The position numbers and the translations under genes are program-made. Below, one piece after another: positions 1 to 64,000 of a DNA stretch of 64,000 nt (positions within the stretch are counted from its first letter, which is position 1; each line of letters starts with the position of its first letter). The notes below the pieces were generated by a model. The model did not search any database. It was given only the letters and a program-made list of their open reading frames with translations, and was not told the DNA's origin. Origin of the DNA: Olleya sp. Bg11-27 (lineage in GTDB: Bacteria; Bacteroidota; Bacteroidia; Flavobacteriales; Flavobacteriaceae); the NCBI RefSeq assembly GCF_002831645.1, contig NZ_CP025117.1, positions 563,514 to 627,513 of the forward strand, read 5' to 3'.

Positions 1-420
1 AGAATCTTTTTGGATAGTATTATTAGAGACTACATCATAATAGAGTTTCATTTTTTTAATAGAATCTGAAACTTTAATAATATCACCTTGTAGTTGTATG
101 TTTTTAATCACAACATCACCACTTAGAGTTAGAGAGCTGCTAATACTATCATTTGTATAATCCTTTAATTGGGAGCTTATTGTTTCTGAAAATTCTGGAT
201 GCGTTTCTTTTAAGCTAATTAAATCATACAGCTCTTGTAATTTTTGAGAACTCAGTTCCTGATACTCAAAGGTGTTTAAATCAACAACATCCTTTTTACT
301 TAAAAGCGCTTCACTAGTAACAACCTCATCGGCCCTCATGCTTTCTGGACTAGCTTTTTCTCTACGGTTACTGCATGACACTACTAACAGAATACTAAAA
401 ACGTAAATTATTCTTCTCAT
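1..420 (-). CDS. Partial lipoprotein (N-terminal part; gene runs off window start)
   Basis: ATG at 420-418 on the minus strand. Translation MRRIIYVFSILLVVSCSNRREK has a signal peptide plus lipobox Cys. It overlaps the upstream gene stop in an ATGA junction. Not in the ORF track because it is truncated. Confidence 0.4.
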   Translation of the reverse strand, partial: MRRIIYVFSILLVVSCSNRREKASPESMRADEVVTSEALLSKKDVVDLNTFEYQELSSQKLQELYDLISLKETHPEFSETISSQLKDYTNDSISSSLTLSGDVVIKNIQLQGDIIKVSDSIKKMKLYYDVVSNNTIQKDS

Positions 421-1364
421 TTTACAATAAATTTTAGAGTTACAATCTTTCCGTTTTTAATCTCTTTAGCCAATATTTCTGTACGTTTTAAACTTTTAGT
501 AGGAATGGTAAGCATGCGTATAAATTCGTCTTTAGAATACAACTCTATATCCATGTTGTTTTTAAATAAGCGGTAAATCTTAGCTTCTTGAGCGATTAAC
601 ATATTCAACTTTTCAATATGTTGTTTCCAATCTTTTACATTGCCATTTGCGTAATAATGTATCATTAAAGCATAATCATCTGGCGCAACCTTTACTATTT
701 GATTCGCGTTAGAATTTATATGTCTTACAATCGTATCCGTTTTATGATATGGTGATTGCACCACAAACCGTATAACCTCTTGCGGTGTTTTAAATGAAAA
801 ACATCCTAGACTATCCGTTTTATAATAGATTGGAGATTGGTTGCCCTGCAATACAATAATATCTAAAGGAATAGAGGTGATATTTTCGTTTTTTATGGCA
901 TCAATAAAACAAAACTCAAACGTGTTTTCTGTTTTAAAATTATAGACAATACCAATTATAGGAAGCAATACTAATAGCCATAATTTTGAAACCTTTTTCT
1001 TTTGCTTAATATCTAGACCGTGTTCTATTGTTTTATGATTCGCCTTAAAAGTATTCCAATTGGTATGACCAACATAGTTACTTAATAAATTTAAGACATC
1101 TATTCTTGGTAACTTTTCTGAAGTGTTTTTTATATATGTATAAAACCATTTCTCGCTAACCTTACCTTTTACCTTATTAAATAAATCGTCCTGAAAAACA
1201 ACAATCTCTTCACCTTTCCAATCTTTAATAGGCGTAGATGTACTATTATTTTCCAAAAAAGCAGTTTCTACAGCGCTCTTAAGCAGATTAAAAAAGTGAT
1301 TTTCTTTAGATCTCAATTCAATATAACTTATTAAAAATAAACGCTTTAGGCTTTGTAAATCCAT
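417..1364 (-). CDS. Hypothetical protein, translationally coupled to downstream lipoprotein
   Basis: 315-aa ORF with no motif I recognise. Its stop overlaps the next start (ATGA at 417-420). Confidence 0.5.
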   Translation of the reverse strand: MDLQSLKRLFLISYIELRSKENHFFNLLKSAVETAFLENNSTSTPIKDWKGEEIVVFQDDLFNKVKGKVSEKWFYTYIKNTSEKLPRIDVLNLLSNYVGHTNWNTFKANHKTIEHGLDIKQKKKVSKLWLLVLLPIIGIVYNFKTENTFEFCFIDAIKNENITSIPLDIIVLQGNQSPIYYKTDSLGCFSFKTPQEVIRFVVQSPYHKTDTIVRHINSNANQIVKVAPDDYALMIHYYANGNVKDWKQHIEKLNMLIAQEAKIYRLFKNNMDIELYSKDEFIRMLTIPTKSLKRTEILAKEIKNGKIVTLKFIVK

Positions 1365-1449
1365 TTACAAGGGTTTTACAAGTCCTTTTCAAAAGATAAC
1401 AACCTACTGTTTATAGGTTTGCTTATATAATTCTTAAAAATATAAAATT

Positions 1450-2301
1450 ATGAAAGCAATGCTCTTAAAAAATAGATTTAAAATTTTAGTAATTACATTA
1501 TGTACATTTTGTTATGCGTGCAACAATAACTCGTATAAGGAATCTTTAACTACTGAAACAGTAGATATCTCTGATGATTTTCAAATAGCAGAATCAGACA
1601 AAACAGTTAACAGCTATAAAATAGATCAAAGTAACATTCCTTTAGATCTAAAAATTATTAAATCCGCAACTGCCCGTTATAAAGTAAAAAATGTAAAAGA
1701 AGCCACATCAAAAATTAAAGCTATTGCGCAAAAAAACGGAGCATATATTTCTGATTTAAGATTCCAGAATGATCTTTATAAAAAAGAGAATAGATTTACA
1801 ATAAAAGTCCCTCAAAAATACTTTGATACCGTCATGGATTCCGTCAATATCATTGTTGATTTTGTCGAATATGAAAACATCACCACTAAAGATGTTACAG
1901 AGGAATATATTGACATAGAAACACGATTAAAAACTAAAATTGAAGTTAAGACACGTTACGAAACTATTTTACGCAAAAATGCCAAAACAGTTGAAGATAT
2001 TTTAAAGACAGAAGATAAGCTACGCATTATACAAGAAGAAATAGAAGCTGCTCAAGGACGCTTAAAGTACCTAACTAACAAAGTGGCTTTTAGTACCATT
2101 CAAATAGATTTATACGAATCTGTAGATTATAAAGAAACGCCAGAAAGTTACACTAAAACATTTTGGAACAGCGCCAAAGAAGGCCTCTTTAATGGCTGGT
2201 ATTTTATTGAATCTTTTATAATTATCCTTATCAACATTTGGCCTTTATTACTTATCGGAATCATTTCCTTTTTTATAGTCAAGAAACGTTTCAAAAAATA
2301 A
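1450..2301 (+). CDS. DUF4349-like lipoprotein
   Basis: N-terminal signal peptide with Cys (LCTFCYACNNN), central coiled-coil-like region and a C-terminal hydrophobic helix (IIILINIWPLLLIGIISFFIV). Confidence 0.5.
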   Translation: MKAMLLKNRFKILVITLCTFCYACNNNSYKESLTTETVDISDDFQIAESDKTVNSYKIDQSNIPLDLKIIKSATARYKVKNVKEATSKIKAIAQKNGAYISDLRFQNDLYKKENRFTIKVPQKYFDTVMDSVNIIVDFVEYENITTKDVTEEYIDIETRLKTKIEVKTRYETILRKNAKTVEDILKTEDKLRIIQEEIEAAQGRLKYLTNKVAFSTIQIDLYESVDYKETPESYTKTFWNSAKEGLFNGWYFIESFIIILINIWPLLLIGIISFFIVKKRFKK

Positions 2302-2345
2302 GATAAAACGATAGCCAAAACCTTACTAGAGATAGTGAGGTTTTT

Positions 2346-2918
2346 TTATTTTAAAATTTGCTTTACAACCTTCTGCAATTCTGGCACGATAGACAATTCA
2401 AACCAAGGGTTTTTACTTCGCCAAAAACGATTGGTAGGTGATGGATGTGGCACAGGAAAGTACTTTGGTAAGTAGGTTTTATAGTCGCCAACGGTTTCTG
2501 TCAACGTGCGTTTTGCTCTATCTTTTAAATAATACTTTTGCGCATAGGCACCGATAAGTATCACCAACTCCACTTTTGGCATCTGTTTAAGCAGTACATC
2601 ATGCCATTCTGGAGCACATTCTTTTCTTGGTGGTAAATCGCCTGTTTTACCTTTGCCAGGATAACAAAATCCCATAGGCATAATGGCAAAATTTTTAGTG
2701 TCATAAAAATTAGCATCGCTTACCCCTAACCATTGCCTTAGCTTTTTACCGCTTTGATCGTCCCAAGGGATCCCTGAATTATGCACTTTAGTCCCTGGCG
2801 CTTGACCAATGATTATAATTTTAGAGTCTACATGAGCTGTTACCACTGGACGTGGACCTAATGGCAAGTGAGCTTTACAAATAGTACATTGCGATATGTT
2901 ATCTAGAAGCTTCTCCAC
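2346..2918 (-). CDS. Uracil-DNA glycosylase superfamily protein
   Basis: Motifs LPLGPRPV, IIIGQAPG, GIPWDD and HPSP are typical of UDG-fold family 4/5-like enzymes. Confidence 0.7.
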   Translation of the reverse strand: MEKLLDNISQCTICKAHLPLGPRPVVTAHVDSKIIIIGQAPGTKVHNSGIPWDDQSGKKLRQWLGVSDANFYDTKNFAIMPMGFCYPGKGKTGDLPPRKECAPEWHDVLLKQMPKVELVILIGAYAQKYYLKDRAKRTLTETVGDYKTYLPKYFPVPHPSPTNRFWRSKNPWFELSIVPELQKVVKQILK

Positions 2919-2934
2919 TAATTATTACAGAACT

Positions 2935-3279
2935 TTATTTTCTGGTTAATGGGCTTTGATTAAAATGTAACCCTTCAAAACCTGTTATCATAAAGTTTCT
3001 GATATTTTGATGACCTGTTCCGTTGGGATCGTTTAAAACCTCATCAAAATAATACTGCCCAAAACAGGCCAAGGTTTCGGTTTTAGATAAAGCTTCTGTT
3101 TTTGCAAAAGCAAACACTTTACATGATCCCGAATTTTCTCCTTCAGCATTTTGCACCAAACCATTTGTAAAAGCTGTTGGTGTAAAATCAAAATACGTAT
3201 CCACTACTTGCATCGTTTCCGCGAAAGCGATTGTATTTGGTGTGTTTTTTAATTTGAATTTAAACGCTGTTATAGTCAT
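2935..3279 (-). CDS. HopJ-like type III effector family protein (small, cytoplasmic)
   Basis: 114 aa. Motifs FAETMQVVDTYFDFTPTAFTNG and FGQYYFDEVL resemble the HopJ1/HopPmaJ family, recalled from memory. Confidence 0.45.
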   Translation of the reverse strand: MTITAFKFKLKNTPNTIAFAETMQVVDTYFDFTPTAFTNGLVQNAEGENSGSCKVFAFAKTEALSKTETLACFGQYYFDEVLNDPNGTGHQNIRNFMITGFEGLHFNQSPLTRK

Positions 3280-3293
3280 CGTTATGCTTTAAT

Positions 3294-3968
3294 CTATTTA
3301 CTTTTTCCACCTACCACAATTACAATTTCCCCTTTAGGTGGCTTATTAGTGTAATGTTCTAAAACCTCTTTTGTGGTTCCACGAATCGTTTCCTCGTATA
3401 ATTTAGTTAATTCTCTAGAAACAGAGACGGGTCTATCTTCTCCAAGATACTCGCAGAAATGACCTAAGGTTTTGATTAACTTATGCGGGCTTTCGTAAAA
3501 GATGATGGTTCTAGTCTCTTCAGCTAATAATTTTAATCTTGTTTGACGCCCTTTCTTTACTGGTAAAAAGCCTTCAAAAATAAACTTATCATTTGGAAAA
3601 CCACTATTTACTAATGCGGGTACAAACGCAGTTGCTCCCGGAAGGCAATCTACTTCAATACCATGTTCTATACACGCTCTAGTTAATAAAAATCCTGGAT
3701 CAGAAATAGCTGGCGTACCCGCATCACTTATTAGAGCAATGCTTACTCCTGCTTTCAATTTTTGTACCAAATTATCCACCGTTTTATGCTCATTATGCAT
3801 ATGGTGGCTTTGCATTTGCGTACCGATCTCGTAATGTTTTAATAATTTCCCTGAGGTACGTGTATCTTCTGCTAAAATTAAATCGACGTCCTTTAAAACT
3901 TCAATAGCTCTAAATGTCATGTCTTTAAGGTTTCCAATTGGTGTTGGAACTATGTATAATTTACTCAT
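3294..3968 (-). CDS. rsmI: 16S rRNA (cytidine1402-2'-O)-methyltransferase
   Basis: LYIVPTPIGNLKDMTFRAIEVL, LAEDTR, DAGTPAISDPG and IPGATA are hallmarks of the tetrapyrrole-methylase-fold RsmI. Confidence 0.9.
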   Translation of the reverse strand: MSKLYIVPTPIGNLKDMTFRAIEVLKDVDLILAEDTRTSGKLLKHYEIGTQMQSHHMHNEHKTVDNLVQKLKAGVSIALISDAGTPAISDPGFLLTRACIEHGIEVDCLPGATAFVPALVNSGFPNDKFIFEGFLPVKKGRQTRLKLLAEETRTIIFYESPHKLIKTLGHFCEYLGEDRPVSVSRELTKLYEETIRGTTKEVLEHYTNKPPKGEIVIVVGGKSK

Positions 3969-4072
3969 TTTTCTATCAATTAGAACCCAAGTTTAAAATC
4001 TTTTAAATTAGTTTAAGCTCTATTATTACGTTACAAATTTACAATTGCTATACACTTAAAAGCCCCTTATAA

Positions 4073-4456
4073 TTAAATAACTAATTTATTTTTTTGACGC
4101 ACATCTTTACCTAAAAAGTAAGAGATTAATACTAAAAAAACAGCATAAAAGGATAAGCCAAAAAGGCCTTGACCAGCATTATAGTGAGCAACCGTAGCTA
4201 GTATGACATCAAAGAAGAAACCTGCATAAGCCCATTCTGTCAACCAAGTGCTTTTACGCCATAAAATCATGACCACTCCAAGCACTTTTATAATAGCCAA
4301 AGGAATAACGATATAACTAGGGTAACTTAAGCTTTTAAAATAGCCTTGTGCCATTTCAGTATTAAAAAAATACATTTGCGCAGAATACAAAAATATAGCG
4401 CAAACCAAAATAGTTGTAATCCAATATAATATGTTCTTTATAGATGTTTGTTTCAT
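4073..4456 (-). CDS. DoxX-family membrane protein
   Basis: 127 aa with four predicted TM helices and a DoxX-like pattern. Confidence 0.5.
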   Translation of the reverse strand: MKQTSIKNILYWITTILVCAIFLYSAQMYFFNTEMAQGYFKSLSYPSYIVIPLAIIKVLGVVMILWRKSTWLTEWAYAGFFFDVILATVAHYNAGQGLFGLSFYAVFLVLISYFLGKDVRQKNKLVI

Positions 4457-4507
4457 GTCATTATTTTAACGTTGTACAATTATTTAAAGTAGATAGTATT
4501 ATTTAAG

Positions 4508-5239
4508 CTACTCAAATCTCGCTCCAATAATTTCCATAAAACGGATTTCATACTCTTCTTTTCCTTCCCAATTACTATACTCAGGTTTCACAACATTTTT
4601 AATTAAATTAGTTGCTTCCGCTAACGAAGACGATGTATTTAATTGTGACAACACTCTATTATAATCATCAGCCTCTCCACCAAACAACTGTTTAATAAAT
4701 GCTAACTTATCATTAAGTCCAATATTTAATCCCGATTTTAATTTATCATTCAAACTTTTTTTCTCATTAGCTTCTGACATTGACACAGGTTCAAAAACAG
4801 GAATATCATCAAATCCAGCCGTTATGTTTTCAAAATCATTTTTACTATAGTCTTGCTCAGGAATAACAGAAGCAATCAACTCATCTACTTGATGTGTTTC
4901 ATCCGGCATTTGAGCAACTATATCCTTGATTTTCTCCATTAACGGTTCCATAATACCGTCATCCTCATCATCATCAAGATTAATATACGTTTTATTATCT
5001 ACTTCAATATTATCACTTACTTTATTATTAAAAGCAGAGTCTAACATATCAAAAAATGAAGAGTCATTACCTATGGTTGGCAAAGCATCGTCCAAATTTT
5101 CGCTTGCAAACTTTAAAACCGTTAGCTTTTCATACAAAGCAGCAACTTCTGCATGCATTTGGTTAACATCCTCTTTACCACCTAGCTTTAGAATCCTATG
5201 GGCTATACTCATTAATTCTGATTCTAATTTCTTCTTCAT
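4508..5239 (-). CDS. Hypothetical acidic protein
   Basis: 243 aa, Asp/Glu-rich, no recognisable catalytic motif. Confidence 0.5.
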   Translation of the reverse strand: MKKKLESELMSIAHRILKLGGKEDVNQMHAEVAALYEKLTVLKFASENLDDALPTIGNDSSFFDMLDSAFNNKVSDNIEVDNKTYINLDDDEDDGIMEPLMEKIKDIVAQMPDETHQVDELIASVIPEQDYSKNDFENITAGFDDIPVFEPVSMSEANEKKSLNDKLKSGLNIGLNDKLAFIKQLFGGEADDYNRVLSQLNTSSSLAEATNLIKNVVKPEYSNWEGKEEYEIRFMEIIGARFE

Positions 5240-5359
5240 GGTTTTATTTTTTTTTATAATTTTTGAATTTATTGCAAGTTAGCCTTTTGATTTTTAATAA
5301 ATTTGACCCACCTTTATATAAAACGTAAACACATTACGTTTTAGCGCTAAATTTACAAA

Positions 5360-6010
5360 ATGTTTCTCGAAAATACAGTAAATCAAAAAGAACAATTTGG
5401 ATGGATTGAAGTCATCTGTGGATCAATGTTTTCTGGTAAAACAGAAGAGCTAATCCGCAGGCTTAAACGTGCCCAATTTGCTAAACAAAAAGTTGAAATC
5501 TTTAAACCAGCTATTGACACACGTTATGACGAAGAGATGGTTGTCTCTCACGATTCTAACGAAATCAGATCGACTCCCGTACCCGCAGCTGCAAATATTC
5601 CAATATTAGCAGACGGCTGTGATGTGGTTGGTATTGACGAAGCACAATTTTTTGATGATGAGATTGTCAGAGTTTGTAACGACTTAGCAAACAAAGGTAT
5701 TCGTGTTATTGTTGCTGGATTAGATATGGACTTTAAAGGAAACCCTTTTGGGCCAATGCCTAATCTAATGGCGACTGCCGAGTATGTCACAAAAGTACAT
5801 GCAGTATGCACCAGAACAGGAAATCTGGCGCAATATAGTTTCAGAAAATCTGCAAATGATAATCTTGTATTATTGGGTGAAACAGAAGAATATGAGCCAT
5901 TAAGCAGAGCTGCATATTACAAAGCTACCCTACGCGAAAAAATCAAAGACATTAAAGTACAGGATGCCGAAGAAGTTGATCAAAAACTGAATACAAGCAA
6001 TGATCAATAA
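5360..6010 (+). CDS. tdk: Thymidine kinase
   Basis: P-loop [24 protein letters not shown] and the C-terminal Zn-ribbon region. Length is typical at 216 aa. Confidence 0.9.
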
Positions 6011-7109
6011 GGCTCAAGAAACCGTTTTAGAAATAGATTTAAATGCCCTAAAACATAATTTTGAGTATTTAAAATCTAAACTCTCCGAAAATACAAAATT
6101 TCTAGCTGTCGTAAAAGCATTTGCTTACGGTAGTGATGCTGAAGAAGTTGCAAAATATCTTGAAACATTAGATATAGATTACTTTGCAGTCGCTTATACT
6201 TATGAGGGGGTTGCACTGCGTGATGCAGGTGTAACCACTCCTATTTTAGTATTGCACCCACTACCCGTTAGTTTTGATACAATTATAGAACGTTGCTTGG
6301 AGCCAAGTTTATACTCCAAGCGTCTACTAAATCTTTTTATCGCTTGCGCTGAAACACATAAGCAACACAACTACCCTGTTCATTTAAAATTTAATACAGG
6401 CCTAAATAGACTAGGTTTTGTAGAAGAAGATATTCCTGAAATTGCAGAAACACTATCTAAATCCGAAGCCCTAAAAGTACAAAGTCTGTTTTCTCACTTA
6501 GCAGAAAGCGAAGAACTGGAACATCCGGATTTCACCTTAAAGCAAATAGAATGCTTCAATACGATTTATAAAAAAGTATATACTTACTTAGACTACAAAC
6601 CAGTCCTTCATTTATGTAATACCTCCGGATTATTAAATTATCCTGAAGCACATTTTGATATGGTCAGAAGCGGTATAGGGTTATACGGTTTTGGAAACGA
6701 CCCAGAATTTAATAAACACCTACAACCAATAGCCTCTCTAAAAACTATTATCTCTCAAATTCATTATTTAAAAAAAGGAGAGAGCTTAGGATACAATAGA
6801 GGTTACATTACTAAAAAAGACACCATAACAGCGACATTACCAATTGGTCATGCTGATGGTATTAAAAGGCAATATGGCAATGGTCATGGCTTTGTAACCA
6901 TAAACAACCAAAAAGCGTACATACTAGGAAACGTTTGTATGGACATGATTATGGTAGACGTCACCAATATTGACTGTCAAGAAGGTGATGAAGTCATTAT
7001 TTTTGACCCAAATCATACCGCAGAGGCTTTAGCTGAAAATGTAAACTCTATCTCATACGAGTTGTTGACCGCTGTATCTCAACGGATAAAACGTGTAATT
7101 TATCGATAA
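6000..7109 (+). CDS. alr: Alanine racemase
   Basis: PLP-lysine motif [11 protein letters not shown] near the N-terminus, with an Alr C-terminal barrel. Overlaps the tdk stop. Confidence 0.9.
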
Positions 7110-7205
7110 TCTAATACTCGTTAGTCCTTATTTTTCTGTTTTTTGTTAAAATTTTAACTAAATTAGAGGTAATTAATATTAACTAACATTTAAAATAGAT
7201 AGATT

Positions 7206-7610
7206 ATGCTTAAAGAATTTAAGAATTTTATTATGACAGGTAACGTAATTGATTTTGCAGTTGCTGTAATTATGGCCGGAGCTCTTGGAGCAGTTATAAA
7301 CGGTTTCGTTTCTAAAATAGCTATGCCTCTTATAGGTTTAGTTACTGGAGGAGCAAGTTTCTCTGACCAGTTTTGGACTCCTGGAGATCAAGTATTTGCT
7401 ACTGTTGCTGCCGCTAAGGAAGCAGGTGTTGCTGCTGTAGAATATGGTGCGTGGATTGATACAATCATAAGCTTACTTGTTGTTGGTTTTGTAATGTTCT
7501 TAATTGTTAAAGCATATAACAAAACTAAAAAACCAGTTGAGGCTGCTGCACCTGCAGGACCTTCTGATAACCAATTACTAATGGAAATCAGAGACGCTTT
7601 AAAAAAGTAA
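7206..7610 (+). CDS. mscL: Large-conductance mechanosensitive channel
   Basis: EFKNFIMTGNVIDFAVAVIMAGALGAVINGFVSKIAMPLIG matches the MscL TM1 signature. Length 134 aa. Confidence 0.9.
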   Translation: MLKEFKNFIMTGNVIDFAVAVIMAGALGAVINGFVSKIAMPLIGLVTGGASFSDQFWTPGDQVFATVAAAKEAGVAAVEYGAWIDTIISLLVVGFVMFLIVKAYNKTKKPVEAAAPAGPSDNQLLMEIRDALKK

Positions 7611-7632
7611 TCTAAATTCTGTTATTATCATC

Positions 7633-7667
7633 AAAAACCGATTTTAAATTTAAAATCGGTTTTTTTA
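7633..7667 (+). terminator. Rho-independent terminator after mscL
   Basis: aaaaccgatttt-aaattt-aaaatcggtttt hairpin followed by a T-run. Confidence 0.7.
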
Positions 7668-7758
7668 TGCCAAATTTTTACGAAAAAATTAATACTTTTT
7701 ATATTAGTTCTTTACTCAAATACGCTAATTTTATCACTTAATTTAATTTGTATTTAAA

Positions 7759-8748
7759 ATGAAAATAGCTTTAGTTGGAGCAACCGGAATGGTTGGAGAA
7801 GTCATGCGTAAAGTATTAGAAGAAAGACAATTTCCTATTTCAGAATTTATTCCTGTAGCATCAGAACGCTCTGTAGGTAAATCAATCTCATTTAACGGTA
7901 AAGATTACACCATTGTAAGCTTACAAGATGCTGTAAATTCAAAACCGGATATTGCGTTATTTTCCGCTGGAGGAAACACCTCATTAGAATGGGCTCCTAA
8001 ATTTGCAGAAGTTGGCACCACTGTTATCGACAATTCTTCTGCATGGAGAATGGATCAAAACAAAAAATTAGTCGTGCCAGAAATTAATGCAGACCAATTA
8101 ACCAAAGACGATAAAATTATAGCTAACCCAAATTGCTCTACCATCCAAATGGTAATGTGTCTGGCACCGCTTCATAAAAAATACAAAATCAAACGTATTG
8201 TAGTATCCACCTATCAATCTATTTCTGGAACGGGCGTAAAAGCTGTACAACAACTAGAAAATGAGTTAGCTGGAATTAAAGGAGAAATGGCGTATCCTTA
8301 TCCAATATTTAAAAATGCAATTCCACATTGCGATGTCTTTGAGGACAACGGTTACACAAAAGAAGAATTAAAATTAGTTAACGAAACTCAAAAAATATTA
8401 AATGACAAAACAATAGCTGTAACTGCAACCGCTGTAAGAATACCGACTGCCGGAGGGCATAGCGAATCTGTAAATATTGCTTTTGAAAATGACTTTGATC
8501 TAGCAGAAGTAAGACAATTACTAAGTCAAACAGAAGGGGTTATTGTCCAAGACAATACAGATGTTAACACCTACCCAATGCCTTTATATGCTAATGGCAA
8601 AGATGACGTTTTTGTTGGTCGTATAAGACGTGATTTATCTCAAGCAAATTCTATTAACATGTGGATCGTTAGTGATAATTTACGTAAAGGAGCAGCTACA
8701 AATACAGTACAAATAGCAGAATATTTAGTCAAAAACAAATTAGTTTAA
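7759..8748 (+). CDS. asd: Aspartate-semialdehyde dehydrogenase
   Basis: IALVGATGMVG Rossmann motif. NPNCSTIQMVMCLAPL carries the active-site Cys. Length 329 aa. Confidence 0.9.
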   Translation: MKIALVGATGMVGEVMRKVLEERQFPISEFIPVASERSVGKSISFNGKDYTIVSLQDAVNSKPDIALFSAGGNTSLEWAPKFAEVGTTVIDNSSAWRMDQNKKLVVPEINADQLTKDDKIIANPNCSTIQMVMCLAPLHKKYKIKRIVVSTYQSISGTGVKAVQQLENELAGIKGEMAYPYPIFKNAIPHCDVFEDNGYTKEELKLVNETQKILNDKTIAVTATAVRIPTAGGHSESVNIAFENDFDLAEVRQLLSQTEGVIVQDNTDVNTYPMPLYANGKDDVFVGRIRRDLSQANSINMWIVSDNLRKGAATNTVQIAEYLVKNKLV

Positions 8749-8828
8749 CCCTAATTAGCTTAAATTTAACGATTTAGACGACATGTAAGATAATTAATTT
8801 CTATATTAGTAACCATATACATTATTAT

Positions 8829-9920
8829 ATGGTAAAAAATTACGCTGTCTTATTATTAGTTGTTTTCACTATTTTGACTCAATCCGCTTGCTCATCAGAT
8901 GAAAACTATGTTCCAAACAATCAAACGCAACAGGAATCTCCTGCTGTCTTTAACCCGGAAGCGACACCATTTAACACACTCTCTGAATTCCATTTTTTTG
9001 ATGGAAATCTCAAAGATTTAACACCTACTATTGGTGTTCTTCCTTACGAGCCTATCAATTCTCTTTTTACAGATTACGCACATAAAAAACGCTTTGTCTG
9101 GATGCCTAAAAACACATCTGCAGATTATGCTAATGACTATTCTCTCTTAAACTTCCCTATTGGTACAGTGCTAATCAAAAATTTTTATTACGAAAATGTA
9201 CTCCCTAACAATACAACAAAAATCATTGAAACGCGGCTAATCTACAATACATCTACAGGTTGGGAATTCGCGAATTACACATGGAACGAAGACCAAACGG
9301 AAGCTTATTTTGATTTAACTGGTAGCTATACTAATATTGATTTTATTGACAACGGGCAAACCAAGAGCACAACATACAGGATTCCATCCACAGCGGAATG
9401 CTTTACGTGTCATAAATCCGGAGTTAACGCCATACCAATAGGATTAAAACCACAAAATCTAAATAAAAGCATTTCGTATTCTGACGGCATAAAAAATCAG
9501 TTTCAAAAATGGATAGAAATGGGCTATCTAGAAGACAACCTTCCAATTAATATAAATACCGTCTCTAATTGGGAAGACCAAAACAACTCACTTTCAAACA
9601 GAATGCGAGGCTATTTGGATATAAACTGCGCACATTGTCACAGTCAAGATAGGCATTGCGATTACAGACCTATACGTTTTGCTTTTGGTGATTATCAAGA
9701 TGACGTAAGCCTTGGTGTTTGCGTAGATCCAGACACACCTATTGCTCCCTATTCTAAAATCGTAGAACCAGGAAATATTGCACGTTCGATAATTCACTTT
9801 AGACTAAATACCACACAAGAAGAATACAGAATGCCTTTATTAGGCAGGACATTAATACATGAAGAAGGCGTTGCTCTTTTAGAACAATGGATAGCTTCAC
9901 TAACAACCGTATGCGACTAA
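8829..9920 (+). CDS. Putative di-haem c-type cytochrome-like lipoprotein
   Basis: Signal peptide plus Cys (TQSACSSD). Two CxxCH haem-binding motifs: AECFTCH and NCAHCHSQD. Confidence 0.5.
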   Translation: MVKNYAVLLLVVFTILTQSACSSDENYVPNNQTQQESPAVFNPEATPFNTLSEFHFFDGNLKDLTPTIGVLPYEPINSLFTDYAHKKRFVWMPKNTSADYANDYSLLNFPIGTVLIKNFYYENVLPNNTTKIIETRLIYNTSTGWEFANYTWNEDQTEAYFDLTGSYTNIDFIDNGQTKSTTYRIPSTAECFTCHKSGVNAIPIGLKPQNLNKSISYSDGIKNQFQKWIEMGYLEDNLPININTVSNWEDQNNSLSNRMRGYLDINCAHCHSQDRHCDYRPIRFAFGDYQDDVSLGVCVDPDTPIAPYSKIVEPGNIARSIIHFRLNTTQEEYRMPLLGRTLIHEEGVALLEQWIASLTTVCD

Positions 9921-9931
9921 ACTAATCAACC

Positions 9932-12019
9932 ATGAAAAAACAACTACTTACCACCGCTCTTTTCTTATTTATTTTCACCATTCGGGCCCAAACTAATAGT
10001 AATAATTGTATTGAAGCTAATGCTGATACCACAATTTCTGGATCTGGCTTATTTTCGATAAATGGAACAATAAACGGTACCGAAATCCCAGATCCAATAT
10101 GTGCAGTAAATAGCACAGGAGCCACAAATGGAGAATGGTACCGATACATACCTAGTAATGATTACACCGTTACCATAACTACCGATTTAACCCAAAACGC
10201 TGGTCTAGATACACGATTACATATTTATTCCGGTACTTGTGGCAGCTTAATTTGTGTTGGTGGCGATGATGATTCGGGTGATGGTTTTTTATCCGAAGCC
10301 AGCTTTAATGCAATGTCTGGTACAACCTATTACATTGCTTTTGATGATAGATGGAGTGATAGCGGATTTGATTGGGAGCTAACCGAAGGTCCTGTCGTAG
10401 TTCCGCCACCATCAGCCCCAATAACTTTTACACAACAAAGTCTATCTACAACTGGAGTAAACAGAGCCATTGTCGATATGAACGGAGATTTTTTAGACGA
10501 TATTGTATCTATTACAGACACAAACATTAATATAAATTACCAATTAACTTCTGGCGATTTCAACTCGGTAAACATTACAACGTCAACCGCCGACTTTACA
10601 CCAAATTGGAGTCTAGCTGCTGCCGATTTTGATGCCAATGGTTACACTGATTTATTATACGGAGCAGGTCAAGGTGTCACCTTCATGAAAGCCAACAACA
10701 CAGGAACTGGTTTTACTGAAATTTCAGGCTCAGAATATATTTTTTCTCAACGTTCTAATTTCGTAGACATCAACATGGATGGCCATTTAGATGCTTTTGT
10801 TTGTCATGACGTACAACCCAATGTTTATTTTTTAAATGATGGAAACGGTAATTTGCTATACAATCAAACAGCCACATCCAATGCTCCTTTTAATTTAGGA
10901 GATTATTCCTCTGGTGGTAATTATGGATCCATCTGGGTAGATTATGATAATGACGGAGATTCTGATATGTTTATTGCAAAATGCGGAGGAGAAGAAGCTA
11001 GAAGAACAAACCAAATGCATAGAAATGATTCTTATTACGACACAGGAAATAACCTAATCGTTTCCTATACAGAAGTCGCTTCACAAATAGGATTATCAGA
11101 CCCAATGCAAACTTGGTCTTCTTCTTGGGGTGATTTTGACAACGATGGAGATATGGATGTTTTTATTGGCGCGAGCTCTGGAGCTCACAAACTAATGCGT
11201 AATAATCTAGATATAGGTACAGGAATAGTCACTTTTACTGATGTAACAGCTAATTCCGGTATTTCTGACATGATTGCAACAGGTATTGAAAATGTGACTT
11301 ACGATTTTGATAACGATGGTTATTTAGACTTAGCCTCTAATGGTAATTTACTTATTGGTAATGGAGATATGACATTTTCCTATTATGAAAACAGTTTGCC
11401 ACCCGCAGGATCTTTCGGAGATTTAAACGCCGATGGGTTTATGGATGCCTTTAGCAGTGGAGGAACTATTTATATGAATGATACCACAGATAACAATTGG
11501 ATAACAATCAATACCGTAGGTAACGCTAGTAACATAAATGGTATTGGAGCAAGAATAACTATAGAAACTCCAGCAGGTCCACAAATTAGAGATGTAAGAA
11601 GTGGCGATGGCTTTAGATACATGAACACACTTAACACACATTTTGGGTTAGGCACCGCTACAACTATAACTAGTATAATAATAGAATGGCCGTCAGGAAT
11701 TGTAGATACTATTTTAAACCCTTCAACCAACCAAATACTTAACTTAATAGAAGGCTCCCACCAACTCAGTATAAACGAATTTTTATTATCAAACTTAATA
11801 TTATATCCTAACCCAACGAGTCATAGATTAAACTTAAATAGCACAAACTACACCTTAGAGAATACTGCTTTTGCAGTATTTGACATGAACGGTAGACAGG
11901 TTTTAAAAGGAAAGCTAGTCAACAATAGTATTGATGTTTCTAAAATACAATCTGGAAATTACATTTTAAAATTAAATAACAATGGAAAGGTAAAAGCTCA
12001 AAAGTTTATTAAAAAATAA
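9932..12019 (+). CDS. FG-GAP/VCBS-repeat ASPIC-UnbV (CRTAC1-family) protein with T9SS C-terminal sorting domain
   Basis: Repeated DxDxDGxxD segments (DFDNDGDMDVFIG, DYDNDGDSDMFIA) and an ASPIC/UnbV-like segment GARITIETPAGPQIRDVRSGDGF. The C-terminal ~80 aa (LYPNPTSHRLNL...GNYILKLNNNGKVKAQKFIKK) is a typical Por/T9SS type-A CTD. Confidence 0.7.
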   Translation: MKKQLLTTALFLFIFTIRAQTNSNNCIEANADTTISGSGLFSINGTINGTEIPDPICAVNSTGATNGEWYRYIPSNDYTVTITTDLTQNAGLDTRLHIYSGTCGSLICVGGDDDSGDGFLSEASFNAMSGTTYYIAFDDRWSDSGFDWELTEGPVVVPPPSAPITFTQQSLSTTGVNRAIVDMNGDFLDDIVSITDTNININYQLTSGDFNSVNITTSTADFTPNWSLAAADFDANGYTDLLYGAGQGVTFMKANNTGTGFTEISGSEYIFSQRSNFVDINMDGHLDAFVCHDVQPNVYFLNDGNGNLLYNQTATSNAPFNLGDYSSGGNYGSIWVDYDNDGDSDMFIAKCGGEEARRTNQMHRNDSYYDTGNNLIVSYTEVASQIGLSDPMQTWSSSWGDFDNDGDMDVFIGASSGAHKLMRNNLDIGTGIVTFTDVTANSGISDMIATGIENVTYDFDNDGYLDLASNGNLLIGNGDMTFSYYENSLPPAGSFGDLNADGFMDAFSSGGTIYMNDTTDNNWITINTVGNASNINGIGARITIETPAGPQIRDVRSGDGFRYMNTLNTHFGLGTATTITSIIIEWPSGIVDTILNPSTNQILNLIEGSHQLSINEFLLSNLILYPNPTSHRLNLNSTNYTLENTAFAVFDMNGRQVLKGKLVNNSIDVSKIQSGNYILKLNNNGKVKAQKFIKK

Positions 12020-12110
12020 AATATAATCTAAAATTCTTTAAAAGTGCTTGCTTATTATAAACAAGTACTTTTTTGTTTAAATTTATAGCCACAACCAAAA
12101 CGCATTCCAA

Positions 12111-14276
12111 ATGAAAAAGATAATACTCTGCCTATTAACCCTTACTATAATTATGTCTTGTAAAGAAGAAGAAAAACAACCGCGTAAAAAAATCACTATA
12201 GAATACCCAACCACAACTAAAGTAGATACTGTGACAAACTATTTTGGAACAGAAGTAAAAGACCCATACAGATGGCTGGAGGATGATAAAAGTCCAGAAA
12301 CTGAAGCCTGGGTCAAAGCAGAAAACAAAACAACTTACAGTTACTTAGATAACATCCCCTATCGCGACCAATTAAAGCAACGCCTTGAAAAACTATGGAA
12401 CTACGAAAAAATAGGTGCTCCTTTTATAGAAGGAGACCACACTTACTTTTATAAAAATGACGGATTACAAAATCAATATGTAATCTACAGATATAAAACA
12501 GGAGAAGACCCAAGTACTGCAACGGTATTTTTAGACCCAAATACTTTTAAAGAAGATGGCACAATCTCGCTTGGTGGTACCAGTTTTTCAAAAAATGGCA
12601 AAATTTTAGCTTATGCAATTTCAGAAGGCGGAAGTGACTGGCGTAAAATTTTAGTTATGGATACGGAATCTAAAACAATAGTAGAAGATACTTTAGTAGA
12701 CATAAAATTTAGCGGCATGTCATGGTACAAAAACGAAGGATTTTACTACTCAAGTTATGACAAGCCTAAAGGAAGTGAGCTATCTGCGAAAACGGATCAA
12801 CATAAAGTATACTATCACAAGTTAGGGACACCACAAAAAGAAGATCAATTAATTTACGGTGGTACACTAGAAGAAAAGCACAGATATATTTACGGTAGTG
12901 TTACCGAAGATAATCGGTATTTAATTATCTCTCCAAGAGTATCTACTTCTGGAAACAAACTATTAATTAAAGATTTAAGCGAACCAAATAGCGATTTTAA
13001 AACTATTTTAAATCACACAGATAGTGATACTTATATTATAGAAAATGAGGAAAGTAAATTATATATTGTTTCCAACCTTAACGCTCCAAACCAAAAAATA
13101 GTTACGGTAGACGCTTCAAACCCTAGCCCTGAAAATTGGATAGATTTTATACCAGAAACTAAAAATGTATTGAGCCCTTCTACTGCTGGAGGCTATTTCT
13201 TTACAGAATATATGGTTGATGCCGTCTCTAAAGTCATGCAATATGATTACACCGGTAAATTAATAAGAGAGGTTAAATTACCTGGTGTTGGAAGTGCTGG
13301 TGGTTTTGGTGCAAAAAAGGAAGAAAAAGAATTGTACTATTCCTTCACAAACTATGTTACGCCAGGAAGTATTTATAAATATGATATTGAAAACGGAACA
13401 TCGGAGCTATTTCGCAAACCGAACATTGATTTTAATCCAGAAAATTACGAAAGCAAGCAAGTATTCTACAATTCAAAAGATGGTACAAAAGTACCTATGA
13501 TTATTACACATAAAAAAGGACTAGAACTTAATGGAGAAAACCCAACTATCCTTTACGGTTATGGAGGATTTAACGTTAGTCTAACACCTAGTTTTAGTAT
13601 CGCTAACGCTGTTTGGATGGAGCAAGGAGGGATATACGCCGTACCTAATTTACGTGGTGGTGGAGAATACGGAAAAGCTTGGCATGACGCAGGAACACAG
13701 TTAAAGAAACAGAATGTATTTGACGATTTTATTGCTGCTGCAGAATATCTTATTGACAATAAATATACCTCATCAGACTTTTTAGCAATAAGAGGAGGCT
13801 CAAACGGAGGTTTATTAGTTGGTGCAACAATGACACAACGTCCCGACTTAATGAAGGTTGCATTACCAGCAGTTGGAGTTTTAGACATGCTACGCTATCA
13901 TACCTTTACGGCAGGAGCAGGCTGGGCTTATGACTACGGAACCGTAGAGGATAACAAAGAAATGTTTGACTATCTAAAAAAATACTCACCAGTACATAAT
14001 GTAAAAGACGGTATTCAATATCCAGCAACTATGGTAACCACGGGAGATCATGATGACAGAGTTGTACCTGCACATAGTTTTAAATTTGCTGCAGAATTAC
14101 AAGCTAAACAAACAGGAGAGAACCCAGTATTAATCAGAATCGAAACGGATGCAGGACATGGAGCAGGAACACCTGTTAGCAAAACCATAGAGCAATATGC
14201 AGACATTTATGGATTCACACTTTTCAACATGGGATTTGATATACTACCTACTGAAATAGAAGGATTCAAAGATTAA
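12111..14276 (+). CDS. Prolyl oligopeptidase (S9A family)
   Basis: N-terminal beta-propeller region (DPYRWLED). Catalytic [11 protein letters not shown] Ser motif and a C-terminal DDRV...HG triad. Confidence 0.85.
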
Positions 14277-14297
14277 AACCACTACTTTAATAAAAAA

Positions 14298-14334
14298 AGG
14301 CGACTAACATTTTCTATTAGTCGCCTTTTTTTAT
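14298..14334 (+). terminator. Rho-independent terminator
   Basis: aggcgactaa...ttagtcgcct hairpin followed by a T-run. Confidence 0.7.
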
Positions 14335-14373
14335 ATTTGTTAAAACCTAAACTAACCGAAATTTTAAAAACTA

Positions 14374-15636
14374 ATGAAAAAAACAATCCTAATTGTATGC
14401 GTAGCTCTTACAGGACTAATAATGAATGCCCAAAAAGCGGATGTTAAAACTCACGATATTAAAGTCACTTTTGAACAACCAGAAATACTAAAGGACACAA
14501 AAACATATAGTTATACTATTCAAGATGATGGCAAATATTGGAACTACACGCCTACTGATAGTAACCCAACAATAGCATCTAATACAGAAGGTGTAAATCT
14601 AAGCGGGTTAGAACGTGTTGAAGACAATGCTGACTTACAAGTAATTGTAGGGTTTTTAGGAAATCAATTATCAAAAAGTCCAGGTTTACTTGTTTTACAC
14701 GGATCCTACCACATCATCGTTTTAAATAAAGACAATAAAATACTTTTAACTATAGACGACACAGTAACCAATAATGTTTCTGCAGCTGATAGTAGATACA
14801 CTAACAAAAGTAAAAATGCAATAAAAGCATTAATTGTTACTGACTACGTAGAAAAATTACTTAAAGAATATGAACATCTATTTTCTGGGAGTGCTGATTT
14901 AAAAATTCCTTTTGGAACATTCAAAAAAACAAAGGGCGGTCCTGCAGAAAGCTTTAACACTAGCTCACAACCCTTAATAGACTCTATCATAGATAACAGT
15001 AATGATATTGCTACAATAGACAAAGCTATTGCTTTATGGACAACGCAATTAGATGTTGATTTTGGTAAAAAAGTCAAAGACAAGATAAAAAATAGAGTGA
15101 TTTATGCTAATTTAACCTCTGCCAGCTTGTTAAAAAAAGACTTAGAAGCTGCTAAAACTTATCTTGAAATTGTTAAGAAAAACACTGGCTTTTTTGATAC
15201 TTGGACTTCAAATTACAAGCCGATACTAAATCGTTTTGAAAGCTCAAAATCTTTACAAAGTTCAGATAGCTTACAAACTTTAAATTTAAGAACTTTAAAT
15301 TTAACGCCAAAAAGCGCCTACTTAATAACAATACCTGCAGGACAATACACTTACAAATCTAAAGACCCTATAAGCTACTCGAAAATAGAAATCCAAAATT
15401 TTGTTCCAAATATTAAATCAGGCATGGCGTCATTAGACTCTAAAGTAAAACCCGAAATTTACATTTACGAAAATGGTGTCAAAACATTACGTCATTTTGG
15501 AGATGGAAACAATACGATAATTACTGAAAATGGTGAAGAAATTATATTCAAGGTCTACAAAGGAGAATATAAACCCTGTGTAAAACAAGAGGACGGCACC
15601 TACAAAATATACAATAGTAACATTATTATTGAATAG
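14374..15636 (+). CDS. Hypothetical secreted protein
   Basis: Signal peptide present. No motif recognised. Followed by a strong terminator. Confidence 0.5.
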   Translation: MKKTILIVCVALTGLIMNAQKADVKTHDIKVTFEQPEILKDTKTYSYTIQDDGKYWNYTPTDSNPTIASNTEGVNLSGLERVEDNADLQVIVGFLGNQLSKSPGLLVLHGSYHIIVLNKDNKILLTIDDTVTNNVSAADSRYTNKSKNAIKALIVTDYVEKLLKEYEHLFSGSADLKIPFGTFKKTKGGPAESFNTSSQPLIDSIIDNSNDIATIDKAIALWTTQLDVDFGKKVKDKIKNRVIYANLTSASLLKKDLEAAKTYLEIVKKNTGFFDTWTSNYKPILNRFESSKSLQSSDSLQTLNLRTLNLTPKSAYLITIPAGQYTYKSKDPISYSKIEIQNFVPNIKSGMASLDSKVKPEIYIYENGVKTLRHFGDGNNTIITENGEEIIFKVYKGEYKPCVKQEDGTYKIYNSNIIIE

Positions 15637-15660
15637 TCATAAAACCAACTTTATATTAAA

Positions 15661-15688
15661 GAGTCGCTCTAAATCAGAGCGACTTTTT
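15661..15688 (+). terminator. Rho-independent terminator
   Basis: gagtcgctct-aaatc-agagcgact hairpin followed by a T-run. Confidence 0.7.
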
Positions 15689-15777
15689 TATTATTCTACT
15701 TTTCTTCTTAAAGAACACTTAAAAAACAATCTTTATTTTGGTGGTAATAATCAATTACTCTAGTTTTGCATCCGTAA

Positions 15778-16188
15778 ATGAACAAAATAGTCACTAAATA
15801 TTTATCGTTAATAACACTCTTGTTGTTAACAGCAGTCACTAACGCATATGCACATACTGCAATTGACGTGGACTATACTTTAGTTGACAATCATGACATT
15901 AAAGCTTCAATTGACATTCATTTAAACAATACTTCTCATTTTTCTATTCAACAAAATGAAGCAATCGAATTGTTTTTCGATTACACAGAAGCTGAAGAAG
16001 CAGAAAACGAAGACGCTGTTAGTCGCACAACTATTAACTCCTTCAGCAGTTATATCTCGTCACTGTTTCATGCCCAATTATTAAGTGATTTATCCTCTAA
16101 ACTTCAACAAGAGGTCAACAGTTTTACCTATAAAGTTTGTCACCCCGCGACAAAACTTCACGTTAAATTAGAAGTCTTTATAATCTGA
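15778..16188 (+). CDS. Hypothetical small secreted protein
   Basis: 136 aa with a signal peptide. No domain recognised. Confidence 0.35.
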   Translation: MNKIVTKYLSLITLLLLTAVTNAYAHTAIDVDYTLVDNHDIKASIDIHLNNTSHFSIQQNEAIELFFDYTEAEEAENEDAVSRTTINSFSSYISSLFHAQLLSDLSSKLQQEVNSFTYKVCHPATKLHVKLEVFII

Positions 16189-16337
16189 TTTCTCTTTCTT
16201 TTTTATAGACCAACTCTTATTGGTTTATTATTTATTTCAAAAACATAATATAACACAAACAGCCCATCTTATGCCTTCTTGGCTTTGATTTGCTACAATC
16301 ACATTTTATTTTACCAATTTATTATAAATAAAAAATT

Positions 16338-17423
16338 ATGAAAAAAATCTTCATTTTCATGGGTTTATTCGCATGTCTATTTCATACAAGTTGCCAAACT
16401 AAAAAAGAAGAAGAAAAGAAAGAACACGTTGCTTTTCTTGTTACCAATCCTATTAAAAAAGACACCACTATAACTAAAGATTACGTTAGTCAAATTCACT
16501 CCATTAGACATATAGAAATTAGAGCTTTAGAGAGAGGTTACCTAAAACACATCTCTGTAGACGAAGGGCAACATGTTAAAAAAGGGCAAGCCATGTTCCA
16601 AATAATGCCAAATATTTATCAAGCAGAATTACAGAAGGCTAAAGCCGAATCTAATGCTGCCGAAATTGAGTTACAAAACACGAAACTATTAGCGGATGGT
16701 AATGTCGTTTCTCAAAATGAATTAGCGATGGCAAATGCTAATCTAGATAAAGCTAATGCTGAAGTAACTTTAGCACAAACGCATTTAGGTTTTACTAGAA
16801 TCACAGCGCCTTTTGATGGTATCATGGACCACTTAGAAGCAAGAGAAGGGAGTCTTTTAGATGAAGGTGAACTACTTACAACATTGTCTGACAATAGTCA
16901 AATGTGGGTCTATTTTAATGTTCCAGAAGCAGAATACCTAGACTATATTACTAGCGCCGATAAAGACACTAAAAAAGAAGTCGGCTTACTAATGGCCAAC
17001 AACAAACAATTCAACCAAAAAGGAATTGTTGAAACTATTGAAGGAGAGTTTAATAGCGAAACAGGAAATATTGCTTTTAGAGCAACATTTCCAAATCCAG
17101 ATCGCATCCTAAGACATGGCGAAACAGGTAGCGTATTAATGGCAGTGCCTTTTAAAGACGTTATTATTATTCCTCAAAAAGCAACGTTCCAAGTCTTAGA
17201 TAAAACCTATGTTTTTATAGTAGACCAAGACCATATCGTAAAACAAAAAGAAATTACTATTGGTGCAGAGTTACCACATCTATTTATTGTTAGCAAAGGA
17301 CTATCCGAAAACGATACCATCTTACTTGAAGGTATCAGAATGGTTAAAAACAATGAAGAAATAGAAACCACGTTTTTAGAGCCAAACAAAGTAATGTCTG
17401 AGTTAGACTTATACGCTGAATAA
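16338..17423 (+). CDS. RND efflux periplasmic adaptor (membrane fusion) subunit, lipoprotein
   Basis: Lipobox LFACLFHTSCQ. Coiled-coil hairpin flanked by biotinyl-like barrel halves (AcrA/HlyD family). Confidence 0.85.
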   Translation: MKKIFIFMGLFACLFHTSCQTKKEEEKKEHVAFLVTNPIKKDTTITKDYVSQIHSIRHIEIRALERGYLKHISVDEGQHVKKGQAMFQIMPNIYQAELQKAKAESNAAEIELQNTKLLADGNVVSQNELAMANANLDKANAEVTLAQTHLGFTRITAPFDGIMDHLEAREGSLLDEGELLTTLSDNSQMWVYFNVPEAEYLDYITSADKDTKKEVGLLMANNKQFNQKGIVETIEGEFNSETGNIAFRATFPNPDRILRHGETGSVLMAVPFKDVIIIPQKATFQVLDKTYVFIVDQDHIVKQKEITIGAELPHLFIVSKGLSENDTILLEGIRMVKNNEEIETTFLEPNKVMSELDLYAE

Positions 17424-17448
17424 TTTTAGAATTTAATCTACAAAAGAC

Positions 17449-20400
17449 ATGTTTAAACAATTTATAAAAAGACCCGTTCTGGCTATTGTCATTTCGGTGA
17501 TCATTCTATTTATAGGTGGACTTGCCATCAAGCAACTTCCTATATCTCAGTTCCCACAAATAGCACCAACAACGGTAAATATCTTTATCGCTTATCCTGG
17601 TTCTAGTTCTGAAGTATTAGTTAATTCGACATTAATCCCATTAGAAACAGCCATTAATGGTGTGCAAGATATGCGTTATATCGCGTCCGATGCAACCAGT
17701 GCTGGAGAAGCAACTATTCGTGTTATTTTTGAACCAGGCACAGATCCAAACGAAGCTGTTGTCCGAGTAAAAACACGTGTGGATCAAGTGATGCCACTAT
17801 TACCAGAACTGGTACAACGTGAAGGGGTTATCATATCCCCAGTCCAACCTAGTATGTTAATGTACGTTAACTTATCTAGCACCGATAAAAATAATGACGA
17901 AAAGTTTTTATATAACTATGCTTACACTAAGGTTATACCCGAAATCCAACGTATTAAAGGGATTGCAAGTGCTCAAATTTTAGGAAGTAGAAAATATGCC
18001 ATGAGAGTTTGGCTAAAACCAGACCGTATGCGCGCGTATAATATTTCTGCAGAAGAAGTGTTAGAAGCCATGGAAGAGCAAAGTATTTTAGCTAGACCTG
18101 GGCGACTAGGACGTAGTTCTGGTATGACTGCTCAATCTTTAGAATATGTACTAACTTATGAAGACCGCTATAATGAACCTGAACAATACGAAGAGATTAT
18201 AATTCGTGCCAATAAAGAAGGCGAAATCATTCAATTAAAAGATATTGCAGATGTCAACCTAGGAAGTGAGTTTTTTGATATTTACTCCAACTTAGATGGA
18301 AAACCTTCTGCTTCAATAGTATTAAAACAAACGTTTGGAAGTAATGGTAGCGATGTAATAGATGCTGTAAAAGAAAAACTAGCAGAATTAGAAGTAGAGC
18401 TACCGCCGGATGTAGACTTTCAAATCAGTTATGATGTGTCTAACTTTTTAGATGCGTCTATAGAACAAGTATTACACACCCTTAGAGATGCTTTTATCTT
18501 AGTTGCTATTGTAGTATTTCTATTTTTAGGTGATTGGCGTTCTACATTAATCCCGATTATAGCCGTACCCGTATCTTTAATTGGAGCGTTTTTTGTAATG
18601 CAGTTATTTGGATTGTCCATCAACTTAATAACATTGTTTGCCTTAGTACTAGCTATTGGTATTGTCGTCGATAATGCTATTGTCGTCGTGGAAGCCGTCC
18701 ATGTTAAAATGGAAGAAGAACAGCTCACCCCCTACAAAGCATCGTATGAAGTGTTAGGTGAAATTGGAGGCGCTATTGTCGCTATTACTTTGGTGATGGT
18801 TTCTGTTTTTATTCCTATTTCATTTATGACAGGACCTGTTGGTGTTTTCTATCGTCAATTCTCTATTACTATGGCTGGTGCTATTGTAATTTCAGCAATT
18901 GTTGCATTAACATTAACGCCTGTATTATGTGCGATGTTACTTAAAAACAATCATGGAAAAATTAAAAAATCGCCAATAGATAAATTTATCAACTGGTTTA
19001 ATAATGGTTTTGAAAAACTAACCGGAAGGTATGTTAAAATACTTAATAAAATTGTAGCAAGACGCGTGGTAACCTTTGGGATATTAGCCGCTTTTTGTGT
19101 CGGTATTTATTTTACCAACAAAGTATTACCAGCAGGATTTATACCTAATGAGGATCAAGGCATGATTTACGCTATTATTCAAACACCACCCGGCGCAACG
19201 TTAGAACGTACGAATGAAGTCGCTAAAAAACTTCAAAAAATATGTGAAGAAACAGAAGGTGTAGAATCAGTATCCTCTTTAGCCGGTTACGAGATCATGA
19301 CCGAAGGTCGTGGATCTAATGCCGGAACCTGTTTAATTAATCTTAAATCTTGGTCAGACCGTGAACACACCGTGCACGAAATCATGGAAGAACTAGAAGA
19401 AGAGACTAAAGACTTAGGTGCGGTTATCGAGTATTTTGAACCACCTGCTGTTCCTGGTTTTGGATCTTCTGGAGGGTTTGCCATGCGTCTATTAGACAAA
19501 ACGAATTCAACAGATTATCATCATTTTGAAGAGATTAACAACAAATTTATAGAAGCTTTATCTAAACGTAAAGAGCTAACAGGTCTGTTCACATTCTTCT
19601 CTGCAAACTACCCACAATATCAATTAAAAATAAACAACAAGATTGCCATGCAAAAAGGGGTAACCATTAGCAAAGCAATGGAAAACTTGAATATTTTAAT
19701 TGGTAGTACTTACGAGCAAGGGTTTATTCGTTTTGGTAGATTCTTTAAAGTTTACACACAAGCAGGACCGGAATATAGACGCTTACCATCAGATCTCGAA
19801 AAGCTTTTTGTTAAAAATGAAGAAGGAGAAATGGTACCATATTCTGCATTTATGACCATCACTAAAAAACTAGGACCTAATGAGATTACAAGATACAATC
19901 TTTACAACTCAGCATCCATTAGAGGCTTACCAGCTTCAGGATTTACAAGTGGTGATGCCATAAATGCCATTAAGGAAGTTGCCGCTAAAGAACTTCCAAG
20001 AGGTTATGATATTGCTTGGGAAGGACTATCTTATGATGAAGCAAGTAGAGGTAACGAATCCACTTATATTTTTATAGTCGTACTAATATTTGTGTACTTT
20101 GTTTTAGCTGCACAATATGAAAGCTTCTTATTACCATTTGCAGTAATATTATCACTACCCGTCGGTGTTTTTGGCTCATTTTTCCTGCTAAAAGCTATGG
20201 GTTTAGCTAACGATGTTTATGCACAAATTGGGGTCATCATGCTGGTCGGATTACTTGGTAAAAACGCGGTACTAATTGTAGAGTTTGCAGTCCAAAAACA
20301 ACGGGAAGGCGCTACAATCCTGGAGGCAGCTATTGAAGGTTCTAGAGCCAGATTCAGACCTATTTTAATGACGTCCTTTGCCTTTATCGCTGGATTAATT

Positions 20401-20700
20401 CCGCTAATAATAGCATCTGGAGCAGGTGCTATTGCCAATAAAACCATTGGTAGTTCGGCTTTAGGCGGAATGCTTATTGGAACCCTTGGCGGTGTCTTAG
20501 TCATCCCTGGGTTATATTACATTTTTGCTAAAATGGCTGAAGGAAAAAGTCTTATTAAAGATGAATCTCATGAGCCATTATCTGAAGAATTTATTAGAAA
20601 TAGTGAATCTGCTGGTAAACAAACCAAAGAAAATACGGAACAAATAAGTAAACTGAAAAGTCTATTTAAAAAACTAAGTAAAAGAAACAAAGATGAATAA
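17449..20700 (+). CDS. RND efflux transporter permease (HAE1/AcrB family)
   Basis: 1083 aa and twelve predicted TM helices. Conserved AcrB signature segments (VVDNAIVVVEAV, LPFAVILSLPVGVFGSF). Confidence 0.9.
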   Translation: MFKQFIKRPVLAIVISVIILFIGGLAIKQLPISQFPQIAPTTVNIFIAYPGSSSEVLVNSTLIPLETAINGVQDMRYIASDATSAGEATIRVIFEPGTDPNEAVVRVKTRVDQVMPLLPELVQREGVIISPVQPSMLMYVNLSSTDKNNDEKFLYNYAYTKVIPEIQRIKGIASAQILGSRKYAMRVWLKPDRMRAYNISAEEVLEAMEEQSILARPGRLGRSSGMTAQSLEYVLTYEDRYNEPEQYEEIIIRANKEGEIIQLKDIADVNLGSEFFDIYSNLDGKPSASIVLKQTFGSNGSDVIDAVKEKLAELEVELPPDVDFQISYDVSNFLDASIEQVLHTLRDAFILVAIVVFLFLGDWRSTLIPIIAVPVSLIGAFFVMQLFGLSINLITLFALVLAIGIVVDNAIVVVEAVHVKMEEEQLTPYKASYEVLGEIGGAIVAITLVMVSVFIPISFMTGPVGVFYRQFSITMAGAIVISAIVALTLTPVLCAMLLKNNHGKIKKSPIDKFINWFNNGFEKLTGRYVKILNKIVARRVVTFGILAAFCVGIYFTNKVLPAGFIPNEDQGMIYAIIQTPPGATLERTNEVAKKLQKICEETEGVESVSSLAGYEIMTEGRGSNAGTCLINLKSWSDREHTVHEIMEELEEETKDLGAVIEYFEPPAVPGFGSSGGFAMRLLDKTNSTDYHHFEEINNKFIEALSKRKELTGLFTFFSANYPQYQLKINNKIAMQKGVTISKAMENLNILIGSTYEQGFIRFGRFFKVYTQAGPEYRRLPSDLEKLFVKNEEGEMVPYSAFMTITKKLGPNEITRYNLYNSASIRGLPASGFTSGDAINAIKEVAAKELPRGYDIAWEGLSYDEASRGNESTYIFIVVLIFVYFVLAAQYESFLLPFAVILSLPVGVFGSFFLLKAMGLANDVYAQIGVIMLVGLLGKNAVLIVEFAVQKQREGATILEAAIEGSRARFRPILMTSFAFIAGLIPLIIASGAGAIANKTIGSSALGGMLIGTLGGVLVIPGLYYIFAKMAEGKSLIKDESHEPLSEEFIRNSESAGKQTKENTEQISKLKSLFKKLSKRNKDE

Positions 20701-22150
20701 TATAAAAAAACATATTAAAATTAGAAAGCTCTATGCAGTTGGTGTTTTAACATTAGTTTCCTTGTATTCTTGTGTCCCAACTAGAAACGTTAGAGAAGAA
20801 AACAAAGCGGTTCCTGAGCAGTTCAAAAGCCAAACAGCAGACACCACTAACACTGCTAACACTGCTAACATAGAATGGAAAAACTTTTTTTCGGACGCTA
20901 ATTTAGTCGCTTTAATAGACACTGCATTAGTTAACAATCAAGAGTTAAACATGATGCTGCAACAAGTAGATATGGCAAAAAACGAGATACAAGCCAAAAA
21001 AGGCGAGTACCTTCCATTTGTTAGTGCTTTCGCTGGAGCTGAAGTTGAAAAAGTAGGAGAATATACTAGAAATGGTGCAGTTGAAAAACATCTAGACATT
21101 CGTGAAGGTGAAGAATTTCCAGAACCATTAACTAATTTTTCAGCAGGACTTACAGCTTCTTGGGAATTGGATGTTTGGAAAAAACTTCGAAACGGAAAAA
21201 AAGCCGTAGTTTTAGAATATTTAGCTTCAGTTGAAGGTAAGAATTTTATGGTAACACAATTGGTAACCGAAATTGCAAGTTCATATTACGAGCTGATGGC
21301 ACTAGACAATCAATTGGGAATTATCGAACAAAATTTAGAGATTCAACAACAAGCTTTAAAAATGGTAAAACTTCAAAAAGAAGCCGCCAGAGCGACATTG
21401 TTAGCTGTAAGACGTTTTGAAGCCGATGTCTATAAAAACCAGAGTAACAAGTTTCTAGTTCAGCAAAAAATAGTTGAAACCGAAAATTTAATTAACTTTT
21501 TGGTTGGTCGTTATCCACAAACGATAACTAGAAGCTCTAATAATTTTATAACCACTACGGTAGATGCCATGTCTTCTGGAATCCCTGCTCAGTTATTAGC
21601 TAATCGTCCAGATATTAGACAAGCAGAATACGAGTTATCTGCCTCTAAACTAAATGTAAGTGTTGCAAAAGCTAATTTTTATCCTTCTATTGGTCTTAAA
21701 GCCGGTGTAGGCTTAGAGGCTTTTAAGCCTAAATATTTAACAAGTACTCCAGAATCTTTATTATACAATTTAGTTGGAGATGTGGTAGGCCCTTTAATTA
21801 ACAGAAATGCGATTAAAGCAGAGTATAAAAATGCAAATGACAGACAATTGCAAGCTGTTTTTGAATACGAAAAAACCATTTTAAATGCGTTTATGGAAGT
21901 CCAAAACCAACTATCTAATGTCGATAATCTTAAAAAAAGTTATGAGCTTAAAGAAGACCAAGTACAAGCACTTACAGAATCTATAGAATTATCACTTAGG
22001 CTATTTAGATCTGCAAGAGCAGAATACACAGAAGTATTACTTACGCAACGAGAAGCTTTAGATTCTAAAATTGAAATTATAGAAACTAAAAGGGATCAAT
22101 TATTAGCTAACGTAAAACTATACCAAGCTTTAGGTGGCGGTTGGAATTAA
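20693..22150 (+). CDS. Efflux outer-membrane factor (TolC/NodT family)
   Basis: Signal peptide and two OEP repeats. Overlaps the permease stop by 8 bp. Confidence 0.85.
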   Translation: MNNIKKHIKIRKLYAVGVLTLVSLYSCVPTRNVREENKAVPEQFKSQTADTTNTANTANIEWKNFFSDANLVALIDTALVNNQELNMMLQQVDMAKNEIQAKKGEYLPFVSAFAGAEVEKVGEYTRNGAVEKHLDIREGEEFPEPLTNFSAGLTASWELDVWKKLRNGKKAVVLEYLASVEGKNFMVTQLVTEIASSYYELMALDNQLGIIEQNLEIQQQALKMVKLQKEAARATLLAVRRFEADVYKNQSNKFLVQQKIVETENLINFLVGRYPQTITRSSNNFITTTVDAMSSGIPAQLLANRPDIRQAEYELSASKLNVSVAKANFYPSIGLKAGVGLEAFKPKYLTSTPESLLYNLVGDVVGPLINRNAIKAEYKNANDRQLQAVFEYEKTILNAFMEVQNQLSNVDNLKKSYELKEDQVQALTESIELSLRLFRSARAEYTEVLLTQREALDSKIEIIETKRDQLLANVKLYQALGGGWN

Positions 22151-22176
22151 ACCATAGTATTTTTTTTTCAAAATTT

Positions 22177-22207
22177 AAAACCGCTCAAGTCATTGAGCGG
22201 TTTTTTT
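22177..22207 (+). terminator. Rho-independent terminator after efflux operon
   Basis: aaaaccgctcaa-gtcat-tgagcggtttttt hairpin. Confidence 0.7.
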
Positions 22208-22222
22208 AGTTATTTTTGTTTT

Positions 22223-23134
22223 ATGCTCGACGTTAAAAACCTTACCTTTTCTTATAATAAAACACCTGTTTTAAAAGATATTTATTTCACTGCTAATCAA
22301 GGTGAAAATGTTGCCATTATTGGCGAAAGTGGCTCAGGAAAAAGCACCTTGCTAAATCTTATTTTTGGCGAATCCGACTTAAATCAAGGCCAGATTTTCT
22401 GGAAAGACAACGAAATTTTAGGCCCTAAATACAATTTAGTTGTCGGTTACGAATTCATGAAATACGTCTCTCAAGAATTTGACTTGATGCCTTTTATAAC
22501 CGTTGAAGAAAATATAGGCAAACACCTGTCTAATTTTTTTCCAGAAGAAAAAAAAGAACGCACCGCAGAACTTCTAGAAGTCGTAGAGCTTACAGAGCTT
22601 GCTAAAACCAAAGTAAAAACTTTAAGTGGTGGACAAAAACAACGTGTAGCATTAGCTCGTGCGTTAGCAAAACAGCCCGAAATTATTTTATTGGACGAGC
22701 CTTTTAGTCATATTGACAACTTCCAAAAACAATCGCTTAGACGTAATGTGTTTAGATATTTAAAAGATAAAAACATTACATGTATCGTTGCAACCCACGA
22801 CAGAGAAGATGTTTTAGGTTTTGCAGACAGAATGATTGTTTTATATGACAACAAAATTGTTGTTAATGATAGCCCAGAAAATTTATTCAAAAATCCAGAA
22901 GCACCATTAATAGCTTCGTTTTTTGGTGAGTTTAATATAATTAACGCCTCGATAATTTATGCGCATCAATTAAAAATGGTATCACATTCTGAGCTTAAAG
23001 CGACTGTAATACATTCTTATTTTAAAGGACACTACTACTTAATTGAAGCTTTATTAGATGACGATATTGTGTTTTTTGAAAACAAAATTTTATTAGAAAA
23101 AAATCAAACCGTTTATCTTCAAAAACAACTATAG
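22223..23134 (+). CDS. ABC transporter ATP-binding protein (solo ATPase)
   Basis: Walker A GESGSGKST, signature LSGGQKQRVALARAL and Walker B ILLDEP. Start moved to the ATG after the upstream terminator; the track ORF starts at 22193, inside the hairpin. Confidence 0.8.
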   Translation: MLDVKNLTFSYNKTPVLKDIYFTANQGENVAIIGESGSGKSTLLNLIFGESDLNQGQIFWKDNEILGPKYNLVVGYEFMKYVSQEFDLMPFITVEENIGKHLSNFFPEEKKERTAELLEVVELTELAKTKVKTLSGGQKQRVALARALAKQPEIILLDEPFSHIDNFQKQSLRRNVFRYLKDKNITCIVATHDREDVLGFADRMIVLYDNKIVVNDSPENLFKNPEAPLIASFFGEFNIINASIIYAHQLKMVSHSELKATVIHSYFKGHYYLIEALLDDDIVFFENKILLEKNQTVYLQKQL

Positions 23135-24850
23135 ATCTTCACGTTCGGCATACTGCAATTCATTAGGTAATTCCACTGAAGAAAACTCCAAATGCAATAC
23201 ACGACGTCTTTTTTGCACCGTTGTTTGAGAAGAGGCATGCAATAATAAAGGTTTTATTAACTGCACACCGCCAGCAGCAACTTCACTGACAAAGGGAATT
23301 GAATTATTAGAAATAAGTTGTATTTCTTCATCATTTAAACGTTTATTGTGTGACCCCGGAATCACTTTTAAAGCCCCATTTTTAATTGTCGTATCATCCA
23401 AATGAATACGCATCGCGAAAGTGTTTTTAGAAATATTTTCAGGTGGACAAACACTAATGACTCCTTTTTTATTAGTCCATGACTTAAACCCCTCAATTTC
23501 TACTTTTTCAGAAACATTTATAGGTACATCTTGATGCCAGCTAACATACCAATTGTCCTTTGGTGATTTATCAAAATAAATAGCTTTAGTTAAAAACACG
23601 TTTTTACTGATTGAGTTAATCAGTTTCTTACAATTCTTATTAAATAAAATATCTTTTAATTCTGGCACCTTTTTTAAGACTTCACGCATTCCAAAAGTCT
23701 GCTCACCATGCGTTTTTATATAAGTATCCAACCTCGCTTTTAGTTTTCTAATATCTCTTTTTGAATACACGTGATTTAAAATTCCAAAACCTTTATACTC
23801 TAATCGTTTTGCAACGGTACGTAGATTCTTATCATTAATTTCTGTCTCGTAAGCATCCACAGCATCATACAAACGTTCTTTTATATTTCGCTTTAAACGT
23901 TCTGGAGCAATTACTTTTACGCCTTCGCCTAGACCTAAAATTTCTTTTTCGAGCTCAAAATTTAGCTGCACGTCCAAAGCTATTGTTACACCATAATTAT
24001 CACGACTAACTTCTCTCTGAGAATGATGAAAAGGTTTCGTTAACACATAAGGCGCGTGTCTATGATTAACGTACAGCAACACAGCATCAGGGTCTAAATG
24101 TGGACTTACAGAAACCCCAATAACATCCTTATAATATGTTTCGGAATTAAATGTTGCATCAAAGACAAAACTATTTTCACTTTTATTTAAGGCAAATATC
24201 CGGTCTAAAGCTAAATTCATTACCCCTTCATTTTTGTTTCGTTTACCTATAATAAACCAGCGGTTTCTAAATTCTTTTAGCAAATACGGATGAAACACAA
24301 AGGTGTTTTCTTGTCTAGCCTTAAAGGATTGGTAAGTAATATCTATCGCTTCTTTCTTCAAAATAAACTGATAGAGTTTATCTAAATATTTTAAACCTTT
24401 TAAGTTGTCATTTTTTTCGAAATCTATTAATGACTTCTCATGTGTTTTTTGAGTATACACATGGTCTTCTAGTTTTTGAACCATGCTACCCAATTCATCA
24501 AAATGAGAAAAACCTTGAAACTGTTTTAAAAAAGAAACCGCTTCCGACAACTTAGTTAAATCTTGATTAGAAATCGGACTATTTGTAATACTATACTCTT
24601 CAGTTTCATATTTATAATACTTCCTATTGTAAACTACAATTGGTGCATTATAACCCAATTTGTCGCTACGCATCATTTGCAAGTCCAATTGCACTGTACG
24701 TTTACTAACATCTACATCTTTACCTTCATAGTCATACAAGGCATCAGAAACCGCTTCAATTAAATCATTAAGCGTCCATTGCTTAAAATTGTTTTGAAGG
24801 CATTTATCTATGGTTTTGTAGCGGATTAATGCGTTTTTATTTACTGCCAT
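23129..24850 (-). CDS. WYL-domain transcriptional regulator (HTH-WYL-WCX) fused to C-terminal PhyH-like Fe(II)/2OG dioxygenase domain
   Basis: N-terminal HTH (VSKRTVQLDLQMM). WYL core ITYQSF...FHPYLLKEFRNRWFIIGK...LALDRI. WCX-like segment, then WHQD, ALKVIPGSH and LLLHASSQ facial-triad motifs of phytanoyl-CoA dioxygenase-type oxygenases. Confidence 0.6.
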   Translation of the reverse strand: MAVNKNALIRYKTIDKCLQNNFKQWTLNDLIEAVSDALYDYEGKDVDVSKRTVQLDLQMMRSDKLGYNAPIVVYNRKYYKYETEEYSITNSPISNQDLTKLSEAVSFLKQFQGFSHFDELGSMVQKLEDHVYTQKTHEKSLIDFEKNDNLKGLKYLDKLYQFILKKEAIDITYQSFKARQENTFVFHPYLLKEFRNRWFIIGKRNKNEGVMNLALDRIFALNKSENSFVFDATFNSETYYKDVIGVSVSPHLDPDAVLLYVNHRHAPYVLTKPFHHSQREVSRDNYGVTIALDVQLNFELEKEILGLGEGVKVIAPERLKRNIKERLYDAVDAYETEINDKNLRTVAKRLEYKGFGILNHVYSKRDIRKLKARLDTYIKTHGEQTFGMREVLKKVPELKDILFNKNCKKLINSISKNVFLTKAIYFDKSPKDNWYVSWHQDVPINVSEKVEIEGFKSWTNKKGVISVCPPENISKNTFAMRIHLDDTTIKNGALKVIPGSHNKRLNDEEIQLISNNSIPFVSEVAAGGVQLIKPLLLHASSQTTVQKRRRVLHLEFSSVELPNELQYAEREDL

Positions 24851-24890
24851 TTTCTAAAATATTTCTTGTAATTTATAAGAAAATATCTAG

Positions 24891-24909
24891 TACGCAAAAA
24901 GATTGCGTA
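24891..24909. promoter_or_regulatory. Perfect palindromic operator TACGCAA-aaaga-TTGCGTA in divergent promoter region
   Basis: Exact 7-bp inverted repeat with a 5-bp spacer, between the WYL-regulator start (24850) and the ORF at 24943. Near-identical copies at 30253 and 32920. Confidence 0.55.
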
Positions 24910-24942
24910 TCAAAGCTTATTCTTTGTGTCAAATAATAAACA

Positions 24943-25461
24943 ATGGAAGCTTTAAAATTAAAAATATTCGACGTTTTAACTAAGAAAATAGCTGTTTCAG
25001 AATTTGAAAATTGGCTGTATGATTCAGAAGAAATTATAGAAAACATTGAGTTGAATACAATTTATTTTGATGCAATTTCAATTAACTACAAAGGTAAAAA
25101 CTGGAGTACAGATTTAAATAATATAGCCTTAAATTATTTAGGTGAAACCTATAACGAAATAATAGAAATAAATAAATTATGTTCAGCCATAATTGAGTCT
25201 GAGGCTTTTCCAGAAACTCATAATCTTTTAAGCGATTTACAAAGAAATTTTGATTTTGATAAAGACTACTCTGTATTATGGAAATTATATATTTTGAAAG
25301 ATTATTTTGATTTGGTATCCGAAGGTGTTTGCCAAATAGGCACATTTAAAAAAGAAGCAGACTATTATTCAAAAAAAGCCTTAGAAATAATTCTAAAAAA
25401 TGAAAAAATAAACGAAATCAAAACTAAATTAGAAATAATTTTAGAAGATTTTAAACCATAA
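24943..25461 (+). CDS. Hypothetical protein (first gene downstream of operator)
   Basis: 172 aa, no recognisable motif. Confidence 0.45.
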   Translation: MEALKLKIFDVLTKKIAVSEFENWLYDSEEIIENIELNTIYFDAISINYKGKNWSTDLNNIALNYLGETYNEIIEINKLCSAIIESEAFPETHNLLSDLQRNFDFDKDYSVLWKLYILKDYFDLVSEGVCQIGTFKKEADYYSKKALEIILKNEKINEIKTKLEIILEDFKP

Positions 25462-25737
25462 ATCAAAAATTCCTTGCTTTTTTCAAAAAAATATAATACT
25501 TCGTATTATGCAAGCTGATTTTCAAAAAAAGAAAAATAAATTTTGTAAAGTCGAAAAATAATCTAAATATTTGCACTCAGGAAATAGCAATTCCAAACAA
25601 ATACTAAAAATCAATTATTAACAAAACACGAAGCTATGTATATATTCATATCAAATCAAAATCGTCCAAAAGGTATTCTGCCTTTTATGATGCTTCGTGA
25701 GTATTTTAGTTAATACAACTTTTCAAATTATAAATGA

Positions 25738-25778
25738 AAAACCCGAAGCAATTTAAAAACTGTTTCGGGTTTTTTATT
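25738..25778 (+). terminator. Rho-independent terminator (possibly ending a small transcript)
   Basis: aacccgaa...ttcgggtt hairpin plus T-run, ~280 bp downstream of the previous stop codon. Confidence 0.55.
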
Positions 25779-26153
25779 TCCAGTCCAACCAGTTAACATT
25801 TAATTTTATTACTAAAGAAAATAATGTTTTTTTTCTTTATGTAAAGAAGAAAAATAAAACATAACCTTAGTTATGGTTTCTTTTTATCCTGAAAGAGAAA
25901 GGAAAAAAGGGTGTTTTATAGTGATTAAATTAAGTATTAACTGGTGTAAAGCAAGCCTGCTAAAACATTACCCAAAACAGTAGTAAACACAACCAGAATT
26001 ACATTTTATCCGTAGTCGACGCGTTTCAGAATGTATTTCAAAAAAAACAAATTTAAAAATGAAATACACGTATTCAATTTAAGCACAGATTCCAAATTGG
26101 GAGTAATTACAGGAATCATTTAAAACAGACAAAACCAATAAAAAAAATGTCTA

Positions 26154-26843
26154 ATGAAACCAGTAAACATAAAAACAACGCGACAAAAAGAAGTGCGTCG
26201 TTTACAAAAGAGACAACAGGAAATTTGGAAACTTCAACGAGCGTTAGGTTATACAAAATTAGATAAACCTATACGTCACGGTTGGTACAAGGAAATTGTA
26301 ATGACTAATCGTATAGAAATCTATAGAAATAAGGATTTGATTTTAGAAATCTACGAAAAGCTTGAAAAAGCCTTTTGGGCGAAGACTAAAGAGAAAGCTG
26401 CCTTTAAATGGCAACACCAAACATCAATACATCTTATTTATAAAGATATTCCGACTCTAAGTAAACGGCAATTTAATAAGCTAAGTGATGGCGCAAAACA
26501 GTTATGTATTCCGTTTGAATATTATACGAGAAAACAGAAATTAAGAACTCGATTTTATACTAAAATTCCAAAAGGCTCTTATAAAATTAAATTTACAAGA
26601 GCATACATAACACATAGACAACGTATAGATCCTGAAATAATTAGCGAAACCGATTACATCGCTTCAAAGCTTAATAAAAAAGGATATTATAACATCGCAG
26701 AAGCTTCAAATCCTTGGAAAGATGACTGGAATGACTCTAGTTACAAACAAGAACAATTAAGAACAAAAAGAGGTCTGAATGAGCTAAAAAAATATGCTCT
26801 AGAAGATATCATTAAAGACACCATATTATGGGAAAGAAATTAA
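26154..26843 (+). CDS. Hypothetical highly basic protein, translationally coupled to rtcB
   Basis: 229 aa, Lys/Arg-rich (TRQKEVRRLQKRQQ...). Overlaps the rtcB start by 16 bp. No known domain recognised. Confidence 0.45.
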   Translation: MKPVNIKTTRQKEVRRLQKRQQEIWKLQRALGYTKLDKPIRHGWYKEIVMTNRIEIYRNKDLILEIYEKLEKAFWAKTKEKAAFKWQHQTSIHLIYKDIPTLSKRQFNKLSDGAKQLCIPFEYYTRKQKLRTRFYTKIPKGSYKIKFTRAYITHRQRIDPEIISETDYIASKLNKKGYYNIAEASNPWKDDWNDSSYKQEQLRTKRGLNELKKYALEDIIKDTILWERN

Positions 26844-28219
26844 GCGGAAAAGACTTAATCAAATTAGGCTTTCCAAAAAACAACAGTATTAATGTGACTT
26901 TAGGTCAAATTAATCGCTATCAAAAACGCGTTAAAAAAGAACGGATATTAGAAGACGCAAAAAAAGTATTATTACATCCAGAAAATTATAAAGGCGATGG
27001 CATTTGGGGAAAAATAGCAGAAAGCCTGCTAGACCCAGTAAACGTAACAAAGCAAAAGTTAAACACACATCGTGTGCCATTTCAAATTTATGGAGAGCAT
27101 GAGATTGACGACCAAGCAAAATACCAATTGTACGACGCTTTAAAACTACCTATTGCAGTTGCAGGTGCTTTAATGCCCGATGCCCACGTAGGTTATGGCT
27201 TACCAATTGGTGGTGTTTTAGCAACAAAAAATGCAGTAATTCCTTATGGAGTAGGCGTAGATATTGGATGCAGAATGTGTTTAACTATTTATCCAGTAAA
27301 AGCTTCTTATTTAAAAGGTAAAAAACATCAATTGGAGACTATTTTGTCTGAACACACAAAGTTTGGAATGTATGAAACACATAAAACTAAGCATGATGAT
27401 CCTATTTTTGAGCGTGACGAATTTAAAATCATTCCGTTAGTAAAACGCTTAAAAGACAAAGCCTTTAAGCAATTAGGAACCTCTGGTGGAGGGAATCATT
27501 TTGTAGAATTTGGAGAGGTAAGCATTACAGATATTAATAACGAATGGGATTTACCATTAGGAGAATACCTAGGTGTTTTATCGCATAGTGGCTCACGTGG
27601 TTTAGGCGCGAACATCGCTAAACACTATACATATTTAGCAACAAAGCAATGTCCGTTACCAAAACACGTACAACATTTAGCATGGCTAGATTTAAATACA
27701 CACGACGGACAAGAATACTGGTTAGCTATGAATTTAGCTGGAGATTATGCACAAGCATGCCATGACAACATTCATAAGCGAATAGCCAAATTATTGGGAG
27801 AAAGACCGCTTGCTAAAATAGCCAATCATCACAATTTTGCTTGGAAAGAAAATGTGAACGGAGAAGACTGTATAGTCCACAGAAAAGGAGCAACACCAGC
27901 TAAAAAGGGAGCGCTAGGTATTATTCCAGGATCTATGACGGCACCAGGGTTTATAGTACGCGGCCTAGGAAATAAAGACAGCTTACAATCGGCATCGCAC
28001 GGTGCGGGCAGACTATTATCTAGACGACAATGTAAAATGACATTAACACAAAGTGCCGTAAAAAAAGAATTACAAAAACACGACGTCTCTTTAATTGGCG
28101 GTGGTATTGACGAAGCTCCAATGGCTTATAAAAACATTGAAAGCGTCATGCAAAACCAATTAGAACTAGTGGAAGTCGTTGGCAAGTTTACGCCTAAAAT
28201 TGTAAGAATGGCAAGGTAA
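26828..28219 (+). CDS. rtcB: RtcB-family RNA 3'-phosphate ligase (paralog 1) with ~90-aa N-terminal extension
   Basis: Motifs MPDAHVGYG, GGVLA, GGNHF, SHSGSRGLG, ANHHNFAW and HRKGATPA. Confidence 0.9.
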   Translation: MGKKLSGKDLIKLGFPKNNSINVTLGQINRYQKRVKKERILEDAKKVLLHPENYKGDGIWGKIAESLLDPVNVTKQKLNTHRVPFQIYGEHEIDDQAKYQLYDALKLPIAVAGALMPDAHVGYGLPIGGVLATKNAVIPYGVGVDIGCRMCLTIYPVKASYLKGKKHQLETILSEHTKFGMYETHKTKHDDPIFERDEFKIIPLVKRLKDKAFKQLGTSGGGNHFVEFGEVSITDINNEWDLPLGEYLGVLSHSGSRGLGANIAKHYTYLATKQCPLPKHVQHLAWLDLNTHDGQEYWLAMNLAGDYAQACHDNIHKRIAKLLGERPLAKIANHHNFAWKENVNGEDCIVHRKGATPAKKGALGIIPGSMTAPGFIVRGLGNKDSLQSASHGAGRLLSRRQCKMTLTQSAVKKELQKHDVSLIGGGIDEAPMAYKNIESVMQNQLELVEVVGKFTPKIVRMAR

Positions 28220-28286
28220 TAAACGTTAGGCGTTACCTAAAAAGGTCGGGCTCTCGGCAGTCGCTCTCTTCGAGGAGCTTCAACAA

Positions 28287-28877
28287 ATGCCTCCATCCCT
28301 AACGCAAAAAAAACAGAAAACAATGGAACAAAATCATAACATAAAAAGATACGGAGAACAATGGCCAAGCTATAGAATAAATCAAGGTTTGGACATTTTA
28401 AATAAATTAAAAACATGGGTTGTAATTTCTGGAGGTTGGGCATGGCATTTTATGTCACCAGAAGATCATACAGAATATAAACATGCACACGACCATAAGG
28501 ATATAGACATTTTTGTAAACCCTAAAAATGTGGCAGAAGTAATGGTAATATTAACTAAAGACGGTTTTGAAAAAGTCTGGACAAGATACGACCACATGCC
28601 AAGTAATGAAAACTTTAGACGCTACGAGAAATTAGATTGGTTAGATAATGGGAAGCAAGTAAGAGTGACAATAGATTTTTTCGAATCTAGTACTGTTGAA
28701 ACTACTAAAGTAAACGGTTGGAATTTAGTAGAACCTAAAACCTTATTAAGTTATTACTCCAACATTCATTCTAGTGATAAATGCTGGGCAGTAAAAGCAG
28801 CACTGCAATTAATTGAAAAAGGAAAAAGCCCCATAGGCAGTGCTTTATTATCTAAAAATCCTTTAGAAAAAGTATAG
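28287..28877 (+). CDS. Lnu/ANT(2'')-like nucleotidyltransferase-fold protein (start may be Met at 28323)
   Basis: VISGGWAWHF...HKDIDIFV matches the hG[GS]...DhD minimal NTase signature. It resembles lincosamide nucleotidyltransferase LnuA (LDGGWGVDVL...HRDIDIDF). Confidence 0.5.
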   Translation: MPPSLTQKKQKTMEQNHNIKRYGEQWPSYRINQGLDILNKLKTWVVISGGWAWHFMSPEDHTEYKHAHDHKDIDIFVNPKNVAEVMVILTKDGFEKVWTRYDHMPSNENFRRYEKLDWLDNGKQVRVTIDFFESSTVETTKVNGWNLVEPKTLLSYYSNIHSSDKCWAVKAALQLIEKGKSPIGSALLSKNPLEKV

Positions 28878-28993
28878 TAAAAATATTAGGGTGTTCCTCT
28901 AAAAAGAAACGGACAAGCATGCGCTTTGGTATGACTTAGCGCATCCGTTTTAAGCTACAGAAATAACTTAATAATTAGAAAACAATATTAAAA

Positions 28994-29689
28994 ATGAAAA
29001 CTAAAATAATACAAATAACCTCAGGTCGAGGACCATCAGAATGCTGTTGGGTTGTGGCTCAAGTTCTAAAACATTTTTTAGAAGCTATAAAGCAAAATGG
29101 TATTGATTATAAAATATTACAAAGAGAAAAAGGCATTGAAAACATGACATTACAATCTGTCACTGTTCAATTAAAAGCAAAAACTCTAAATCAATTTTTA
29201 AGTCAATGGATTGGCACAATACAGTGGGTAGGTGTTTCAAAGTTCAGACCACAACACAAACGCAAAAATTGGTTTGTTGCTTTAAATGAAATAGAACAGA
29301 AACAACACTTTGAAATTAATGAAAACGATATTTCATATCAAGCCACAAGAAGTTCTGGACCTGGAGGACAACATGTAAACAAAGTAAGTTCGGCTATTAG
29401 AGCTATTCACGAACCAACTAAAACACAAGTATTAGTCATGGACAGTCGCTCGCAACATCAAAACAAAAAAATTGCTAAAACACGTTTACAAGAAAAAGTT
29501 ACAGAAATACAATTGCAAAGACTAAAGTCTAGCATTAAAAATCAATGGGAGAACCACTTAAACATAGAACGTGGTAATCCAATACAAGTTTTTAAAGGAT
29601 TCGATTTTAAAAAAAACACAATTGTAAAAACGTATAAAAAACAAGGTAATACATTAAAAAATGAATTGCGAGAACAATTAAACAACTAA
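28994..29689 (+). CDS. prfH: Peptide chain release factor H
   Basis: Matches E. coli PrfH: SGRGPSECC, GTIQW, RKNWF, RSSGPGGQHVNK (GGQ), SRSQHQNK and IERGNP. The short 231-aa form lacks the codon-recognition domain. Confidence 0.85.
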   Translation: MKTKIIQITSGRGPSECCWVVAQVLKHFLEAIKQNGIDYKILQREKGIENMTLQSVTVQLKAKTLNQFLSQWIGTIQWVGVSKFRPQHKRKNWFVALNEIEQKQHFEINENDISYQATRSSGPGGQHVNKVSSAIRAIHEPTKTQVLVMDSRSQHQNKKIAKTRLQEKVTEIQLQRLKSSIKNQWENHLNIERGNPIQVFKGFDFKKNTIVKTYKKQGNTLKNELREQLNN

Positions 29690-29693
29690 AACA

Positions 29694-30245
29694 ATGGACA
29701 CAAACTTGTTAAACAACTACGTGCTTAAAGCCATAGATGCTTATCCATATGAGTTAGAAGAAACCGTAGAAAATTTAAATTATGCCTTGTCTTACGAAAG
29801 CAATAACGCTTACGCCTTATACTTAATGGCACGTTTGCAGGCAGAGCAATTTGGAGACTACGAAAAAGCCAAGCACTATTATGCCGAAGCTTTAGCTAAT
29901 AAAATGGATTTTCAGAGAGCATACCCAAAATACATACAAGTATTACTGGATAACGAAGACTTAGATGAAGCCAAAAAACTAATTGATTTTGCCTTAACCA
30001 TAAAAGGCATTGACAAAAGTGCTATTTGGGAGAAACAAGCTCAGATTTTTGAAATAAAACAAGAGTACAAAACCGCAATTAAAACACTAAAGAAAGCAAA
30101 ATTATTTGGATTTAACAATGACTTTATAAGCTATATAGATGCTGAGATTTCAAGAAATAAAAACAAAATGAAATCTAAACAGAAGCCATCCAAAAGTAAA
30201 GCGAAGAAAAAAAAGTGTAGAAAAAAGAAGAAAAAAACAAATTAA
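29694..30245 (+). CDS. TPR-like helical protein with poly-Lys C-terminal tail
   Basis: Starts 5 bp after the prfH stop. Helical repeats (AYALYLMARLQAEQFGDYEKAKHYYAEAL). C-terminus KSKQKPSKSKAKKKKCRKKKKK. Confidence 0.45.
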   Translation: MDTNLLNNYVLKAIDAYPYELEETVENLNYALSYESNNAYALYLMARLQAEQFGDYEKAKHYYAEALANKMDFQRAYPKYIQVLLDNEDLDEAKKLIDFALTIKGIDKSAIWEKQAQIFEIKQEYKTAIKTLKKAKLFGFNNDFISYIDAEISRNKNKMKSKQKPSKSKAKKKKCRKKKKKTN

Positions 30246-30252
30246 ATCAAAC

Positions 30253-30271
30253 TACGCAAAAAGATTGCGCA
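30253..30271. promoter_or_regulatory. Operator copy 2 (TACGCAA-aaaga-TTGCGCA) plus conserved promoter module
   Basis: One mismatch to the palindrome at 24891. Followed by tataatatttgcagtgtaatta, which matches the Bacteroidetes -7 TAnnTTTG element. Upstream of the 30382 ORF and the tRNA-like array. Confidence 0.5.
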
Positions 30272-30381
30272 ATAGACTATAATATTTGCAGTGTAATTAA
30301 AAGGAAGTCTTTTGGAATCAGACTTTAAAAGAAGTTGCTCCACCAGACAAGGACGCTGGTGGAGCTTAATTTAAAAAAGAT

Positions 30382-30675
30382 ATGGAACATTTAAACATTG
30401 ACACATTATTAAAAAAGAACGAAGACTTTTGGAAATCACTTGAAATACACTGCTTAGTTGAATGTTGTGGCATAGATGCTTTTGCTTTTGATAAAAAAAA
30501 CATTCAAAAAGAGAGTATAAACCATGACGTATCAGACATACAAAATAATTTGAAATTAATAATTAAACAAATTGACATCACAGAGTCAAAAAAAATATCC
30601 AGTGACTTATTCAATTTATATGAAAACAAAAAAGTTTTTAAAAATAGAATTAACGAGATTTTAAAAGTTCTTTAA
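30382..30675 (+). CDS. Hypothetical small protein
   Basis: 97 aa. Immediately upstream of the tRNA-like array and downstream of operator copy 2. Confidence 0.35.
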   Translation: MEHLNIDTLLKKNEDFWKSLEIHCLVECCGIDAFAFDKKNIQKESINHDVSDIQNNLKLIIKQIDITESKKISSDLFNLYENKKVFKNRINEILKVL

Positions 30676-30687
30676 AATATTAAAATT

Positions 30688-30772
30688 GGAAGTATTGAGC
30701 AATTGGTTGGCTCGCGAGACTATAACTCTCGTTTCTTAATTGAACATGTAGGTTCGAGTCCTACTACTTCCA
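30688..30772 (+). tRNA. tRNA-like gene, type-II (long variable arm) cloverleaf with non-canonical anticodon loop CUAUAAC (anticodon AUA)
   Basis: Acceptor ggaagta/tacttcc with G1-C72 and A73. D-arm gagc-aattggttg-gctc. Anticodon stem cgaga/tctcg. 16-nt variable arm. T-arm gtagg-ttcgagt-cctac. No encoded CCA. Tyr-like identity elements but A34 instead of G34. Confidence 0.5.
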
Positions 30773-30900
30773 CATCAAGCGTGTCTTGTTACGTGTTTCG
30801 GTATAGCACTATTGTATAAATCCTTGCGGTTTCGCATCAGGTTTTTATATCCAACTTGACTTGAAGGCTTTCGGTTATTTAGCCAAATAAATAATCTCCT

Positions 30901-31046
30901 CTATGTACGCAGGTTCGAATCCTGCCTTCATTAATTTGAAGTAGCTAAGTCCGGTTAAGCAATAGAAACAATCGCAGGTTCGAATCCTGCCAAGATCAAA
31001 ATGATCTTGTGGTCGAGCGGTCAAAGACAATGGACTCACACTCCAT
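30901..31046 (+). ncRNA. Array of tRNA-derived fragments: two T-arm units plus a split 3'-half/5'-half tRNA-like unit
   Basis: T-arm gcagg-ttcgaat-cctgc at 30909-30925 and 30974-30990. The second is followed by caagatc-aaaat-gatcttg, an acceptor 3' strand directly joined to a complementary acceptor 5' strand. Then comes a type-II-like D-arm gtc-gagcggtcaaa-gac and an anticodon-like hairpin atgga-ctcacac-tccat. No downstream T-arm. Confidence 0.4.
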
Positions 31047-31450
31047 TATTTCACGAAGAAGGTCACTTATAAAAATCGACCACTAAGTGTGTCTCACTTA
31101 AAAAGGCAAAAAACAAAGTAAAGGCGAACTCGCTAAAACAATTTGTTGTTGCAGCAGTCCGGAAAATACCTTGAAATACAAATGTATTTTTAGATGCCTT
31201 AGGTATTCTTTTAAAGACTCATTAGTTAAAATACAGTTTGAAAATCATTCAAATTACAATTAATTAATCTTCAATAAAACGCTACCTAAATCGCTTCAAA
31301 TCAATTGTCTTTCCGTAGTTAAAAGGATGGTTTGCTTTTGCTTTGTTTTAATAGAGAATAGCCATTTCAGCTTGACTGAAATTCTATTATAAATGATTAA
31401 TAGTTCTGAAATAAAAAACAAAAACAACAGAACATTAAAAACAAAATAAG

Positions 31451-32551
31451 ATGAAAAGAGTAAGAATTCATGCAGGAAAAGTCGGTTTAGTATTTAAAAA
31501 CGGTGATTACAAACGCGTCATCACGCAAGGATCACATTGGCTAACGTTTAATGAGCATGTAATAGATTATAGCTTAAACCTCGCCTTTAATACACCAACA
31601 GCATTGGAGGTTTTACTTAAAGATCAAACATTAGCAGCGATGTTACACGTAATCAATGTAGAAGACAATCAAATGGTATTAATGTATAGCAATAGCAACT
31701 TTAAAAACGTATTAACAGCAGGACGACATACCTTTTGGAAAGACTTAATCCACTATAAATTTACCACTGTAGATTTAAACGATATTATTATTCCAGAAAC
31801 AATAAACAAAGCCTTATACACCAACACTGTTTTACGTCCATACATCCGTACGTTTGAGGTTGCTGCACATGAAAAAGCAGTTTTAATTATTGATGATACA
31901 TTTGATAAAATTTTAGATCATGGCACATACCATTACTGGAGAAATAATCAAACTATTAAAATTGCGAAAGCAGATTTACGTCAATTACAATTAGAAGTTG
32001 GAGGTCAAGAGTTATTAACCAAAGACAAAGCCACAGTGCGCATTAATTTTTACGCACAATACAAAGTTACAGATATCGAAACTGCTTTATTGCGTAACAA
32101 AGATTACGAAAAACAATTGTACACCAACTTGCAATTAGCATTAAGGTCTTTTATTGGAGTCTACACTTTAGACGAGTTGTTAGACCAAAAAGACAACATT
32201 GCAAAAGCAGTAGTAGAAGATGTACAAACACAAGCACAAAAGTTAGGTGTAACCGTTTTACATGCAGGTTTAAGAGATGTGATTTTACCAGGAGACATGA
32301 AAGAAATCATGAATCAAGTATTAATCGCTCAGAAAAAAGCGCAAGCCAATGTAGTAACAAGACGAGAAGAAACCGCGTCTACACGTAGCTTGTTGAACAC
32401 TGCAAAATTAATGGAAGACAACAGCATGTTGTTTAAATTAAAAGAGATGGAATATGTAGAGAAAATTGCTGAAAAAATTGGCGAAATTACAGTGGCTGGA
32501 AACGGTAACGTAATCGAGCAATTAAAAGATATTTTTTCTGTAAATAAGTAA
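31451..32551 (+). CDS. SPFH/band-7 (stomatin/prohibitin/flotillin) domain protein
   Basis: SPFH-like core (QELLTKDKATVRINFYAQYKVTD...LRDVILPGDM...IAQKKAQANV) with a C-terminal coiled-coil. Length 366 aa. Confidence 0.75.
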   Translation: MKRVRIHAGKVGLVFKNGDYKRVITQGSHWLTFNEHVIDYSLNLAFNTPTALEVLLKDQTLAAMLHVINVEDNQMVLMYSNSNFKNVLTAGRHTFWKDLIHYKFTTVDLNDIIIPETINKALYTNTVLRPYIRTFEVAAHEKAVLIIDDTFDKILDHGTYHYWRNNQTIKIAKADLRQLQLEVGGQELLTKDKATVRINFYAQYKVTDIETALLRNKDYEKQLYTNLQLALRSFIGVYTLDELLDQKDNIAKAVVEDVQTQAQKLGVTVLHAGLRDVILPGDMKEIMNQVLIAQKKAQANVVTRREETASTRSLLNTAKLMEDNSMLFKLKEMEYVEKIAEKIGEITVAGNGNVIEQLKDIFSVNK

Positions 32552-32823
32552 GGTTATGGCGTATTCCAAACAAAAAAATTGGGTCACGCTTTCCGTTATA
32601 CCTTTTTAAAACGTCATTGCGAGCACAAAAGACGTGGCAATCTACTAAATCACAACTCTTAACAAAGTTAGGTTTTAGGTGGTTTAAAAAGGATGCCGCA
32701 TCAAATGCTTTGCATTCACGACTTCTTATTTAAGAAAATAAGAATGAACAAGTAATCGCTTACGCAGAACATGTTTATTGTGAATAGTCATCATTCTTGA
32801 CGTGTTTAAAAATTATACTAGTT

Positions 32824-32908
32824 GTTACTCCTGCAAGGTTTCCAAAACCTTGTAGGTTTAATAAACATAAAACCACACCTACAAGGTTTTAGAAATCTTG
32901 CAGGACAA
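32824..32908. repeat. Extended imperfect inverted repeat (long interrupted hairpin)
   Basis: tcctgcaagg-tttccaaaa-ccttgtagg ...22 nt... cctacaagg-ttttagaaat-cttgcagga. Both stem segments are exactly complementary. Confidence 0.45.
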
Positions 32909-32919
32909 TTAAACTTAAC

Positions 32920-32938
32920 TACGCAAAAAGATCGCGTA
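32920..32938. promoter_or_regulatory. Operator copy 3 (TACGCAA-aaaga-TCGCGTA) plus conserved promoter module upstream of rtcB paralog 2
   Basis: One mismatch to the palindrome. Flanked by the same ~55-bp module as copy 2 (aactacgcaaaaagat...tatcatatttgtagtgtaatta). Confidence 0.5.
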
Positions 32939-32967
32939 ACACACTATCATATTTGTAGTGTAATTAG

Positions 32968-34419
<1,452 letters not shown>

Positions 34420-34428
34420 AAAGGAAAA

Positions 34429-34460
34429 AGCGGACCAGCTTAGGTTGGTCTGCTTTGTTA
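34429..34460. terminator. Hairpin terminator between convergent rtcB2 and PPTase genes
   Basis: gcggacca...tggtctgc hairpin with flanking A/T runs. Confidence 0.55.
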
Positions 34461-34462
34461 AT

Positions 34463-35038
34463 TTAACAATAGATATAACCACAAAACTGCCCGCAATGTG
34501 TCAACGAAAAACGAATAGGCAACTCTACAAAACCATTAATCAACAGAGGTACACCAGATTGAGATTTTTCAATTTTTAACATTTCAATATCCAAACCTCC
34601 AGCGTCAGAAATTGATTTTAAAAAAGTATCTTTCAAACTCGTGCTTTGTGTTTTGTAATCAAAATTTTCATCTCTAAACCATTCACTTGTATAACTTTTA
34701 CCACGATCCAATAACGCAATAGAATAAATAAAGTCATCAGTAATTGTAGACTCTATAAAATAACGATTGTCTTCAATAATTACCTCTCCTTTAAAATTAG
34801 AAAGTAAAGTACATTCCAAACGTTTTGGATTAAAAAACCGTTTTCCAAACTGTTGTACATTTACTTTATACGCAGCTTCTTTCATGCTCCAAAGTAGCCA
34901 AACCATTTGGTCTTGATCTTTAGCAGACCAAATTAATTGCTGCTCTCTTGGCGTAAAAATTTTATCTAAAAAACGTGGACGTTTCCAATTACTATCTTTA
35001 GCAGCTTGTTTTAAATCGACAATATCATTGCCTATCAT
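34463..35038 (-). CDS. 4'-phosphopantetheinyl transferase superfamily protein
   Basis: IGNDIVDL and WSMKEAAYK motifs of AcpS/Sfp-type PPTases. Confidence 0.65.
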   Translation of the reverse strand: MIGNDIVDLKQAAKDSNWKRPRFLDKIFTPREQQLIWSAKDQDQMVWLLWSMKEAAYKVNVQQFGKRFFNPKRLECTLLSNFKGEVIIEDNRYFIESTITDDFIYSIALLDRGKSYTSEWFRDENFDYKTQSTSLKDTFLKSISDAGGLDIEMLKIEKSQSGVPLLINGFVELPIRFSLTHCGQFCGYIYC

Positions 35039-35289
35039 TTTGCTGCTAATTTTTCGTTTACAATATCCATTGCTGCTTTTACAGACGTCATTTTTTCCAT
35101 GTCGTCGTTTTCTATTCTAATATCAAATTCGTCTTCTACATCCAGAATAACATCTACTAAATTTGCTGAATTTATTTTAAGATCATTTATAAAATCAGTC
35201 GCTTCAGATAAATTATTAAAAGCGTCTTCGTTTTGAATATAAGGTTGTACAATAGTTTTTAGTTTCGCGATAAGTTTTTCTTTAGTCAT
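35035..35289 (-). CDS. Acyl carrier protein
   Basis: 84 aa, acidic, with an ACP-like helix-II region (LKINSANLVDVILDVEDEF). Overlaps the PPTase start by 4 bp. Confidence 0.6.
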   Translation of the reverse strand: MTKEKLIAKLKTIVQPYIQNEDAFNNLSEATDFINDLKINSANLVDVILDVEDEFDIRIENDDMEKMTSVKAAMDIVNEKLAAK

Positions 35290-35427
35290 AGTCTAATTTT
35301 TCTGTTTTATATTTCAGCGTAAGCGTAAATATATTTTTAAATATCTCTTTTTTTTAGTACTTCGACAAGCTCAGTGTGACATTTATAATCACAATTGGCA
35401 ATATCCAAGGTTATAATATTTATTACT

Positions 35428-35537
35428 CTTCGACAAGCTCACTTTGACATCTATATACACAGTTGGCAATATCAAAATTAAAATGTTTATTACAATCACA
35501 AATATGAAAAACCAATGTCAGTCTGAGCTTGTCGAAG
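35428..35537. repeat. ~110-bp palindromic MITE/REP-like element (complete copy)
   Basis: Terminal inverted repeats cttcgacaagctcactttgacat ... atgtcagtctgagcttgtcgaag with conserved core acaattggcaatatc. A half copy lies immediately upstream at 35359-35427. Confidence 0.6.
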
Positions 35538-35549
35538 ACCAATCACAGA

Positions 35550-35867
35550 TTAAATACGATTATTATACTGAGAATAATTTTTCGAAAATTCAATTAAATC
35601 TTGCCAGTTTTCTTCTATCAAAGCTTTTTTCTTTCTTCGAGACCATCCTTTAATTTGTTTTTCAATCGCAATGGCTTCTTTAGGATTTTCGAATTGTAAA
35701 TACCATAACAATTTAACAGGTAACCTCGTTGCTTTGTACGAGTCTTTTTTGTGGCCAGATTTATGTTGAGATAGTCTTCTTTCTAAATCATTAGTCATAC
35801 CAGTATAATACGTTTTATCAACACATAATAATATATAAACGAAATAAAACTTCATATTTAAGCTCAT
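35550..35867 (-). CDS. GIY-YIG nuclease family protein (UPF0213-like)
   Basis: FYFVYILLCVDKTYYTGMTNDLERRLSQH matches the GIY-x10-YTG signature. Length 105 aa. Confidence 0.75.
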   Translation of the reverse strand: MSLNMKFYFVYILLCVDKTYYTGMTNDLERRLSQHKSGHKKDSYKATRLPVKLLWYLQFENPKEAIAIEKQIKGWSRRKKKALIEENWQDLIEFSKNYSQYNNRI

Positions 35868-35882
35868 TTTATTAAAGATTGC

Positions 35883-35998
35883 ACTTCGACAAGCTCAGTG
35901 TGACATCCATAGACACAATTGGCAATTTCAAAATTAAAATATTTATTACAATCACAAACATGAAAAACCAATGTCAGTCTGAGCTTGTCGAAGACCAA
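35883..35998. repeat. Palindromic MITE/REP-like element copy
   Basis: cttcgacaagctcagtgtgacat ... atgtcagtctgagcttgtcgaagacc. Same family as 35428. Confidence 0.6.
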
Positions 35999-36018
35999 AC
36001 ACGGATTAAAAATAATTA

Positions 36019-36134
36019 CACTTCGACGAGCTCAGTGAGACATTTATAATCACAATTGGCAATATCAAGATTACAATGTTTTCTACAATCACAAATATTA
36101 AAAACTAATATCAGTCTGAGCTTGTCGAAGACCC
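36019..36134. repeat. Palindromic MITE/REP-like element copy
   Basis: cttcgacgagctcagtgagacat ... atatcagtctgagcttgtcgaagacc. Confidence 0.6.
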
Positions 36135-37405
36135 TAATTATATTTTTTAAAAATCACACAACCATTAACATCACCAAAACCAAAACTGGCTTTTGCTGCA
36201 ATATTTAGGCTTGTATGTATCGCTTGTTTTACAATTTTTTCTTCAGAAATTAATGCAGATATTTCAGGGTGCACGTCCTCGCAATTAATATTAGGAAACA
36301 CAAATTGATGTTTTAATTGCAATACAGTAGCGACACTTTCTATACTACCCGAAGCTGCCAAACAATGACCAACCATGGATTTTAAAGAATTTATATACGG
36401 AAAACCTGTTCCGCTTCTACCTAATGCTTTTGTCCAATTTTCTATTTCCAAGCTATCTTTTGAAGTCGCTGTTAAATGCCCATTTATAGTGTCAATATCT
36501 TCAGCTAAAATACCCGAATCTTTAACCGCATCTTGTATGCAACGTTGCACAGCTTTAGCATTTGGAGCGGTCATTGTCCCGCCATCACGTTGTCCTCCAG
36601 AGTTTATATTTCCGCCCAAAACTTCGGCATAAATAGTTGCCTTTCTTTTTAAAGCACTCTCTAAAGACTCTAAAACTAAAGCTCCTGATCCTGCACCTGG
36701 CACAAAACCACTTGCGGTTTCACTCATTGGTCTAGAGCCTTCTTTTGGGGTTTCAGTATGCTTATATGTCATCACTCGCATAGCGTCAAATCCTCCCCAA
36801 ATATAGGGTCCGTCGTCACTACAACTACCAACCAACATGCGTTTTGCTTGTCCGTTTTTAATACGTTCATAACCCATTAAAATAGCTTCTGTACCTGTGG
36901 TACATGCAGATGAGTTTGTAGTTACTTGGTTACCTAAGCCCAAAATTCCGCATAAAAAAGCACTAATTCCACTAGCCATAGTCTGTACCACAACTGTACT
37001 TCCTAATCGCTTTACCTGCTTGTCATCCAACTTATAAATAGCCTCTCTAAACTTTTCTACTCCTGAGGTTCCTGTTCCAAAAACAGTACCCGAATCAAAG
37101 TCTAAATCACTATCAGGATCAACTTCAAAACCAGCATCTTTCCAAGCATCCATTCCTGCAATACAACCATATAAAATACCAGAACTATTAAAGCCTCTTA
37201 GTTGTAAGGGGGTTAAGTATTCTAACTTTTTTTCTTCGGAAATATTAGGAATTCCACCAATACAACACGAAAAATTTAAATCTGCTAATTGTTGATGAAA
37301 AGTAATTCCGGATACACCATTTTTTATAGCCTTAGTAAATGCGTCGACACCTACTCCATTTGGTGCAACGACTCCTAAACCTGTTATTACGACTCTGTTT
37401 TTCAT
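36134..37405 (-). CDS. Beta-ketoacyl-ACP synthase (KAS I/II-like)
   Basis: Active-site Cys context (SSACTTGTEA) and HxxxGxxxxE/His motifs of the FabF/FabB thiolase fold. Length 423 aa. Confidence 0.85.
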   Translation of the reverse strand: MKNRVVITGLGVVAPNGVGVDAFTKAIKNGVSGITFHQQLADLNFSCCIGGIPNISEEKKLEYLTPLQLRGFNSSGILYGCIAGMDAWKDAGFEVDPDSDLDFDSGTVFGTGTSGVEKFREAIYKLDDKQVKRLGSTVVVQTMASGISAFLCGILGLGNQVTTNSSACTTGTEAILMGYERIKNGQAKRMLVGSCSDDGPYIWGGFDAMRVMTYKHTETPKEGSRPMSETASGFVPGAGSGALVLESLESALKRKATIYAEVLGGNINSGGQRDGGTMTAPNAKAVQRCIQDAVKDSGILAEDIDTINGHLTATSKDSLEIENWTKALGRSGTGFPYINSLKSMVGHCLAASGSIESVATVLQLKHQFVFPNINCEDVHPEISALISEEKIVKQAIHTSLNIAAKASFGFGDVNGCVIFKKYN

Positions 37406-37418
37406 ACTTTATTAATTA

Positions 37419-37470
37419 AAATACACCTCGACAAACTCAGTTTGATCTATAGTTTACAATTGGTATTATT
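37419..37470. repeat. Degenerate copy of the palindromic repeat family
   Basis: cctcgacaaactcagtttgat ... acaattggtatt core. Overlaps the 3' end of the dehydratase gene. Confidence 0.4.
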
Positions 37471-37933
37471 CTGCTTTCAGCATTCCTGAAATCTGTCCTC
37501 GACAAACCAATTCATTTTTCTGATTAAACATTTTTACTTTACATTTCAATTTATTGAAACGAAAGACTTCTTTTTCTGAAACTACAGTCACTGTTTCGCC
37601 TGGAAAAACAGGTGAAAAAAAATCTACTTGACTTGATGTTAAAGCTATTTGAGGTTTATTATCTTCTGAAATTTTATCCTTCAACATATAAATACCCAAA
37701 CATACTACACCTATTTGGGCCATACACTCCGTTAAGATAACGCCTGGCGTAATTGGATTGTCTTTAAAATGTCCTTTGTAAAAATACTCGTCTTTTTTAA
37801 AAGTATAACTTCCCGTTACACCTTCATTGGAAATCGTGTTTAATTCATCCACAAATAGAAATGGCTCTTGATATGGTAATAGTAATATGATTTTTTCTTT
37901 CGTCATTTTAACTAATATGTTCGCCTCCATCAA
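37466..37933 (-). CDS. Hotdog-fold 3-hydroxyacyl-ACP dehydratase (FabZ/FabA-like)
   Basis: LPYQEPFLFVDEL and GHFKDNPITPGVILTE motifs. Confidence 0.7.
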   Translation of the reverse strand: MMEANILVKMTKEKIILLLPYQEPFLFVDELNTISNEGVTGSYTFKKDEYFYKGHFKDNPITPGVILTECMAQIGVVCLGIYMLKDKISEDNKPQIALTSSQVDFFSPVFPGETVTVVSEKEVFRFNKLKCKVKMFNQKNELVCRGQISGMLKAE

Positions 37934-38705
37934 CAGGGATTACACAACCATTGATCCAGCTAGCTTCATCTTTAGATAACAAATACACTGCATTTGCAAC
38001 ATCTTCCGGTAATGTTAATCTGTTAAATGGATTACGTAATAAACTGTGTTCTTTAATTTTATCACTTCCAGGAATCATACGTAAAGATGCTGTATCTGTT
38101 ACTCCTGCTTGAATGCAATTGGCTCTGATACCATAAGGTGCAAACTCTAAAGCAATATTTCTAGTAATGGCTTCTAGTGTTACTTTTGCTGCAGAAACTG
38201 CTGCGTAATTTTTCCATGCTTTTGTATTGCCTTCACTTGTAAAACTTATGATTCTTGAATCGTCAGCGAACAATTCGCCTTCAAAAACAGCTTTAGTCCA
38301 ATCAAACAAACTAATAGCCATAGCATTTATTGTTAAATTGAAATCGTCAGTTTTAAGTGTTGGTTTTTGGTCATCCAACATTGGTTTTAAATTGCCTTTA
38401 GCAACGCTGTGTACTAATGTTCTTATTTTTCCTTCTGAGCCTAAAATTACTTTTAATTCAGAAATAATTTGCGTTCTTTTTTCTTGCTTAAAAGCGTCAA
38501 CATTAAACGATTTAAACTGTACTCCTTCTGCTTTTATTATATCAAAATCGGTATTAATTTCTGCTTCCTGAGTTCTTGAATTTCTGTGAATAATACAAAT
38601 ATTCATCCCATGTTTAGCTAGCTTTTTTGCAGTAGCTAAACCTAATCCGCTTGAACCTCCTAAAATGAGTGCCCAATAGTTTTTATGCTGAAAATCTTTT
38701 GTCAT
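37908..38705 (-). CDS. SDR-family ketoreductase (FabG-like)
   Basis: ALILGGSSGLGLATAKKL Rossmann motif. Length 265 aa. Confidence 0.8.
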   Translation of the reverse strand: MTKDFQHKNYWALILGGSSGLGLATAKKLAKHGMNICIIHRNSRTQEAEINTDFDIIKAEGVQFKSFNVDAFKQEKRTQIISELKVILGSEGKIRTLVHSVAKGNLKPMLDDQKPTLKTDDFNLTINAMAISLFDWTKAVFEGELFADDSRIISFTSEGNTKAWKNYAAVSAAKVTLEAITRNIALEFAPYGIRANCIQAGVTDTASLRMIPGSDKIKEHSLLRNPFNRLTLPEDVANAVYLLSKDEASWINGCVIPVDGGEHIS

Positions 38706-38733
38706 AAATAGTAAATCTTGTTTTATCAGACAC

Positions 38734-38830
38734 TTCGACTGCGCTCAGTGTGACGTTAAATTTTAAAATATTTTGATAACATTAAAAAGCTTCGACAAAT
38801 TGAGCATGACATAGCAATTACCATTTGCCT
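38734..38830. repeat. Degenerate copy of the palindromic repeat family
   Basis: cttcgactgcgctcagtgtgacgtt ... cttcgacaaattgagcatgacat. Confidence 0.4.
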
Positions 38831-38836
38831 TTATAA

Positions 38837-39889
38837 TTACCATTCTAATAATATACGTTGTGCTGAAAAACCAGGTCCAAAACTCAACATTAATCCTCTA
38901 TCGCCTTTTGGTAATGGTCTATCCATAAAGCGTTCTAAAACATACAAAACAGTTGCGCTGCTCATGTTTCCGTAAAGTCGCAAGACTTCTTTTGTGTCGT
39001 CTATATTCTTCCCTAAGGATCCAAATAAATCTTCTACCGTTTGCACTATTTTTTTCCCTCCTGGATGAAAAATAAGATGATCAATATCTTCAATTGTAAT
39101 GTTATTGCGTTCTAAAAACGGATGGACAATCATAGGGAAATGTTCTGAAATGGTTTCAGGAACAGCCTTATCTAAAATCATTTGTAACCCTGTGTTTACC
39201 AATTTAAAACCCATCATGGATGTGGCATCATAAAAATGATACATGGCTTCATCTACTATTTTTGGTCCTACTTCATCTTCATAAGATGATAAAATAACAC
39301 TTGCTGCACCATCTCCAAAAATGGCAGCACTTACTATATTAACCATTGAAAAATCATCTAGCTGAAAAGTTGCTGTTGGCGACTCAACCGCAATGACAGC
39401 TGCACGTTTATTAGGATTTTCTTTTAGGAAATTCTTGGCGTAAATAATACCTGAAACACCTGCTGCACAACCCATTTCCGTAACAGGTAACCTAACAATA
39501 TCCTGCTTCATCTTTAGATTATTTATCAAATAAGCATCTACTGAAGGAATCATAATACCTGTACAACTTACTGTAATAATATAATCGATATCGGTTGGTT
39601 TTAGCGCTGCTTTATCTAATGCTTTTACCAAAGATTGCTCTGCTAATTTTACTACTTCACGAGCGTAAATATCATTTTTTTCTTGAAAAGATGTATTTGT
39701 AAAAACTTCTTCTGCATCCATTATAGAGTAGCGCTTGTCCACTCCTGCGCCTTCAAAAAGCTTGATTACTTTACGCTGAAAACGGTCGTCTTGACCAGTC
39801 ATCCAAAGTTTTAAAAAAGGAATAATATCCTTAGTTTCTCTAGTGTACTTTGGAAGTTGTTTGGCTACTGCTGTTATTTTTACGCTCAT
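38837..39889 (-). CDS. Type III polyketide synthase (chalcone/stilbene synthase family)
   Basis: Active-site region MGCAAGVSGI. C-terminal GNMSSATVLYVL and FGPGF signatures of type III PKS. Confidence 0.8.
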   Translation of the reverse strand: MSVKITAVAKQLPKYTRETKDIIPFLKLWMTGQDDRFQRKVIKLFEGAGVDKRYSIMDAEEVFTNTSFQEKNDIYAREVVKLAEQSLVKALDKAALKPTDIDYIITVSCTGIMIPSVDAYLINNLKMKQDIVRLPVTEMGCAAGVSGIIYAKNFLKENPNKRAAVIAVESPTATFQLDDFSMVNIVSAAIFGDGAASVILSSYEDEVGPKIVDEAMYHFYDATSMMGFKLVNTGLQMILDKAVPETISEHFPMIVHPFLERNNITIEDIDHLIFHPGGKKIVQTVEDLFGSLGKNIDDTKEVLRLYGNMSSATVLYVLERFMDRPLPKGDRGLMLSFGPGFSAQRILLEW

Positions 39890-39890
39890 A

Positions 39891-40604
39891 TTATTGTTGC
39901 TTCAAAATCCATTGAAAACGAAACGCCCACTTCCATTGGATTTGATAATTTGCATTTATTTGTTCTGAAATAGTTGTCAACTCTTCCCTTTTAAATCCTC
40001 TTAAGACAGAGGTTAATCCGTCTTCCACTATTGTTTTATTCTTGATTGTTGTGCATAACAGTTTAAACAGGTAATAGGCTAATTTATGTCTGTGTAAATC
40101 ATTAACCACTATACCTAATTTTGCTTTTTGCAACACAGGTTTTAAAAACGAAACCAATTGATCTTCTTTAAAATGATGCAAAAATAAAGTGGTTAATACT
40201 AAGTCATACTCTAAGTTATTAAACTGATCTGAAAATATATCTATTGCTTCAAAACTTACGTTATCGTATTTTTGCGATAATACATTAGCGTAATTAACTG
40301 TATGAGGGTTTGCATCAATCCCTATTAGTTTAAAATTATAGTTGTTTTTCTTTCCAAAAAGTGATATTTCTCTTAATATATCTCCTCCTCCACAACCCAA
40401 ATCAATGATTGTTATAGCGTCTGATTTATTATGGTTTTTAAGTGCTTTTTTTAAGCCATTAATAGTCACAATGTTTCCGCCTAACCATTGATTAATTTTT
40501 GCTAATTTATCTAATGCATCATGAAGTATTGGACCATTATAATCCAAATCGTCCATGATTTCTTCTGCTTCACTTCTATATTTTGTATTTACTAAAACAC
40601 TCAT
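39891..40604 (-). CDS. Class I SAM-dependent methyltransferase
   Basis: IIDLGCGGGDI motif I. Overlaps the next gene by 4 bp. Confidence 0.75.
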   Translation of the reverse strand: MSVLVNTKYRSEAEEIMDDLDYNGPILHDALDKLAKINQWLGGNIVTINGLKKALKNHNKSDAITIIDLGCGGGDILREISLFGKKNNYNFKLIGIDANPHTVNYANVLSQKYDNVSFEAIDIFSDQFNNLEYDLVLTTLFLHHFKEDQLVSFLKPVLQKAKLGIVVNDLHRHKLAYYLFKLLCTTIKNKTIVEDGLTSVLRGFKREELTTISEQINANYQIQWKWAFRFQWILKQQ

Positions 40605-41737
40605 TTAATTGTCATTGTTTTACCATGTGTACGCTTAATAATTTGTGGCAAAATACTTGGTATCGTTTTTACGATACGTATTAAAACCTCAGCCAATTTG
40701 TTGCAACTAAATAGTTTTGCTACAATATGACCTGTTGTTAATCGCGATTTAAACTCGGTATTCCATTCTCTAAGATACTGTTTTTCTAATCCTTCTCTGT
40801 CCTTTATTGTACCATTAAAAAATTGAATAATTAATAGTGATGCCATTTGTGCACTGCGTATTGCCATGCTCATTCCATTACCACATAAAGGATGAATCAT
40901 TCCTGCAGTATCACCACACATTAAGATATGGTTTTCTATAGGGTTTTTGGTTTCGAAAGAAATCTGACTAATAGTTAAAGGCGTTTCAAAAACTGAAGTT
41001 GTGTTTTCAAAAACTAATTTTAAAGCGGTATTTTTATAAAGTACTTTCCGCTGAAACTCGTCAATATCTTTATACTTTTTAAAAGCCTCAAAATTGGTGA
41101 TGTAGCATAGATTTATACTATCGTCTTCTACTTTTGAGATACCACAATAACCACCTTCAAAATTATGAAGCGCCACTAAGTTTTCAGGAAAAACGCCTTT
41201 TAAATGTGTTTTAACTGCTAAAAAAGGGGATTTGTTTTTAATGAAATTACGATTGAGCTTGACGTCCAAATTAGCACGTTTGCCATAAGCGCCAATCACT
41301 ATTTTTGAAGTATACTTATTTGATTTAGTTTCAACCGAAAACACATCATTAGTAAACGTTACATTTTCTACTGTATCTTGAGTAATGGTAGCCTGATTTG
41401 CTAATGCAACCTTTGCCAATTGGTTATCTAAACAATAGCGACTAATACCAAAACCACCAAGTGGCAAATTGGCCTTTACAAGCTTGTTTTTAGGTGTAGA
41501 TAGTTCAAATTTATCAATCCTTTTTGCGCCTAGTTTAAAAACGTCTACTCCCAGAAAATTTAAGTAAGGTAAGACTTCGTTAGAAATATACTCGCCACAA
41601 ACCTTATGTTTTGGATACTCGTTTTTTTCGATAACCAAAACACTATGCTTATTTTTTGATAAATGGATGGCACTACTAAGACCTGCTAATCCTCCACCAA
41701 TAATAATAACATCAAAATTTGAGGGAATTATATTCAA
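40601..41737 (-). CDS. FAD-dependent oxidoreductase/monooxygenase
   Basis: DVIIIGGGLAGLSSA FAD-binding fold and a GD motif (LMCGDTAG). Confidence 0.7.
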   Translation of the reverse strand: MNIIPSNFDVIIIGGGLAGLSSAIHLSKNKHSVLVIEKNEYPKHKVCGEYISNEVLPYLNFLGVDVFKLGAKRIDKFELSTPKNKLVKANLPLGGFGISRYCLDNQLAKVALANQATITQDTVENVTFTNDVFSVETKSNKYTSKIVIGAYGKRANLDVKLNRNFIKNKSPFLAVKTHLKGVFPENLVALHNFEGGYCGISKVEDDSINLCYITNFEAFKKYKDIDEFQRKVLYKNTALKLVFENTTSVFETPLTISQISFETKNPIENHILMCGDTAGMIHPLCGNGMSMAIRSAQMASLLIIQFFNGTIKDREGLEKQYLREWNTEFKSRLTTGHIVAKLFSCNKLAEVLIRIVKTIPSILPQIIKRTHGKTMTIK

Positions 41738-41791
41738 CTTTTTTCTAATTCAATTTTACTAAAGATACCTCGAAAATTATTGACTTAGACG

Positions 41792-42253
41792 TTAGTTAAC
41801 ATTTGTTATGGAAAAATTTTGCTCCCTAAACACAATGTTATCACCAATTGTTTTACCTAATATTAATTGTGCTATTGGCGTATTGGCAGCAATAGCATAA
41901 AAATTAGAGCTATCAACCTCCAATTCACCAACGCTAATCGCAATATAATAATTAGCCTTTGTTGTATATACAACACTTCCTAAGCCAATGGTTCTAGACG
42001 TTTTTTCTACACTTATTTTAGCTAATAGTTGATTTACTTTCTGGATCTCAGCCAATTGCTTCCCTGCTTTTTCACGTTCAAGCTGTACCATTGCGCGTCC
42101 CGTTTCATGCTTATCTCCAGCACTACTTTTTGTTTCAGAGGTTAAAGACTCCTGCAGTTCGTTAATCGTTTTATTAATTGTATCTAATCTATTTTTAGTA
42201 AACTGAACACACTTACTATGCAATACTTGCTTTATATTATCGTCTTTATTCAT
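41792..42253 (-). CDS. GreA/GreB-like domain protein
   Basis: 153 aa with a coiled-coil N-terminus and an FKBP-like C-terminal pattern. Weak call. Confidence 0.4.
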   Translation of the reverse strand: MNKDDNIKQVLHSKCVQFTKNRLDTINKTINELQESLTSETKSSAGDKHETGRAMVQLEREKAGKQLAEIQKVNQLLAKISVEKTSRTIGLGSVVYTTKANYYIAISVGELEVDSSNFYAIAANTPIAQLILGKTIGDNIVFREQNFSITNVN

Positions 42254-42929
42254 CCTCCGTTTTATAATTTAAAGTACCGTAAAAATTCATCTGTTTCATT
42301 ATCCAACTTTTTCTAGACGCTATATAGTTAGTCACAGGGTTTGCTTTATACTTTCTAGGATTAGGCAATATTGCTGCAATTGCGGATGCCTCTAATTTTG
42401 ATAATTTGGAGGCTGGTTTTTTAAACCAAAATTGTGCTGCCGATTCTGCGCCATACACACCATTGCCCATTTCTATACTATTTAAATAAACCTCAATAAT
42501 GCGTTCTTTAGACCAAATAGACTCGATTAAAAAGGTAAAATAAACCTCTAATCCTTTTCGCAACCAACTCCGTTGTGGCCATAAAAACACATTTTTTGCA
42601 GTTTGTTGACTTATGGTACTACCTCCCTTTATACGTTTGCCTTTTTTGTTGTCTTCATACGCTTTTTCAATGGCTTTTAAGTCGAAACCATTATGTTTTA
42701 AAAAACGCTGATCTTCACTACAAATGACTGCTAATTGTAAATTTTTAGAAATATTTTCAACCGGCTCCCAATCATGTTTCAAAATTTTAGGGCTGTCTTT
42801 TTCAAAATACCTAATAACCATCAAAGGTGTAATAGGAACCGGAACCCATTTATACACAACTACCAATGCAACTGTAACAATTACAAACCACATCATAATT
42901 TTGGCAAAAAACCGGACCACTCTCGACAT
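42246..42929 (-). CDS. mtgA: Monofunctional biosynthetic peptidoglycan transglycosylase (GT51)
   Basis: N-terminal TM helix. CSEDQRFLKHNGFD, GGSTISQQ and RKY motifs of GT51. Confidence 0.85.
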   Translation of the reverse strand: MSRVVRFFAKIMMWFVIVTVALVVVYKWVPVPITPLMVIRYFEKDSPKILKHDWEPVENISKNLQLAVICSEDQRFLKHNGFDLKAIEKAYEDNKKGKRIKGGSTISQQTAKNVFLWPQRSWLRKGLEVYFTFLIESIWSKERIIEVYLNSIEMGNGVYGAESAAQFWFKKPASKLSKLEASAIAAILPNPRKYKANPVTNYIASRKSWIMKQMNFYGTLNYKTEDE

Positions 42930-42933
42930 GCTT

Positions 42934-44046
42934 CTATGTTATAAGATTTGCTAATTCCTCTCCCACCAAACTACCAATAGCAACACCCATTCCGCCTAAA
43001 CGCACACCACAAAACACATGATTACTAATTTGTTTTAAAACCGGTTTTTTTTGAGCACCAACACCCATAATTCCACTCCAGCGATGCTCAACCTCAAACG
43101 GTATATTTGGCAAAATAGTCGTTTTTAAAAGCCTTTCTAATCTGTTTTGAACTAATGCTGTTTGACTCAACTCAGTGGTTTCTTCCGCTTTAAAATCAAG
43201 GTTTCGACCACCACCAAATAAGATTCGGTTATCGATGTTTCGGAAATAATAATACCCTTCATCCAAATGAAAGGTCCCTTTAATATGCAATCCTTTTATG
43301 GGTTTAGTAATTAACACTTGTGCTCTTGCAGGTTTTACTTCAGGAATAGCTAAAGCAGAAGCAAAGCCATTGGTTGCAATTAATAATTTACAAGTCGAAA
43401 AACTAAACTGACTAGTCTCCACTTTTACCGAATTAACATCTTCCAAAAAATTAGTAACAGAAACGTTATTTAGTATTTTAATGCCATTTGAGAGCACTTT
43501 TTGCAATAAAGCCTCCATCATGCGTCCTGTATCTATTTGTCCTTCAAATTGATTAAAACAATACTGCTCTTTAATGTTTTTAAAACCAAACGTATCTCCT
43601 TTTAAACTAAACACGTCAGTTTTAAAGATGGGCCTCAATAATGCATTAACAGCGTCTTTTTGATTTAAACAAGTTTCAAATAAGCTTGTATTTTCGCTAA
43701 ACAACTCATAGCCTCCCCATTGTTGATAATCTATACTTTTATCACCCAAAGTAGTCCTTAATTTTTGCAATCCAGCCCTACGTTTTTTTACTAAGTTTAA
43801 AACGTCTTCTTCTGAATGCGTTTTAAGGTCATCAATAATTTCACTTAAACTTCCAAAACAGGCAAAGCCTGCATTTTTAGTACTTGCCCCTTGTGGCAAG
43901 GTTCCTTTTTCTAAAATTAAAATACTTGCTTTTGGAAACCGCTTCTTTAATTGTAACGCGCAATTTAAACCCACAATACCACTACCAACAATAGTATAAT
44001 CTACATTGGTAAGCCATGATTTTATTTCCCAGTAACTTAATGTCAT
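42934..44046 (-). CDS. FAD-dependent oxidoreductase (DAO-like)
   Basis: YTIVGSGIVGLNCA dinucleotide-binding motif. Length 370 aa. Confidence 0.7.
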   Translation of the reverse strand: MTLSYWEIKSWLTNVDYTIVGSGIVGLNCALQLKKRFPKASILILEKGTLPQGASTKNAGFACFGSLSEIIDDLKTHSEEDVLNLVKKRRAGLQKLRTTLGDKSIDYQQWGGYELFSENTSLFETCLNQKDAVNALLRPIFKTDVFSLKGDTFGFKNIKEQYCFNQFEGQIDTGRMMEALLQKVLSNGIKILNNVSVTNFLEDVNSVKVETSQFSFSTCKLLIATNGFASALAIPEVKPARAQVLITKPIKGLHIKGTFHLDEGYYYFRNIDNRILFGGGRNLDFKAEETTELSQTALVQNRLERLLKTTILPNIPFEVEHRWSGIMGVGAQKKPVLKQISNHVFCGVRLGGMGVAIGSLVGEELANLIT

Positions 44047-44068
44047 TTTAGTAAGGTACTAAATTTGT

Positions 44069-45424
44069 TTATTCTTTTGCATTAATAAAAAACTGAGCCA
44101 GCGCATTAATCTCTTTATTCTTTAATTGAATGAGACCGTCTATTGCAATGGTTTCATCCAAACTATTCGTTCCATTAACTTCTAAGGTTAAAAGCTTTTC
44201 TAAGTATGTGTTTAACATAGGAAAATAGTTTTGCTCTTGTAATTTCTTAAAATCAATATTTAAAGCCAATACATTTACATTTTCAAGGTCTTCAGGCGTA
44301 AAATCGGCCTTTAAATTTGTACTTGCAAATAAGCCATTTTCGGTAGAATCTACTTTTAATTGATATAACGGAAACACCTCTTTATTTAGTCGTCCGTTAT
44401 TGATTATTGCTTTATTTTCTAAATACTTATATAGTTTTGAACCATCAGAAGTTACTTCAATATTAATTTCTGGCACTTCTTTTTCTACCGCTGTAAGCGT
44501 TTCTACTTTTTCAAAATCATCATTATATTCATAGGAAATTATAGAGTCTATTTGCATTGTTGATTTTGTAACCTCTAATGCTAAATGCCCTTTATAATAC
44601 GCATTTAAACTATCTGTATCAATAGTAAAATTATTGTGGTTTAGAGAAATGTATTTAAGAGTCGATAACACATTTAAATCAAGTGTTATACTAGCATCCT
44701 TTGAAAACCGAGTGCCTTTAAGTGTTTTAGGCACATCTAAAAAGACGGGCAATACCACATTTCCATTTACCACAACTTGACCTGATTTAAAGTCTAAATC
44801 GATTGTATTGTTTTTAGTCAAGTAATTAATATGGGAATTGGCCTCTTTTATTGCAGACCATTTAGGATCAGAGCTATCTAATGTTTTTCCATCATTCAAT
44901 AAATCTACAAACACTTGATTAACATCTTCTTTATTAGGATTGTACACTACAACACATTGCTTATCATTAAAAGCAATCTGTATTTTTTCATCCTTGTTGA
45001 CACCTACCGTAAATCTTGAAGTTATTTCAAAAGCTGTAATATGAAATTGACTTTCAATATAATTTTTAAAATCTAAAGTGTCAGAAATTTTCAAGGATGC
45101 AAAAAGCGTCTTCTTAGAATACTCTTTAATTGTATATAAAAAAACGTTCGCAGGTATGGATACCCCTTTGCCATTGTCTTTTTCCTCTATAACCGAATCT
45201 TTTTTATTTTCTTTTTTTAAATAGAACGACGGATTTACAACGGCATTAAGAGCTATAGTCTGTAATATACCGTCGACTCTAACTTTTACAATATGATCTG
45301 CATTTTTGTGTATAACATCATGATAAGACACATAATCACGATACATTAAAATACCCTTAAAAATTAAGAGCAGCACACTAATACTAATGGCTGCTCTTTT
45401 TACTATTTTCTTAATTCTCATCAA
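44069..45424 (-). CDS. Hypothetical membrane-anchored protein
   Basis: N-terminal hydrophobic anchor. No motif recognised. Confidence 0.45.
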   Translation of the reverse strand: MMRIKKIVKRAAISISVLLLIFKGILMYRDYVSYHDVIHKNADHIVKVRVDGILQTIALNAVVNPSFYLKKENKKDSVIEEKDNGKGVSIPANVFLYTIKEYSKKTLFASLKISDTLDFKNYIESQFHITAFEITSRFTVGVNKDEKIQIAFNDKQCVVVYNPNKEDVNQVFVDLLNDGKTLDSSDPKWSAIKEANSHINYLTKNNTIDLDFKSGQVVVNGNVVLPVFLDVPKTLKGTRFSKDASITLDLNVLSTLKYISLNHNNFTIDTDSLNAYYKGHLALEVTKSTMQIDSIISYEYNDDFEKVETLTAVEKEVPEINIEVTSDGSKLYKYLENKAIINNGRLNKEVFPLYQLKVDSTENGLFASTNLKADFTPEDLENVNVLALNIDFKKLQEQNYFPMLNTYLEKLLTLEVNGTNSLDETIAIDGLIQLKNKEINALAQFFINAKE

Positions 45425-45427
45425 TTA

Positions 45428-47356
45428 TTACTTTGCCAATTTTTCAATAATGTTAAAAATGTATTTTAACGCATTGTCTTCTGTTGCTGGCACACCAATT
45501 ACCATTTCTGTATTTACTGTATTCCCTTTAATTTTAGACGCTGTAACGTAAGCATCTTCAGAAGTGTTTAAAAACCATTCTAGTTTTCCACTTCTATCAA
45601 GTCCCATTTCTTCAATAGGCAATTGTGCCGCTAATTGCTCTGCACTTACAAATAATGAATAATTATTACTTAACATCCTTTTTTTATGATCAGAAGATAC
45701 TTTAGCATCAAATGTTCCTGAAGCTATTTTTCTCATTTCAGCTTTAGATGTTCCCAAAAACACAATATTATCTTTAATCATAAAGTGAATAGAAAAAGGA
45801 CTTCGTGGTGCTTTAAACGTATAAAAACCGTTATCAAAAGTTACCATTTCTTTTTTTGTAGTATAGCTAATCACTTTATTAAGAAGACTTGGATCCTCTG
45901 TAGACGCCATTAATAAAAAGTCAGGTAATGTTTCTGTTTTTGTTTTCTCTATTTCTACATACTCATAATCATCATTATACTCGTAACTCGTATAAGACAC
46001 TTCTTGTTTAGAAATCCCTGATAATAAAAATAACATGTCGCCTTGAAGCACTTCAGAGACCGCTTCCTCATCTAATAACAGTGAGAATAAATCTAATGCT
46101 AAAACAGCTTCTTCACCATAATAAGGCATGTTTTTGTATATAGACTTCATTAATTTAGGGTACTCATCAAGCATCCCTTTTGTATCCATAGCAGAACTCA
46201 TGTACCCTATCATTCTGTCCTCATTGACATAATTTAAAAACTTTTTATTAAGTTTTCTTGAGGTCATTTTTTTATAGCTTTTAGCCATATCGTCAGACAT
46301 AATGTATGTTGAACTTAACATCATTTTATCATTTTCAAGAAACAATTTAGCATTCAAACCATTGTTTGCATACATTGCTCCCAAATCAAACCCTCCTAAT
46401 TCATTAAAATACATTCCTGCAAATAAATTAGTATACAATTGACCAAAATCATTAATCCATAATGTCGCTTCCGCTTTGTCATCTAGACTTTTTAAATAAG
46501 ATTTATTTTTTAAGATACTACGTTCGGCAGTTTGAGTTGCTATTTGCTTTGCTTTTAATAAAGACCAACTTTTAGACAAAGCTCTTTTAATTGTGTAATT
46601 ATCGTTATAGGCGTCATAATAATCAGAAGTACTATTGTTGTCGTTATAATCTTCAGTAGACTCAATAACAGTCTCTTCAATTTCTACTTCTTCATAAACC
46701 TCTTCTGTGTCTTCTACAATTGTCTCCTCTACTTCACCTTCCATAATCTCTGTAGACTCCACAACAGTTTCTTCTGTTTCGTAAACGTCTCCTGCAGACT
46801 CTACGACTTCTGTAGCATAATCAACTTCACTTTCCTCATAGCCATAATTTTCTGATTTAAGGCCATGACGTTGCATTACCGTTTCGTCTTGAAAATACAT
46901 CTCATTGACCGTTCCTTCTACTACTATAAAAACAGAATCACTCCAAACAACACCTTCGTTTTTATCTTTAAAAGATCTTAATCCATTTTCGTTAATAAAT
47001 TCATTTCTGCCTTCATCTTTAATGAAGCTCTCAAACTTATTGACATCCTTTATAGGCATTATAAAAGTATTATAAGTAATACTATCATTAGTCTGCAAAA
47101 AATAATGAGCCGAATTATTCAAATCGAAACCAAAATCTTCGATCGACGTTTTTTGACTATCTGATTTAGACAATTCTTTTAAAATTTCATTACCTATAAA
47201 AGAACTATTCATCTCTTCTATAGACATTAATTCTAATAAATTACGACCTTTAATAGTTGCAACTATGGAGGCATCACTTGGGATTTTTGATGATGAGTTT
47301 TGTGCAACTGCAAATACAGATACGCATAACATCATTGAACATACTAATTTTTTCAT
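45428..47356 (-). CDS. Hypothetical secreted protein with acidic Glu/Thr/Val repeat region
   Basis: Signal peptide. Low-complexity EETVVESTEIMEGEVEETIVEDTEEVYEEVEIEET tract. Confidence 0.5.
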   Translation of the reverse strand: MKKLVCSMMLCVSVFAVAQNSSSKIPSDASIVATIKGRNLLELMSIEEMNSSFIGNEILKELSKSDSQKTSIEDFGFDLNNSAHYFLQTNDSITYNTFIMPIKDVNKFESFIKDEGRNEFINENGLRSFKDKNEGVVWSDSVFIVVEGTVNEMYFQDETVMQRHGLKSENYGYEESEVDYATEVVESAGDVYETEETVVESTEIMEGEVEETIVEDTEEVYEEVEIEETVIESTEDYNDNNSTSDYYDAYNDNYTIKRALSKSWSLLKAKQIATQTAERSILKNKSYLKSLDDKAEATLWINDFGQLYTNLFAGMYFNELGGFDLGAMYANNGLNAKLFLENDKMMLSSTYIMSDDMAKSYKKMTSRKLNKKFLNYVNEDRMIGYMSSAMDTKGMLDEYPKLMKSIYKNMPYYGEEAVLALDLFSLLLDEEAVSEVLQGDMLFLLSGISKQEVSYTSYEYNDDYEYVEIEKTKTETLPDFLLMASTEDPSLLNKVISYTTKKEMVTFDNGFYTFKAPRSPFSIHFMIKDNIVFLGTSKAEMRKIASGTFDAKVSSDHKKRMLSNNYSLFVSAEQLAAQLPIEEMGLDRSGKLEWFLNTSEDAYVTASKIKGNTVNTEMVIGVPATEDNALKYIFNIIEKLAK

Positions 47357-47370
47357 GGATTGATTAATTA

Positions 47371-48057
47371 TTAATTAAGGGTTTTTTTTAATTGAATTTG
47401 AGTACTAAAATTTCCTTTTCCGTTAATGACATCTAATGCACTAACACGTTGCATCACTGCTTTTTTTGACTTAGAAACTTTAGCCTGTGGGTTGTTTTGA
47501 GAATTTACTTCTTTATCGAATCTATAAATCACGGTGTAAGAGGCATCATCAAACACCTTTTTATTCTCTGTTTTTAGTTTACTATATTCTTTTTTAACAT
47601 CTGCAGAATAAACATATTTTCTTTTAAACGCGCCTCTAGCATCATCAAAGAAATAAGATGAGATTACTGTTTTATTTTTCTGATTATTAGAAACCTGATT
47701 CGTGATTTTATTGATATTCTCCATTTTATTAAAATCGCATTTTACTGAAAATACAAAATTATCATAATCGGCTGTTTTCCTGATATTAGTAATACCTTCA
47801 GCCTTTTTTAATTCTGAAACAACATCTTCTAATCCTTTTTGAATATCTGCTCGAGAAGGCACTTTATACCCATTAATAGAGTCTAAAAGCATTATAGAGG
47901 CTAGTTTAGATTTACTTTGACTTAGATTAAACGTATACGTCATTGTACCTGTTCCATCGCTTTTAAGATCTATCTCCTCGATAATTTCAAAACACGAAGT
48001 TATTGTTATACCAATTATTAATAAAAGACAGTATTTAAACAGGTTACGAATTTTCAT
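47371..48057 (-). CDS. Hypothetical lipoprotein
   Basis: Lipobox GITITSC. Length 228 aa. Confidence 0.5.
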   Translation of the reverse strand: MKIRNLFKYCLLLIIGITITSCFEIIEEIDLKSDGTGTMTYTFNLSQSKSKLASIMLLDSINGYKVPSRADIQKGLEDVVSELKKAEGITNIRKTADYDNFVFSVKCDFNKMENINKITNQVSNNQKNKTVISSYFFDDARGAFKRKYVYSADVKKEYSKLKTENKKVFDDASYTVIYRFDKEVNSQNNPQAKVSKSKKAVMQRVSALDVINGKGNFSTQIQLKKTLN

Positions 48058-48105
48058 AATAGCTTTTTTGTGAACGTCAAATATACTGAGGTTTTCTTTT
48101 ATAAA

Positions 48106-48140
48106 TAAAAAAAACTCCGAAAGAGATTTCGGAGTTTTTA
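48106..48140 (-). terminator. Rho-independent terminator after metalloprotease gene (minus strand)
   Basis: aaaaactccgaaagagatttcggagttttt hairpin with flanking runs. Confidence 0.65.
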
Positions 48141-48161
48141 ATTTAAGTTATAAAGTATGTT

Positions 48162-50912
48162 TTATTCAACTACAATCTTTTTAGTAATTGTTCTTCCGTT
48201 ATTTTTTATATTAAGTAAATATATACCAGATTCTACATTTCCTAAGTTTAAAGACTTATTAAAATCACCAGTTATTTTACTATAATTATTTTGTAAAACA
48301 CTACGTCCTCTAATATCAAAAACTTCCACATTAACATCTCCTGACACATCACTAAACTTAATTGAAAATTCTCCATTATTTGGATTAGGGTACACAGAAA
48401 AATTATCTTCAAAACCAAAACTATCAATACTTAATACTGGTGTAAATCCACCTTCTTGACATATTGTAATCGTTAATTCATTCCAAGTTGATAAAGTTCC
48501 ATCAACATTTACATCTGTTACAAAGAAAATCCAATCCCCTGCAGCATTTTGTCCGTCGGCAAAAGATAAAGCAACTTGAGGTAGCACGTTGTCCCCGTTA
48601 TTAGTACTACTACAATCAGTAGCTACACCTTCGTCATCAAATGTTAAATTTGTATCTACAGCTGTGCTACAAATACCAGAAGCTAATTGTTGTATTTCAT
48701 CCGTTTGCCAAGGCCCTCTAATTGCATAAAATAAATCTGAGTTATCCGCAGTAGTAAAACTAACATTTATATTTACATCTGAAATTATTCCACTATCTGG
48801 AATATTTAACGCATAACCAGAATATGAACCTGCATCTTCAGGAACATCAATACCTCCGTTAAAAGTATAATCTTGACAAGTTTGATCACCTGGAACATAA
48901 GTGTAATCTCCTATTGCAAATGATTTTTCATTAAGATTGAAAAATATATTCCCAGCACCTTCTACCATAAGTCTACAAAATGGAGCTGTCAAGTTAGGCA
49001 CTGTTATATCATAACTTCCATTATTTGCAACATTTGAAGCTAAAACGGTATCAAATGTTAAACCATTATCCGTAGACAATAGTATGTTGACGTTTGGAGT
49101 TGCTACACCTGGTGCAACATCCGTACCCGCAACATCCCAATTGATAGTTTCTACGTTTCCAGCTGTCCAAACAATTTGATCCGTATTTTGTGAGGTAACT
49201 AAAAATGGTCCATCTGAATCATCCACCGTAGCAAACATATTATCAACAGCCGATTGGCCACCATTTGGATCATTATCTCTTACTGTTAATCTAAAATTTT
49301 CTATTCTTCCTACAGAAGCTAATTTCTCCCATGTTGTAGATACACCTCCATTATTCACAATATCCACTAACCTTGGGATATATCTAGTTGCATTTGATGT
49401 TCCTTCAAATGACCTAACTAATGGCCCTATTATGTTAGTTTCTAACGGAAGTCCTGCCGAACCTAAATCATACTGCTCCCAAGTATAAGTATGAGAAGTA
49501 ATTCCGTCAGCATCTGTTGACGTCCCTGTTAATTTAAAAGGTGTAGATTTAGGTATCACATAATTTAATCCTGCCTCTGCTGTAGGAGCACTGTTTCCTG
49601 TCGCTATTTGAGCGCCACATTGACTAACACCTGAAGAAATATTATCCCAAATCATCTGCAAACTTTTTTGATGAAAATATGCATCACTATTTGATTGCAC
49701 ATTTTGAGGTGCGCAAATACCAGCATATGCCATGATAGTTGATCCACTTCCTGGTTCGTAAGCATTAGAAGCTGATCTATTATTTCCAGCACAACTACCC
49801 GAATTCCCATTAAACGTATGTGGAGCACCAAATTGATGACCCAATTCATGAGCAACAAAATCGATATCGTATGCATCACCAACTGGATTAGACAAACCCG
49901 TTATTCCTCTGGCCTTAGAATTAATATTACAAGGCGAATTTAATGATGCTAATCCTCCTCCTCCAGTAGAAAAAGTATGCCCTACATCAAAGTTAGCAGA
50001 CCCTATTAAAGCTGTGATCTGAGCTTGACTTTCGTCTATTAAATCATTCGAATCATTGTTTGTGAAATTATCCGTATCAATAAAAATAATACTTTCATTA
50101 TTAGCCACCAATGTCATCGTAACAGACAAATCTCTTTCGTAAATAAAATTATTTCTATTTATAGTAACTACCATAGCTGCTAAAACGGCTGCTCTTTTAG
50201 TTGCTTCTGTAGCTGTGCTAGGTATCCCTGCAGCCATCCAGTGAAAAGCAGCATACTCAATTGTACAAGCTAACGCTAGTCTAAAATCCCTCATGATTCC
50301 GTCGTTAGCATTAAAGACTCTATTTGAACCCACTTGATCTTCTACTTCCACAGCGTCATCTATAACATCACACGTCCAATTTTGATTTAAAATAGGTAAA
50401 TCTTTTTTTGCGTAAACAATATAATTTTCTCCACTTTTTGTATATGGATCAATATATTCCATACCCACATTCTCATTAAATGATATCGTATGTAATCCCT
50501 GTGGTGTAATACTAAACCTCATCGTATTTACTGGATTCTCTATACTTTTACCAACATAAGTTGTAATGTTAGAATACTTTTGTTGTAATTCTGGCTCCAT
50601 CATAGAAGCCTCCATAACATCAAAAACTTCAAGTGTACCATCAGATGTTGGAAAACTCATAAATTTAGAGGAAGCAATATTACTCTCAAATCTTTTTGGT
50701 GCATCGCTTAGATAGGCTTTTAGACCAGAAATGTCCAATTTAAAGAATGCTGATTTAACAGGTTCCGATTTTCTAATAGTCAATTCACCTTTCACAACTT
50801 CAGCCTTAGAGGTCGTTCTCCAAAAATTCTTACCTTTTTGAGCATAAGAATTAGAGGTAAATGAAAATAACACTATTAATACAATTAAATTTTTAGCGTA
50901 AAAATGTTTCAT
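48162..50912 (-). CDS. Secreted zinc metalloprotease (metzincin/reprolysin-like) with T9SS C-terminal sorting domain
   Basis: HELGHQFGAPH extended zinc-binding motif. The C-terminal ~80 aa (YPNPNNGEFSIKF...GIYLLNIKNNGRTITKKIVVE) is a T9SS type-A CTD. Confidence 0.8.
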   Translation of the reverse strand: MKHFYAKNLIVLIVLFSFTSNSYAQKGKNFWRTTSKAEVVKGELTIRKSEPVKSAFFKLDISGLKAYLSDAPKRFESNIASSKFMSFPTSDGTLEVFDVMEASMMEPELQQKYSNITTYVGKSIENPVNTMRFSITPQGLHTISFNENVGMEYIDPYTKSGENYIVYAKKDLPILNQNWTCDVIDDAVEVEDQVGSNRVFNANDGIMRDFRLALACTIEYAAFHWMAAGIPSTATEATKRAAVLAAMVVTINRNNFIYERDLSVTMTLVANNESIIFIDTDNFTNNDSNDLIDESQAQITALIGSANFDVGHTFSTGGGGLASLNSPCNINSKARGITGLSNPVGDAYDIDFVAHELGHQFGAPHTFNGNSGSCAGNNRSASNAYEPGSGSTIMAYAGICAPQNVQSNSDAYFHQKSLQMIWDNISSGVSQCGAQIATGNSAPTAEAGLNYVIPKSTPFKLTGTSTDADGITSHTYTWEQYDLGSAGLPLETNIIGPLVRSFEGTSNATRYIPRLVDIVNNGGVSTTWEKLASVGRIENFRLTVRDNDPNGGQSAVDNMFATVDDSDGPFLVTSQNTDQIVWTAGNVETINWDVAGTDVAPGVATPNVNILLSTDNGLTFDTVLASNVANNGSYDITVPNLTAPFCRLMVEGAGNIFFNLNEKSFAIGDYTYVPGDQTCQDYTFNGGIDVPEDAGSYSGYALNIPDSGIISDVNINVSFTTADNSDLFYAIRGPWQTDEIQQLASGICSTAVDTNLTFDDEGVATDCSSTNNGDNVLPQVALSFADGQNAAGDWIFFVTDVNVDGTLSTWNELTITICQEGGFTPVLSIDSFGFEDNFSVYPNPNNGEFSIKFSDVSGDVNVEVFDIRGRSVLQNNYSKITGDFNKSLNLGNVESGIYLLNIKNNGRTITKKIVVE

Positions 50913-50999
50913 ATAATCTATATTTTTTTTCTATTTTGTAAATATAATTGCATCTTTTGTAATTAACAATCAATAATAGTTAAAGTAATATATATTAAT

Positions 51000-51533
51000 A
51001 TGCGAATTTCACATTTATTACCCGTTTTTTTTATTTTTCTTCATTGTAATTCACCAAAAAACACGGTTTCACAATCAGAATTAAAAAGCAATACAGTTAT
51101 CTCAAACTGCCCGGATGATGGTACTTGTACCTTTAATGTTATTAAAAACAAGTCTATTGAAATAAAAAAGGACGAATTTGGAGCCACCTATTTAAATACG
51201 TATGACAGCGACAAAATACTTTTAAAATTTGAATATAATAGAAACGCACTAGACAATACAGAAGACTCTAATTACACAGAAATAGTCTATATCCAAATTA
51301 ATGAAAATTCAGAAAAGCTTGAACCTATAAACAAAAACTTAAGTTCCGAGAAGAATACAGTCTTTTTTGGTCGACTTTGTTTTTGTAGAGGGCAGACGGG
51401 ATATTACCATATTAATCAAGGTGAATTAAATTTAACCAAGAAGGAAAACAACTTATATGAAATAAACCTCGAGTTTAATACAGACGAAGTTCCACAAGTA
51501 ATAAATAAAATAACTGAAGTATTTAAAATATAA
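51000..51533 (+). CDS. Hypothetical secreted/lipoprotein
   Basis: Signal peptide with Cys (FLHCNS). Length 177 aa. Confidence 0.45.
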   Translation: MRISHLLPVFFIFLHCNSPKNTVSQSELKSNTVISNCPDDGTCTFNVIKNKSIEIKKDEFGATYLNTYDSDKILLKFEYNRNALDNTEDSNYTEIVYIQINENSEKLEPINKNLSSEKNTVFFGRLCFCRGQTGYYHINQGELNLTKKENNLYEINLEFNTDEVPQVINKITEVFKI

Positions 51534-51535
51534 AA

Positions 51536-51567
51536 AAAAGCGACTTTTAAAAGTCGCTTTTTTTATT
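51536..51567. terminator. Bidirectional hairpin terminator
   Basis: aagcgactttt-aa-aagtcgcttttttt, between convergent genes. Confidence 0.7.
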
Positions 51568-52918
51568 ATTCTTCTATTTGTTTTTCTATAACAAAATCTT
51601 CCATAAATTTAGTGGTATAATTACCAGCTATATAATCTGGATGATCCATTAATTGTCGATGAAACGGGATTGTTGTTTTGATACCTTCGATAACAAACTC
51701 ATCTAGAGCACGTTTCATTTTACTAATAGCCTCTTCACGTGTTTGCGCAGTTGTAATTAACTTAGCAATCATTGAATCGTAATTTGGCGGAATACTATAG
51801 CCTGCATAAACATGCGTATCTAATCGTACACCATGACCACCTGGAGCATGTAACGTTGTTATTCTTCCTGGTGACGGGCGAAAATCATTAAACGGATCTT
51901 CTGCATTTATACGACATTCAATTGAGTGCAATTGTGGTAAGTAATTTTTACCAGAAATTGGTACACCGGCAGCAACTAATATTTGCTCACGGATTAAGTC
52001 AAAATCAATTACTTGCTCAGTAATTGGGTGTTCTACTTGGATACGTGTATTCATTTCCATAAAGTAGAAATTTCTATGCTTATCCACTAAAAACTCAACT
52101 GTTCCTGCGCCTTCGTATTTAATGTATTCTGCTGCTTTTACAGCTGCTTCACCCATTTTTTTACGTAATGCTGTTGTCATAAAAGGAGAAGGCACTTCTT
52201 CTGTTAACTTTTGATGACGACGTTGTATAGAACAATCTCTTTCTGATAAATGACATGCTTTTCCTGTGCTATCTCCAACAATTTGGATTTCGATATGACG
52301 TGGCTCTTCAATAAGTTTTTCCATGTACATGTCATTATTTCCAAAAGCAGCTTTAGATTCTGCACGAGCAGACTCCCAAGCGTTTTGCAAATCTTCTTCC
52401 TTCCAAACCGCACGCATTCCTTTACCTCCACCACCGGCAGATGCCTTAAGCATTACCGGATAACCGGTTTCTTTAGCAACTATGATACAATCTTCAAAGG
52501 TTTCAATAATACCTTCACTTCCTGGAACAACAGGTACACCTGCAGCAATCATTGTTGCCTTAGCGTTAGCCTTATCTCCCATTCTGTTAATCATATCTTC
52601 TGAAGCACCAATAAATTTAATTTGGTGTTCTTCACAGATTTTAGAAAACTTAGCGTTTTCAGATAAAAATCCGTAACCTGGGTGTATCGCGTCAGCATTT
52701 GTAATTTCTGCTGCAGCAATAATATTAGACATTTTTAAATATGACTCACTACTAGCTGCTGGTCCAATACAAACTGCTTCATCAGCAAATTTGACGTGTA
52801 AACTTTCAGCATCCGCAGTAGAGTATACTGCAACTGTCTTTATGCCCATTTCTTTACAGGTTCTGATAACACGTAATGCTATCTCTCCTCTATTGGCAAT
52901 TAATACTTTTTTAAACAT
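51566..52918 (-). CDS. accC: Acetyl-CoA carboxylase biotin carboxylase subunit
   Basis: ATP-grasp motifs [18 protein letters not shown] and [10 protein letters not shown]. Length 450 aa. Confidence 0.9.
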
Positions 52919-53003
52919 CTTTTTTAAATTAGATAATTAGACGATGGGATTATTCGATTTTAGAGCATTTGTTACAAACACTTTAATCTCTAATAATCTA
53001 AAA

Positions 53004-53483
53004 TTAAGATGGGTCTACTAAAAATAATGGTTGATCAAACTCTACTGGAGAAGAATCGTCCACTAATATTTTAACGACTTTACCTGAAACTTCAGATTCT
53101 ATTTCGTTAAATAATTTCATAGCTTCGATTATACAAAGTACATCTCCTTCTGCTATAGTTTGTCCTACCTCTACAAACAATGGTTTGTCAGGAGATGGTT
53201 TTCTATAAAAAGTACCAATAATTGGAGACTTAACAGTAATATATTTTGAGTTTTCGTCTTCTACGGGAGCTACTACTTCTGTCGCTACAGGTGCTACAGG
53301 TGCAGGTTGCATTGCTTGCTGCATCGGCATTTGACCTTGCATTGGCATATGCTGTACGTACGTCGTTTCTGTATCAGAACCTGTTCTGATCGTGATTTTA
53401 ACGTCGTCAGTTTCTAATTTAACTTCACTTGCACCAGATTTGGCTACAAATTTAATTAAGTTTTGAATGTCTTTTAAATCCAT
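53004..53483 (-). CDS. accB: Biotin carboxyl carrier protein
   Basis: Ala/Pro-rich linker and the CIIEAMKLFNEIE biotinyl-lysine motif. Confidence 0.85.
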   Translation of the reverse strand: MDLKDIQNLIKFVAKSGASEVKLETDDVKITIRTGSDTETTYVQHMPMQGQMPMQQAMQPAPVAPVATEVVAPVEDENSKYITVKSPIIGTFYRKPSPDKPLFVEVGQTIAEGDVLCIIEAMKLFNEIESEVSGKVVKILVDDSSPVEFDQPLFLVDPS

Positions 53484-53515
53484 AATTATAAGTTATTAAT
53501 TCAGTTTTAGTTAGT

Positions 53516-54511
53516 TTAAGAGTTGTAGGCCCATTTTAAATAAATAGAACCCCACGTAAATCCACCTCCAAAAGCAGCAAATATTAAATTGTCTCCTTTT
53601 TTAAGTTTTGATTCAAAATCATAAAGTAGCAATGGTAATGTTGCAGAAGTTGTATTACCATATCTATGAATATTTTTTAAGACTTTATCGTCTTCTAAAT
53701 TCATTCGTTTGGCTGTAGCGTCTATAATACGCATATTAGCTTGGTGTGGCACTAACCATGATACATCATCATTGGTTAAGTTATTACGCTGCATTATTTT
53801 TTCGCAAACGTCGGCCATATTTGAAACCGCAAATTTAAACACTGTACGTCCATCTTGATGTACAAAGTGTTGTTTGTTGTCTATGGTTTCTTGTGAAGGC
53901 GGTGTAATTGATCCACCAGCTTGAATTTTTAAAAATTCTCTTCCAGAGCCATCACTTCTCAAATATTCATCTTGCAGCCCTAATCCTTCTGTATTAGGTT
54001 CCAACAATACCGCACCTGCTCCATCACCAAAAATGATGCATGTAGAACGGTCCGTATAATCAATAATAGAAGACATTTTATCTGCTCCTATTAATAAGAC
54101 TTTTTTATAACGTCCTGATTCTATATAACTTGTTGCTGTAGATAGTCCATAAAGAAAGCTTGAGCATGCTGCTTGCAGATCGTATGCAAACGCGTTTGTT
54201 GCGCCTATTTCAGTAGCTGTATAAACAGCTGTAGAAGCGACAAGCATGTCAGGTGTTGCTGTTGCAACAATGACTAAGTCAATTTCTTTAGGATTTATAT
54301 TTTGTTTTTTAAGCAGATCTTTAGCTGCATTAATGGCAAGGTATGATGTTCCTTCGCCTTCTAGTTTAAGAATCCTACGCTCTTTAATTCCTGTTCTTGA
54401 TGTAATCCATTCATCGTTTGTATCTACAAGAGTTTCTAGAACCTTATTAGACATAACATAGTCTGGTACGTAACCACCAACAGCAGTTATTGCAGCAGAG
54501 ATTTTGCTCAT
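53516..54511 (-). CDS. fabH: Beta-ketoacyl-ACP synthase III
   Basis: Active-site Cys context AACSSFLYG. Length 331 aa. Confidence 0.9.
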   Translation of the reverse strand: MSKISAAITAVGGYVPDYVMSNKVLETLVDTNDEWITSRTGIKERRILKLEGEGTSYLAINAAKDLLKKQNINPKEIDLVIVATATPDMLVASTAVYTATEIGATNAFAYDLQAACSSFLYGLSTATSYIESGRYKKVLLIGADKMSSIIDYTDRSTCIIFGDGAGAVLLEPNTEGLGLQDEYLRSDGSGREFLKIQAGGSITPPSQETIDNKQHFVHQDGRTVFKFAVSNMADVCEKIMQRNNLTNDDVSWLVPHQANMRIIDATAKRMNLEDDKVLKNIHRYGNTTSATLPLLLYDFESKLKKGDNLIFAAFGGGFTWGSIYLKWAYNS

Positions 54512-54686
54512 ATTTTAGTTATTTTCGTCAAAAAAAGGTCAAAAACGACCTAAATTGACTTAATTATAATAAAATTAGTCTTTTCCAGACTATTTCTATG
54601 CAAAGTAAATGCTTTTTAACGTAAAGAAAAACAAATCATAAAAAAAACGCCCACAAGTGAGCGTTTTTCTATATGCATGCATAGTA

Positions 54687-54887
54687 TTATGCTACGTTTT
54701 CTTCTACTGAATTGTCAATTAAAACTTGACCTCTGTAGTAAAGTTTTCCTTCACTCCAGTGCGCTCTGTGGTATAAATGAGCTTCACCAGTTGTTGGGCA
54801 AGTTGCAATTTGTGGCGCAGTTGCTTTGTAATGTGTTCTTCTCTTATCTCTTCTTGTTTTCGAGATTTTTCTTTTAGGATGTGCCAT
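54687..54887 (-). CDS. rpmF: 50S ribosomal protein L32
   Basis: [21 protein letters not shown]. Length 66 aa. Confidence 0.9.
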
Positions 54888-54896
54888 TTTATATTA

Positions 54897-55442
54897 TTAT
54901 TTATCCGTTAATAGTTTTTTTAATGTATTCCAACGAGGATCGGTTTCCTCTTTGTCTTCTTTTTTATCTTTTAGCCTTGGGCTAAGTTCATCTAATTTGT
55001 CAAGTATTTCAGAATCTAATGTTCCGTCTTCAACTCCTGGATGTATACGTTTACCTGGCAACGCTAATACAACTGATTCATATATATATTGCTGAACATT
55101 AACCTCGTACTCTCCATGAGTAATAATTAATATATCTATATAATCGTCATTATATTCATCTCCAAATTTAACTACCAAATCAAAACTAGTTTCTATTGGT
55201 AAGTCAAAAGGTTCGTTTGTAACATCGCAATTGACGTTTACAGTTCCTGAAATTTCAAAGTTTAACTCCAATAAAGTTGATTTCTTTACAAAAGTTAAAT
55301 TTACTTTAATATCACATGAGTTAAAATCCTCATACTCAAAGTGATTAAAGAACGTTTGATCTATACTATAATCAAAAAGATGTTTTCCTTCTTTTAAACC
55401 TACAAATGGTATTGTAAATTCTTTTAATTGCTTCATTACCAC
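54897..55442 (-). CDS. yceD: YceD/DUF177 family protein
   Basis: Conserved yceD-rpmF-fabH gene order. Length 181 aa with an acidic C-terminus. Confidence 0.65.
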   Translation of the reverse strand: MVMKQLKEFTIPFVGLKEGKHLFDYSIDQTFFNHFEYEDFNSCDIKVNLTFVKKSTLLELNFEISGTVNVNCDVTNEPFDLPIETSFDLVVKFGDEYNDDYIDILIITHGEYEVNVQQYIYESVVLALPGKRIHPGVEDGTLDSEILDKLDELSPRLKDKKEDKEETDPRWNTLKKLLTDK

Positions 55443-55508
55443 ATCTATTTTGAGCCTGCAAATATATAAAAATTTCTTTAGTATAAAGACTTATAAACAT
55501 TTTTTTGT

Positions 55509-56555
55509 TTATATCTTTCTTTTCGAATAGCCTAAAGGGTTTTTAGTAAGCTCCTGATACTCGTTTCTATTTTTAAAAATATGTATTCCTGTAAAAATTG
55601 CTTCCTTAAAAGAACCAATGTCCGCGATGCCTTTTCCTGCAATTTCATAAGCTGTTCCATGGTCTGGAGAGGTTCTTACTCTGTTTAGACCTGCCGTATA
55701 ATTTACACCTTGTCCAAAAGATAATGTTTTAAAAGGTATTAATCCTTGGTCATGATATGAAGCTATTATCGCATCAAAATTTTTATAATTGTTTGATCCA
55801 AAAAAGCTATCTGCTGCATATGGGCCAAAAATTAGCTTCCCTGAGTCTTTAATTTTTTGAAGTGTTGGTCTTAAAACAGTATCATCCTCTGTTCCTATAA
55901 CACCATTATCTCCAGTATGTGGGTTAATACCCAAAACTGCAATTTTAGGTTTATCAATTTGAAAATCTTGCTTAAGCGAATTGTAGACCGTATTAATTTT
56001 TTCTTCTATCAGTTTTGGCGTAATATGCATTGCGATATCCTTAACAGGAACATGGTCCGTTAGCAATCCAACTCTAAGGCCATCTGCCACCATAAACATA
56101 AGACTATTCCCTTCTAATTCTTGATTAAGATAATCTGTATGACCAGGAAACTTAAAGGTCTCGGACTGTATGTTATGCTTATTTATAGGCGCTGTTACCA
56201 AAAGATCTATTTCTTCCTCTTTTAAAGATTTTGTAGCTTGCTCTAAAGACGTAATTGCGTATTCTCCAATTTTCGGATCTTCTTGTCCAAAACTAATAGC
56301 TACATTTTCTTTCCAGCAATTTAAAACATTAACACGTCCAGGTAGTGCCTGACTGACATTTTGGATCCCGTTTAAGTTAATATCTAATTTAAAATGAGTT
56401 TTCACAAAACTCATCGTTTTGATAGAGGCAAAAATAATAGGTGTACAAAAATCTAACATTCTATTGTCTTCAAAAATCCTCAAAACAACTTCTGATCCTA
56501 TACCGTTTAAATCTCCTATAGAAATTCCTAATTTAATATTTTCTTCTTTCTTCAT
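55509..56555 (-). CDS. pdxA: 4-hydroxythreonine-4-phosphate dehydrogenase
   Basis: LGISIGDLNGIGSEV N-terminus and HTDYL, HGTA metal-binding motifs of PdxA. Confidence 0.85.
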   Translation of the reverse strand: MKKEENIKLGISIGDLNGIGSEVVLRIFEDNRMLDFCTPIIFASIKTMSFVKTHFKLDINLNGIQNVSQALPGRVNVLNCWKENVAISFGQEDPKIGEYAITSLEQATKSLKEEEIDLLVTAPINKHNIQSETFKFPGHTDYLNQELEGNSLMFMVADGLRVGLLTDHVPVKDIAMHITPKLIEEKINTVYNSLKQDFQIDKPKIAVLGINPHTGDNGVIGTEDDTVLRPTLQKIKDSGKLIFGPYAADSFFGSNNYKNFDAIIASYHDQGLIPFKTLSFGQGVNYTAGLNRVRTSPDHGTAYEIAGKGIADIGSFKEAIFTGIHIFKNRNEYQELTKNPLGYSKRKI

Positions 56556-56621
56556 TAATACTACTAACTATTGTTTGTAAATTTACCAAAGCAAATTTAA
56601 CTAAATAATACCATTAAGTTT

Positions 56622-57212
56622 ATGTTTACAGGAATAATTGAAACACTTGGTACGGTCAAACAATTATCAACTATAAAAGATAATTTAGATATTACTATTG
56701 AAAGCACTATTACTAGCCAACTAAAAATAGATCAAAGTGTTGCACATAACGGCGTTTGCTTGACTGTTGTCGAAATCAATGATAGCCAATATAGAGTGAC
56801 AGCCATTAAAGAAACTTTGGACAAAACCAATATTGGAGATTTACAAATAGATGACTTTGTAAACATTGAACGCGCTATGAAACTTGGAGACCGACTAGAT
56901 GGTCACATTGTACAGGGCCACGTTGATCAAACAGCGACTTGTATTGAAGCTAAAGACACTAACGGAAGTTGGCTATATACTTTTGAATACGACCCAAAAC
57001 TAAATAATATAACCATAGAAAAAGGGTCTATTACTGTAAACGGAGTTAGTCTAACGGTTGTTAATTCTCAAAAAAACAGCTTTAGCGTTGCTATTATACC
57101 CTACACATATGAGCACACTAATTTTAAGCAATTTAAAATTGGGACAAAAATTAATTTAGAATTTGATGTCATTGGAAAATACGTGAAGCGCCTTAACGAA
57201 TTAAGCCTTTAA
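56622..57212 (+). CDS. ribE: Riboflavin synthase alpha subunit
   Basis: MFTGIIE N-terminus and duplicated lumazine-binding halves (NGVCLTV / NGVSLTV). Confidence 0.85.
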   Translation: MFTGIIETLGTVKQLSTIKDNLDITIESTITSQLKIDQSVAHNGVCLTVVEINDSQYRVTAIKETLDKTNIGDLQIDDFVNIERAMKLGDRLDGHIVQGHVDQTATCIEAKDTNGSWLYTFEYDPKLNNITIEKGSITVNGVSLTVVNSQKNSFSVAIIPYTYEHTNFKQFKIGTKINLEFDVIGKYVKRLNELSL

Positions 57213-57416
57213 AGATTTCTTCAAAGAAATTAATTTATAGACACCGTATACAATACCAACAACCACCAATATAATTAACCCACCATCTATAGGAAGACCT
57301 GGTGGTGGAACTCGGGCAGACTCCAATGGCGCCGGTGGCGGCGTCCCTTGAGAGACACAAACTGTGCTTATTAATAAAAACAAGACTAGTGCTGATAATG
57401 ATTTATTTGTCTTCAT
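57201..57416 (-). CDS. Tiny secreted protein with Pro-rich segment and C-terminal GG-TM-basic sorting-like tail
   Basis: 71 aa: signal peptide, PPPAPLESARVPPPGLPIDGG, hydrophobic helix, KLISLKKSLKA. Confidence 0.35.
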   Translation of the reverse strand: MKTNKSLSALVLFLLISTVCVSQGTPPPAPLESARVPPPGLPIDGGLIILVVVGIVYGVYKLISLKKSLKA

Positions 57417-57632
57417 TGCTGATTTGAGAGTGTAAATGTATGAAAAAAACTATGCTATCAAAACTTTTAAATCTCTTTTTTATTAAAAACCCCCTTTAAA
57501 CTACTATTTTTACCGACGAAATACCGTTTTTAATTTGTTTCAATTGATAACTAAACGTTGGACAGCATTATTAATTGTACTAAAAAAAAACAATTCCAGA
57601 AACCTAAATCACTTTGATCTACAATGCAGAAT

Positions 57633-59174
57633 TTAAGCATATAAAGCCAAATACTTATCCTTAACGATCTGGCCTACTGGTTTATTTTCAATTTTACTTT
57701 CCAACCAAGAAATAACATCTAAATACAAAAAAGCTCGACGCTCAAAGGGATGATCCTCAAACTGCCTTAACACTTCTAGCAATTTTTTAAATTCCTTTTT
57801 AATATCCTGAGGATAGATATCTTGCAATCCTCTAATAAATTTTATCATCTCTTTTTGAACTTCATGTAAATCATTCATTTTAATCAAAAATTTATATGTG
57901 CTTCGCAATAAGGTTTCCAAATGATAATCTAAACCCGCTTCATAATGCGCTACCAAATTTAAAACTCTAGAAAAACACAATAGGTCTTCTCGCATTGACA
58001 ATTCTTTATTAGAAATTATCTTATCTAAATACCGAATACATTCCTTATTATTACCCGCACCAAAATGCAAACTAGCAAACTTATAATAAAAAACCATTTT
58101 ATGATGTGCATCAATTTTGCTACTATACACGGTTAATTTTTTTTCTACTTCAGGAATTAAGACTAATCCCTCTTCAAAACTTCCATCTATAAAAAATTGA
58201 TTTATCTTATGAAAATTACCATATAAAAAAACTAAAGATGCTACATTTTCATCCTTAGGGAAATCAGACTGTTCTACAATCTCATAAAAACCAGAAAGCT
58301 TAGCCATAAACTTCGGCTTGTTTTTAATAAAATATAAAGCTTCTAATAAATAATTATTCCCTTTTAAAAAGAAAACAGGATTTAAACTTATCATATTAGG
58401 GTTTTCATAAAACAAGTCCACCCATTTCAATGCATATTTATAACAATTTAAAAAATCTTGCATCAAAAAGCTATACCACAAATGCGCCTTATAATACCAA
58501 AGTTTTTCTCTAAACCCTAAATTATACAGTTCAACTTTAGGCAACCTATCATTAAAATACTTAGTAACAGCAACACTCTCTTCTTCATTTTTCACATAAC
58601 CCGTTTTTAAAATGATGCTATATAATTGCAAAGACAAATTTGATAGCTTACTCGCAATCACATTTAACTCACTTAACTCTTTAGCCTGAATCGTCAATTG
58701 ATCCGCACGCGTGCTAATACTCCTAGTAATATACTGGGATTCAATTATTTTTTCGAGCTCAACAATTTCAAACGCTAAATTTTTTTCTTCATTTAAAACA
58801 GCTAACTCTTTTGCCTTATCTAAAATCTTTAAACTTTGCTTATACAAGCCTTTGTGATATAAAATAGATGCAAAATCTAACTGCTCTCTAATTTGAGAAC
58901 GAATATTTTGATGAGAAGGGTTTAATTTTAAACTTATCAAAATCTGTTTATACAAATGTGCTTTTACATTAGCCAATTGTTGTTTTTTAACAACATCAGT
59001 TTTAAGAATAGACACCTCATCATACACCCGTGCTTTATCAAGAAAATTAAATAAATTCAAAAATTTAGAATCAGAGTTCACCCCAAGCCGACCTACATAC
59101 AACTTAAATTGTCGCTTTTCGGACTTAGTTAAAGACTTAACTAGTAAAAATAAATTATCTTTTTGCCCTTTAGT
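57633..59174 (-). CDS. Hypothetical helical (TPR-like) protein
   Basis: Track ORF runs to 59231. An internal Met at 59174 (MTKGQKDNLF) is a plausible alternative start. No motif recognised. Confidence 0.45.
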   Translation of the reverse strand, partial: TKGQKDNLFLLVKSLTKSEKRQFKLYVGRLGVNSDSKFLNLFNFLDKARVYDEVSILKTDVVKKQQLANVKAHLYKQILISLKLNPSHQNIRSQIREQLDFASILYHKGLYKQSLKILDKAKELAVLNEEKNLAFEIVELEKIIESQYITRSISTRADQLTIQAKELSELNVIASKLSNLSLQLYSIILKTGYVKNEEESVAVTKYFNDRLPKVELYNLGFREKLWYYKAHLWYSFLMQDFLNCYKYALKWVDLFYENPNMISLNPVFFLKGNNYLLEALYFIKNKPKFMAKLSGFYEIVEQSDFPKDENVASLVFLYGNFHKINQFFIDGSFEEGLVLIPEVEKKLTVYSSKIDAHHKMVFYYKFASLHFGAGNNKECIRYLDKIISNKELSMREDLLCFSRVLNLVAHYEAGLDYHLETLLRSTYKFLIKMNDLHEVQKEMIKFIRGLQDIYPQDIKKEFKKLLEVLRQFEDHPFERRAFLYLDVISWLESKIENKPVGQIVKDKYLALYA

Positions 59175-59326
59175 CATAAACCTAATATTTACATAAACTA
59201 CTGATTTACAGAGTTTTAGTTTTATTTTCATTAATTGAACATCGTAACACTTCCAATATCGGTCATCTACAACGGATAACCAAAGTATACATTAGTAATT
59301 CAAAAGAAAAATAATTCTCTCTTAAA

Positions 59327-60502
59327 ATGTCAAAAAACACAATTCAAATATTTGATACTACTCTACGTGATGGCGAACAAGTGCCAGGATGTAAGCTAAA
59401 CACCGAGCAAAAAGTAGTCATAGCAAAGCAATTAGACTTACTAGGTGTCAATGTCATAGAAGCAGGCTTTCCCGTCTCAAGTCCTGGCGATTTTAAATCG
59501 GTAGAAGAAATATCAAAGATAGTCAAAAACGCTACCGTTTGCGGCTTAACAAGAGCTGTCGAAAATGATATAAAAATAGCAGCCGAAGCACTAAAACATG
59601 CTAAACACCCAAGAATCCATACAGGTATAGGAACTTCTGACTCACACATACTCCATAAATTTAAATCTAATAAAGACGCCATCATCCAACGTGCTTATGA
59701 CGCTGTAAAATATGCTAAATCTTTTGTTCAAGATGTTGAATTTTATGCTGAAGACGCCGGACGTACCGATAATGAATATCTAGCAAGAGTTTGCGAAGCT
59801 GCAATAAAGGCGGGCGCAACTGTATTAAACATACCAGATACAACAGGCTATTGTCTACCTAGTGAATATGGCGCAAAAATTAAATATCTAAAAGAAAACG
59901 TAAAAGGTATCGAAAATGCCATTTTATCTTGTCATTGCCATAACGACTTAGGATTAGCCACAGCAAACTCTATAGAAGGCGTTATTAATGGCGCAAGACA
60001 AATAGAATGTACCATAAACGGAATTGGAGAACGCGCAGGAAACACCGCTTTAGAAGAAGTGGTAATGGTACTAAAACAACATCCTTACCTAAATTTAGAC
60101 ACTACCATTAAGACCGAAATGCTATACGGACTAAGTCAACTAGTATCTGACAGCATGGGAATTTACACACAGCCAAACAAAGCTATTGTAGGTGCCAATG
60201 CCTTTGCACATAGCTCTGGAATACATCAAGATGGTGTTATTAAAAATCGTGAAACTTACGAAATCATTAATCCAAAAGATGTAGGAGTAACCGAATCAGC
60301 TATCGTATTAACAGCTAGAAGTGGCCGTGCTGCTTTAGCCTATAGAGCTAAAATTGTAGGATACGATTTAACAAAATTACAACTAGACGATGTTTACGCT
60401 AACTTTTTAAGTTTTGCTGATAGAAAAAAAGAGATAAACGATGGCGATATCCATCAAATAATCGAAACTAGTAACGTTTATCAACAAATAATTTCAGCTT
60501 AA
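59327..60502 (+). CDS. leuA: 2-isopropylmalate synthase (short form, no C-terminal regulatory domain)
   Basis: DTTLRDGEQ and [13 protein letters not shown] motifs of the DRE-TIM metallolyase fold. Immediately followed by leuCDB. Confidence 0.85.
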
Positions 60503-60503
60503 G

Positions 60504-61886
60504 ATGGGAAAAACATTATTTGACAAAGTTTGGGACGCACATGTCGTTGACACCATCAACGATGGCCCACAAGTACTTTATATTGACAAACACTTAATAC
60601 ACGAAGTTACGAGTCCACAAGCTTTTAACGAGTTAGAACGAAGACAAATTCCGGTGTTTCGCCCAGATCAAATTGTAGCCACTGCGGACCATAACACACC
60701 GACTTTAGAGCAACATCTACCAATAAAAGACGAATTATCAAGAAAGCAACTTAAACAACTTTCTGAAAACTGTAAAAAAAACAACATTACACTATACGAA
60801 CTAGGTCATAAATACAATGGAATAGTCCATGTAATGGCTCCGGAATTAGGGATCACGCAACCAGGAATGACTATTGTATGTGGCGACAGTCACACCTCAA
60901 CACATGGCGCTTTCGGAACCATTGCTTTTGGTATCGGAACTAGCCAAGTCTCACAGGTTTTTGCGAGCCAATGCCTATTATTAACCAAACCCAAAAGCCT
61001 GAGAGTATCCGTTAATGGTACACTTAAAAATGGGGTTTTACCTAAAGATGTCATTTTATATATCATCGCTAAACTAGGGACAAACTCGGGCACAGGCTAT
61101 TTCTGTGAATACGCTGGAAATGTCTTTGAAGAGATGTCAATGGAAGGCCGAATGACTGTTTGTAATATGAGTATTGAAATGGGCGCTCGAGGCGGAATGA
61201 TTGCCCCAGACCAAACCACTTTTGACTATGTAAAGGGCAAAGAATTTGCGCCTAAAGGAGAGGCATTTAACAAAAAAGTAGACTATTGGAAAACACTACC
61301 AACAGATACGGATGCCATTTTTGATAAAGAATACAGCTTTGACGCAGAAGATATTGAACCAATGGTAACTTATGGAACAAACCCAGGAATGGGAATAAAA
61401 GTAACCGAAAACATACCTACTTTAAATGATGCTTCTTTCGAGAAGTCTTTACAATACATGGACTTTAAAAAAGGAGAATCTTTAATAAACAAACCTATAA
61501 ACTATGTGTTTATTGGTAGTTGCACAAATTCTAGAATTGAAGATTTTAGAGTTGCAGCAAACTATATAAAAGGAAAACAAAAAGCAAATAACGTTACGGC
61601 TTGGCTAGTACCAGGAAGCAAACAGGTTGAAGCTCAAATAATAGAAGAAGGTTTAAAAACCATTTTTAATGATGCTGGTTTCGAACTTAGACAGCCCGGT
61701 TGCTCTGCTTGCTTAGCCATGAATGATGACAAAATTCCGCAAGGAGAATATTGCGTCTCTACCTCAAATAGAAATTTTGAAGGCAGACAAGGACAAGGCT
61801 CAAGAACTATTTTAGCCAGCCCCTTAGTCGCAGCCGCGACAGCTATTGAAGGCAAGATTGTGGATATAACCAAACAATTAAATTAA
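60504..61886 (+). CDS. leuC: 3-isopropylmalate dehydratase large subunit
   Basis: Aconitase-family Cys ligands (VCGDSHT, GSCTNSR, GCSACL). Confidence 0.9.
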
Positions 61887-61887
61887 G

Positions 61888-62478
61888 ATGGAAAAGTTTA
61901 CAACATTACAATCTCAAGCTATTCCGTTAGCCATAGAAAACATAGATACTGATCAAATTATTCCTGCTCGTTTCTTAAAAGCAACAGACCGTAAAGGATT
62001 TGGTGACAATCTTTTTAAAGATTGGTGCTTTAATAAGGACGGCTCTAAAAATGAATCGTTCTCTTTAAATAACACCAACTATTCCGGAAGCATTTTAGTC
62101 GCTGGCGACAATTTTGGTTGTGGCTCTAGTCGCGAACATGCCGCTTGGGCTTTAAGCGATTATGGTTTTAAAGTTATTGTTTCAAGTTTTTTCGCAGATA
62201 TATTTAAAGGGAACGCGCTAAATAACGGACTATTACCTGTTCAAGTTTCAGCAGAATTTCTAAAAGTACTATTAGACGTCACAACACAAAAACCTGAAAC
62301 GATACTAGAAGTCAATCTTGAAAACCAAACAATATCAGTTAAAGACACCTCCTTTAAAGAAACTTTTGATATCGACGCCTACAAAAAAACATGTATGATT
62401 AATGGCTATGATGATATTGACTACTTACTAAGTAAAAAAGAAACAATTGCAGCTTTTGAAGCTAAAAAAACATACTAA
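61888..62478 (+). CDS. leuD: 3-isopropylmalate dehydratase small subunit
   Basis: Aconitase swivel domain ([13 protein letters not shown]). Confidence 0.9.
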
Positions 62479-62489
62479 TCAATTATACT

Positions 62490-63608
62490 ATGAAATTAAA
62501 CATAGCAGTTTTACCTGGAGATGGTATCGGTCCAGAAGTGACCAACCAATCAATAAAAATATTAAAAGCAATTGCTTTAGAATTTGACCATACTTTTTTA
62601 TTTAAAGAAGCCCCCGTTGGCGCCATCGCAATTGATAAAAAAAACAACCCATTACCAGATAGCACATTAGATTTATGTAAGTCTAGCGATGCCATTTTAT
62701 TTGGAGCTATTGGACACCCAAAATACGATAACGACCCTAGTGCAAAAGTCCGCCCAGAACAAGGCTTACTTAAACTTAGAAAAGAACTTGGTCTCTATGC
62801 AAACATAAGACCTGTAAAAGCTTACGAAGTACTGCTAGATAAGTCTCCTCTTAAAAAAGAAATTATAGAAGGGACAGATATTAGTATCTATCGCGAATTA
62901 ACAGGCGGTATTTATTTTGGAGAAAAACACCTAAGCGAAGACGGCAATACAGCGTCAGACTTATGTGAATACTCCAAATACGAAATTGAACGCATTGCCC
63001 ACTTAGCTTTTAAAAATGCGCAAAGTAGAAAGAAAAAAGTAACCCTAGTCGATAAAGCTAATGTTTTAGAAACCTCTCGTCTTTGGAGAAAAGTTGTTAC
63101 AGAACTAGCAAAAGAGTATCCTGATGTAGAATTAGACTTCTTATTTGTAGATAATGCAGCGATGCAAATGATCTTAAACCCAAAGCAATTTGATGTTATT
63201 TTAACTGAAAACCTATTTGGAGACGTCATAAGCGATGAAGCTAGTGTTATTGGAGGATCTATTGGATTATTAGCCTCCGCATCCATTGGAGACAAATACG
63301 CCATGTTCGAGCCTATTCACGGCTCCTATCCACAAGCAACAGGTAAAGGCATAGCAAACCCTATAGCCTCTATACTAAGTGCCGCTATGCTATTAGAACA
63401 TTTTGAACTATACGATGAAGCCAACCTAATTAAAGAAGGTGTTGAAAAATCTTTAAAATTAAAAATAACAACACCAGATCTTAATACTTCTTACGACAAC
63501 ATCTCTACTTCCAAAGTAGGAGATTTTATTGCAGATTTTATCAGTAACCCAAATGATACGAATATTAATTTTAATAATATTCACTTAGGACAATCTACTA
63601 TTATATAA
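62490..63608 (+). CDS. leuB: 3-isopropylmalate dehydrogenase
   Basis: IAVLPGDGIGPEV N-terminus and NLFGDVISD motif. Confidence 0.9.
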   Translation: MKLNIAVLPGDGIGPEVTNQSIKILKAIALEFDHTFLFKEAPVGAIAIDKKNNPLPDSTLDLCKSSDAILFGAIGHPKYDNDPSAKVRPEQGLLKLRKELGLYANIRPVKAYEVLLDKSPLKKEIIEGTDISIYRELTGGIYFGEKHLSEDGNTASDLCEYSKYEIERIAHLAFKNAQSRKKKVTLVDKANVLETSRLWRKVVTELAKEYPDVELDFLFVDNAAMQMILNPKQFDVILTENLFGDVISDEASVIGGSIGLLASASIGDKYAMFEPIHGSYPQATGKGIANPIASILSAAMLLEHFELYDEANLIKEGVEKSLKLKITTPDLNTSYDNISTSKVGDFIADFISNPNDTNINFNNIHLGQSTII

Positions 63609-63630
63609 CAATTATTTGTTAGTCTTTAAA

Positions 63631-63666
63631 GCGCCTGATAACTCAACTTATCAGGCCTTTTTTTTG
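63631..63666 (+). terminator. Rho-independent terminator after leu operon
   Basis: gcctgataa-ctcaac-ttatcaggc hairpin followed by a T-run. Confidence 0.75.
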
Positions 63667-63759
63667 TGATAAAAACAACTTCTACACTTCAGTATATCCA
63701 AAACAAAAAAAACCTCGAAATACAATATCCCGAGGTTTCTTCAACAAAATAACTAAAAC

Positions 63760-64000
63760 CTAATGTTCGTTTAATCTAAAGTCTGGATAAGCATCCATTC
63801 CATGCTCATGAGCATCAAGACCTTCCAACTCTTCTTTTTCAGAAACTCTTATTCCTACCGTTTTCTTCATTATAAAAATAATTAAGAATGAAGAAACAAT
63901 ACATATAGCTGCGTAAGAAGCTACACCAATAAGTTGACTTACAAATTGTGCTCCGCTAGCTAATTTTCCAAATACCCCAACTGCTAATGTCCCCCAAATA
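63760..64000 (-). CDS. amt: Ammonium transporter, C-terminal fragment (gene continues beyond window)
   Basis: Minus-strand frame ends at stop 63760-63762 with ...IRVSEKEELEGLDAHEHGMDAYPDFRLNEH, the typical Amt cytoplasmic C-terminus. Preceded by TM-like hydrophobic sequence. Confidence 0.5.
   Translation of the reverse strand, partial: IWGTLAVGVFGKLASGAQFVSQLIGVASYAAICIVSSFLIIFIMKKTVGIRVSEKEELEGLDAHEHGMDAYPDFRLNEH

Follow-up and report, generated by a model that had tools for sequence, protein, structure and literature searches.

A WYL regulator fused to a PhyH-type oxygenase appears to control RNA-repair genes in Bacteroidota

Within the window, a stretch of 64,000 nucleotides from Olleya sp. 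Bg11-27, one gene (23129..24850, reverse strand) encodes a 573-residue protein in which a WYL regulator is followed by a PhyH-type oxygenase, in the order wHTH-3HB-WYL-WCX-PhyH, and its sequence and surroundings suggest that this fusion protein regulates clustered genes for the repair of RNA and ribosomes in Bacteroidota. The overall explanation that we consider somewhat probable is that it would be the factor of an RNA/ribosome-repair regulon, working through a DriD-like switch with an accessory input from the oxygenase.

The preliminary description, made from the letters of the sequence, had proposed just such a fusion of a WYL regulator with a PhyH dioxygenase, and the database and structural analyses support it. 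Pfam finds WYL, WCX and PhyH in a single frame that is unbroken over all 573 residues, and more than 100 full-length orthologues of the same architecture (572-589 residues) carry the three identical Pfam domains, which excludes a frameshift or two separate genes. The matches are to PF13280 (WYL; residues 155-220, 42.2 bits against a cut-off of 21.8, E 8e-11), PF25583 (WCX; residues 260-327, 27.8 bits against 23.9, E 3e-6) and PF05721 (PhyH; residues 417-550, 43.1 bits against 22), the last spanning only positions 91-212 of the 213 in the profile; no HTH was matched by Pfam in the N-terminal part. The motifs that had been quoted from the WYL half are in place, with VSKRTVQLDLQMM at residues 48-60, HPYLLKEFRNRWFIIGK at 187-203 and LALDRI at 213-218. 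Those quoted from the oxygenase half were also correctly placed (WHQD 438-441, GALKVIPGSH 492-501, LLLHASS 535-541), but the assignment of the GSH motif as a metal ligand did not stand, as it is a signature of the PhyH family and the facial triad consists of H439, D441 and H538.

An AF2 model of the full-length protein (pLDDT 81) had a pTM of 0.48, at which the positions of the domains relative to each other are unreliable. Its winged HTH, with three helices and a beta-hairpin wing (residues 1-85; 24596..24850), aligns with DriD (8tp8) and is the best-conserved segment of the protein; it leads, along the reverse strand, into a three-helix-bundle linker (residues 86-164; 24359..24595) with helices of lower pLDDT at 95-109, 120-136 and 153-164, a WYL ligand-binding domain (165-245; 24116..24358), a WCX domain of the dimerisation type (246-336; 23843..24115) and the PhyH-type Fe(II)/2-oxoglutarate oxygenase domain (337-573; 23132..23842). 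No close sequence relative with a solved structure was found, and in Foldseek searches the N-terminal half aligned over ~345 columns with full-length DriD and PafBC, DriD being the best fold match (8tp8, E 2e-13) at a sequence identity of only ~15%. DriD of Caulobacter and PafBC of actinobacteria activate non-SOS DNA-damage responses, have ssDNA as their demonstrated ligand, and show the same order of winged HTH, three-helix bundle, WYL and WCX; the 3HB domain described for DriD (PMC13004042) is the counterpart of residues 86-164. The conserved WYL strand R195-N-R197-W198-F199 is the equivalent of RWHVR, the motif with which CapW/BrxR contact ssDNA (PMC11662680), and among 25 orthologues N196, R197, W198 and F199 were invariant and R195 nearly so. 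The protein falls outside the BrxR/CapW subgroup, no chain of which was among the top 50 Foldseek matches, and its PADLOC matches were of the generic WYL type (WYL model, E 5e-21). A regulator of a defence system, which PADLOC and CRISPR-associated WYL matches might have suggested, was rejected on the grounds that the neighbours are RNA-repair genes and no defence genes lie nearby.

A palindrome had been claimed at 24891-24909, and it was found exactly there: TACGCAAAAAGATTGCGTA, on the forward strand in the interval that separates the regulator gene from the divergently oriented o172 unit, is the predicted operator of the regulator (operator 1). Copies with one mismatch lie on the same strand upstream of a small ORF, tRNA-like RNAs and an SPFH gene (operator 2, 30253..30271) and 78 nt upstream of the second RtcB gene of the window (operator 3, 32920..32938), and while the window holds three such sites at two mismatches or fewer, 100 shuffles produced none. 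The 19-bp consensus is TACGCA-N7-TGCGTA, and each of the three sites is followed, after 13 nt, by a Bacteroidota -7 box and occupies the place expected for the -33 element, the TTTG of the box falling at +32..35 for both operator 1 and operator 2. When 142 operator sites were stacked, the -7 box was fixed (TTTG +32..35) and the -33 TTTG was absent; in Bacteroidota promoters the -33 element is weakly conserved anyway. An operator centred at about -33 would suit a repressor equally well. A sigma-70 promoter scan was set aside as uninformative for Bacteroidota. Nearly all of 79 orthologous loci have a counterpart of operator 1, as well as sites upstream of the regulator, RtcB and RNA units, and in most of them the ATG of the regulator lies 37-44 nt past the end of operator 1. 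The DriD box, ATACGAC(N7)GTCGTAT, resembles the Bacteroidota operator in half-site spacing and promoter placement (PMC13004042): both are pseudo-palindromes with 6-7-bp half-sites that share TACG and flank an N7 spacer, and both take up the -35/-33 position at a constant interval from the -10/-7 box, on promoters in which that upstream element cannot be recognised.

Operator 1 is followed first by o172 (24943..25461), which, like all the genes named below, lies on the forward strand and is without a Pfam or NCBIfam match; its homologues occupy the equivalent position in many loci and at locus L091 precede Hen1-Pnkp. A 700-bp gap (25462-26153), in which no significant match to known RNA families was found, separates it from a block that extends from a 229-aa ORF to a TPR protein (26154..30245) and includes an RtcB paralogue (26828-28219; Pfam RtcB E 1e-81), an NTase-like ORF (28287-28877), PrfH (28994-29689; RF-1 domain, NCBIfam PrfH equivalog 217.9 bits against a cut-off of 166.65) and the TPR protein itself (29694-30245). 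Only some of the orthologous loci contain this block, and such patchiness rules out RtcB2/NTase/PrfH as the core partner; the persistent partners of the fusion gene are the second RtcB and SPFH. Operator 2 is followed by a unit (30382..31065) that comprises a 97-aa ORF (30382-30675), a tRNA-like gene (30688-30773) and further tRNA-like or weak YrlA-like elements (30880-31065); its RNAs were annotated with ARAGORN and with Rfam, whose tRNA family scored 52 bits and whose YrlA family reached 27.9 bits, short of its gathering score, and the tRNA-like stems showed compensatory changes across six loci. The SPFH/Band-7 gene (31451..32551; Pfam Band_7 E 2e-30), a conserved partner in many loci, comes next, and then the core RtcB-family RNA ligase (33016-34419; Pfam RtcB E 1e-38), which is 84-90% identical in Flavobacteriaceae loci and is followed by a terminator-like hairpin (34427-34456).

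An RNA-repair system of RtcB, SPFH/Band-7 and b7a-tRNA was predicted by Burroughs and Aravind in 2016 (NAR 44:8525), as quoted in bioRxiv 10.1101/312249, and the window has its RtcB and Band-7 protein with a conserved tRNA-like gene between them, which matches the 'b7a-tRNA' of that quotation, plus PrfH and the NTase-like gene. According to a citation in PMC7824862, the same authors apparently discussed WYL domains together with 2',3'-cyclic RNA ends. Relative to the 2016 repair-gene prediction in the form in which it is quoted, what is added here is the regulator-oxygenase fusion, its operator and the proposed joint control of four types of cassette.

The fusion protein occurs in ~60 Bacteroidota species at 50-90% identity, and in 52 of 54 loci an RtcB gene lies within 10 kb of it, always divergent and usually accompanied by SPFH/Band-7 and the tRNA-like RNA module. 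Orthologues that stand alone, without PhyH, have the same operator and adjoin Rnl1+PNKP; in place of the RtcB type, such orthologues are predicted from their sequence context to control Rnl1+PNKP, Pnkp/Hen1 or Rsr/Ro60 cassettes. An unbiased scan of metagenomes for the operator returned almost only RNA-repair genes, the first gene downstream being RtcB at 30 loci, Rsr at 13, Rnl1/PNKP at 2 and SPFH at 2, with Pnkp/Hen1 behind an o172-like gene at 1; a divergent WYL gene was present at 45 of the 80 operator loci. Among the sampled loci the PhyH fusion accompanied only RtcB-type cassettes, an association that is confounded by phylogeny.

Based on these findings, the fusion protein would be a transcription factor dedicated to an RNA/ribosome-repair regulon of Bacteroidota. 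Its DriD-like module of wHTH, 3HB, WYL and WCX, presumably dimeric, would bind the 19-bp operator, which would take the place of the -33 element at the three promoters of the window and so direct transcription of o172 and the RtcB2-PrfH-TPR genes (operator 1), of the small ORF, tRNA-like RNAs and SPFH (operator 2) and of RtcB (operator 3); since operator 1 abuts the regulator's own promoter, autoregulation is implied. [quoted passage not shown] That the ligand is RNA we rate at about even, again by analogy; binding of ssRNA by a WYL domain has a precedent in WYL1 (PMC6547453). The same analogy makes it fairly probable that the regulator is an activator. Rather doubtful to us is a BrxR/CapW-type repressor of the same regulon, which would sit on the -33 region as long as cells are unstressed and come off upon binding ligand, de-repressing the repair genes and itself. 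Such a repressor would suit an operator that in each of the three units coincides with part of the core promoter and that lies only 37-44 nt from the start codon of the regulator, and the freeing of wHTH-WYL-WCX repressors from DNA by ssDNA is well documented (PMC11662680), but structurally the protein is closest to the activators DriD and PafBC, with BrxR/CapW chains absent from the top 50 matches, and a repressed promoter is expected to retain its own -33 element, whereas these promoters have no recognisable one and instead combine the DriD-like N7 spacing with a fixed distance to the -7 box.

The oxygenase domain is predicted, from its conserved residues, to be a catalytically competent enzyme of the small-molecule type. 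It has the double-stranded beta-helix fold of the PhyH clade, and its intact 2-His-1-carboxylate site was read from the alignment: H439, D441, H538 and R549 (His+11) were invariant across 25 orthologues, and 53 of 59 genome members retained the full triad together with Arg549. The nearest structures were all small-molecule oxygenases (SnoK/SnoN, AviO1/EvdO, proline hydroxylase H11, PHYHD1, PHYH and EctD, at 14-23% identity), from which the domain differs in being covalently attached to a transcription factor. It was probably recruited into the regulator from a generic Bacteroidota PhyH family of ~240 aa, whose stand-alone members share the invariant residues at 42-56% identity. These are not a split half of the same system: three homologues, located after murB, beside an SDF transporter and after SusD, had no WYL gene, RtcB or operator nearby. 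The domain was probably gained once, and in a neighbour-joining tree without support values it is missing in nested lineages and its triad has decayed in at least 6 lineages, while the N-terminal half there is still 62-66% identical. Several lineages subsequently lost the domain or its catalytic residues, so PhyH is considered accessory, and the core switch would work without it. The domain nevertheless probably turns over a particular substrate, since a sensory role alone would not obviously require the full catalytic set to be so strictly conserved.

As an accessory second input, in the manner of a 'trigger enzyme', the domain would tune the regulator through its occupancy or turnover, with Fe(II), 2-oxoglutarate, O2 or a small substrate as candidate inputs; this modulatory role we put forward only tentatively. 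It is improbable that the oxygenase is instead an effector on nucleic acid, oxidising an RNA-derived ligand held by the WYL domain, a damaged base or the tRNA-like RNA, with the outcome either of RNA repair like that by Ada/AlkB or of destruction of the inducing signal, self-limiting as in the ring-nuclease CARF proteins; the fold sub-class and nucleotide-recognition lid of AlkB/TET-type enzymes were looked for in the domain and not found. Yet more speculative is an enzyme-coupled damage sensor, in which WYL would capture an RNA-damage product or the tRNA-like RNA encoded at the locus, and PhyH would either modify the ligand or gate the response by O2, Fe or 2OG status. A fusion without regulatory meaning, in which the gene of a housekeeping small-molecule hydroxylase was joined by chance and is merely co-expressed, might be suspected from the dispensability of PhyH in lineages where operator and regulon are intact and from close stand-alone homologues in unrelated contexts. 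We find this reading quite unlikely, as the fusion persists in Flavobacteriia, Cytophagia and further classes with its active site intact and with the domain conserved nearly as well as the N-terminal half, the linker is of constant length (almost all fusion members are proteins of 573-579 aa), and the fusion, among sampled loci, is confined to RtcB-type cassettes.

Unlike DriD and PafBC, the fusion protein belongs with an RNA-repair rather than a DNA-repair regulon, has promoters of the Bacteroidota type and bears an Fe/2OG oxygenase of ~235 aa after WCX. To our knowledge, the characterised WYL transcription factors all sense ssDNA or c-di-GMP and none RNA. The functional analogue of the fusion protein would be RtcR (CARF, sigma54 AAA+, HTH), the proteobacterial activator of rtcBA, which is likewise a dedicated regulator divergent from an RtcB operon and likewise joins a domain that senses nucleic acid or oligonucleotides to a DNA-binding output. 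The two are not homologous, as searches of Pfam and NCBIfam found no CARF, sigma54-interacting AAA+ or RtcR-type HTH domain in the fusion protein, and its promoters are of the -7-box and not the sigma54 type. In trigger enzymes and enzyme-regulator fusions such as PutA, BirA, NadR and Ada, a DNA-binding regulator and an enzyme share one polypeptide and the state of the enzyme could set transcription; we know of none among these four with a WYL module or a 2OG oxygenase.

How bacteria detect damaged RNA and induce its repair has been worked out only for RtcR, in a few proteobacteria. The regulator family and its precise predicted operator, in fixed promoter geometry, would define a different switch that is widespread in Bacteroidota, with a regulon of at least four non-homologous cassettes (RtcB/Band-7/tRNA-like, Rnl1+PNKP, Pnkp/Hen1 and Rsr/Ro60) together with PrfH ribosome rescue. 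It makes o172 and a ~770-aa protein, both predicted to be operator-driven, candidate repair factors, and a defined regulon and operator make the inducing signal directly testable. The oxygenase fusion represents an unexplored route by which metabolic or redox chemistry may enter a WYL regulator. Were the enzyme-coupled sensor true, oxidative chemistry would exert direct control over transcription of an RNA-repair regulon found across the phylum. The protein would then be without precedent both as a WYL regulator that carries its own enzymatic input and as a PhyH-clade oxygenase that works on, or together with, nucleic acid, and it would be for Bacteroidota what RtcR is for proteobacteria.

The minus-strand ORF at 23129-24850 of the window encodes, in a single frame, a 573-aa fusion protein, and the motifs from which the preliminary description had read a WYL regulator joined to an oxygenase were all found where it had placed them. 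Pfam assigned WYL (155-220), WCX (260-327) and PhyH (417-550) domains above curated cut-offs, the sole addition from NCBIfam, weak and below threshold, paired the C-terminal part with a PhyH-type chlorinating-enzyme model, and the PADLOC matches were to generic WYL models. The proposed search for the same architecture, covering 5.8 billion proteins, identified over 100 orthologues of full length (572-589 aa, 60-90% identical) from Algibacter, Olleya, Psychroserpens, Winogradskyella, Lacinutrix and Flavivirga, and as far as Flexithrix and Roseivirga, named by pipelines 'WYL domain-containing protein' or 'phytanoyl-CoA dioxygenase family protein'; their common length and shared set of three Pfam domains ruled out a frameshift or an artefact of two separate genes. 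No paper describing the fusion was found in the literature searched, Burroughs & Aravind 2016 excepted, nor is a WYL-dioxygenase fusion among the WYL fusions listed in PMC4012209. The full-length AlphaFold model had confident domains (mean pLDDT 81), with their relative placement unreliable (pTM 0.48). Foldseek against the PDB matched residues 1-335 best to full-length DriD (8tp8, E 2e-13), and also to PafBC (9fnd), both WYL transcription activators, and aligned the C-terminal part to PhyH-type oxygenases. H439, D441, H538 and R549 were invariant in 25 orthologues and in stand-alone PhyH relatives, R549 lying 11 residues beyond the distal His, the usual 2OG-binding position of the family; these alignments and residues bore out the fold and active-site calls made from sequence alone.

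Divergent from the regulator lie, in order, o172 (a 172-aa ORF), a 229-aa ORF, an RtcB paralogue, an NTase-like ORF, PrfH (above the NCBIfam equivalog cut-off), a TPR protein, a 97-aa ORF, a tRNA-like gene with further tRNA-like elements, an SPFH/Band-7 protein and a second RtcB. These neighbours are not defence genes, and the set agrees with a prediction by Burroughs & Aravind (2016), quoted in bioRxiv 10.1101/312249, of an RtcB/Band-7/'b7a-tRNA' system for RNA repair. PrfH-RtcB2 ribosome rescue and repair is the topic of PMC9304027, and PMC9223846 in its title and PMC13166195 in its abstract state that RtcB2-PrfH guards E. coli against the cutting of 16S rRNA by colicin E3. The neighbour search that had been suggested, covering 79 genome loci at species level, revealed a conserved partner: where the flank upstream of a fused gene reached at least 3 kb (n = 54), an RtcB-family gene lay within 10 kb in 52, always on the opposite strand. 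SPFH was frequent, the RtcB2/NTase/PrfH block was patchy, and in the simplest loci (L044, L045, L049) RtcB was directly divergent from the regulator. The first gene behind operator 1, o172 (24943-25461, +), is domainless by search; its homologues occupy the equivalent place in many loci, and in metagenome locus L091 (3454-4056) a distantly related gene stands ahead of Hen1-Pnkp. Within 26154-28877 (+), the 229-aa ORF, without a known domain, overlaps the RtcB paralogue start by 16 nt, and the 196-aa NTase-like ORF has as its sole match a weak one, to aminoglycoside adenylyltransferase and not to the RlaP family; both move with the patchy RtcB2-PrfH block.

The palindrome picked out earlier at 24891-24909 proved to be one of three copies of a 19-mer, TACGCAAAAAGATTGCGTA (non-palindromic spacer included), the others being at 30253-30271 and 32920-32938, with at most one mismatch, all intergenic and in identical orientation; 100 shuffled controls gave 0 matches at that threshold. 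Its conservation across loci and fixed promoter spacing make it a predicted operator. Among the 79 loci, T[AG]CGCA-N7-TGCG[CT]A stands about 55-60 nt upstream of the regulator ATG in most of those bearing a site there, and in many again just upstream of RtcB or the RNA-cluster unit. Stacking of 142 unique sites gave the consensus ACTACGCAAAAAgATTGCGtA, followed at a fixed distance by taAtaTTTG (TTTG at +32..35), which is the Bacteroidota -7 box TAnnTTTG; as this stack held no -33 TTTG at the expected spacing, the operator is centred at about -33. On the regulator side, 37-44 nt separate its end from the ATG in most loci, implying autoregulation. The DriD site, ATACGAC(N7)GTCGTAT (PMC13004042), corresponds to it in half-site spacing, TACG core and placement, and no earlier description of this operator was found in the literature searched, Burroughs & Aravind 2016 excepted. 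Just upstream of operator 3, a short GC-containing hairpin repeat (ccTGCAAGGTTTccAAAACCTTGtAGG-like) occurs twice in 32830-32905, and similar hairpins precede the regulator in L007 and L014.

The same operator accompanies about 19 loci in Emticicia, Spirosomataceae and Cytophagaceae that encode an orthologue of residues 1-335 alone (~56% identical, 335-348 aa, stop codon at the end). With adequate flank, 8 of 12 carried a divergent operon of a T4 Rnl1-type RNA ligase and a kinase/HAD-phosphatase PNKP, and two others RtcB and SPFH. An unbiased scan of metagenome contigs for operator plus fixed -7 box (21 specified bases) produced at least 120 stretches, and at 80 loci among the matches listed the first gene was RtcB (at least 30), Rsr/Ro60 with TROVE and vWA_Ro60 (at least 13), a recurring ~770-aa protein (at least 9), the WYL homologue itself (at least 3), Rnl1/PNKP (at least 2), SPFH (at least 2), an o172-like gene followed by Hen1 and the kinase-phosphatase-ligase Pnkp (at least 1), a DUF2828 protein (at least 1) or a 289-aa protein without a recognised family (at least 1), with none recognised in at least 6 and too short a flank in at least 12. 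Of these 80 listed loci, 45 had a WYL homologue in divergent orientation. From the scan and these counts, the operator/regulator pair is predicted to be a general RNA-repair switch in Bacteroidota, and that a highly conserved wHTH and an unchanged operator stay paired while cassettes swap argues that the regulator is the operator's binder. No description of joint control of several RNA-repair cassettes was found in the literature searched, Burroughs & Aravind 2016 excepted. The ~770-aa protein, a candidate RNA-repair component, carries a zinc-ribbon-like CxxC...CxxC motif and matched nothing in Pfam; it is first behind the operator-promoter in L093 (3263-5569, operator-oriented coordinates), L090, L109, L111, L117, L119, L137, L143 and L153, and follows RtcB in L138 and L163. 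A DUF2828/DUF7788 protein with a vWA-like DxSGS motif stands behind the operator in L108 (883-2478, likewise oriented) and L133, on one occasion following RtcB.

The tRNA-like gene at 30688-30773 (+) was called tRNA-Tyr, with anticodon ATA here and GTA in five orthologous loci, and because its stem changes are compensatory across loci it is, on comparative grounds, a real structured RNA, probably the 'b7a-tRNA'. Further tRNA-like fragments occupy 30880-31065 (+), between it and the SPFH gene, with a weak YrlA (Y RNA-like) match that scored 27.9 bits against a gathering threshold of 69. The 700-bp non-coding gap between o172 and the RtcB2 block (25462-26153) contains a long hairpin (~25628-25700), then a terminator-like stem and T-run (~25741-25785), and had no match in Rfam. 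In five Cytophagia loci (L034, L035, L036, L043, L052) tRNA arrays including Asn-GTT, Lys-TTT, Pro-TGG, His/Tyr and others follow the fusion gene at a distance of ~0.3-3 kb and share its strand, a set presumably resembling anticodon-nuclease targets.

The fused form comprises ~15-20 representatives at 50% clustering, beside more than 1000 relatives, mostly ~335 aa, scoring below E 1e-30. A neighbour-joining tree of the N-terminal half, built without support values, placed the fused proteins in one clade with four stand-alone members nested within, which indicates secondary loss of the PhyH domain. Of 59 full-length members, 53 retain an intact triad, and in these the C-domain is conserved about as well as WYL and WCX; where the triad has decayed (Aureispira L048, L050 and L057; also L053, L055, L059, L060), the C-domain drops to 27-40% identity, against 62-66% for the N-terminal half. 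The nearest non-fused relatives, ~240-aa PhyH proteins of Flavobacterium, Chryseobacterium and Cyclobacteriaceae (42-56% identical), share this set of invariant residues (H439, D441, H538 and R549 in the fusion); their genes lie in varied, unrelated neighbourhoods that lack the operator. Together these observations suggest an active enzyme recruited once, its substrate probably small and general, kept by selection in most lineages, although the core switch can do without it. The fused domain, with a pI of 9.5, is more basic than several stand-alone relatives, which hints weakly that it lies near nucleic acid. A functionally neutral passenger, with which loss and decay would agree and maintenance would not, is quite improbable; a nucleic-acid-directed effector or signal-processing enzyme is only a little less doubtful. 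Tentatively, the oxygenase might be a modulatory second input. The metal/cysteine active site of eukaryotic RtcB is oxidation-sensitive, and RTCB is protected by PYROXD1; among the loci sampled, the O2/Fe-dependent domain occurs only with RtcB-type cassettes, so that a link to RtcB oxidation is a suggestive speculation, confounded by phylogeny.

By analogy with DriD and PafBC, whose fold and, for DriD, operator arrangement it resembles, the regulator probably activates transcription; a BrxR/CapW-type repressor, likewise a WYL protein, is the unlikelier reading. The WYL ligand may, at roughly even chances, be a single-stranded RNA damage product, given the regulon, the ssRNA binding of WYL1 (PMC6547453) and the conserved R-N-R-W-F strand, equivalent to the RWHVR motif that contacts ssDNA (PMC11662680). 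Neither WYL regulators nor the RtcB/Band-7/tRNA-like system is new in kind, and a hint that Burroughs & Aravind (2016) discussed WYL domains with 2',3'-cyclic RNA ends comes through a later citation (PMC7824862). The main interest is that RNA-damage sensing in a major phylum, the Bacteroidota, becomes directly testable.

Follow-up and report, generated by a model that had tools for sequence, protein, structure and literature searches.

The 64,000-nucleotide stretch of the Olleya sp. Bg11-27 genome analysed here (the window) contains a 19-bp palindrome three times, once beside the gene for a WYL-domain regulator. This raises the question of which protein, if any, the palindromes serve, and whether that protein would turn the genes behind them on or off. 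Based on sequence comparisons, the three palindromes are very probably binding sites of the neighbouring regulator. We consider it probable, though well short of certain, that each is an activator site of the DriD type serving an RNA-repair regulon, autorepression being likely as well. No published description of the operator or the regulon was found in a literature covered short of one key 2016 paper.

Operator copies within the window

The regulator gene and the operator copies are as follows.

23129-24850 (-): regulator gene, 573 aa, with wHTH, helical linker, WYL, WCX and a C-terminal PhyH-type Fe(II)/2-oxoglutarate dioxygenase domain
24891-24909: operator copy 1, TACGCAAAAAGATTGCGTA, perfect palindrome TACGCAA-AAAGA-TTGCGTA
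30253-30271: operator copy 2, TACGCAAAAAGATTGCGCA, one mismatch
32920-32938: operator copy 3, TACGCAAAAAGATCGCGTA, one mismatch

The preliminary description of this locus had reported three copies at these positions, with copy 1 an exact palindrome, and both statements were borne out. The search pattern it proposed, TTGCG[CT]A, finds only copies 1 and 2, missing copy 3, which reads TCGCG. All three copies share the 5-nt spacer AAAGA; the earlier account mentions neither this nor the constant distance to a TTTG described below. No further match to the 19-mer at up to three mismatches is present in the 64-kb window, and the three copies compare with a mean of 0.05 per shuffled sequence, no shuffle having reached three. 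The half-site by itself is not enriched in the window (12 found, 9 expected).

Copy 1 lies in the divergent region between the ATG of the WYL regulator (24850, minus strand) and that of ORF172 (24943), while the stop codon of a TPR gene is found 8 nt before copy 2. Copies 2 and 3 are embedded in a duplicated module (30240-30299 and 32907-32966), as had been noted, although its length is 60 nt, at 85% identity, instead of about 55 bp. Near copy 3 there are also a 29-nt inverted repeat (32829-32905) and a REP-like sequence (around 32616).

Promoter geometry

Each operator copy is followed by a predicted promoter, and a fourth candidate box faces the regulator gene.

24919-24926 (+): -7-like box ATtcTTTG of the ORF172 promoter (copy 1), 4 of 6 specified TAnnTTTG positions, predicted start about 24931 (A)
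30281-30288 (+): -7 box AAtaTTTG of the copy-2 promoter, 5 of 6 positions, predicted start about 30293 (G)
32948-32955 (+): -7 box CAtaTTTG of the copy-3 promoter, 5 of 6 positions, predicted start about 32960 (G)
24868-24875 (-): putative -7-like box TAaaTTac of the regulator's own promoter

The distance from operator end to TTTG is 13 nt in all three copies, with TTTG starting at 24923, 30285 and 32952, always on the plus strand. A box of the form TAnnTTTG had been proposed from the outset for copies 2 and 3; the TTTG is present after all three copies, but no box matches the full consensus. The Bacteroidota -7 box TAnnTTTG spans -12 to -5 (PMC9723704), and the box downstream of the operator is of this housekeeping sigma-A type. 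The composite promoter runs from an A/T-rich upstream tract through the operator at about -40 to -22 and nine further bases to the -7 box, with the proximal half-site at -27 to -22. The predicted copy-3 transcript would carry a 56-nt leader ahead of the RtcB2 ATG. None of the operator promoters has a -33 element, AAA standing at the place of its TTG. Bacteroidota promoters conserve the -33 element less well than the -7 box, and a weak or absent one is still compatible with a working promoter. Because of this lower conservation, its absence is weaker evidence than a missing -35 would be in Proteobacteria.

On the minus strand of copy 1, the operator T-tract and the half-site G form a TTTG (24895-24898) 19 nt upstream of the putative box at 24868-24875, the place that a -33 element would take. 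On the regulator strand, counting from the operator, T(A)nnTTT occupies +16 to +22, and 96% of 45 loci have T at +20; this box is degenerate, its last position being G in only 24% of loci. Because a dimer bound at copy 1 would also cover this opposite-strand TTTG, 19 nt from the regulator's own -7-like box, the regulator probably represses itself.

Conservation across regulator orthologs

The motif TRCGCA-N7-TGCGYA was counted at the regulator-gene loci of 80 genomes with an ortholog of the HTH-WYL-WCX-dioxygenase gene. The divergent side, 619 kb in all, contains 132 sites, against one in 640 kb on the other side and none within 130 kb of regulator coding sequence. The motif is about 130 times as frequent on the side of the gene that faces the targets as on the control side. 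Of the 80 loci, 57 have a site at up to two mismatches. Where a site is regulator-proximal it lies 37-43 nt upstream of the regulator ATG in 42 of 56 loci, which range from Flavobacteriia to Cytophagia and Saprospiria. Within the 80-genome set TTTG follows 13 nt downstream in 111 of the 132 sites and 14 nt downstream in eight, and the A-rich spacer is directed towards the target gene in 126. Orthologs without the dioxygenase domain (L070-L080, including a 335-aa ORF in L075) retain the same operator.

Among the aligned sites, 88% have a purine at the predicted +1, and 95-99% have A at positions -34 to -32; most of the sites behind the latter figure come from a scan whose pattern fixed an A-rich spacer. 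The spacer can be judged without bias in the 80-genome set alone, metagenome spacer conservation following from the search pattern; in the 80-genome set these positions are A in the 14 commonest spacers, which account for 105 of the 132 sites.

Sites orthologous to copy 2 precede the Band-7 unit in L001-L016, L022 and L056, many loci of other genera have a site orthologous to copy 3 immediately before an RtcB2-type gene, and Ro60 stands behind the regulator-proximal site in L019, L021, L026, L079 and others. The original suggestion that the WYL regulator controls both its own gene and target promoters is thus strongly supported by phylogenetic footprinting, through the 37-43 nt spacing, the side bias, the placement before RtcB and Band-7 genes and the fixed 13 nt.

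The same data bear on whether the copies lack operator function and are simply left over from the duplication of a promoter segment, or represent a repeat element or nucleic-acid hairpin. The module common to copies 2 and 3, the two repeat elements nearby and a possible 7-bp stem with a 5-nt loop would all fit such an origin. However, the 19-mer is kept across the phylum while its flanks diverge, and its positions are tied to promoters and RNA-repair genes. There is no covariation at symmetric positions: at positions 2/18, A and C, which do not pair, are the most frequent combination (42 of 111), and 69 of 111 are pairable against 63.6 expected under independence. Further, the operators lie upstream of the predicted starts and would therefore be absent from target transcripts, and no U-tract follows them. 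Phylum-wide conservation, the asymmetry of 132 sites to one and the lack of covariation largely refute this origin, to which we give hardly any probability.

Genes behind the operators and the proposed wider regulon

The genes and predicted units downstream of the operators in the window are listed here.

24943-25461 (+): ORF172, target of copy 1, no Pfam family
30293-32551 (+): predicted copy-2 transcription unit, comprising the next four features
30293-30381 (+): structured leader, fold z = -3.6
30382-30675 (+): DUF6331 ORF (Pfam)
30688-31065 (+): tRNA-like/Y-RNA-like array (tRNA 52 bits; weak YrlA match, 27.9 bits, E 0.01)
31451-32551 (+): Band-7/SPFH gene (Pfam)
33016-34419 (+): RtcB paralog 2 (RtcB2), 467 aa, target of copy 3 (Pfam RtcB 1e-38)

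Elsewhere in the Bacteroidota the same operator is followed by distant homologs of ORF172 and then Hen1 (tblastn of O200 against the window, E 2e-5). The copy-2 unit shows 71-96% nucleotide conservation in other genera, and RtcB2 orthologs, 59-89% identical, are found behind the operator in other loci. The RtcB1-PrfH operon, located between copies 1 and 2, lacks an operator but has a promoter and leader of its own.

A metagenome scan by motif alone gave 122 matches, 99 of them with a TTTG box at 13 +/- 1 nt. WYL, RtcB or Band-7 genes adjoin 62 of the 99 boxed matches and none of the 23 boxless ones. Other boxed matches precede genes for Ro60 (TROVE + vWA_Ro60), Hen1, RlaP and T4-type RNA ligase, as well as PIF1 helicase and ECF sigma factor genes, and some sites have no WYL gene within 7 kb. 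The proposed regulon therefore extends past this locus type, the module also standing before Ro60, Hen1, RlaP and RNA ligase genes in other Bacteroidota.

The sites preceding an ECF sigma gene and those distant from any WYL gene could be taken to mean that the palindrome belongs to some other DNA-binding protein, for instance a second transcription factor or an alternative sigma factor, and is near the WYL gene by chance. This seems very unlikely given the distance to the WYL gene start, conserved from Flavobacteriia to Saprospiria, and the near absence of sites on the other side of that gene. The dyad symmetry suits a dimeric wHTH protein, and the motif layout resembles that of the DriD site. 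As to a sigma factor, the downstream -7 box is of the sigma-A type, and no sigma-54 promoter was found near the operator targets.

The regulator and its relatives

The neighbouring WYL regulator matches the Pfam families WYL (8e-11), WCX (3e-6) and PhyH (8e-11), and residues H439, D441, H538 and R549/R550 are invariant across 20 orthologs. With its AF2 model, whose linker region is of low confidence, the top Foldseek matches are a DriD-ssDNA-DNA complex (8tp8, E 9e-13), DriD-RNAP (9pfq and 9pfv) and PafBC-RNAP (9fnd); CapW and BrxR are not named among the best 50. At the sequence level, DriD and PafBC resemble the regulator only marginally (profile E 0.003-0.014, about 15% identity). Judged by its predicted structure, the regulator is distantly related to the Caulobacter activator DriD.

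[quoted passage not shown] Its sites are hexamer-N7-hexamer palindromes beginning TACG, ATACGACAGTAACTGTCGTAT; they overlap the -35 at the same distance to the -10 in all targets, which lack a -35, and the operator adjoining driD drives a divergent operon (PMC13004042). The didA site, TACGAC-CGTTTCT-GTCGCA, can be set beside TACGCA-AAAAGAT-TGCGTA here. Both systems place a site in the gap between the regulator gene and a divergent operon, and DriD has been suggested to regulate itself negatively. Beyond the low identity, the differences are that DriD serves DNA-damage targets rather than RNA-repair genes, that its ligand is ssDNA where an RNA fragment is proposed here, that the present protein has an extra 240-aa Fe/2OG dioxygenase domain, and that the promoters here are of the Bacteroidota -7 type with the spacer A-rich in target direction.

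PafBC, a WYL-family activator of mycobacteria acting by sigma adaptation and the second-best structural match, uses hybrid promoters without a -35, in which a -26 element (-28 to -23; PMC8635444) stands at a fixed distance from the -10, close to the half-site at -27 to -22 here. It differs in being a heterodimer or fusion, one HTH reading a non-palindromic element and the other contacting sigma, whereas a full dyad is present here, and in its regulon of more than 150 DNA-damage genes. The homodimeric WYL factor SiwR of Mycobacterium smegmatis activates from an imperfect palindrome of 19 bp located where its own gene and the target operon diverge (PMC10693628), and depends on the -26 region. 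Unlike the present system, it is an actinobacterial protein with DinB-like targets, an ssDNA ligand, no dioxygenase fusion and a single known operon.

WYL-family repressors with promoter-overlapping operators are also known, namely CapW and BrxR (PMC10693628), HTH-WYL(-WCX) proteins encoded beside the genes they control and having palindromic operators. The same protein and sites could accordingly work by repression, the regulator covering -40 to -22 of otherwise active promoters until ligand binding by the WYL domain releases it and de-represses the RNA-repair genes and its own. The copy 1 operator does cover core promoter DNA on both strands, and Bacteroidota promoters can tolerate a weak or missing -33 element. 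We regard repression as an unlikely but serious alternative. Activation is favoured by the strictly kept distance to the -7 box: 13 nt and a fixed orientation are kept before unrelated genes phylum-wide, occlusion needs neither, and just this is seen with the activators DriD and PafBC. Repression also fits poorly with AAA in place of the -33 TTG and with activators being the nearest structures. CapW and BrxR serve anti-phage defence, whereas none of the operator targets here matches a PADLOC defence model.

For activation by the regulator, we propose that the WYL domain would first bind a nucleic-acid ligand, most plausibly an RNA fragment arising from RNA damage, and that a dimer of the HTH-WYL-WCX-dioxygenase protein would then act from the 19-bp palindrome. 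It would occupy the place where sigma region 4 normally needs the -33 element and recruit RNA polymerase. In the window this may switch on ORF172, the DUF6331/tRNA-like RNA/Band-7 unit and RtcB2, and in other Bacteroidota also Ro60, Hen1, RlaP and RNA ligase genes.

A comparable set of genes is found in the rtcBA and rsr-yrlBA-rtcBA loci of E. coli and Salmonella, where RtcB, Ro60 and Y-RNA-like/tRNA-like RNAs are under one adjacent dedicated sensor-regulator, RtcR; the signal in this sigma-54 system is damaged tRNA (PMC7790460). RtcR, a CARF-AAA+ enhancer-binding protein, works at sigma-54 promoters, unlike the WYL factor with its sigma-A-type promoters described here.

Operator copies and gene context in the window

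The preliminary description reported a 19-bp palindrome, TACGCAA-N5-TTGCGTA, at 24891-24909, 30253-30271 and 32920-32938, and all three copies were found at these positions. It also placed the second copy before a 97-aa ORF and a tRNA-like array and the third before RtcB2, one of two RtcB paralogs, in agreement with the gene map, in which the 97-aa ORF is the DUF6331 ORF. The 573-aa protein adjoining copy 1 is the predicted binding protein and is referred to here as the regulator.

Operator copies and genes of the region
23129-24850, - strand: 573-aa protein with WYL, WCX and PhyH domains (regulator)
24891-24909: operator copy 1, TACGCAAAAAGATTGCGTA, a perfect palindrome
24943-25461, + strand: ORF172, no family, follows copy 1
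25462-26153: non-coding DNA, ~690 nt
26154-30245, + strand: ORF229, RtcB1, nucleotidyltransferase-like ORF, PrfH, TPR protein
30253-30271: operator copy 2, end reads ...TTGCGCA
30382-30675, + strand: DUF6331 ORF, follows copy 2
30688-31065, + strand: tRNA-like array, downstream of copy 2
31451-32551, + strand: Band-7/SPFH protein, before copy 3
32920-32938: operator copy 3, contains ...GATCGCGTA
33016-34419, + strand: RtcB2, follows copy 3

Allowing up to three mismatches, a search of both strands of the 64-kb window gave no further copy, and dinucleotide-preserving shuffles gave a mean of 0.05 matches and never reached the three real copies. Because the half-site alone occurs at background level (12 found in the window, 9 expected), the signal resides in the dyad. 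The search pattern initially put forward for the genome does not fit copy 3, which has TCGCG in place of TTGCG. Copies 2 and 3 do lie within a direct repeat, as had been described for a duplicated promoter module, but the repeat is 60 nt long at 85% identity and not ~55 bp. Previously unmentioned are the spacer AAAGA, the same in all three copies, and the position of the -7-like box (the Bacteroidota promoter element TAnnTTTG), the TTTG of which starts exactly 13 nt past the operator on the + strand in each case. Transcription starts are predicted at ~24931, ~30293 and ~32960. A plain recent duplication was rejected, as the module is kept across genera at both positions.

Ahead of ORF229-RtcB1-PrfH no fourth, degenerate operator was detected with up to three mismatches; instead, a canonical promoter and leader of its own precede this operon. 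PrfH matches TIGR03072 at 218 bits, above the cut-off. Searches with Rfam gave no families at the operators, and downstream of copy 2 only a tRNA and weak YrlA or tRNA-like matches. Within the array these are a tRNA-Tyr-like gene at 52 bits with anticodon ATA, a weak resemblance at 30880-30984 to YrlA, a Y-RNA-like family (27.9 bits where the gathering score is 69; E 0.01), and two further weak tRNA-like matches; a T-arm-like sequence, CGCAGGTTCGAATCCTGCC, is duplicated at 30908 and 30973. The window contains no genes for Ro60 or Hen1.

The operator in related genomes

Orthologs of the regulator were collected from 80 loci, one genome per species, with 10-kb flanks. Full-length orthologs have 90% identity in Algibacter (the best relatives) and ~45-60% in Cytophagales, Chitinophagales and Saprospiraceae. 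With up to two mismatches the palindrome is present in 57 of the 80 loci (102 sites in total). A degenerate pattern that leaves the spacer free, TRCGCA-N7-TGCGYA with at most one mismatch, matched 132 times on the divergent side of the regulator gene (619 kb), where the operator and its targets lie, once on the other side (640 kb) and nowhere in the regulator coding sequences (130 kb). A site within 140 nt of the start codon of the regulator is seen in 56 loci; the two are 37-43 nt apart in 42 of these, and 40 nt apart in the window. The remaining sites are directly upstream of RtcB2-type or RtcB1-type genes or of the Band-7 unit, and in Cytophagales genomes Ro60 follows the regulator-proximal site. 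Binding of the operator by some other protein is unlikely given this fixed position beside the WYL gene across classes.

Orthologs without the dioxygenase domain (the loci L070-L080, including a 335-aa ORF in L075) retain the same operator, which would place operator recognition in the HTH-WYL-WCX part of the regulator.

Motif-only search of metagenomes

Metagenome sequences were searched with the pattern TRCGCAAAAASAYTGCGYA, which has spacer conservation built into it and gave at least 122 sites in at least 120 stretches. Among the matches listed, 99 of 122 carry a TTTG box at 13 ± 1 nt, and 62 of these 99 are flanked by a divergent WYL gene, by RtcB or Band-7 on the downstream side, or by both. 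The 23 listed sites without a box have no WYL, RtcB or Band-7 neighbour and look like chance matches. Boxed sites among the matches listed that lack these three neighbours precede, among others, genes for Ro60 (TROVE 5e-30, with vWA_Ro60), Hen1 (Hen1_L 4e-111), RlaP (6e-49), a T4-type RNA ligase (2e-19), a PIF1-like helicase, an ECF sigma factor and a 750-aa protein that follows a tRNA-like sequence. At several of the listed Ro60 sites the 7-10 kb flank contains no WYL gene at all. The range of genes behind the boxed motif argues that the element marks a predicted, dispersed RNA-repair regulon.

An unannotated protein of ~750-790 aa, preceded by tRNA-like sequence, stands behind the same operator in six metagenome loci (L093, L100, L104, L105, L155 and L157). 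It has a conserved CGHxIP...RYNGCPFCGTPFE motif and a weak Prok-RING_4 match below the cut-off, and is a candidate regulon member.

Promoter geometry

In the spacer-unbiased 80-genome set, 126 of 132 sites have the A-rich strand of the spacer directed to the downstream gene, the commonest spacers being AAAAGAC, AAAAGAT and AAAACAT. The TTTG lies exactly 13 nt downstream of the operator in 111 of the 132 sites and 14 nt in eight; the distance is likewise 13 nt in 85 of 122 metagenome sites among the matches listed. The sigma-A box TAnnTTTG of Flavobacterium occupies -12 to -5 (PMC9723704). On this numbering the operator covers -40 to -22, with the proximal half-site TGCGYA at -27 to -22, and the predicted +1 is a purine in 88% of 208 aligned sites, the metagenome part being the matches listed. 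Positions -34 to -32, where a TTG would be placed with a 19-nt spacer, are A in 95-99% of the 208 sites, a figure partly built in, since most of these sites come from the matches listed for the spacer-fixed metagenome pattern; they are also A in the 14 commonest spacers of the spacer-unbiased 80-genome set, which account for 105 of 132 sites. As in activation of the DriD/PafBC type, the operator thus lies over the -35 position and keeps a constant spacing to the box, and the target promoters have no recognisable -33 element. Phased A and T tracts extend upstream of the operator from -42 to ~-75.

In Flavobacterium promoters the optimal spacer between the -33 and -7 elements is ~19 nt. The TTG inside the proximal half-site was considered as a -33 element and rejected, as it stands 13 nt from the -7 box, 6 nt too close.

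The dyad might also be read as a repeat or as a hairpin or terminator without operator function, and the internal symmetry bears on this. Symmetric positions 2/18 are mostly A/C (42 of 111), with 69 pairable against 63.6 expected if the two were independent, and positions 7/13 are A/T in 50 sites and A/C in 49. This lack of covariation, with A/C the commonest pair, together with the conservation of the element, refutes the repeat or hairpin reading; the half-sites change independently of each other, which is what contacts with a protein would predict.

The regulator protein

Membership of the WYL family is indicated by Pfam matches to WYL (8.1e-11) and WCX (3.3e-6), both above cut-offs, and by PADLOC WYL models at 5e-21. 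An AlphaFold (AF2) model built from a 20-sequence alignment (mean pLDDT 75) predicts a winged HTH (helices 5-61, hairpin 71-81), a low-confidence helical linker (91-150), WYL/WCX beta domains (169-223 and 255-315) and a double-stranded beta-helix domain. The first-ranked Foldseek match in the PDB is DriD with ssDNA and its DNA site (8tp8, E 9e-13), followed at rank 2 by the DriD-RNA polymerase activation complexes 9pfq and 9pfv and at rank 3 by PafBC on RNA polymerase (9fnd), with Fe/2OG oxygenases at rank 4 for the C-terminal part. Sequence profiles match DriD and PafBC marginally (E 0.003-0.014), a single-sequence search of the PDB gave no significant match, and NCBIfam has no model naming the protein.

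Within the WYL domain Y173, S175, R179, L190, K192, R197 and W198, aromatic and basic residues included, are invariant in 20 orthologs. The profile alignment to DriD spans residues 214-330 only, and the DriD ligand residues fall outside it. Residues 340-573 form a PhyH-type Fe(II)/2-oxoglutarate dioxygenase domain, which is probably active judging from the invariance of its facial triad (HxD...H; H439, D441 and H538) and of R549/R550 in the alignment. At ~60% identity between Flavobacteriia and Cytophagia, the protein is unusually conserved for a regulator. Cellulophaga and Maribacter have a 335-aa version without the dioxygenase domain beside the same operator.

Comparison with known systems and mode of regulation

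DriD recognises hexamer-N7-hexamer palindromes beginning with TACG (ATACGACAGTAACTGTCGTAT). Its targets have no -35 element; in all of them the site overlaps that position and keeps the same distance to the -10 element (PMC13004042). DriD contacts the beta subunit and one alpha C-terminal domain and binds asymmetrically, and a divergent operon next to driD is activated from the site in between (PMC13004042; PMC9186387). PafBC reads a -26 element at -28 to -23 in promoters without a -35 (PMC8635444), and SiwR activates from a 19-bp imperfect palindrome in a divergent region (PMC10693628). The operator geometry of the window matches that of all three. WYL-family factors bind a dyad-symmetric operator of ~19-21 bp near their own gene; the candidate for such a site here is the conserved 19-bp dyad near the regulator start, with its side bias of 132 to 1.

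Because the geometry matches that of these nearest relatives, we favour the regulator being an activator, which would act in a ligand-dependent manner from composite promoters without a -33 element. To judge from RtcR and from WYL1, which binds RNA, the ligand may be RNA arising from damage. A repressor of the CapW or BrxR kind is possible. Strict phasing and orientation before unrelated genes, the missing -33 element and the structural neighbours all speak against it, though not decisively. CapW and BrxR control defence systems, whereas none of nine neighbouring proteins here matches PADLOC models and the operator targets are RtcB, Band-7 and PrfH-neighbouring genes, with Ro60, Hen1, RlaP and RNA ligase in other genomes.

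Activation may be combined with repression of the regulator's own gene. Read on the regulator strand, the T-tract of the operator runs into the half-site G to give a TTTG. A T(A)nnTTT box follows 19 nt downstream, at +16 to +22, and 96% of 45 loci have its T at +20. The two would form a candidate canonical sigma-A promoter with its -33 element buried in the operator, an arrangement that suggests autorepression.

A regulator of the RtcR type was also considered. Proteins encoded in the 22-37.5 kb region contain no Sigma54_activat or CARF domain, and matches to the sigma-54 consensus are at chance (30 against 23.8), with none in the three control regions; a sigma-54 promoter as for rtcBA was rejected, none being near the targets. 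With respect to RtcR-operon content (RtcB with Ro60 and Y-RNA-like RNAs, as in rsr-yrlBA-rtcBA), the window has two RtcB paralogs, the tRNA-like array and the weak YrlA match, without Ro60. In other Bacteroidota Ro60 stands behind the same operator.

A broader proposal, to which we give slightly less than an even chance, is a phylum-wide response of Bacteroidota to RNA damage that a single sensor controls. This sensor, a WYL factor like DriD that in most cases carries a fused and apparently active Fe(II)/2-oxoglutarate dioxygenase, would detect damaged RNA and not ssDNA, and would activate a dispersed regulon (RtcB, Ro60 with Y/tRNA-like RNAs, Hen1, RlaP, RNA ligase, Band-7) from promoters without a -33 element. 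If true, this would be an RNA counterpart of the PafBC and DriD DNA-damage responses and a non-homologous replacement for RtcR/sigma-54.

Novelty and significance

A WYL factor with a dyad operator is of a kind already known; the RNA-repair regulon, the dioxygenase fusion and the Bacteroidota promoter type are its variant features. The literature searched contains no account of the operator, nor of RtcB or RNA-repair genes being under WYL control in Bacteroidota. A 2016 paper by Burroughs and Aravind reportedly surveys RNA-repair operons and may mention associated regulators, so the gene association may already have been noticed. Supplements to the Flavobacterium psychrophilum start-site atlas hold no RtcB, WYL or motif entries. 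To our knowledge, the switching-on of RNA repair is understood for RtcR alone, in a few Proteobacteria, and WYL-domain signals are known for only a few DNA-damage regulators.

The cis-element and promoter design is precise and testable, and links a single regulator family with RtcB, Ro60, Hen1 and related genes throughout a major phylum with gut and marine members. It makes the regulon predictable in any Bacteroidota genome by a motif scan with TTTG at 13 nt, opens simple reporter and EMSA work, and lets the DriD/PafBC mode of activation be tried with the unusual Bacteroidota sigma-A. It also offers a way towards the RNA-damage signal and towards what a dioxygenase does as part of a transcription factor.

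Additional sequence features

The predicted leader of the copy-2 transcript (30293-30381) folds into two hairpins (-26 kcal/mol, z = -3.6), and identity between genera is 80-91% over the first 82 nt. Transcripts from the copy-2 and copy-3 promoters would both begin with GTAATTA. The TPR protein (29694-30245) ends in a lysine-rich tail, KSKQKPSKSKAKKKKCRKKKKKTN, and since its A-rich codons are the A/T-rich tract upstream of copy 2, the same DNA may be both coding and promoter.

Between ORF172 and ORF229, the non-coding segment 25541-25779 has 73-79% nucleotide identity in more than 20 Flavobacteriaceae genomes and no Rfam match. Along with a canonical promoter of its own (TTTG, 19 nt, TAaaTATTTG), it includes what may be a 24-codon ORF (MYIFISNQNRPKGILPFMMLREYFS), an intrinsic terminator and a hairpin that shows compensatory changes. 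The 5' arm of the terminator, CGAAGC, has its complement in an invariant GCTTCG, so the segment could be an attenuator or leader ahead of ORF229-RtcB1-PrfH-TPR, the genes without a WYL operator. An imperfect inverted repeat with 43-nt arms follows at 25788-25830 and 25903-25945.

Directly upstream of copy 3, an inverted repeat at 32829-32905 has 29-nt arms (93% complementary) around a 19-nt loop, each arm holding a small palindrome of its own, and could be the terminator of the Band-7 unit or a repeat element. Its end, CTTGCAGGA, recurs upstream of the equivalent operator in two ortholog loci (L007 and L056). In several genomes, regulated promoters have REP/MITE-like insertions (GTCATTGCGAGC... 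and TGTCATTCCGCACTTGATG...) close by or just downstream, at ~32616 in the window and just past the predicted start in the ortholog loci L013, L015 and L022.

Follow-up and report, generated by a model that had tools for sequence, protein, structure and literature searches.

The window analysed here is a stretch of 64,000 nt from contig NZ_CP025117.1 of Olleya sp. Bg11-27, a member of the Flavobacteriaceae. On its forward strand lies an operon in which genes for a basic protein, the RNA ligase RtcB, a nucleotidyltransferase (NTase), the release factor-like protein PrfH and a TPR protein follow one another. The basic protein (26154..26843) has 229 aa, a pI of 9.9 and no family match, and its gene overlaps the start of RtcB by 16 nt. 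RtcB (26828..28219, 463 aa) matches PF01139 at 275.6 bits and carries an N-terminal extension of ~90 aa; against the TIGR03073 'release_rtcB' model it scored 145.5 bits, below the cutoff of 271.8. Judged on these matches, the flavobacterial RtcB is a divergent branch characterised by its N-terminal extension. PrfH (28994..29689, 231 aa) contains the GGQ motif and scored 217.9 bits with TIGR03072 (cutoff 166.65) across residues 6-204, and past the end of the model it has a basic C-terminal tail of 27 residues; its sequence is 100% identical to the PrfH of Olleya sp. Bg11-27. With PrfH above its cutoff and RtcB adjacent, the locus qualifies as an RtcB-PrfH module. The TPR protein (29694..30245, 183 aa), recognised by TPR matches in Pfam, starts 4 nt after PrfH.

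In E. coli the rtcB2-prfH operon has two components whose genes are adjacent or, usually, overlapping; its PrfH frees the peptide from ribosomes damaged by colicin E3, and its RtcB2 rejoins the 16S rRNA (PMC9304027). The flavobacterial operon has the same core pair but adds the NTase in the middle, a tailed PrfH and the TPR and basic accessory proteins. The PrfH tail fits the PrfH-CT type, a subfamily that is reported to account for ~30% of PrfH proteins, most of them flavobacterial (PMC12829566). In the two experimental studies of RtcB-PrfH that were checked (PMC9304027, PMC12829566) the NTase goes unmentioned.

The initial annotation had placed an ORF with the motif pair GGWAW and HKDIDIF at 28287-28877, between RtcB and PrfH, and both the ORF and the motifs are there: the maximal ORF (28287..28877, forward strand) encodes 196 aa. 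The start at 28287 had to be revised. Of 5.8 billion proteins searched, 591 were homologous, and the top 120 all begin at the methionine of ATG 28323 (M-[GE]-x-x-H-N...), are 180-186 aa long and are 57-98% identical. Moreover, the frame matching the upstream ATG is broken by stop codons in three loci that carry the same GC-rich element as the window (L001, L004 and L011). The shared start and these stop codons indicate that the true coding sequence is 28323..28877, encoding 184 aa. The remaining in-frame extension of 12 codons (28287..28322), which is non-conserved, lies inside a GC-rich repeat and is missing in all homologs, is probably untranslated.

Compared with eight close relatives, the NTase has a dN/dS of 0.05-0.12, falling between RtcB (0.02-0.07) and PrfH (0.07-0.23). 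Given this low ratio and the 591 database homologs, the ORF can be taken as a genuine gene rather than a chance ORF. Its substitution pattern points to purifying selection comparable to that on RtcB and PrfH, as for a gene that is expressed and constrained.

The upstream ATG at 28287 is spurious and belongs to a GC-rich element of ~78 nt (~28229..28306) with a terminal inverted repeat (GGCGTTA...TAACGC) in the RtcB-NTase spacer. The element had been described as structured; it is present, but folding of single sequences was no better than that of shuffled ones (z of -1.06 and +0.38), whereas an alignment of seven copies yielded a conserved consensus fold with 3 compensatory pairs. Copies 86-95% identical occupy the same spacer in L001, L004, L011, L012 and L039, one copy lies elsewhere in L006, and the spacers of L002, L003, L009 and L010 lack it. 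The element thus behaves as a dispersed inserted repeat. The idea that it forms a leader or riboswitch for the NTase was rejected, since the element has no Rfam match, does not fold significantly as a single sequence and is lacking in many orthologous spacers. A second candidate regulator, a stable hairpin (28907..28950) in the 116 nt between NTase and PrfH, with z of -3.2 to -3.5 relative to shuffled sequences, had no further copy in the window or in the best 80 of 229 genome loci; being confined to this genome, it was likewise set aside as a conserved regulator.

To place the gene among its relatives, one genome per GTDB species was scanned. A relative of the NTase is encoded at 229 loci, of which the best 80 were analysed. 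These 80 all come from Flavobacteriia, including Bizionia, Lacinutrix, Winogradskyella, Tenacibaculum, Aquimarina and Chryseobacterium, and in every one of them (80/80) the order RtcB-NTase-PrfH is kept on one strand. The synteny comparison that had been proposed for other RtcB-PrfH loci therefore returned the same arrangement throughout the best 80 of 229. The NTase had been seen as a gene inserted between two normally adjacent partners; it does sit between them, but in Flavobacteriia this three-gene order is the norm, and the E. coli pair represents another architecture. Within the same 80 loci the gap between NTase and PrfH has a median of 15 nt and is at most 60 nt in 59, a TPR gene follows PrfH in 71, and 27 have the 229-aa basic protein ahead of RtcB. 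The gap exceeds 500 nt in 15 of the 80, and the inserts examined consist of extra genes, coding for a 313-aa protein, for proteins of 191-201 aa that carry multiple Zn-ribbons and basic tails, or for a 151-aa Zn-ribbon protein. Given the invariant order and the dN/dS of 0.05-0.12, the NTase is a fixed component of the operon in Flavobacteriia and not a hitch-hiker.

As judged from its residues and from a structural model, the gene product is a minimal Pol-beta-superfamily nucleotidyltransferase with an intact catalytic triad that is predicted to be active. The glycine motif hG[GS] reads S36-G37-G38-W39-A40-W41 (28428..28445). It is followed by a family-specific His/Asp loop, H49-T-E51-Y-K53-H54-A-H56-D57-H58-K59, which runs directly into the catalytic D60-I-D62-I-F (28467..28514 together; HKDIDIF at 28494-28514). 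The strand T116-I-D118-F-F (28668..28682) supplies the third catalytic carboxylate, and a further conserved motif, H149-S-S-D-K-C154-W155 (28767..28787), lies in the C-terminal domain. The full Pol-beta signature, consisting of hG[GS], [DE]h[DE]h and the third carboxylate, is found as S36-G37-G38, D60-I-D62-I and D118 in two alignments, one of 29 orthologs (A1) and one of bacterial and phage sequences (A6). The G38-to-D60 spacing is 22 residues, compared with a canonical 9-13, because the His/Asp-rich loop occupies it.

Conservation is concentrated in these motifs. Among the 29 orthologs of A1, S36, G38, W39, A40, W41 and H42 are invariant and G37 nearly so, as are all of H49, E51, K53, H54, A55, H56, D57, H58 and K59, directly followed by D60-I-D62. 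Also invariant in A1 are K84, W86, T87, Y89 and D90; E96, F98, R100, Y101 and E102; R114, T116, I117 and F120; and H149, S151, C154 and W155 of the C-terminal motif, while D118 is found in 28/29. In A6 the invariant set comprises S36, G37, G38, A40, H49, E51, H56, D57, H58, D60, D62, D118 and H149, and F120 of the third-carboxylate strand is invariant there too. Even in the most divergent set (A2), G37, G38, A40, H49 and H56 remain invariant; in some distant family members the DxD motif is gone. The conserved loop raises the possibility of a second metal site serving end-healing or end-activation.

An AF2 model (pLDDT 88.6) has the alpha-beta-alpha-beta-alpha-beta NTase fold, and Foldseek agrees, with TM-scores of only 0.4-0.5 and an antibiotic enzyme as the closest fold. 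This fold places the protein among minimal NTases, which include antibiotic-modifying enzymes and tRNA-3'-end-modifying toxins alike, and the fold itself cannot decide between them. It is a small, soluble-looking protein with readily identifiable catalytic residues.

The initial annotation had likened the protein to Lnu and ANT(2'') enzymes and allowed that it might be an antibiotic-resistance gene carried along by chance. The corresponding alternative would be an O-nucleotidyltransferase of Lnu/ANT(2'') type that acts on small molecules and inactivates a ribosome-targeting antibiotic, either as a hitch-hiker or as the chemical-defence arm of an operon protecting the decoding centre. The Pfam check that had been suggested gave 19.2-19.4 bits for PF10706 (ANT(2''), Aminoglyc_resit), under the gathering threshold of 21 and restricted to positions 6-63 of the 149 in the profile, and only 1 of 25 diverse family members reached E<0.01 with this model. 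The NCBIfam models for Lnu(P/D/C) scored 14-18 bits against cutoffs of 300-325 and aligned to residues ~45-103 only. The resemblance therefore missed every Lnu and ANT(2'') threshold. A profile search of PDB sequences with the NTase family returned nothing at E<=10, and tblastn with the NTase against 72,556 plasmids gave zero matches. In superpositions on LnuA or ANT(2''), 121-128 of the 184 residues align; the match to LnuA and ANT(2'')-Ia is confined to the N-terminal core, and the antibiotic-binding C-terminal parts are left unmatched. Unlike those enzymes, the NTase has no plasmid or mobile-element context, and its invariant operon position (80/80 among the best 80 of 229 loci) and a spacing to PrfH within the range of coupling also speak against a small-molecule role, which we regard as very unlikely. 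The hitch-hiking resistance gene in particular was rejected on family cutoffs, the plasmid null, invariant synteny and purifying selection.

The Pfam scan also gave no match of the NTase to RlaP (PF10127) or to DUF1814/AbiEii at E<=0.1. Because of the sub-cutoff scores and the lack of PDB and plasmid matches, the NTase lies outside the Lnu, ANT(2'') and RlaP families and is no mobile resistance gene. A HMMER scan of 1.84 billion cluster representatives found only 121 at E<=0.001. By these searches the NTase family is small, self-contained and distinct, and lacks a Pfam or NCBIfam model. Beside distant homologs outside the operon we found no resistance or mobile-element genes; their contigs are phage-like, and more distant metagenomic family members likewise occur in phage-like contexts, some of them with the DxD motif lost.

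The family has been noticed before. Burroughs and Aravind (2019; PMC6514570) described an 'RFH-associated NTase', an uncharacterised Pol-beta-superfamily member accreted to the RFH(PrfH)-RtcB pair, whose other accessories are a TPR gene, Zn-ribbon proteins and a charged helical protein. The same neighbours (PrfH, RtcB, TPR and Zn-ribbon or charged proteins) occur at the window and at related loci, and the 229-aa basic protein fits the charged helical one. The match being one of neighbourhood description, the window NTase almost certainly belongs to the family of the RFH-associated NTase. Those authors proposed that, in the manner of RlaP, it puts back nucleotides that damaged RNAs have lost, and stated that it is not specifically related to RlaP (PMC6514570). 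Since the association of the NTase with PrfH-RtcB is already published there, the core finding is not new. That account consists of one sentence and offers no biochemistry, and it leaves the huge-phage members, the linkage to tRNA arrays and the His/Asp loop unmentioned. What we add is the strictness of the synteny, the exclusion from Lnu, ANT(2'') and RlaP, phage members linked to RtcB and tRNA genes, a family signature, and the unusual tRNA-like genes around these operons.

RlaP itself is encoded between rtcB and rtcA and adds 1-2 NMPs to RNA 3'-OH ends (PMC12776372), and it too is found in jumbo phages (PMC7824862). Like RlaP, the NTase has the superfamily fold and a gene next to an RNA ligase, both in bacteria (80/80 among the best 80 of 229 loci) and in huge phages (4/12 contigs). 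Unlike RlaP, it is smaller (184 aa), bears the signature SGGWAWH...HxExKHxHDHKDxD and has PrfH rather than RtcA as its partner.

The viral members were found in IMG/VR, where NTase homologs of 36-54% identity occur at 12 loci on 11 distinct contigs, 10 of the 12 loci being on contigs of 208-619 kb, with a G+C content ranging from 26 to 63%. Together with a homolog in the 735-kb uncultured phage LR756501 (INPHARED), there are 12 distinct contigs of 65-735 kb. These homologs keep all signature residues, H42 and R100 as well as those invariant in A6. PrfH is near none of them. RtcB lies within 8 kb of the NTase on 4 of the 12 distinct contigs and in one case (L095) starts ~240 nt downstream of it; the chance of at least 4 in 12 is at most 0.006, assuming one randomly placed RtcB in every phage. 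On 5 of the 12 the NTase is in or beside a cluster of 1-16 tRNA genes, and it is directly adjoined by tRNA genes in L091 and L096. RtcB is missing near the gene on 8 of the 12 contigs, including that of the 735-kb phage, and tRNA genes on 7; the 735-kb phage and six others have neither within the DNA examined. The factor common to the bacterial and viral contexts is thus RtcB and tRNA genes, not PrfH. That huge phages have homologs beside RtcB and tRNA genes also argues against the inactivation of an antibiotic. Other neighbours of the phage homologs mostly had no Pfam match or matched DUF7873, DUF5915, DUF3307, ribose-phosphate pyrophosphokinase or M23 peptidase, and nothing among them was decisive. 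Some phage NTases have fused Zn-ribbon tails, and stand-alone Zn-ribbon accessory genes occur at other loci; a Rosetta-stone link between the two was dismissed, as they share no significant similarity.

Another fate of a minimal NTase would be that of a toxin. MenT and AbiEii (DUF1814) are nucleotidyltransferase toxins that act on the tRNA 3' end, and a MenT/AbiEii-like enzyme blocking tRNA 3' ends within a toxin-antitoxin or abortive-infection module would share the fold. We consider this scarcely credible for the NTase, which unlike those toxins has neither a sequence match nor an antitoxin-like partner and stands in a repair rather than a toxin context. The Pfam scan for DUF1814/AbiEii was negative, PADLOC gave no meaningful matches for any operon protein, the repair-operon setting holds in 80/80 of the best 80 of 229 loci, and the gene is chromosomal and vertically conserved with a low dN/dS.

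Minimal Pol-beta NTases also include the protein-AMPylating MNT antitoxins, which AMPylate HEPN toxins. On that precedent the NTase might nucleotidylylate a protein, neutralising an incoming RNase toxin or acting as an on-off switch for RtcB, PrfH or a ribosomal protein. A protein interface might be formed by the conserved His/Cys-rich surface, the tight spacing of NTase and PrfH suggests a physical complex, and the operon is a counter-toxin system (PMC6514570, PMC9304027). Against these points stand the top matches, which include neither a sequence match nor a specific fold match to MNT or to other families that AMPylate proteins, the co-localisation in phages with RtcB and tRNA genes, which neutralisation of a toxin would not need, and the precedent of RlaP, the nearest contextual analogue, which labelled RNA and not protein (PMC12776372). 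We find modification of a protein unlikely.

Our preferred reading, to which we give about an even chance, is that the NTase, as a functional counterpart of RlaP, is a nucleotidyltransferase that acts on RNA ends together with RtcB. The operon, [basic protein]-RtcB-NTase-PrfH(CT)-TPR, rescues ribosomes stalled by RNA damage and religates the cut RNA. Within it the NTase would transfer one or a few NMPs, independently of a template, to a ribose hydroxyl at the end of a damaged or processed RNA, which could be a tRNA, a tRNA-like RNA or 16S rRNA. Ends restored or conditioned in this way would then be repaired by RtcB to yield functional RNA, a role that was suggested, and in part demonstrated, for RlaP, an unrelated enzyme of RtcB-RtcA operons and jumbo phages. 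The earlier suggestion that the enzyme might tail, heal or mark damaged RNA ends is favoured by the operon position and by the phage linkage to RtcB and tRNA genes, while the activity itself is what we propose rather than observe. What was observed is an intact catalytic triad, strict synteny, purifying selection and, independently in phages, a location close to RtcB and tRNA genes; that the substrate is RNA, which of its ends is modified, that the enzyme cooperates with RtcB and what the His/Asp loop contributes, we infer.

Several points weigh against an RNA-end activity. RtcB ligates a 5'-OH end to one with a 3'-P or 2',3'>P, which makes it less than obvious that an enzyme extending a 3'-OH would feed this ligase. 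No RNA-binding domain can be recognised in the NTase, basicity varies across the family (pI 5.8-9.5), and the closest fold to the protein is an antibiotic enzyme. The phage contigs without RtcB (8/12) or tRNA genes (7/12), the array-less Chryseobacterium loci described below and the loss of DxD in some members also count against it. It is conceivable, though on the whole unlikely, that in this family Flavobacteriia and huge phages share an RNA-repair enzyme of a new type, in which the His/Asp loop provides a metal-dependent second activity and ends are handed to RtcB. Such an activity might open or remove a 2',3'-cyclic or 3'-phosphate, or make an RNA(3')pp(5')N end, and the natural substrates would be tRNA, tRNA-like or rRNA ends, including those of the insert-bearing tRNAs and permuted Y-RNA-like modules found near these operons.

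To our knowledge, no system other than RtcB-PrfH is known to combine the rescue of a toxin-damaged ribosome with its repair. Should the NTase condition RNA ends for RtcB, the accepted two-step model of release followed by ligation would be incomplete for the flavobacterial branch, and the occurrence of the NTase beside RtcB and tRNA genes of huge phages would be the sign of a second lineage of NTases that, independently of RlaP, was drawn into the arms race over tRNA and rRNA.

In 19 of 40 loci from marine Flavobacteriaceae, 5-19 tRNA genes form a same-strand array 2-5 kb downstream, and an adjacent array was found in none of 40 Chryseobacterium loci. A pattern of encoded CCA or of position 74 in the array tRNAs was set aside, since the end coordinates given by ARAGORN are too unreliable for it. 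Long tRNA arrays with RNA-processing neighbours, rtcB among them, are known in other phyla (PMC8421152). In the window, the sole array tRNA to survive is tRNA-Tyr (30688-30773), whose anticodon is AUA compared with GUA in orthologs. It is followed by two permuted tRNA-like (Y-RNA-like) modules; an Rsr/TROVE partner for them was not found among the window ORFs scanned. The window also encodes a second RtcB paralog at 33016-34419. Unusual tRNA-like RNAs are encoded around these operons, namely tRNAs that bear inserts and permuted Y-RNA-like modules.

Among the best 80 of the 229 genome loci encoding an NTase relative (L numbers below; 40 from marine Flavobacteriaceae and 40 from Chryseobacterium), tRNA arrays of 5-19 genes on the same strand lie just 3' of the RtcB-NTase-PrfH-TPR operon in 19 of the 40 marine loci (L001-L005, L007, L010, L012, L013, L015, L019, L022, L024, L026, L029-L031, L037 and L076) and in 0 of the 40 Chryseobacterium loci. 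They are found ~2-5 kb downstream of the NTase gene. In the window, the array is down to one tRNA-Tyr gene (positions 30688-30773), the anticodon of which is AUA, compared with GUA in the orthologs of L003, L004 and L037.

Array tRNA-Tyr paralogs were found to carry a structured insert of 48-54 nt immediately 3' of position 37 (loop CUGAAA / insert / A), which is the canonical intron position of archaeal and eukaryotic tRNAs. These insert-bearing genes adjoin the RtcB operon (L002:10872-11002, L005:10491-10622, L029:9010-9143, L037:11882-12019, L038:11870-12007 and L076:~10199-10330); their mature anticodon is predicted to be GAA, and the L002 paralog scores 41.7 bits against Rfam tRNA. The inserts may be introns. 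Alternatively, the genes may be decoys or pseudogenes.

A further type of tRNA-like gene, present in one or two copies per locus (200-900 nt past the TPR gene in L018, L021, L022, L023, L025, L037 and L038; also L024:11534-11645), has normal acceptor, D and T arms and a conserved hairpin, ACUAUUCGCUAUGAAAAAGCAACAAUAGUUCCUAU, in place of the anticodon arm. The same hairpin is common to two different tRNA bodies, and a compensatory change is seen at L024. Scores against Rfam tRNA were 46-48 bits for these genes. The hairpin element is absent from the window, where two tandem, circularly permuted tRNA-like modules were detected at positions 30899-31050. Each consists of a closing stem (UCUAU/AUAGA), a T arm (GCAGGTTCGAATCCTGC), a closed acceptor-like hairpin and a D arm, a topology shared with the bacterial Y-RNA-like YrlA. 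Covariation is seen in the module hairpins across four genera. The Rfam YrlA model, which has a gathering score of 69, gives 27.9 bits in the window; in L029 it reaches 41.9 and 36.4 bits. The window ORFs that were scanned include no Rsr/TROVE gene.

Two further sequence features lie in the spacers of the operon itself. A GC-rich element of ~78 nt with a terminal inverted repeat (GGCGTTA...TAACGC) occupies the RtcB-NTase spacer in the window (28229-28306) and in L001, L004, L011, L012 and L039. Its identity between genomes is 86-95%, at a dS of 0.7-1.8 for the flanking genes, and its consensus fold contains three compensatory pairs, while single-sequence folding is not significant. Its presence in just some of the orthologous spacers, with one copy elsewhere in L006 (10975-11060, minus strand), suggests a dispersed miniature repeat. 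The second is a strong hairpin (28907-28950, z ~ -3.3) inside the 116-nt NTase-PrfH spacer; relatives lack this spacer, their median gap being 15 nt, and the hairpin could have been inserted in this lineage alone or could act as an internal attenuator.

Immediately 3' of the TPR stop codon is a conserved ~50-nt sequence (30250-30300) common to at least 15 related loci, and a DUF6331 gene (30382-30675, plus strand) separates the TPR gene from the tRNA remnant. A second, divergent RtcB paralog (33016-34419, plus strand; PF01139, 134 bits) is encoded 3 kb past the operon. Upstream of it are an SPFH/Band-7 gene (31451-32551, plus strand), with counterparts close to the operon in L027, L029 and L032, and a near-perfect palindrome of ~90 nt (32822-32912), for which Rfam matches to microRNAs were judged spurious.

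In other genera, additional genes of three kinds are slotted into the operon. One encodes a conserved protein of 313 aa (range 313-316; motifs FGCTAF and LHARNLDWW; L002:6645-7619, L012, L013, L015, L016, L030 and L039), another a multi-Zn-ribbon protein of 191-201 aa with a basic C-terminal helix (L005:6645-7250, L014, L017, L056, L068, L070 and L078), and the third a small Zn-ribbon protein of ~151-190 aa (MCRYA.YSYKSHYAC...; L016:6559-7023, L018:5434-5889 and L025:5369-5941). Both Zn-ribbon proteins fit accessory classes described by Burroughs and Aravind (2019; PMC6514570). Some phage and metagenomic NTase homologs themselves contain inserted Zn-ribbons or end in a Zn-ribbon tail at the C-terminus (CTKCGW...C.LCGY), as in the phage loci L092:8001-8729 and L097:8001-8897 and the proteins P0125 and P0212. 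Between these parts and the stand-alone Zn-ribbon accessory proteins no similarity reached significance, so the parallel is an analogy only.

Upstream of the operon and in divergent orientation, the window encodes a 573-aa protein (23129-24850, minus strand) in which WYL and WCX domains are fused to a PhyH-type dioxygenase domain. The protein's place ahead of the operon is conserved in L002, L003, L005, L011, L029, L033 and L076, and it may regulate the operon.

Follow-up and report, generated by a model that had tools for sequence, protein, structure and literature searches.

The window analysed here, a 64-kb stretch of DNA from Olleya sp. Bg11-27, contains two rtcB genes, a prfH gene and a slipin gene, and between its DUF6331 and slipin genes lie a tRNA-Tyr gene and a predicted structured RNA to which we refer as the Band-7-associated RNA. 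The genes of this island are the following.

23129-24850, minus strand: WYL-WCX-PhyH protein, divergent (Pfam; in the same place in loci L084 and L085)
26828-30675, plus strand: upstream repair genes (Pfam, NCBIfam), namely the next five
26828-28219, plus strand: RtcB-1
28287-28877, plus strand: nucleotidyltransferase-like ORF (Pol-beta-type; a weak call, 19 bits)
28994-29689, plus strand: PrfH (TIGR03072, 217.9 bits; cut-off 166.65)
29694-30245, plus strand: TPR protein
30382-30675, plus strand: DUF6331 protein
30688-30772, plus strand: tRNA-Tyr, type-II (ARAGORN, Rfam tRNA, orthologs)
31451-32551, plus strand: slipin/SPFH (Band-7) protein, 366 aa (Pfam Band_7, 106.9 bits)
33016-34419, plus strand: RtcB-2 RNA ligase (Pfam RtcB, 134.2 bits)

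The PrfH equivalog stands beside an RtcB protein together with TPR and nucleotidyltransferase accretions, and the same accretions have been described around PrfH-RtcB (PMC6514570). A previous, sequence-only reading of this DNA had placed RtcB and PrfH near a set of tRNA-like elements, and both genes were indeed identified upstream of them. The WYL-WCX-PhyH protein is a candidate regulator of the island. The gene for RtcB-2 comes after that for slipin in loci L084-L086 as well. Slipin itself has no transmembrane segment (its maximum hydropathy is 1.06), and its structure model, in which confidence is moderate (pLDDT averages 62.6), has matches to stomatin, prohibitin, HflK/C, flotillin and major vault protein; slipin is thus modelled as a soluble cytosolic protein with the fold of the SPFH cage-formers. 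No RNA-binding surface was identified in the model, and a fold assignment for the N-terminus was set aside because residues 1-56 (pLDDT <50) were too weakly predicted.

An island tRNA-Tyr and the tRNA arrays of related islands

ARAGORN called a tRNA-Tyr with anticodon ATA at 30688-30773, and the Rfam tRNA model scored the 30688-30772 cloverleaf at 52.4 bits, above its gathering score of 29. Both searches recovered the cloverleaf with an AUA anticodon that had been described from the sequence alone, and no other RNA in the 64-kb window gave an Rfam match at gathering level. The gene has the canonical bacterial form (type-II cloverleaf, long variable arm, G1-C72 and A73), and in its orthologs the acceptor and anticodon stems have changed in a compensatory manner; by its sequence, it is a genuine type-II tRNA-Tyr. 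Its anticodon loop, CTATAAC (CUAUAAC in the RNA), presents AUA instead of the canonical GUA. The tRNA-Tyr of a 97%-identical assembly (L087) is the same but for a single base, G34, and GUA is found there and in all 18 other credible ARAGORN Tyr calls from related loci. These comparisons indicate that the AUA anticodon is a single G34A substitution private to Olleya sp. Bg11-27, and such a strain-private change argues against reading A34 as a designed feature. (A second 'Tyr-ATA' tRNA, called in locus L045, was rejected: the 73-nt call is tRNA-like but poor, lacks a proper D-loop and is not a homolog.)

At the same place, related islands carry a tRNA array of 1 to 20 genes, in which Tyr, Asp, Arg, Gln, Lys and Glu tRNAs are enriched and Val, Gly and Ala tRNAs are absent. 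tRNA-Tyr is the most persistent member of the array across these islands, and the copy in the window is the surviving, last or only, member of the island's array. Arrays of tRNA genes co-regulated with rtcB have been described in cyanobacteria (PMC8421152); the islands of the relatives resemble them in holding up to 20 tRNA genes beside RtcB, whereas the window retains one tRNA only, and neither a Band-7 gene nor a permuted tRNA-like RNA was reported with the cyanobacterial arrays.

A conserved structured RNA ahead of the slipin gene

The RNA that follows tRNA-Tyr is structured, conserved and fixed in its position ahead of the slipin gene. Slipin served as the anchor for 80+ related loci (DUF6331 was tried as an anchor and given up for slipin, as it yielded four homologs and one genome locus), and the RNA elements were present upstream of slipin and an RtcB gene in every one of the 66 loci whose upstream flank measured 800 nt or more. 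They lie on the same strand, their distance to the slipin start is constant (~690 nt in most loci), and sequence conservation extends as far as the start codon. Slipin and the RNA are absent together from locus L002, which keeps tRNA-Tyr and RtcB-2, and in locus L084, where DUF6331 has been relocated, the RNA still precedes slipin. We predict a conserved multi-domain RNA of ~580 nt, with putative ends at 30773 and at 31349 or beyond, in which a 5' domain is followed by two permuted tRNA-like modules, then by an anticodon-like hairpin and a pseudoknot, and lastly by a 3' domain that a long-range helix closes. (Note that the sequence-only reading covered about one third of this RNA; 30773-30897 and 31048-31349 lie between or outside its pieces.) The features of the RNA, and a hairpin that lies between it and the slipin start, are listed here.

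30773-30897, plus strand: 5' domain (nhmmer, RNAalifold, pair counts, covariance model R1), with helices P1 (30775-84/30854-64), P2 (30793-97/30805-09), P3 (30814-24/30839-50), P3b (30825-28/30833-36) and P4 (30873-79/30890-96)
30900-30966, plus strand: module 1, permuted tRNA-like (covarying helices, invariant tertiary nucleotides), with closing stem TCTAT (30900-04)/ATAGA (30962-66), variable loop GTAC, T-arm (30909-25), closed acceptor-like hairpin (30926-41), U8-A9 and D-arm (30944-60)
30974-31028, plus strand: module 2, permuted tRNA-like (hairpin 2 covariation, Levitt pair), with T-arm (30974-90), 7-bp closed acceptor-like hairpin (30991-31009), U8-G9 and D-arm (31012-28)
31030-31046, plus strand: anticodon-arm-like hairpin ATGGA-CTCACAC-TCCAT (close and distant loci)
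31055-31081, plus strand: H-type pseudoknot (covariation), with stem 1 (GAAG 31055-58/CTTA 31066-69), A-rich linker TAAAAAT and stem 2 (GGTC 31061-64/GACC 31078-81)
31085-31099, plus strand: hairpin AAGTG-TGTCT-CACTT (two-sided changes keep its pairs in a 10-sequence alignment)
31110-31349, plus strand: 3' domain (RNAalifold, 10 sequences)
31357-31388, plus strand: long conserved hairpin AATAG..ATTTCAG/CTGAAAT..CTATT, between the RNA and the slipin start

In an alignment of 40 loci comprising 13 helices and 73 pairs, two-sided change occurred at 56 of the pairs, and paired cells amounted to 96.3%, as against 38-44% with the partners slid; none of 500 shuffles reached any observed measure. Mean column identity over the interval was 84%, about equal to that of the neighbouring protein. 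The most widely conserved part is the 5' domain, which begins at the base following the tRNA-Tyr discriminator (in many loci the RNA begins one base after a tRNA, either Tyr or Phe) and was matched in 41 loci by nhmmer. The covariance model R1, which represents this domain, scored 122 bits in the window and 18-34 bits in 15 distant loci, where its matches occupied the homologous position at a constant offset and on the same strand.

Both modules run from a T-arm through a closed acceptor-like hairpin to a D-arm. The T-arms, the caagatc hairpin, the D-arm at 31012-31028 and the anticodon-like hairpin were all found where they had been located from the sequence alone, and the 3'-before-5' order remarked on at that time corresponds to this permutation, which is kept by compensatory changes. 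In particular, identical 17-mers, gcaggttcgaatcctgc, occupy 30909-30925 and 30974-30990, and the second is followed by the perfect 7-bp hairpin caagatc-aaaat-gatcttg at 30991-31009. Each helix of module 1 has pairs with two-sided change, as do all seven of the seven pairs of hairpin 2, and through many sequence replacements paired cells made up 98.5% in hairpin 1 and 89.9% in hairpin 2. Nucleotides U8, A14, G18-G19, T54-T55-C56 and A58 are invariant or nearly so in both modules, C48 is so in module 1, and G15 is present in D-loop 1 of 39 of the 40 loci. The Levitt 15-48 pair of module 2 is G15-C48 in 22 cases and A15-U48 in 15, with two exceptions; because this covariation joins the base 5' of T-arm 2 to the downstream D-loop 2, it proves the permuted register. 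From these comparisons we infer that the modules fold as a tRNA core, with a T-arm/D-arm elbow, U8, A14, G18-G19 and the Levitt pair. The acceptor end of each module is sealed by a loop and is therefore not chargeable as transcribed. (Thermodynamic folding of 30773-31140 and of 30880-31100 gave a minimum-energy fold that pairs the two palindromic T-arms together; this fold was discarded because it is contradicted by covariation.)

Module 1 is without an anticodon arm, and several distant loci have one module only. The hairpin at 31030-31046, with a 5-bp stem and a 7-nt loop, has the family-wide form ATGGA-N7-TCCAT and is aligned as an anticodon arm by the Rfam tRNA model (25 bits). Relatives have a complete Leu-type D-arm and anticodon arm in module 2. 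In Bg11-27 this module is a replaced cassette, lacking the anticodon arm, of Leu type, that its closest relatives possess; relative to L087 it shows a divergent patch and a 25-nt deletion, which sets the 31030-31046 hairpin one base past D-arm 2, in the position of an anticodon arm. The replacement separates two strains that are otherwise ~98-99% identical. Across loci, 37 seven-base module-2 loops present 16 different triplets on a common scaffold stem; U33 is kept in 34 of the 37 and a purine at position 37 in 35, and anticodon type and position 37 go together in a tRNA-like manner. The Bg11-27 copy of the RNA is atypical in its replaced module-2 cassette, its deleted anticodon arm and a mismatch in pseudoknot stem 1, so part of the RNA could be impaired in this strain.

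ARAGORN calls in loci L020 and L031 would make of module 2 a plain tRNA-Leu with a downstream T-arm, an assignment that we rejected. Five loci have a third T-arm: in three of these (L033, L034 and L036) the strand past it and the 5' acceptor strand are unpaired, their pairing is weak in L020 and L031, and hairpin 2 pairs in all five.

Further downstream, the pseudoknot loop and the segments that follow it covary in more than ten combinations across loci and are invariant among close relatives. For the 3' half we used ten close sequences, because a MAFFT alignment across all 40 loci was too gappy for folding. RNAalifold closed the 3' domain by a long-range helix of 31110-31130 with 31329-31349, one pair of which is A-U in six sequences and G-C in four; the domain contains the conserved blocks ACCTTGAAATAC and TTTCCGTAG, and in distant loci an equivalent pairing, GAAAGTAGTT with AACTACTTTC, is readable. 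The hairpin at 31357-31388, which shows U-A to C-G covariation in 3 of the 10 sequences, either marks the RNA's 3' boundary or belongs to the slipin leader.

Likeness to known RNAs and particles

YrlA (RF02553) is composed of a T-arm, a closed acceptor-like stem-loop, a D-arm and a closing stem, and mimics tRNA (PMC4201824). Order and closing stem are the same in the modules, which also keep the tertiary nucleotides of tRNA, show covariation at the Levitt pair and lie in an RtcB repair locus; the sequence-only reading, which had offered tRNA mimics of the Y-RNA-like (YrlA) type as one account of these elements, is borne out to this extent. The further analogy to rsr-yrlA-rtcB does not hold as family membership. 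The Rfam YrlA covariance model did align at module 1, but with mismatched outer stems and at 27.9 bits, well below its gathering score of 69, and it also gave 22.2 bits across two ordinary adjacent tRNAs of locus L001. The Ro-binding motif GNCGAAN0-1G is absent from the window RNA, and in the 4 of 40 loci that have it its positions are not homologous. Pfam detected no TROVE/Ro gene among the window ORFs scanned from 14374 to 39889, nor did the genes called in L001, L002 and L084-L087 include one. We therefore rejected membership of the YrlA family (27.9 versus 69 bits, no Ro motif, no rsr). Unlike YrlA, the window RNA has tandem modules and extra 5' and 3' domains, and its partner gene encodes a Band-7 protein, slipin.

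A tRNA-resembling ncRNA associated with a Band-7 gene and RtcB, the b7a-tRNA, was predicted in 2016 (Burroughs and Aravind) and, according to a summary of that work, has been proposed as an RNA-ligation cofactor and had no experimental validation as of 2018 (10.1101/312249). Going by this summary description, the gene context in the window is the same, with a tRNA-resembling ncRNA beside a Band-7 gene that neighbours RtcB, and by description only b7a-tRNA is the closest known counterpart, be it of the cloverleaf or of the permuted modules (the tRNA-Tyr cloverleaf might itself be the 'b7a-tRNA'). The ~580-nt architecture, tandem permuted modules, pseudoknot and cassette turnover do not figure in the summary.

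In the permuted tRNA genes of Cyanidioschyzon merolae and the two-piece tmRNA genes of alpha-proteobacteria, the T-arm and the 3' acceptor strand are encoded first, and the transcripts are matured to functional RNAs with free, chargeable ends. The modules share this layout, having a 3' acceptor strand upstream of the 5' acceptor strand and D-arm, but their acceptor is loop-sealed, the identity of their anticodon varies among orthologs, module 1 lacks an anticodon arm, and a permissive Rfam scan yielded no processing signal in the form of a self-cleaving ribozyme or a splicing or bulge-helix-bulge motif. The vault particle, finally, combines the soluble, cage-forming, SPFH-fold major vault protein with a small structured vault RNA. 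Matches between the slipin model and major vault protein span 332-401 columns, but identity is low (10-12%), and a slipin cage or RNA binding by slipin may be entertained as an analogy only.

Possible roles of the Band-7-associated RNA

We have high confidence that the locus encodes a conserved, structured Band-7-associated tRNA-mimic RNA together with the island tRNA-Tyr. As an account of the whole, we lean towards a pair of linked RNA genes within an RNA-repair island of RtcB, PrfH and slipin, and the larger RNA would most likely serve the slipin-RtcB repair module as a scaffold or decoy that mimics tRNA. The scaffold mechanism in particular is tentative, at a little under an even chance. 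In this mechanism, tRNA 3'-end processing at the tRNA junction would free the RNA from the operon transcript, and the freed RNA, behaving as a Ro-less Y RNA, would be the partner of oligomeric cytosolic slipin. Its tRNA-shaped modules would dock tRNA-recognising repair enzymes (RtcB-2, the nucleotidyltransferase) and/or occupy anticodon nucleases, and the array tRNAs would furnish replacement tRNAs.

These findings bear on the role of tRNA-like or Y-like RNAs in bacterial RtcB repair operons. We found no experimental validation of the RNA predicted in 2016 in the literature searched; if the window RNA is its counterpart, it now gains a concrete architecture, backed by covariation and mapped to coordinates in a marine flavobacterium that can be cultivated, which makes direct experiments possible. 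Circular-permutation mimicry of tRNA evidently occurs without Ro and in tandem copies, and the placement of the mimic at the end of spare-tRNA arrays connects the ideas of spare parts, of repair enzymes and of an RNA cofactor shaped like tRNA.

A bolder and improbable reading is that the RNA represents an undescribed class of large (~580 nt), multi-domain bacterial ncRNA and is a subunit of a cytosolic slipin particle resembling the vault. The exchangeable cassette shaped like tRNA, which has a real anticodon-loop geometry and a fast-changing triplet, would then be a bait or sentinel for anticodon nucleases, and the 2',3'-cyclic-phosphate and 5'-OH ends left when this bait is cleaved would recruit the neighbouring RtcB-2 or activate it. 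If so, detection of ribotoxin attack would be coupled to repair.

The RNA could instead be a cis-acting sensor leader of slipin-rtcB2, in which a tRNA-directed factor, for instance an anticodon nuclease, cuts or binds the modules and their anticodon-like loops and thereby switches on the repair genes; in another version, 2',3'-cyclic-phosphate fragments arise from it and are sensed by the WYL regulator. The shared strand, the constant distance and the retention of U33 and purine 37 around a variable triplet are consistent with such a leader, and the Salmonella rtc operon is regulated by tRNA fragments (PMC7790460). Moreover, sigma-70-type promoter sites were not above chance, the Bacteroidota-type promoter TAnnTTTG was not found on the plus strand from 27410 to 31849, and no terminator was recognised between the RNA and slipin, which, together with the conservation up to the start codon, leaves room for a purely cis-acting leader. 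However, we found no mutually exclusive alternative structures involving the ribosome-binding region but rather one static set of helices with 96% pairing, and a long-range helix within the 3' domain shuts it off ~100 nt ahead of the start codon, as expected of a discrete RNA. We regard the leader as unlikely.

An RNA that is mainly a decoy or sponge, which is compatible with the scaffold, would use the sealed mimics to inhibit tRNA-targeting toxins competitively or to bait them, with module 2 as an exchangeable cassette that follows the anticodon specificity of the prevailing nucleases. The variety of triplets on a common stem, their tRNA-like pairing with position 37, the cassette replacement between near-identical strains and the bias in the array tRNAs all agree with this idea, which has been put forward for YrlA as a nuclease competitor (PMC7790460). 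The hairpin loops vary as well, though, so the variability of the triplet may merely mean no constraint; the universal module 1 offers no anticodon loop, single-module loci exist, and the fixed coupling to slipin and the large 5' and 3' domains are left unexplained. A role mainly as decoy seems rather improbable.

Far less probable is a permuted or split tRNA gene, in which RNase P would cut the loop of hairpin 2, CCA would be added and RtcB would join position 43 to 44. [quoted passage not shown] Against this stand the missing ribozyme and splicing motifs, the lack of an anticodon arm in module 1 and of the Leu-type arm in module 2 of Bg11-27, the unconserved anticodon identity, and, in loci that have a third T-arm, the absent or weak pairing of the strand after it with the 5' acceptor strand.

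Non-functional debris, whether decayed copies of array tRNAs or the scars of repeated tRNA-targeted integration that the sequence-only reading had also considered, is hardly credible: real arrays do occupy this place in relatives, the YrlA model does reach 22 bits on two ordinary tRNAs and module 2 of Bg11-27 has suffered a deletion, but no integrase or repeat-flanked element lies nearby, blastn against plasmids and phages gave no match (17-mer core matches on four viral contigs were dismissed as chance), ARAGORN reports no tRNA in 36 of 40 copies, which are therefore not recently decayed tRNA genes, and in 40+ loci the tertiary nucleotides are invariant, the hairpins stay paired and every helix shows compensatory evolution.

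The repair island and its tRNA gene

The tRNA-like array, which a sequence-only reading had placed beside RtcB and PrfH genes, belongs to a genuine structured RNA, large and conserved, of Band-7/RtcB repair systems. The DUF6331 protein encoded beside it matches that of Olleya sp. Bg11-27 at 100% identity, which assigns the window to this strain. The island that carries the RNA lies between genes for an ABC transporter and a phosphopantetheinyl transferase, and a gene-context domain scan found no TROVE/Ro protein among its genes. (A PrfH-RtcB core with TPR and Pol-beta nucleotidyltransferase accretions was known already; PMC6514570.)

Genes of the island and its divergent neighbour (window positions)
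23129-24850 (-): WYL-WCX-PhyH protein, divergent from the island
24943-25461: 172-aa ORF without family (no match in Pfam or NCBIfam)
26154-26843: 229-aa ORF without family (no match in Pfam or NCBIfam)
26828-28219: RtcB-1, the upstream RtcB
28287-28877: nucleotidyltransferase-like ORF (weak call)
28994-29689: PrfH (TIGR03072, 217.9 bits, above cut-off)
29694-30245: TPR protein
30382-30675: DUF6331 protein
30688-30773: tRNA-Tyr by ARAGORN, then 678 ORF-free nt to slipin
31451-32551 (+): slipin/Band-7 protein
33016-34419: RtcB-2, the downstream RtcB

The 229-aa ORF runs over the RtcB-1 start, and the two are likely co-translated. After the 172-aa ORF, a strong terminator-like hairpin with a T-run (CCCGAAGC...GTTTCGGGTTTTTT, 25742-25779) suggests that the repair operon may start somewhere around 25780-26154; the 465 nt that separate slipin from RtcB-2 include a long imperfect inverted repeat (CTCCTGCAAGGTTT...CCTTGTAGG / CCTACAAGG...CTTGCAGGA, 32828-32905). 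The candidate regulator at 23129-24850, in which WYL and WCX domains are, unusually, fused to a PhyH-type dioxygenase domain, is kept beside the island in two further Olleya-like loci (L084 and L085). DUF6331 has an invariant cysteine motif (HC..ECCG); it is shortened by a one-base change (poly-A run) in the near-identical contig L087 (L087:3961-4098), and in L084 its gene lies between slipin and RtcB-2, not upstream of the tRNA. Accessory genes at the same chromosomal site differ among relatives (L085:11527-15079, L086:1913-6150, L001:6090-13922), examples across these islands being two Metallophos phosphoesterases, an RNaseH-like protein, an Rnl2-type RNA ligase, two RlaP nucleotidyltransferases, an RNase T-like exonuclease, DUF434 and PcfJ.

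The Tyr-like cloverleaf proposed at 30688 is present: ARAGORN typed it as tRNA-Tyr with anticodon ATA (loop CTATAAC), its sole tRNA call in the 64-kb window, and the Rfam tRNA model gave 52.4 bits against a gathering score of 29, with no other RNA match at gathering score anywhere in the window. Loci for comparison came from two anchors, DUF6331 and slipin; the latter contributed 80 metagenome loci, three that are isolate or isolate-like, and a single near-identical contig. Most related loci have tRNA genes upstream of slipin (1 to 20 per locus). Of the 48 loci whose flank reaches 3 kb or more, 32 contained tRNA genes. Tyr led the isotypes (20 loci) and was also the one most frequently found as the final tRNA ahead of slipin (12 loci); Gly, Ala and Thr occurred once each, and Val did not occur. 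(In cyanobacteria, long tRNA arrays are rtcB-linked and co-regulated with rtcB; PMC8421152.)

The window tRNA is orthologous to the Tyr genes upstream of slipin in relatives, among which the acceptor and anticodon stems carry compensatory changes. Because every other credible Tyr call has anticodon GTA, and because the tRNA of L087 (slipin 99% identical; 97% identity to the window over 1.1 kb) differs solely by having G34 (CTGTAAC), the A34 that had seemed provocative is a private G-to-A substitution, or else a sequencing error. Selection on A34 is not indicated, since the background divergence between the two strains already predicts about one substitution in a stretch as long as a tRNA. TyrRS tolerates changes at position 34, as in amber suppressors, and A34 would evade nucleases and the Tgt enzyme, which require G34-U35; an adaptive A34 is possible but unsupported. 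A second ARAGORN "tRNA-Tyr (ata)" call (L045:4976-5048, 73 nt) has a poorly formed acceptor stem and lacks a proper D-loop GG; it probably represents degenerate tRNA-like sequence and no homolog of the window tRNA. Other islands also show unusual anticodons: an 86-nt "tRNA-Stop (tta)" was called directly downstream of slipin at L063:7151-7236, and the arrays of L060 and L074 include tRNA-Ile(UAU) genes.

A covarying RNA in front of slipin

The tRNA-to-slipin interval has a column-average identity of 84% across seven loci whose slipins are 77-86% identical. Its most widely conserved piece is the 125 nt right after the tRNA (30773-30897; nhmmer, 41 loci), with T-loop motifs invariably downstream, at about +140 and +207. 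The twin T-arms, hairpin, D-arm and anticodon-like hairpin of the sequence-only reading are all present as described, namely two identical 17-mers (gcaggttcgaatcctgc, at 30909 and 30974), a perfect hairpin caagatc-aaaat-gatcttg (30991-31009), a D-arm (31012-31028) and a hairpin with 5 bp and a 7-nt loop (31030-31046). From a 40-sequence alignment, RNAalifold predicted 13 helices with 73 pairs, 56 of which change on both sides. Pairing was kept in 96.3% of cells versus 38-44% with partners slid, the covariation score was 0.54 versus 0.08-0.12, and for each of five measures none of 500 shuffles matched the observed value. Such covariation argues against decayed tRNA copies or integration remnants. 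ARAGORN called no tRNA in 36 of the 40 copies.

The hairpin at 31030-31046 (ATGGA-N7-TCCAT), after module 2, is family-wide. It precedes an H-type pseudoknot (GAAG-N7-CTTN-TAAAAA-N) in which the loop base-pairs with the stretch beyond the A-run (in the window, GGTC with GACC), a pairing that covaries through more than 10 combinations across loci. Two further elements follow.

31085-31099: small hairpin 3' of the pseudoknot
31110-31130 with 31329-31349: long-range closing helix of the 3' domain

The long-range helix shows one clear A-U/G-C exchange in close relatives and has different yet complementary strands in distant loci; by this helix, the RNA would span at least 30773-31349, about 580 nt.

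A covariance model built on the 5' domain scored 122 bits in the window and 18-34 bits in 15 more distant loci (slipin about 56-60% identical), all on the slipin strand and about 400-660 nt upstream of its start. Every one of the 66 loci with 800 nt or more of upstream sequence had T-loop motifs, and none of the 66 lacked all three signature elements. L002 keeps DUF6331, tRNA-Tyr and RtcB-2 and has neither slipin nor the RNA, and L084 has DUF6331 downstream of slipin and the RNA still in front of it; the RNA is therefore tied to slipin, not to the tRNA or RtcB. We found no copy in plasmid and phage records, and no convincing copy in viral contigs.

Permuted tRNA modules

Module 1 (30900-30966) comprises, in order, a closing stem (TCTAT/ATAGA in the window, covarying with TCTGT/ACAGA), a variable loop, a T-arm, a hypervariable but always paired hairpin, U8-A9 and a D-arm. 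Module 2 (30974-31028) comprises a T-arm, a 7-bp hairpin and a D-arm, with a complete anticodon arm next in most relatives; it is accessory, because certain distant loci possess just one module. In both modules U8, A14, G18-G19, T54-T55-C56 and A58 are invariant or nearly so. In module 2 the Levitt pair joining position 48, the base immediately before the T-arm, to position 15 in the D-loop that follows covaries (G-C 22, A-U 15, exceptions 2), and D-loop 1 has G15 in 39 of 40 sequences. The register is therefore fixed, each T-arm partnering the D-arm 3' of it, and thus each module is a circularly permuted tRNA with a sealed acceptor end.

Family-wide, the module-2 anticodon-type loop keeps U33 (34 of 37) and, at position 37, a purine (35 of 37); G37 accompanies the triplets that end in G, and A37 nearly all others. 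Module 2 behaves as a rapidly exchanged cassette, because its triplet takes 16 values (UUA in L007 and L009) on few scaffold stems and its D-arm is of two types. Against L087, the window is divergent over roughly 30967-31029, within surroundings about 98-99% identical. In this patch T-arm 2 is now identical to T-arm 1, and hairpin 2 and D-arm 2 have been swapped for different, still self-complementary sequences akin to alleles of L020 and L031. A 25-nt segment with a Leu-type anticodon arm (CTGTA-TTTAGGT-TACAG) is also gone, in register, so the ATGGA hairpin lands one base after D-arm 2, at the anticodon-arm position, where the Rfam tRNA model consequently aligns it (25 bits).

In L027, L028 and L037 the sequence between D-arm 1 and T-arm 2 is enlarged by an insert and an additional anticodon-like arm, CCAGA-TTTCGGT-TCTGG (alignment A3, columns ~229-250). 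The module-1 closing stem lacks its upstream strand in L028 and L037, and in these two ARAGORN calls an 86-nt "tRNA-Arg(tcg)" spanning both modules.

Relation to known RNAs and possible roles

YrlA RNAs are defined by a Ro60-binding helix with GNCGAAN0-1G, a tRNA-like domain in the order T/acceptor-like/D, and adjacency to rsr; their authors caution that dimeric tRNAs are false positives (PMC4201824). The window RNA shares the tRNA-like domain in that order, but GNCGAAN0-1G is absent from it and rsr from the island, and the Rfam YrlA model gives it 27.9 bits versus 69 (two ordinary tRNAs gave 22 bits). We therefore rule out YrlA membership; by analogy, the RNA may work like YrlA, yet lies outside that family. 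The sequence-only interpretation is thus supported in part: tRNA mimicry stands; a designed AUA and YrlA membership find no support.

[quoted passage not shown] 2018, 10.1101/312249). According to that summary, b7a-tRNA is a predicted non-coding RNA resembling tRNA, encoded beside a Band-7 gene and RtcB and proposed as an RNA-ligation cofactor; YrlA occasionally adjoins the Band-7 gene, and none of these predictions had experimental validation as of 2018. No other paper in the literature searched mentions b7a-tRNA. The counterpart could be either the Tyr-type cloverleaf or the permuted modules, and the flagged interval has both. We rate the window RNA as a variant of an RNA kind predicted yet uncharacterised.

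Given the observed fold, its conservation and its coupling to slipin and to tRNA arrays, we tentatively favor a Ro-less Y-RNA-like platform. In particular, tRNA 3' processing would free the RNA from the operon transcript, the freed RNA would form the platform with a slipin oligomer, the tRNA-shaped modules would dock RtcB-2 and other tRNA-recognising enzymes, and the array tRNAs would stand in for damaged tRNAs. That the RNA, lying in front of slipin on its strand, is instead a cis-acting sensor leader seems unlikely, and a nuclease decoy, which is compatible with the platform, somewhat less likely again. Maturation of a split tRNA through RNase P and RtcB is improbable. Debris, in the face of the covariation, is the least credible reading.

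In support of the platform, its putative protein partner, slipin, has no transmembrane segment. The structure predicted for slipin, with pLDDT 70-88 between residues 60 and 290, resembles stomatin, prohibitin, HflK/C and flotillin and, over longer stretches, major vault protein; all of these proteins form rings or cages.
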